8,043 bases of DNA, taken from an uncultured archaeon. GTDB taxonomy: Archaea; Iainarchaeota; Iainarchaeia; Iainarchaeales; CSSED10-239. The notes below the pieces were generated by a model, which saw only the letters and a program-made list of their open reading frames with translations, did no database searches and was not told the origin of the DNA. Numbering within the stretch: the stretch's first letter is position 1; each line of letters starts with the position of its first letter. The position numbers and the translations under genes are program-made. Location of the stretch: positions 1 to 8,043 of the forward strand of contig CAYXAY010000033.1 of NCBI GenBank assembly GCA_964463155.1. The letters run 5' to 3'. Positions 1 through 8,043 of the stretch are shown one piece after another.

Positions 1-229
1 CAATTCCTGTTGCCCCCCCCCCATCGATTACTGCGTTGCAAGGATTTCCATCACTACTATAACAGTTACAGAAAATGCGGGCTTTTATTGAATTTTCGGA
101 AGTAGCAATATTTTTATTTAACACCTTACTAGAATTTCCAATTATAGTGTTTTGCAATAAAAAACCAATAATTAACCCGATTATTAATGAAATTACTATC
201 CAAAGCAATAATTTTTTTATATTTTCCAT
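1..229 (-). CDS. small membrane-anchored cysteine-rich protein, paralog 2 (N-terminal 76 codons only; continues past window start)
   Basis: ATG at 229..227 is preceded by GGAGGG (241..236) with a 6-nt spacer. The frame is open to the window edge. Hand translation: MENIKKLLLWIVISLIIGLIIGFLLQNTIIGNSSKVLNKNIATSENSIKARIFCNCYSSDGNPCNAVIDGGGATGI... It has a basic N-terminus, one hydrophobic helix, and then a Cys-containing region. It aligns with the 248..556 product (K-L-[IL]-[IL]-W, G..IG.L..N...GN, NSIK..I.CNC). It is absent from the supplied track because it is truncated. Confidence 0.55.
   Translation of the reverse strand, partial: MENIKKLLLWIVISLIIGLIIGFLLQNTIIGNSSKVLNKNIATSENSIKARIFCNCYSSDGNPCNAVIDGGGATGI
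13..22. repeat. C10 homopolymer (G10 on the coding strand) inside the truncated ORF
   Basis: Read directly: ten consecutive C at 13..22. On the minus strand they encode GGG GGG GGG G(CA), i.e. Gly-Gly-Gly-Ala. Confidence 0.95.
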
Positions 230-235
230 TTATAT

Positions 236-241
236 CCCTCC
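236..241 (-). promoter_or_regulatory. Shine-Dalgarno-like GGAGGG for the 1..229 ORF
   Basis: The plus strand ccctcc gives minus GGAGGG, 6 nt upstream of ATG 229. It lies only 6 nt after the stop codon of the upstream paralog (248..250), which suggests co-transcription. Confidence 0.55.
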
Positions 242-247
242 TTTTAA

Positions 248-556
248 TTAACTAATAGTATATGTGTCATCTACCCAACCCTCTACACAACAGCCCCTAC
301 AAAATCCATTAATTGCATCTGGTCCTGTTGGTGAAGAAGTAGTATAATGACAACCTGTTCTAGCGCCTGCTGCGTTCTCACAATTACACCGTATATGATA
401 TTTTATTGAATTTAAATTATCTGTGTTTCTATTTGAGGTTGTGCGTGTTGCATTTCCTGTTGTTGCATTGGTTATTAACATACCAATAACTACACCAACA
501 ACTAAAGCAACTAATGCCCAAATTATTAGCTTTGTTTTTTCGCTTTTAATTTTCAT
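248..556 (-). CDS. small membrane-anchored (signal-anchor) protein with a six-cysteine C-terminal domain, paralog 1
   Basis: 102-aa ORF from the track. GGAGA (571..567) lies 10 nt upstream of the ATG. The Lys-rich N-terminus MKIKSEKTK is followed by one hydrophobic helix (LIIWALVALVVGVVIGMLI). Then come two N-x-T sequons (NATTGNATRT) and six Cys in ...RCNCENAAGARTGCHYTTSSPTGPDAINGFCRGCCVEGW... I recognise no family. Confidence 0.65.
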   Translation of the reverse strand: MKIKSEKTKLIIWALVALVVGVVIGMLITNATTGNATRTTSNRNTDNLNSIKYHIRCNCENAAGARTGCHYTTSSPTGPDAINGFCRGCCVEGWVDDTYTIS

Positions 557-566
557 TTTGGTTTCA

Positions 567-571
567 TCTCC
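567..571 (-). promoter_or_regulatory. Shine-Dalgarno-like GGAGA for the 248..556 ORF
   Basis: The plus strand tctcc gives minus GGAGA, with a 10-nt spacer to ATG 556. Confidence 0.45.
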
Positions 572-600
572 TTTTTTAAGTTAATTAATTAAATTAATAT

Positions 601-607
601 AAAAAAA
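601..607 (-). terminator. oligo-T (T7) tract downstream of the ORF6N-type gene
   Basis: A7 on the plus strand is T7 on the transcribed strand, 53 nt after the stop at 661..663. Archaeal termination commonly uses oligo-T tracts. The same AT-rich stretch could instead belong to the promoter of the next gene. Confidence 0.3.
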
Positions 608-660
608 GAGAACCGATATATATATATTCTTCGGCGGAAATTATCTGCTACTTATATTAA

Positions 661-1344
661 TTATAATTTGCTTAATATTTCTAATGCTTCTTTGTCTAAT
701 TTAGAAATTGCAAACCATTTTCTTCCAAGATCTTTAATGGATGCACAAATATGATATATTTCTTTATAATCTATTATAAGAAATCTATCGTGACATTTTC
801 TTAATTCATCTATTTCAATTGCAGAATATTGTTGATTGTATTTTTCTAAATCTAATTTTAATTGTGTAGTTATATTTCCCGTGTAAATTCTTACAGATAC
901 TTCTTTATTTATTTTTGTAAATAAAACTAAAACTGATTCATCTATATAGTTATCAATAAAAATAATTGATTTTCGTGCAGTCTTAAGCAAATCAGATATA
1001 AATTTATATGCATCAAATATCTGCCCATCATAAAATATTCCTTGTGTCTTAACAGCGCTTTTATTTTCAATAGCATCAAATAATTTTTTGAAGTTTTTAT
1101 CTGATTTAATTTGACATTCTAATTGTTTCTTTTCAACAGCATCAATTCTAAAAAATAATTCTGCATTTTTTTGAATAAATCTTCTCATTGATACAACTGC
1201 CCTCATTATTTGAATATTTATTTCTATGGCTCTATCGCTTTTCAATATCCCAGAAAGCATAGCTACACCTTGCTCAGTAAAAGCAAACGGTAGATATTGT
1301 CTTCCTCCGCGTCCACTTTTTGAGGTCACAATTTGTGACCTCAA
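661..1344 (-). CDS. ORF6N-family protein, distal fragment (second half of the ORF6N domain plus a C-terminal PLD-like module); probably part of a disrupted or recoded gene
   Basis: The track ORF starts at TTG 1344..1342, not ATG. It begins in mid-domain with (L)[47 protein letters not shown]. From memory, this matches the conserved second half of ORF6N domains. The C-terminal part ([38 protein letters not shown]...[30 protein letters not shown]) matches the usual C-terminal module of this protein family. Confidence 0.8.
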   Translation of the reverse strand: [227 protein letters not shown]

Positions 1345-1345
1345 A
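1319..1345. repeat. perfect 27-nt palindrome P1 (12-bp arms, 3-nt centre)
   Basis: The plus strand reads tttgaggtcaca-att-tgtgacctcaaa, and the arms are exact reverse complements. It contains the TGA stop of the upstream fragment (1341..1343) and the TTG start of the downstream fragment (1342..1344). It encodes RSQIVTS. Confidence 0.95.
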
Positions 1346-1619
1346 CGATTATCATAAATACGGGTATTCCGGGAGAATTTGAATTATATTCATTTATGTG
1401 GTCGCAATTTGCGACCACATATTCTTTTTCAACTTCTGTTAATTGAAACATAAAATCTTTAGGGAATCTAGAAATATTCCTCTTAACCGCTTGATTCAAT
1501 ACTTTTGTAGAAACTCCGTATAGTTCTGCAAGATCGCTATCAAGCATTGCCTGCACATTTCTAATAGTAAATATTTTCTGTTTTATTTTATTAGAAATAA
1601 TTAATTCGTTATTTTTCAT
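1341..1619 (-). CDS. ORF6N-family protein, proximal fragment (N-terminal half of the ORF6N/KilA-N-like DNA-binding domain)
   Basis: I prefer the start at ATG 1619..1617 ([74 protein letters not shown]...). [33 protein letters not shown] is the hallmark ORF6N N-terminal motif as I recall it. The ORF ends ...[18 protein letters not shown]-stop, before the domain is complete. The track's 12 extra N-terminal codons (1620..1655) look non-coding. Confidence 0.8.
   Translation of the reverse strand: [92 protein letters not shown]
1395..1421. repeat. perfect 27-nt palindrome P2 (12-bp arms, 3-nt centre), related to P1
   Basis: The plus strand reads tatgtggtcgca-att-tgcgaccacata. It shares the core ggtc[g/a]caatttg[c/t]gacc with P1. 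The arms differ from P1 at 3 positions, and each difference is matched by the complementary change in the opposite arm. It encodes VVANCDH in the upstream fragment's frame. Confidence 0.95.
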
Positions 1620-1702
1620 AAGATATATTTGATTTAAACAGATCATTAAAAGCAAACTACACTGTTTTTTGGAAAAACTCTAAAAATAATTGAATAGTTT
1701 GC

Positions 1703-1732
1703 AAAAATACAAAAAATAAGAAATTAGAAAAA
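1703..1732 (-). terminator. cluster of oligo-T tracts directly after the ileS stop
   Basis: The minus strand after TAA (1734..1736) reads GTTTTTCTAATTTCTTATTTTTTGTATTTTTGC, giving T5, T6 and T5 runs. An 8-bp inverted repeat gcaaacta/tagtttgc (1652..1659 and 1695..1702) encloses a weak hairpin at 1664..1678 and is followed by TTTT on the minus strand. Confidence 0.4.
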
Positions 1733-1733
1733 C

Positions 1734-4580
1734 TTAGAAAGAAAAGTAAACGTCTCTTTCTATTAGCTTTTGCTTTGTTGAGGTGGTTGCATCAAATGGA
1801 ACTATTGAAAGCTTTGTTGATGTTGCTTTCTCTATCTGTTTTTTGTTGTTTTCAATAAAAACATTGTCTGAACAAGAGATGCTTAAATCAACTATTTGGC
1901 TTGGAGTCAAGTTGTTTTTCTTTCTTTCTGCTTGTATTACTCTTGTTAGTTCGCTTAGTTCCCATTCGTCTTCAAGGCCAGCTGGGATATCATTGTCAAG
2001 ATAGATTGAAAGGATATCAGAAACCTTTCCTTCCTCAAAGTTTCCTTTCGGTGCGGTCGTTTGAAGAATTACAAATTTTATGTTTGCCATATTGCTTACT
2101 ATGTCTTTTACGCCAGTTAGTTTTTCTGCATCTGGAGAGACAACAACAAGTCTTGGAAGAATCCATCTAAGTCTTTTCTTTGTTCTTTCTCTTGCTGCAA
2201 GTGCTTCTTGAACAATTGAAAGAGCAATCTCAAAGTTGTATTCAAGTTCTTTGTTGATTAATTTTTGATTTGCTGTTGGGAGCTCCTCAAGATGTATTGT
2301 TTCTTTCCTGTCTTTAAACTTCAAGAAAAGATATTCTGTGAGATGTGGAACGACAGGAGACAATAACAATAATAACCCTGAAAAGATATGGTTTGTGACA
2401 TTGTTTTTGGTTTCTCTTTTCTTTATTAATTTTAGATATGTTCTGCTAAAGTCCTCAAGTATAAACCTTTCCAAATCGGCTGTTGCTTTTGAGAAGTTAC
2501 AACCTTGGTAGTTTTTGTGATAGTTTTCTACTAAATAGTTATACTTAGAAAGAATCCATTTGTCTTCTATCTCTAGCTGGTCGTTTTCTATTGTTGGATT
2601 GAATCTTTGACTTTCATCCATTAATGCCATTAATGAATAGATGTTTTCTAAAAGATTAAATATTCTTTTAATATCAACAAACTTCTTTTCATCAATTATT
2701 ACATCCATACCATTGTATTCTCTTGCAAAATAATATCTGTAATAGTCAATTGATGTTTCTGAGAACCTTTGAAGAAGCGGTCTGTCATTACCCATTGATT
2801 TTGATAATTTCTTTTTATCAACAGCAAGAACCATTCCGTGAAGCGCAACAAACTTGTATGGTGATTTGTTAAAACAAATTGCAGAAACAATCATTTGAGA
2901 ATTCCACCAGCCTCTTATCTGATCAGCACCTTCAAGGTTAATGTCTGGTGGCCAGAAATTATTAAACAATTCTTGTTTCTTTGGATAACCAAGGCTTGCA
3001 AAAGAAGCAATTCCTGAATCAAACCAAACATCAAAGATTTCTGGTATCCTCTTCATTGTTCCACCACAAATACATGCATAAGTAATATTATCAATTTCTT
3101 GCTTGTGAAAATCCATATTTGTGTCAATTGAAGGAACCTTGACTTTTAATTCCTCTAAAGAACCAAACACACCAATCTCTTTACAATTATCACATTGCCA
3201 AATTGGAATTGGTATCCCCCAATATCTTGCTCTTGATATCGGCCAATCAGATATTGAATCAAGCCAATTGTCAAACCTGTCTTTTGCCCAGTCAGGATAC
3301 CAGATTACTTCTTCTTTATTTATCTCTTTTAATCTTTCTCTCATTGGTTCAATTCTTAAGAACCATTGCGGGAGAGCAACTTGCAGTAATGGAGAAAAAC
3401 ATCTCCAACATGTTGGGTATGCGTGAGTTATTGATCTTTTTCCAAGAACCATTCCTTTGTCTTCTAGGTATTCAATTATCTTTGGGTCAAGAGATTTTAC
3501 TTTTTCTCCAGAATGCCAATTGATTGTTTTATCATAAACTCCTTCAACTGTTACTGGACAATATGCTGGCATCTTATTTTCTTTACCAACAGTATAGTCT
3601 TCTCTACCATGACCGGGGGCACAATGAACAAGTCCCGTTCCTTCTTCAAGATGAACAAATCTTGCTGAAGATACTACTTTGTAACTGTCTTTTTTTAGCT
3701 CTTCTAGTTTTTCAAGCCATTCGCCAAGGATTGGCTCATATTTCTTTCCAACAAGTTCTTCTCCTTGATATTTTTCCCCAAGAGAATAATCTTGCCATTT
3801 TAGTTCGTTTGTAATTTTTTCTACAAGTTCTTCAGCAACAATATATTTGTTGTTGTCTTTAATCAATTCTATATAAGTGTAATTTGGATGAACCATAATT
3901 CCTAGGTTTGCAGGAAGAGTCCATGGAGTTGTTGTCCATATAACAAAGTAGATATTAGGCATATCAAGAGACTTTAATCTAACATATATTGAGTTATCTG
4001 TCAAGTCTTGATGCTCAATCTCATTAAAAGAAACTGATGTCTCACATGTTGGACAAATATGTACTGGATATTTGTCATGATATAAAAGACCTTTGTCAGC
4101 TGCTTTTTTAAAAACCCACCAGCCGGTCTCCATATATGCTTTGTCAAGAGTCCTGTATGGATTCTTAAAATCCATCCATTGTCCAAGCTCATATATTTCT
4201 TTTGACATGTCTTCAATATGCTCTGTTGCAAACTTATAGCATTCTGTTGTAAACTTATCAATTCCAAATGTTTCAATATCTTCTTTTGATTTTAGACTAT
4301 GTATCTTTTGAACCTTTGCTTCTATTGGAACACCGTGAGTGTCAAAGCCCGGGGTGTCAAGAACAGTGTAACCTGACATTCTTCTGTATCTAATTATTAA
4401 GTCCTTTAGGATTCTGTTCATTGCAGTCCCAAGATGAAGGCTTCCTGAAGCGTATGGCGGACCGTCTATAAAGTAGTAATTTTTCTTTCCTTTCTTTGTT
4501 CTTACTTTTTCAGGAACATTATTCTTTTCCCAATAATCTTTAACTTCTTTTTCAGTTTTGTTTGAAAATTGCTCTGGCAT
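1734..4580 (-). CDS. ileS: isoleucyl-tRNA synthetase (archaeal/eukaryal type)
   Basis: 948-aa ORF. Class I signatures are GPPYASGSLHLGTA (the HIGH-type motif reads HLGT) and KLSKS (the KMSKS motif). IleRS-type motifs are PGFDTHGVPIE, WTTTPWTLPAN (CP1 editing domain) and WPISRARYWGIPIPIW. Cys knuckles are CPTCETS, CWRC and CDNC. Confidence 0.97.
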   Translation of the reverse strand: MPEQFSNKTEKEVKDYWEKNNVPEKVRTKKGKKNYYFIDGPPYASGSLHLGTAMNRILKDLIIRYRRMSGYTVLDTPGFDTHGVPIEAKVQKIHSLKSKEDIETFGIDKFTTECYKFATEHIEDMSKEIYELGQWMDFKNPYRTLDKAYMETGWWVFKKAADKGLLYHDKYPVHICPTCETSVSFNEIEHQDLTDNSIYVRLKSLDMPNIYFVIWTTTPWTLPANLGIMVHPNYTYIELIKDNNKYIVAEELVEKITNELKWQDYSLGEKYQGEELVGKKYEPILGEWLEKLEELKKDSYKVVSSARFVHLEEGTGLVHCAPGHGREDYTVGKENKMPAYCPVTVEGVYDKTINWHSGEKVKSLDPKIIEYLEDKGMVLGKRSITHAYPTCWRCFSPLLQVALPQWFLRIEPMRERLKEINKEEVIWYPDWAKDRFDNWLDSISDWPISRARYWGIPIPIWQCDNCKEIGVFGSLEELKVKVPSIDTNMDFHKQEIDNITYACICGGTMKRIPEIFDVWFDSGIASFASLGYPKKQELFNNFWPPDINLEGADQIRGWWNSQMIVSAICFNKSPYKFVALHGMVLAVDKKKLSKSMGNDRPLLQRFSETSIDYYRYYFAREYNGMDVIIDEKKFVDIKRIFNLLENIYSLMALMDESQRFNPTIENDQLEIEDKWILSKYNYLVENYHKNYQGCNFSKATADLERFILEDFSRTYLKLIKKRETKNNVTNHIFSGLLLLLSPVVPHLTEYLFLKFKDRKETIHLEELPTANQKLINKELEYNFEIALSIVQEALAARERTKKRLRWILPRLVVVSPDAEKLTGVKDIVSNMANIKFVILQTTAPKGNFEEGKVSDILSIYLDNDIPAGLEDEWELSELTRVIQAERKKNNLTPSQIVDLSISCSDNVFIENNKKQIEKATSTKLSIVPFDATTSTKQKLIERDVYFSF

Positions 4581-4743
4581 AGTTATTCAATATTTATATT
4601 AGATATTTCGCTTGTCTAAAAAGCCGAATTAATATATATTTATGATAGGAAAAAGTTTTTAAAATAGGATAATTGAGGCTATTTCTTCATTGTTCTTTCA
4701 ACAAGGTTACCAACAAAAGGTATAATGCCTTTTTCTTCCTCTT

Positions 4744-4917
4744 TTATAAATTCATATTGTTTTCCTCAACAAGCATTAAGACATCATCAATGGTTGGCAA
4801 GGAATAACCAAGCGACAATAAAATCTCTTGAAGTTCGTTTCTTGTGTATTTTCCAAGATATGATTTAGCTAGACCAAATATCCATAAAAACAATTTCTTT
4901 GTGTCTTGTAGGATCAT
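4744..4917 (-). CDS. hypothetical 57-aa protein (low-confidence small ORF)
   Basis: Hand translation: MILQDTKKLFLWIFGLAKSYLGKYTRNELQEILLSLGYSLPTIDDVLMLVEENNMNL-TAA. It is below the track cutoff. It is co-oriented with all neighbours and fills part of an otherwise empty 383-nt gap. Its composition is protein-like compared with the opposite-strand frames. It has no SD, and AT-rich TATA-like sequence (ATATATAA) lies upstream. I recognise no family. Confidence 0.3.
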   Translation of the reverse strand: MILQDTKKLFLWIFGLAKSYLGKYTRNELQEILLSLGYSLPTIDDVLMLVEENNMNL

Positions 4918-4963
4918 ACTAACGAAAATAGATTATATATCTGTTTTTAAAGAAATACCAAAG

Positions 4964-5038
4964 TGGGAGAAGCAGGATTCGAACCTGCGACCTTTGGTGT
5001 ATAAGACCACTGCTCTGACCAGGCTGAGCTATACTCCC
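4964..5038 (-). tRNA. tRNA-Ile, anticodon UAU (reads AUA)
   Basis: Hand-folded cloverleaf on the minus strand. Acceptor stem is GGGAGUA/UUCUCCC (U-U at 6:67). The 8-9 bases are UA. D arm is GCUC-AGCCUGGUCA-GAGC. Anticodon stem is GUGGU/ACCAA (G27-A43 mismatch) with loop C-U-UAU-A-C. The variable loop is AGGUC and the T arm is GCAGG-UUCGAAU-CCUGC. The discriminator is A and there is no encoded CCA (the next bases are CTT). The anticodon corresponds to plus-strand ata at 5001..5003. Confidence 0.88.
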
Positions 5039-5109
5039 AAAAAAGCGATTTATAAAAATCAAAAAGTCTAATAAGTAATATAATTGTAGAAATCTATTTA
5101 AAGGTTATT

Positions 5110-5457
5110 TTATATGACTTTAGACCTGAAGTTTTCAACAGCTACATCCATTTGTTTCTCAAATTCTTCAAACTCTCCGAATCTACCTATATTTAACCTC
5201 ATTGATTTTTGGAACTCTGAAGAAAATAGATTTCTAAACAAGTATGTTTTTCCAATCTGGATTTTGCTTATAGCATCATCCCACATTGTTAAATAGATTG
5301 TTCCTGTTTCATCGCCAATTAAAACCTCGCACACCTTGTGTTTGGTTTCATCAAGTTTTGAAACTACTTCTCTGATATTTGTCTTGTCAATAACCTTAGC
5401 TACTAGGTATACTTTTTTTTGAAAATGTTTTATGTCTCTGATTTTTTCTAGTATCAT
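5110..5457 (-). CDS. ssb: single-OB-fold ssDNA-binding protein (crenarchaeal SSB-like)
   Basis: 115-aa ORF with GGTGA 3 nt upstream of the ATG. The core ...KVCEVLIGDETGTIYLTMWDDAISKIQIGKTYLFRNLFSSEFQKSMRLNIG... resembles the Sulfolobus SSB OB fold as I recall it (..[46 protein letters not shown]..). Confidence 0.75.
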   Translation of the reverse strand: MILEKIRDIKHFQKKVYLVAKVIDKTNIREVVSKLDETKHKVCEVLIGDETGTIYLTMWDDAISKIQIGKTYLFRNLFSSEFQKSMRLNIGRFGEFEEFEKQMDVAVENFRSKVI

Positions 5458-5460
5458 AAT

Positions 5461-5465
5461 TCACC
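5461..5465 (-). promoter_or_regulatory. Shine-Dalgarno GGTGA for ssb
   Basis: The plus strand tcacc gives minus GGTGA, with a 3-nt spacer to ATG 5457. Confidence 0.55.
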
Positions 5466-5531
5466 AAAGTTTTTTTGGTTTTGTTATATAATTTAGTTAA
5501 GAAGTTATTTAAATACCTTGTGATTTTTAAG

Positions 5532-5549
5532 AAAAATAGAAAAGGGGGG
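5532..5549 (-). terminator. C6-T4-C-TA-T5 tract immediately after the thermosome stop
   Basis: The minus strand after TAG (5553..5555) reads TATCCCCCCTTTTCTATTTTTCTT. The oligo-T runs are consistent with archaeal termination. A TTTAAATA box follows before ssb. Confidence 0.35.
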
Positions 5550-5552
5550 ATA

Positions 5553-7178
5553 CTACATATCTCCCATGTCTGGTCCACCCATTCCCATTGGTGGTCCCCT
5601 TGGCCTGCTGGATTGTCCTGCAATGATATCATCTATTCTTAGAATCATTTCTGCAACTTCTGCTGCTGACATTACTGCTTGAGTCTTTACATTGATTGGT
5701 TCAATTACTTTCTTTTTTTTCATGTCTGCAATGGTTCCATTAACAACATCTATACCAAAGTGTTTGTTTATAGGGTCTTGGTGCTTGCTTCTTAAAGACA
5801 CGATTGTATCAATGGCATCAAGACCTGCACTCTCTGCTAATGTCTTTGGGATTATTTCTAGAACTTCAGCGAAAGCCTCAATTGCTAGTTGTTCTCTTCC
5901 TCCAACAGTCTTTGCAAAGTTTTTAAGCTTTAATGCAACTTCAATCTCTGAAGCTCCCCCAGCTGCAACGAGCCTTCCAGTTTTGATTGTTGAGATTACT
6001 GCGCCAATTGCATCAGTCAATGTTCTTTCTGTTTCTGCTAGAACCTGTTCTGATGTTCCTCTAAGAAGTATTGTAACATAGCCGGGGTTTGGACTGCCTT
6101 CAATAAACAACATGCAGTCTCCTGCTATCTTCTTTTCATAAACATGCTCTGCTGTTCCGGTATCTTTTGCAGAAACGTCTTTTATTCTGGTTATAATCTT
6201 TGCTCCAGTTGCTTTAGCAAGTCTTTCAATATCTGTTTGTCTTACTCTTCTTATTGCAAGTATTCCTGCTTTAGCTAAATAGTGCTGAGCAAGATCATCA
6301 ATTCCTTTTTGGCAAAGAACAACATTTGCTCCTGTTGCTTGGATTCTGTCAACCATTGCTTTTAGATAGCTTTCCTCTTGATCAATGAATGCTTGAAGTT
6401 GGTCTGGAGAGGTTATCTGTATCTTTGCTTCTGTTTCTGGTTCCTTAATCTCTAAAGCATTATTGATTAAAAGTATTTTTGCGTTCTTGATATTCTTTGG
6501 CATCTCTGAATGGACTATTTCTTTGTCAAGAACAATTCCATCAATTAGCTTTGTGTCAGAAAGGCTTCCACCAATCTTTTGTTCAATCTTTATCTGTTCT
6601 CTTTCTAATTCCTTGTTTGATTTTGAAATTTTTAGTATTCCGTCAAGAACAATGTTTGCCAGGTCTGCACTGTTTTCTGAAGCTTTTCCTGTCATTGAGG
6701 TTTTTGCAATATATAGTAATTCTTGTTTGTCTCCATTGTTTACCTTGTCAGAGATTTCTGTAAAATATTCAACTGCCTTTTCTGAAGCAAGTTTGTATCC
6801 TTTGATTATTATTGATGGATGAATGTTTTCATCTAAAAGGTTTTCAGCCTTTGAAACTAAACCTCCTGCAATAACAACAGCACTTGTTGTTCCGTCTCCA
6901 ACCTCGTCGTCTTGGTTCTTTGCAAGTTCAACTAGCATCTTTCCTATTGGATGCTCTATTGCCATTTCCTTTAGGATGGTTGCTCCGTCATTACTGATTG
7001 TAACATTTCCCATCTCATCAACAAGCATCTTGTCCATTCCTTTTGGACCAAGAGTTGACTTAACAGAATTAGCCACTGCCTTTGCTACAAGAATATTCAT
7101 TCTTTGAGCATCCTTTCCTCTTTCTCTTTTTGAGCCGTCTGGTAAGAAGACGGTGTTTTGACTTTGATTATTACTCAT
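5553..7178 (-). CDS. ths: thermosome subunit (group II chaperonin, Cpn60/TCP-1 family)
   Basis: 541-aa ORF. Motifs are [21 protein letters not shown] (nucleotide-binding motif), the equatorial/apical layout typical of thermosomes, and a Gly/Met-rich tail [21 protein letters not shown] lies 3 nt upstream of the ATG. Confidence 0.97.
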
Positions 7179-7181
7179 TTA

Positions 7182-7187
7182 ATCACC
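7182..7187 (-). promoter_or_regulatory. Shine-Dalgarno GGTGAT for the thermosome gene
   Basis: The plus strand atcacc gives minus GGTGAT, with a 3-nt spacer to ATG 7178. Confidence 0.6.
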
Positions 7188-7206
7188 TTCTTATTTTAGA
7201 AAAAAA

Positions 7207-7614
7207 TCACTGATGGAATTTTCTTTCAACATCATCTATCAAGATATCACATTCTGCTTTTATCTTCTCTAGATTTTTAATTATTCTTATTTTTTCAAGC
7301 TCTATTGACTGGATGTTTTCAAAAGTCTCAACTGCTTGCTTGAACATGCCATAATCAACTGATGTGTATTCGTAGCCGTTCATCTTTTTACAGACTGTTT
7401 CAACGATTCTTCCAATGAAAAGATTCATTTCCTTTTTTACTATTCCTTTAATTTGTTTGTGCTTATCAAGATTCTTTCTCATTAGTCTTACAACTGTTGC
7501 ATTTGGGAACGGTAATTTATTATCATCAAGTTCTATACCTTCATCTTCTACTTCGCTTTCTAAAACTTCGTCTTCAATAATTTCTTCTTGGTTTTTAATA
7601 TCTTCTGCACTCAT
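7207..7614 (-). CDS. histone-fold-like protein with an acidic N-terminal tail and a C-terminal amphipathic (coiled-coil-like) helix
   Basis: I prefer ATG 7614 (MSAEDIKNQ...; 135 aa), which has GAGGGG upstream, over the track start at 7674. The core LPFPNATVVRLMRKNLDKHKQIKGIVKKEMNLFIGRIVETVCKKMNGYEYTSVDYGMFKQAVETF has the length and helix-loop-helix-loop-helix pattern of a histone fold. It starts with the LP.....R(I/L)(I/M)(K/R) motif seen in archaeal histones and NF-Y/NC2-type proteins. 15 of the first 33 residues are D/E. The last ~35 aa have a heptad-like I/L spacing. Confidence 0.65.
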   Translation of the reverse strand: MSAEDIKNQEEIIEDEVLESEVEDEGIELDDNKLPFPNATVVRLMRKNLDKHKQIKGIVKKEMNLFIGRIVETVCKKMNGYEYTSVDYGMFKQAVETFENIQSIELEKIRIIKNLEKIKAECDILIDDVERKFHQ

Positions 7615-7733
7615 TTTTTGACCCCTCTTTTTTATTGTAAAAATAGTTGTTTTACCTATAATATATATAAGCATAGAAGCCTTTAAATATGTTGTTTTTT
7701 AGTATAAAAATAGAATAAAGAGAAGAGAGAAAT

Positions 7734-7904
7734 CTATTCCTCTTCTTCCTCAAAATCATCATTTTCGAAGTCTTCGTCTTCTGATTCTTCGGCGTCTTCG
7801 GAAAGGTCTTCTTCGTCATCAAAGTCCTCAAAGTCTTCGTCTGTTTCCTCGCAATCATCCATCTTGTAGATTTGGTCTTCAATATCGTTGTTTATTACAT
7901 ACAT
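7734..7904 (-). CDS. hyper-acidic 56-aa mini-protein (candidate; not in the ORF track)
   Basis: Hand translation: MYVINNDIEDQIYKMDDCEETDEDFEDFDDEEDLSEDAEESEDEDFENDDFEEEEE-TAG. It has 33 D/E and a single Lys. GGTGA (7918..7914) lies 9 nt upstream of ATG 7904, the same SD seen for ths and ssb. It shares the motif EDFED/EDFDD, and a 12-nt identity (tcaaagtcctca at 7819..7830 and 7982..7993), with the acidic tail of the upstream gene. Confidence 0.4.
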   Translation of the reverse strand: MYVINNDIEDQIYKMDDCEETDEDFEDFDDEEDLSEDAEESEDEDFENDDFEEEEE

Positions 7905-7913
7905 TTTTTGTAT

Positions 7914-7918
7914 TCACC
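7914..7918 (-). promoter_or_regulatory. Shine-Dalgarno GGTGA for the acidic mini-ORF
   Basis: The plus strand tcacc gives minus GGTGA, with a 9-nt spacer to ATG 7904. It sits in the 25-nt gap after the upstream stop codon (7930..7932). Confidence 0.45.
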
Positions 7919-7929
7919 ATTTTGTGTTT

Positions 7930-8043
7930 TTAATCATCACTATAATCGTGATCAGAATCAAATTCTTCTTCGTCTTCGTCTTCAAAGTCCTCAGGAGAAT
8001 ATTCTGTTTCTATGTCTTCTTTTTCTTCTCTTAAGATGGCGTC
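7930..8043 (-). CDS. C-terminal 37 codons of an unidentified protein with an acidic tail (N-terminus beyond the window end)
   Basis: The frame is open from the window edge to TAA 7932..7930: DAILREEKEDIETEYSPEDFEDEDEEEFDSDHDYSDD-stop. 21 of 37 residues are D/E. It is co-oriented with all other genes. Confidence 0.5.
   Translation of the reverse strand, partial: DAILREEKEDIETEYSPEDFEDEDEEEFDSDHDYSDD

Follow-up and report, generated by a model that had tools for sequence, protein, structure and literature searches.

ORF6N genes carry a short palindrome within their own coding sequence, and sequence comparison makes it likely, in our judgment, that the encoded protein has its cognate binding site in this palindrome, which sits in a permissive loop of the protein's DNA-binding domain. 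The gene in the window (the whole 8043-nt stretch of archaeal DNA analyzed here) is most likely a broken member of the family. Under this explanation a TrmB-like protein would dock on the palindrome within its own gene. Autoregulation or another cis-function, the most likely role, would keep protein and site together as one heritable module. A perfect palindrome is also liable to template switching and rearrangement, and this would account for the unit arrays, frame switches and orphan copies described below.

A DNA palindrome maintained in the ORF6N family

The ORF6N family is large. A profile search at E ≤ 1e−3 returned 43,312 cluster representatives, spread over most bacterial phyla, DPANN and other archaea. 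The genes often have type I restriction-modification (R-M) neighbors (HsdS in eight and HsdM in six of the loci scanned), and just five metagenomic records in a phage collection contain this ORF6N subfamily. None of the 11 papers found to name ORF6N describes a palindrome, and a literature search for the core sequences gave none, apart from one false CRISPR call.

According to the initial annotation of the window, what is conserved would be a nucleic-acid dyad lying within the gene, and homologs were to be checked for dyad symmetry and compensated changes in either reading frame. Both were found. The palindrome lies at the same gene position in ~95% of ~150 homologous genes from Bacteria and Archaea. 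The element is 25–27 bp of dyad-symmetric DNA and encodes a poorly ordered insert that separates two beta-strands coming after the helix-turn-helix (HTH). In the genome set, the longest perfect arm in the linker averages 10.4 bp vs. 4.5 bp in synonymous-codon shuffles, with a shuffle p ≤ 0.01 at 47 of 70 loci. Across 85 aligned units, 91.9% of the cells are paired vs. 70.8% in shuffles, a level that none of 500 shuffles reached; doubly changed cells number 217 as against 58 in the shuffles, and pairing in slid controls is 28–41%. At least 9 of 11 positions are paired in 72 of the 74 loci of an independent metagenome set. Pairing remains at 0.83 or above out to position 12 and is at background level by positions 15–17. 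Perfect arms reach 16–20 bp in a few genes.

The core, TCNCAA-N-TTGNGA, is kept in two reading frames and persists in non-coding relic copies as well. The homologs support the suggestion, made from the window, that the SQ[IF]VT-type and [AT]NCD-type linker motifs both arise from a single palindrome translated in two frames. The SQ phase accounts for 116 units and the NCD phase for 22. Most genes contain a single copy (109 genes), while 27 have two, one has three and one has six. The NCD type and the SQ type never share a reading phase in intact genes, so the existence of two frames is inherent in that of the two types. At the center, 79 units have A and 54 have T. Mismatches within the arms show no preference for wobble pairs, with 61 G.T+T.G vs. 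61 A.C+C.A in 206 unique units (12 vs. 13 in the first set); this speaks against an RNA hairpin.

Selection therefore acts on the DNA and not on the peptide, given the symmetry beyond what the amino acids need, the compensated changes, the absence of a G.T bias, the core shared by two frames and the non-coding relics. The alternative of a conserved peptide with an incidental palindrome is ruled out by the synonymous-codon shuffles and the frame independence. Thus, the proposal of an embedded nucleic-acid dyad is supported.

The predicted recognition helix, its probable site and the TrmB-like build

The predicted recognition helix covaries with the palindrome. We infer that helix position 6 reads the base pair 4 from the dyad center, with Gln for A:T, Glu for G:C, Lys or Arg for C:G and Leu for T:A. 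Expressed as cores, the rule is Q with TCAC, E with TCGC, K/R with TNCC and L with TT[T/G]C. It is obeyed at 110 of 115 loci, in 107 of 107 domains of the first protein set and in 82 of 86 representatives at ≤50% identity, and it is valid in both reading frames. A tree built without the helix and the linker has 40 changes of the core and 38 of the helix residue, but just 43 of the joint character. Among 32 sister pairs, the helix residue differs in none of the 16 pairs with the same core and in 13 of the 16 with different cores (Fisher p 3e−6), and the excess of differences peaks at helix columns 30, 31, 34, and 35. The helix assignment is based on AF2 secondary structure and fold similarity. 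Because of this covariation, an operator for the encoded DNA-binding domain is favored among the meanings that the initial annotation had listed.

Part of the covariation could come from joint recombinational exchange, the helix and palindrome being ~110 nt apart. The sister-pair test speaks against this, as does the two-patch pattern in a pair of close relatives, L001 and L002. Their proteins are 92–97% identical, and their nucleotide identity is 50% in the helix patch, 65–70% in the palindrome patch and 90–100% between the patches. Nucleic-acid pairing between helix codons and palindrome was rejected by inspection as a source of the covariation: the codon first bases follow neither complementarity nor identity.

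AF2 models of homologs contain an HTH (H26–33/H37–46), a long helix (102–143) and a C-domain; in an SQ-type model the palindrome-coded residues form a helix end and a loop of pLDDT <50. The best full-length Foldseek hits are to TrmBL2 (5bqt/5box, E 3e−7), with the TrmB sugar-binding domain (2f5t) also hit. The C-domain has a PLD fold (Zucchini 4ggj, FAM83B DUF1669 5lzk, PLD3 8v07, vaccinia F13; E 4e−4 to 1e−3, aligned rmsd 3–4 Å). At the level of fold, the models point to a TrmB-like family build of HTH, coiled coil and PLD-like domain, and since TrmB regulators are built this way the product is probably a dimer. At the level of sequence TrmB is not matched: a Pfam scan gives ORF6N alone, and a profile search of PDB sequences gives nothing at E ≤ 1. 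The family motif H-D-R-F-x3-D-x7-G-A-S-x-K-D, nearly all of it invariant or at least 90% conserved, departs from the canonical HKD motif (H-x-K-x4-D-x6-G-S-x-N) in that Arg replaces Lys. One member shares ~50% identity with plasmid genes that carry a RhuM family annotation, over residues 120–291, the C-terminal half only. ORF2 of the window (see below) gives no hit to the Pfam RhuM model.

TrmB (TrmBL1/Tgr) has the same domain order, i.e., a DNA-binding domain, a long amphipathic dimerization helix and a PLD-like C-domain. TrmB-family operators are palindromic, the Thermococcales glycolytic motif (TGM) being TATCAC-N5-GTGATA (PMC4158304). The operators are dyads with 6-nt half-sites 11 bp apart, and the ORF6N core, (G/T)(G/A)TC(A/G)C-AANTT-G(T/C)GA.., has the same geometry. 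The TGM is matched exactly by ORF6N variants of the form GGTATCAC-AATTT-GTGATACC. TrmB sites are found at promoters, whereas the ORF6N palindrome is inside the regulator's own coding sequence, and the ORF6N C-domain, unlike that of TrmB, keeps an HKD-like motif. We know of no sugar effector for ORF6N.

Cognate sites embedded in genes include parS in spo0J/parB, the pT181 origin in repC, lacO2 in lacZ and galOI in galE. In these systems, as in ORF6N, a palindromic target in coding sequence limits the codons, and protein and site are co-inherited. Their sites are essentially fixed, whereas the ORF6N site diversifies together with the recognition helix. ORF6N also differs in having two alternative frames, one to six copies, and a position in the loop of the very domain that would read the site. 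R-M controller (C) proteins are small dimeric HTH proteins that autoregulate via palindromic C-boxes. They have the R-M neighborhood in common with ORF6N, but the C-box is upstream of the gene and their fold and size are unlike those of ORF6N. As a counterpoint to the operator reading, a mid-gene site is unusual for an autoregulatory operator.

Two palindromes and a split gene in the window

The two palindromes of the window, both unstranded, are P1 (1319..1345; TTTGAGGTCACAA-A-TTGTGACCTCAAA), defined by sequence, symmetry, and frame, and P2 (1395..1421; TATGTGGTCGCAA-A-TTGCGACCACATA), defined by sequence and symmetry. Each is a perfect 27-nt palindrome, as first annotated, and is odd, with 13-bp arms around one central base (12-bp arms and a 3-nt center is an equivalent description). 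No other odd palindrome in the 8043 nt has arms of at least 9 bp. When the window was resampled 300 times under a first-order Markov model, a 12-bp arm was reached just once, and a search of the window at up to five mismatches found no further copies. The reported distance of 76 nt between the centers was confirmed, as were three differences between the arms (TTTGAGGTCACAA vs. TATGTGGTCGCAA), each with its complementary counterpart in the opposite arm. An inverted repeat of 7 bp noted at the same time, cataaat/atttatg, is present, but it is short and AT-rich and has no weight.

The ORF6N gene is on the minus strand and is split at P1/P2 into 92-aa and 227-aa ORFs. ORF1 (1341..1619, minus strand; 92 aa from ATG 1619, open from TTG 1655 as ORF 1341–1655) encodes the N-terminal two thirds of the ORF6N DNA-binding domain. 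It matches Pfam PF10543 (ORF6N) over profile positions 1–62 with 79.1 bits (cut-off 27.8, E 3e−22) and ends with a TGA inside P1. ORF2 (661..1344, minus strand; 227 aa from TTG 1344, which overlaps the TGA) matches the Pfam ORF6N profile over positions 55–85 with 31 bits. Its database copy (P0002) starts at GTG 1329, 9 nt past the GAGG of the P1 left arm. ORF2 comprises, on the minus strand, an SQ-type linker, LPFAFTEQG (1267–1287), a coiled-coil helix (~1105–1230) and the PLD-like domain (661–1044), with the motifs HDRFLIID (769–792) and CASIKDLG (724–750). No single frame runs continuously through the ORF6N domain, which had been described as interrupted; it is split across two frames at 1341–1344, with frame B open from ~1383. 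Three-frame translations likewise agree with the two-frame reading proposed for the palindromes (VVANCDH in frame A, LRSQIVTS in frame B). P2, close to the end of ORF1, is translated (Y)-V-V-A-N-C-D-H-(I) in the NCD frame, and P1, at the start of ORF2, L-R-S-Q-I-V-T-S-K in the SQ frame.

The codons of the predicted recognition helix, placed by the AF2 HTH of homologs and the covariation, are at 1479..1508 on the minus strand (hand-counted coordinates), with Gln43 (codon 1491–1493) at helix position 6. The P1 core, GGTCAC, is of the type that fits this Gln helix, as Gln helices pair with TCAC cores. The P2 core, GGTCGC, is of the type that goes with a Glu helix, the combination seen in the closest relative, L001. 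The central 21 nt of P2, GTGGTCGCAAATTGCGACCAC, are exactly the L001 palindrome, with arms of 13 bp in the window vs. 10 bp in L001. P2 is part of a minus-strand tract (1398..1470) that is 97–100% identical to L001 by 30-nt sliding identity; upstream of the tract, identity drops to 67–83%. From these identities, the tract looks to have been imported from, or converted by, an L001-like allele.

The linker in the window thus consists of two units, the NCD-frame P2 followed by the SQ-frame P1 that matches the gene's own Gln helix. P2 is a foreign-type (Glu-type) relic with a decayed tail. That tail (1346..1394, minus strand) is homologous to the NCD-type linker tails of L001 and L002 and has several small indels; aligned to them it gives a shuffle p of ~0.015 with many 1–4-nt gaps. 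The conserved tail elements CDH, KFS, and PY are now in three different frames after P2, KFS being in frame B. Of the suggestion that a palindrome-plus-linker module is present twice in tandem, the second unit stands, but an intact second copy does not, the sequence after P2 being the decayed NCD-type remnant. We also rejected a recent tandem duplication of one 76-nt unit: the unit types differ, the palindromes are 81% identical and the tails cannot be aligned by eye.

The spacing of 76 nt is 1 mod 3, and that of in-frame NCD-then-SQ genes is 2 mod 3. A P2–P1 distance of 77 nt would keep the frame; the actual 76 nt splits the gene in two. The 1-nt deficit most likely occurred within ~1372–1386 (AATTCAAATTC). 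The conceptual removal of 74 nt made in the initial annotation does give a protein that aligns end to end with uninterrupted ORF6N proteins of ~295 aa, covering 100% of its own length. The split layout is reproduced base for base in a second assembly, Logan contig SRR11582140, which equals window 2–2521. The suggestion of a chimera or duplication that broke the gene fits the local break (the frames, the decayed tail and the L001-like tract). Most likely, the window gene has become a pseudogene or was broken recently. It may be a functional split gene, both flanking ORFs being intact.

Displaced copies, rival readings and significance

Flank copies of the palindrome cluster within 400 nt of the gene, and a further copy near the start or stop is found at ~10–15% of loci. 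Across stretches of 50 kb and 41 kb from two Legionella plasmids, every family-type palindrome lies either within the gene or 15–18 nt past its stop, where the copy is followed by a decayed SQ-type tail. In the two Gln-helix relatives the matched 3′ copy is intact or nearly so (11/11 positions in L220, 10/11 in L022). In the relative that has exchanged its N-half for one of the Glu type, the 3′ copy is mismatched, with 9/11 positions paired. Copies are found 11–37 nt ahead of the start codon in L153, L125, and L035, and L157 has two orphan N-domain cassettes upstream. Several flank copies mismatch the helix of the adjacent gene (L157, L047, L211) and are therefore read as relics of displaced alleles. 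Auxiliary operators were rejected, as many flank copies have a core that does not match this helix. Relic copies freed of coding constraint become more perfect, e.g., CCGG to CCAG in L054 and L153. A dispersed palindromic mobile element (REP/MITE/RPE-like) was rejected, since in the window and the two Legionella stretches the copies are not scattered but stay in or beside the ORF6N gene. So was a regulon with sites at many promoters, there being no extra copies in the window or the two Legionella stretches. Terminator-like hairpins carrying the same 21-mer occur in viral contigs.

The linker type switches between close relatives such as L168 (NCD) and L161 (SQ), the C-parts of which are 91% identical, and L163 and L052 (86% identical). 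Identity in the N-part correlates weakly with that in the C-part (r = 0.35). Both swap boundaries that could be located are further downstream than the palindrome, ~200 nt downstream of FTEQG in L168/L161 and at the start of the PLD domain in L219/L220, and the palindrome was rejected as the preferred crossover point. Polymorphic toxin/Rhs/CDI orphan modules and hsdS shufflons are likewise displaced partial copies beside an active gene, with modules swapped among close relatives. ORF6N differs from them in having no consistently adjacent recombinase, in its short relics, and in that the swapped unit is a DNA-binding module plus its own site. The R-M context of the hsdS comparison is found in PMC9881135.

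A rather unlikely alternative is that the gene's own protein recognizes the palindrome as a substrate and not as an operator, either because the PLD-like domain would nick or rejoin DNA or because hairpin breakage would drive cassette exchange; the site would then be a point of recombination or insertion, with N and C modules being shuffled and orphan pieces left behind. It would accommodate the orphan copies that begin or end at palindromes (Legionella, L153, L125, L035, L157), the linker-type switches with their weak N/C correlation, the HKD-like motif that is invariant in the family on a PLD-folded domain, and the window itself as a junction of two unit types. However, both located swap boundaries are away from the palindrome, Arg takes the place of the catalytic Lys in the HKD motif and the PLD-like domain of TrmB has no nuclease role. 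Rearrangement is moreover expected as a by-product of any perfect palindrome. A substrate role is compatible with the base-specific helix covariation but alone leaves it unexplained. Slightly less probable still is that ORF6N-PLD proteins are self-targeting DNA enzymes, in which the HTH would dock on the own-gene palindrome and the HKD-like domain would nick or transfer strands. If true, such an enzyme would cause alleles to exchange "reader plus site" cassettes and the gene to spread through Bacteria and Archaea, and would represent a new kind of site-specific recombination or homing, with the recognition site encoded in the recognition domain's own loop.

It is doubtful that the break in the window is an assembly or sequencing indel, the real gene being an intact two-unit (NCD+SQ) ORF6N of ~320 aa. 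One extra base anywhere in ~1346–1383 restores a single ORF, intact NCD-then-SQ genes do exist (L055, L152), and the direct repeat AATTC-A-AATTC at 1374–1384 is prone to slippage. Yet no long homopolymer is involved, and the NCBI and Logan SRR11582140 contigs, probably from the same reads, agree over 2520 nt.

We think it improbable that the palindrome is functionless, an ancestral quasi-palindrome that perpetuates itself by intrastrand template switching in replication, with one arm copied onto the other, and is tolerated in a permissive loop. Perfect hairpins that arise and persist through template switching have been documented, as have compensatory changes made in one step (PMC8794818). 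Perfect arms, one-step compensated changes and flipped centers, all known from template-switch mutagenesis (PMC8794818, PMC5453318), are also seen in ORF6N. The arms are mostly perfect, with 16–20 bp in some genes, the counts of A and T at the center are as expected from flipping, and unconstrained sequences are more perfect (the L054 and L153 relics, and the longer arms of P2 compared with L001). Since arms of 12–13 bp (16–20 bp in a few genes) exceed what an HTH half-site needs, template switching would contribute mutationally. It explains the repair of symmetry but not why the core covaries with a helix 110 nt away. A functionless palindrome leaves unexplained why the residue at helix position 6 follows the inner base pair in either frame, why the same core is kept in two frames and in non-coding relics, and why pairing has a fairly fixed limit of 12–13 bp. 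Template switching is more likely how changes become symmetric, rather than why the site persists.

The initial annotation had also suggested recoding or translational coupling, and an mRNA hairpin (a pause, processing or frameshift-stimulating element, or a bulge-helix-bulge (BHB) intron), with the window ORFs joined by recoding or splicing or coupled through TTGA, is the explanation to which we give the least credence. The strand does fold into two 12-bp hairpins (DNA parameters, z = −6.8), removal of 74 or 77 nt would restore the canonical protein, the stop and start overlap in TTGA with GAGG 9 nt ahead of the GTG, and both ORFs are intact. These suggestions are unsupported. A sense or antisense RNA hairpin was rejected because G.U is tolerated no more than A.C, and Rfam families gave no match apart from one tRNA elsewhere. 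A scan of 1250–1500 on the gene strand for an archaeal BHB intron (two 3-nt bulges, a 4-bp helix between them and an intron length restoring the frame) gave 12 weak candidates, none of 74 or 77 nt and none at the P2/P1 junctions. From reading the sequence, GTT-TGA has no slippery heptamer, and the shift needed is −1, the wrong direction for a prfB-like +1 frameshift. The tail between P2 and P1 looks decayed, and uninterrupted relatives need no such device. No intrinsic terminator was called on the gene strand; P2 was called, but just on the opposite strand, owing to a T-run that the EVEKEY codons produce in that orientation, and family units are flanked by ..CTCAA(A/G).. rather than T-runs.

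A cognate site carried in the gene, the explanation we prefer, would bear on a large family, often found within R-M loci, for which no function or target has been described. A constraint on the DNA has left the "RSQIVTS" and "VANCD" motifs in the Pfam profile as by-products, and a single DNA site read in two frames can pass for two protein subfamilies. For annotation, broken or multi-unit linkers are the expected products of a palindrome-bearing hotspot. The helix-core rule provides a natural specificity table, one helix position vs. one base pair with all four bases represented, that could be of use in design. If each gene carries its own binding site, the targets of thousands of uncharacterized DNA-binding proteins would be readable from sequence.

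The split ORF6N gene and its palindromes

The ORF6N gene is encoded on the minus strand as two open reading frames (ORFs). ORF1 runs from an ATG at 1619 to a TGA at 1341 (92 aa) and matches positions 1-62 of the Pfam ORF6N profile. ORF2, on the same strand, runs from a TTG at 1344 to 661 (227 aa) and contains profile positions 55-85 and a long C-terminal part. Direct reading and a repeat scan identified P1 (1319-1345) and P2 (1395-1421) as perfect odd palindromes with 13-bp arms and a single central base. Their arms differ at three positions, every one mirrored. No other odd palindrome in the whole 8043-nt window, which has a GC content of 33%, has arms of at least 9 bp, and a 12-bp arm was reached in 1 of 300 first-order Markov resamples of the window. 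In the alternate frame, P1 would read E-V-T-N-C-D-L and P2 W-S-Q-I-A-T-T (three-frame translation). The initial annotation described this arrangement in six points, all of which were correct on direct reading, repeat scan, and ORF and Pfam placement. The extra 7-bp inverted repeat that it listed is present, but is unremarkable given AT-rich DNA. A terminator-like call on the plus strand (1395-1431), opposite the gene, consists of P2 and the TTCTTTTT after it; the T-run in TTCTTTTT is simply the antisense of EVEKEY codons.

A family-wide palindromic DNA element

We assembled 80 genomic loci from archaea and many bacterial phyla (48-63% identical) and 80 metagenomic loci, the latter retrieved by peptide patterns outside the palindrome. 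In the genomic set, the longest perfect arm in the linker averaged 10.4 bp vs. 4.5 bp in a synonymous-codon control with replacement codons drawn from each gene's own usage (top replicate mean 4.8), and 47/70 loci reached p ≤ 0.01 against this control. At least 9 of 11 arm positions were paired in 72/74 metagenomic loci, 36 of them perfect. The arms vary widely yet symmetrically, e.g., GAGGTCACAA/TTGTGACCTC, GAGGTTCCAA/TTGGAACCTC, GGTTTCAA/TTGAAACC and GGTCAAAA/TTTTGACC, with further left arms GAGGTGCCAA, GGTATCACAA and GACATCACAA. Across 85 aligned units (single palindrome copies), 91.9% of cells were paired vs. 70.8% in column shuffles, a level reached by 0/500 shuffles, and 217 cells were doubly changed vs. 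58 expected. Sliding the partner columns by 1-3 positions gave a pairing of 28-41%. Pairing remains at or above 0.83 through position 12 from the center and has dropped to background at positions 15-17, which gives a unit of 25-27 bp. The dyad symmetry and compensated changes that the initial annotation proposed looking for in homologs are thus present, by codon control and column shuffles and in both locus sets.

The palindrome is translated in two ways. In phase 0 it encodes [LK]-R-S-Q-[IF]-[VA]-T-S (SQ-type, 116 units) and in phase 1 [LV]-V-[AT]-N-C-D-[RH] (NCD-type, 22 units), which bears out the earlier proposal that the linker motifs SQ[IF]VT and [AT]NCD are one palindrome in two frames. 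There is one unit in 109 genes, two in 27, three in one, and six in one. In same-type arrays the spacing is a multiple of 3 and mostly falls within 36-54 nt. A is the central base of 79 units and T that of 54; this is the Ile/Phe alternation of SQ[IF] and the product expected from flipping of the palindrome center. One metagenomic locus (L155) has a linker of ~130 codons in which at least six units are arrayed in frame, their subtypes being mixed (RSQIVTS, RFQIGTL, RSQNVTL, MSQIVSL, RSQFATS, RFQFGTL, RSQITTL).

Covariation with the recognition helix

We compared helix position 6, the residue four before the invariant Arg-Asn of ..AVKRN..RFP (Glu42 in the homologous protein P0001, Gln43 in the window), with the palindrome base that lies at position 4, counting from the dyad center. 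Gln occurs with a TCAC core at 52/56 loci, Glu with TCGC at 34/35, Lys or Arg with T(T/G/A)CC at 19/19, and Leu with TT(T/G)C at 5/5, so that 110/115 loci obey the rule overall. Examples of the first two pairings are a Legionella pneumophila plasmid protein, WP_058452974.1 (Gln helix, GGTCAC), and the L. oakridgensis protein WP_025386783.1 (Glu helix, TATCGC). Textbook contacts are those of Gln with adenine, Glu with cytosine on the opposite strand, Lys/Arg with guanine on the opposite strand, and an aliphatic side chain with the thymine methyl; by analogy, the four pairings correspond to these. The rule is valid separately in both frames, and within the NCD frame alone it is followed by Glu in 9/9 and Gln in 8/9. 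It is therefore the base pair, rather than the amino acid encoded there, that partners the helix residue.

A tree of the family module minus helix and linker (a crude UPGMA of short segments) has 40 changes of the palindrome core and 38 of the helix residue, but only 43 of the combined character. Among 32 sister pairs, the helix residue differs in 0/16 with the same core vs. 13/16 with different cores (Fisher p 3e−6), and the excess differences cluster at helix columns 30, 31, 34, and 35. A unit of the predicted class was found in 107/107 domains of proteins P0001-P0120 (26/26, 40/40, and 6/6 for single-unit proteins) and in 82/86 from the 150 best cluster representatives (50% identity). The proteins of L001 (the contig of P0001) and a second locus, L002, are 92-97% identical. 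Nucleotide identity between them is 50% over 30 nt of the turn and helix start, 65-70% at the palindrome, and 90-100% in between, and helix and palindrome are two separate patches that change together. Recombination is frequent in the family and could inflate the covariation. A second association is that of helix position 5, with Asn accompanying A or T at arm position 9 (96/98) and Lys/Arg accompanying G (12/12). The two DNA positions are too widely separated to be touched directly by both helix residues, and the position 5 association may simply mark the GGTATC clade.

AF2 models of P0001 (NCD-type) and P0052 (SQ-type) place, in order, a beta-hairpin, the helix-turn-helix (H26-33 and H37-46 in P0001), a strand (FMFQL), an insert, a strand (PYAFTE), a ~40-residue helix, a disordered stretch, and a C-terminal alpha/beta domain. 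The palindrome-coded residues are located in the insert in both models, as two short helices in P0001 and as a helix end and loop with pLDDT <50 in P0052. The best full-length Foldseek match was TrmBL2/TrmB (E 3e−7). In TrmB regulators, a coiled coil holds the dimer together, and every known operator is a palindrome, e.g., TATCAC-N5-GTGATA (PMC4158304). The half-site geometry is alike in the ORF6N palindrome, and the MVSQ.VIPS subtype, GGTATCAC-AATTT-GTGATACC, matches this TrmB motif exactly. Foldseek grouped the C-domain with the PLD-fold proteins Zucchini, PLD3, FAM83B DUF1669, and F13. Over its C-terminal half, which comprises the coiled coil and PLD-like domain (residues ~120-291), the family has ~50% identity to plasmid genes of Bacteroides/Parabacteroides with a RhuM family annotation (H12-H35), and the ORF6N and RhuM families appear to have a common C-module behind different N-domains. 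Gene neighbors are diverse, with type I R-M subunits the commonest. From comparative sequences and predicted structures, on which all of our binding claims are based, we infer that the helix reads the palindrome, and the comparative evidence for this is strong.

A role of the palindrome as a recombination site or enzymatic substrate of the gene's protein is compatible with such reading and fits both protein recognition and the orphan pieces described below. Arguing against it, both locatable swap boundaries are downstream of the palindrome, and the lysine of the HKD motif is replaced: the HKD-like motif H-D-R-F-x3-D-x7-G-A-S-x-K-D is nearly invariant in the family, with Arg in place of the PLD enzymes' catalytic Lys. 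In the window's copy (724-792, minus strand), Cys also replaces Gly (ICASIKDLG). Template switching is a process that maintains palindromes (PMC8794818) and could uphold one that has no function. It accounts for perfect arms, flipped centers, and arm extension, but not for the helix covariation or for core-base conservation in two frames, and is better regarded as a mechanism of symmetrization than as the cause of persistence. RNA-level devices, including the recoding device proposed in the initial annotation, and a BHB intron are rejected. A scan of the gene strand at 1250-1500 for bulge-helix-bulge geometry gave no candidate of 74 or 77 nt. If the unit acted as an RNA hairpin, from whichever strand, G.T and A.C mismatches should differ in frequency, and the two are equal (61 vs. 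61 in 206 unique units; 12 vs. 13 in the first set), which places the constraint at the DNA level.

Displaced copies and a proposed history of the split gene

The palindrome is not a dispersed repeat. There is no third copy in the window, and two Legionella plasmid stretches (50 and 41 kb) have family-type copies only within the gene or 15-18 nt past its stop codon. Within 400 nt of gene ends, flank copies are more frequent (0.17-0.22 per kb) than further away (0.05-0.09), compared with 7.4 in the linker, and many of them are relics. Upstream of an intact ORF6N gene, L157:335-1434 contains two orphan N-domain cassettes, namely an NCD-type one that stops directly behind PYAFTEQ and an MVSQ-type one that has decayed. 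The NCD-type cassette agrees with the active gene in its first ~50 residues but not in its linker, which suggests that "reader plus site" modules have displaced one another in series. Decayed linker tails adjoin the flank copies at two other loci (L035, L022). We also considered flank copies as auxiliary operators; this was ruled out because the relic type is often mismatched to the helix of the adjacent gene.

The stand-alone copies 3′ of the Legionella genes (L220:20909, L219:35708, L022:1659), each 15-18 nt beyond the stop codon, have compensated changes between species though non-coding (GGTCAC/GTGACC vs. GATCAC/GTGATC). In the two relatives with a Gln helix the 3′ copy is of the matching type and has all or nearly all positions paired (11/11 in L220, 10/11 in L022), and a relative with its N-half replaced by a Glu-type module has kept the old-type copy with 9/11 positions paired. 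An exact search of viral contigs for the 21-mer core GAGGTCRCAAWTTGYGACCTC resulted in 54 loci (L083-L136), 14 of them in ORF6N linkers and a few beside ORF6N genes. About 30 resemble terminators, a hairpin between an A-run and a T-run, and their stored stretches contain no ORF6N gene (e.g., L083:8329-8349, L091:10720-10740, L098:5416-5436); several of these are one phage region seen repeatedly.

When ORF1 up to P2 is joined to ORF2 at P1, the resulting protein can be aligned from end to end with thousands of ~295-aa proteins that have no interruption, and the top matches are mostly from DPANN archaea. The closest relatives, P0001 (79% identical) and P0003 (78%), have one NCD-type linker each. 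L001 is syntenic with the window, with a class-I aminoacyl-tRNA synthetase upstream. In the window, a tRNA-Ile gene (anticodon TAT; 4963-5038, minus strand; ARAGORN and Rfam agree) sits between the class-I aminoacyl-tRNA synthetase gene and an OB-fold SSB-like gene. The P2 core is unchanged in L001, and L002 has another perfect 27-nt palindrome, GAGGTTATCACAAATTGTGATAACCTC, at the equivalent position. From palindrome to FTEQG is 113 nt in the window vs. 36 nt in L001, a difference of 77 nt. Alignment of the 49 nt separating P2 from P1 to the L001 and L002 NCD tails is weak but significant (shuffle p ~0.015) and contains many 1-4-nt gaps. What is still recognizable is spread over three frames, with CDH in that of ORF1, KFS in that of ORF2, and PY in the third.

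Since intact genes read the NCD-type palindrome in phase 1 and the SQ-type in phase 0, an NCD-then-SQ gene that is in frame needs a center spacing of 2 mod 3. Two such in-frame genes, like the putative ancestor of the window gene, were found (L055, L152), and the spacing in L055 is 59 nt. The window's 76 nt is one base short of an in-frame value, and adding one base anywhere in ~1346-1383 would restore a single ORF. An assembly indel is a possible cause of this local frame loss, and of that alone; the Logan assembly of run SRR11582140 has the split sequence identical base for base.

The helix of the window gene is of the Gln type, for which the family rule gives GGTCAC, the core of P1. The P2 core, GGTCGC, is of the Glu-paired type, as in L001 (helix T-K-R-L-N-E). 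From RFP to the end of P2 the window is 97-100% identical to L001, and in the upstream helix region 67-83%. In the simplest history, a gene of the SQ type that had P1 and a Gln helix would have recombined with an L001-like allele and acquired a segment ending in an NCD unit (P2 and tail), creating a two-unit linker; the redundant NCD tail would then have decayed and the frame been lost. P2 is still perfect, with 13-bp arms vs. 10 bp in L001. As both ORFs are intact and 83-86% identical to L001 in nucleotides, the break may be recent, or the separate halves may be useful on their own. A second frame break at the palindrome was seen in a family gene on a human gut metagenome contig (L194), where a 1-nt deletion inside the palindrome (GTTTGAGGTCACAAATTGTGAC-TCAAACG) causes the upstream part to read F-E-V-T-N-C-D.

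Intragenic cognate sites are known, e.g., parS in spo0J, the pT181 origin in repC, and lacO2. Palindromic operators of the TrmB type are well described (PMC4158304). Our literature search found no mention of a palindrome in ORF6N genes, and the core sequence was absent apart from one false CRISPR call. What seems to be new is a site located in a loop of the very domain predicted to read it, which diversifies together with the recognition helix in Bacteria as well as Archaea, and which varies in copy number and can be translated in one frame or the other. Given the two frames and the variable copy number, the conserved "protein motifs" of this family are shadows of a constraint on DNA.
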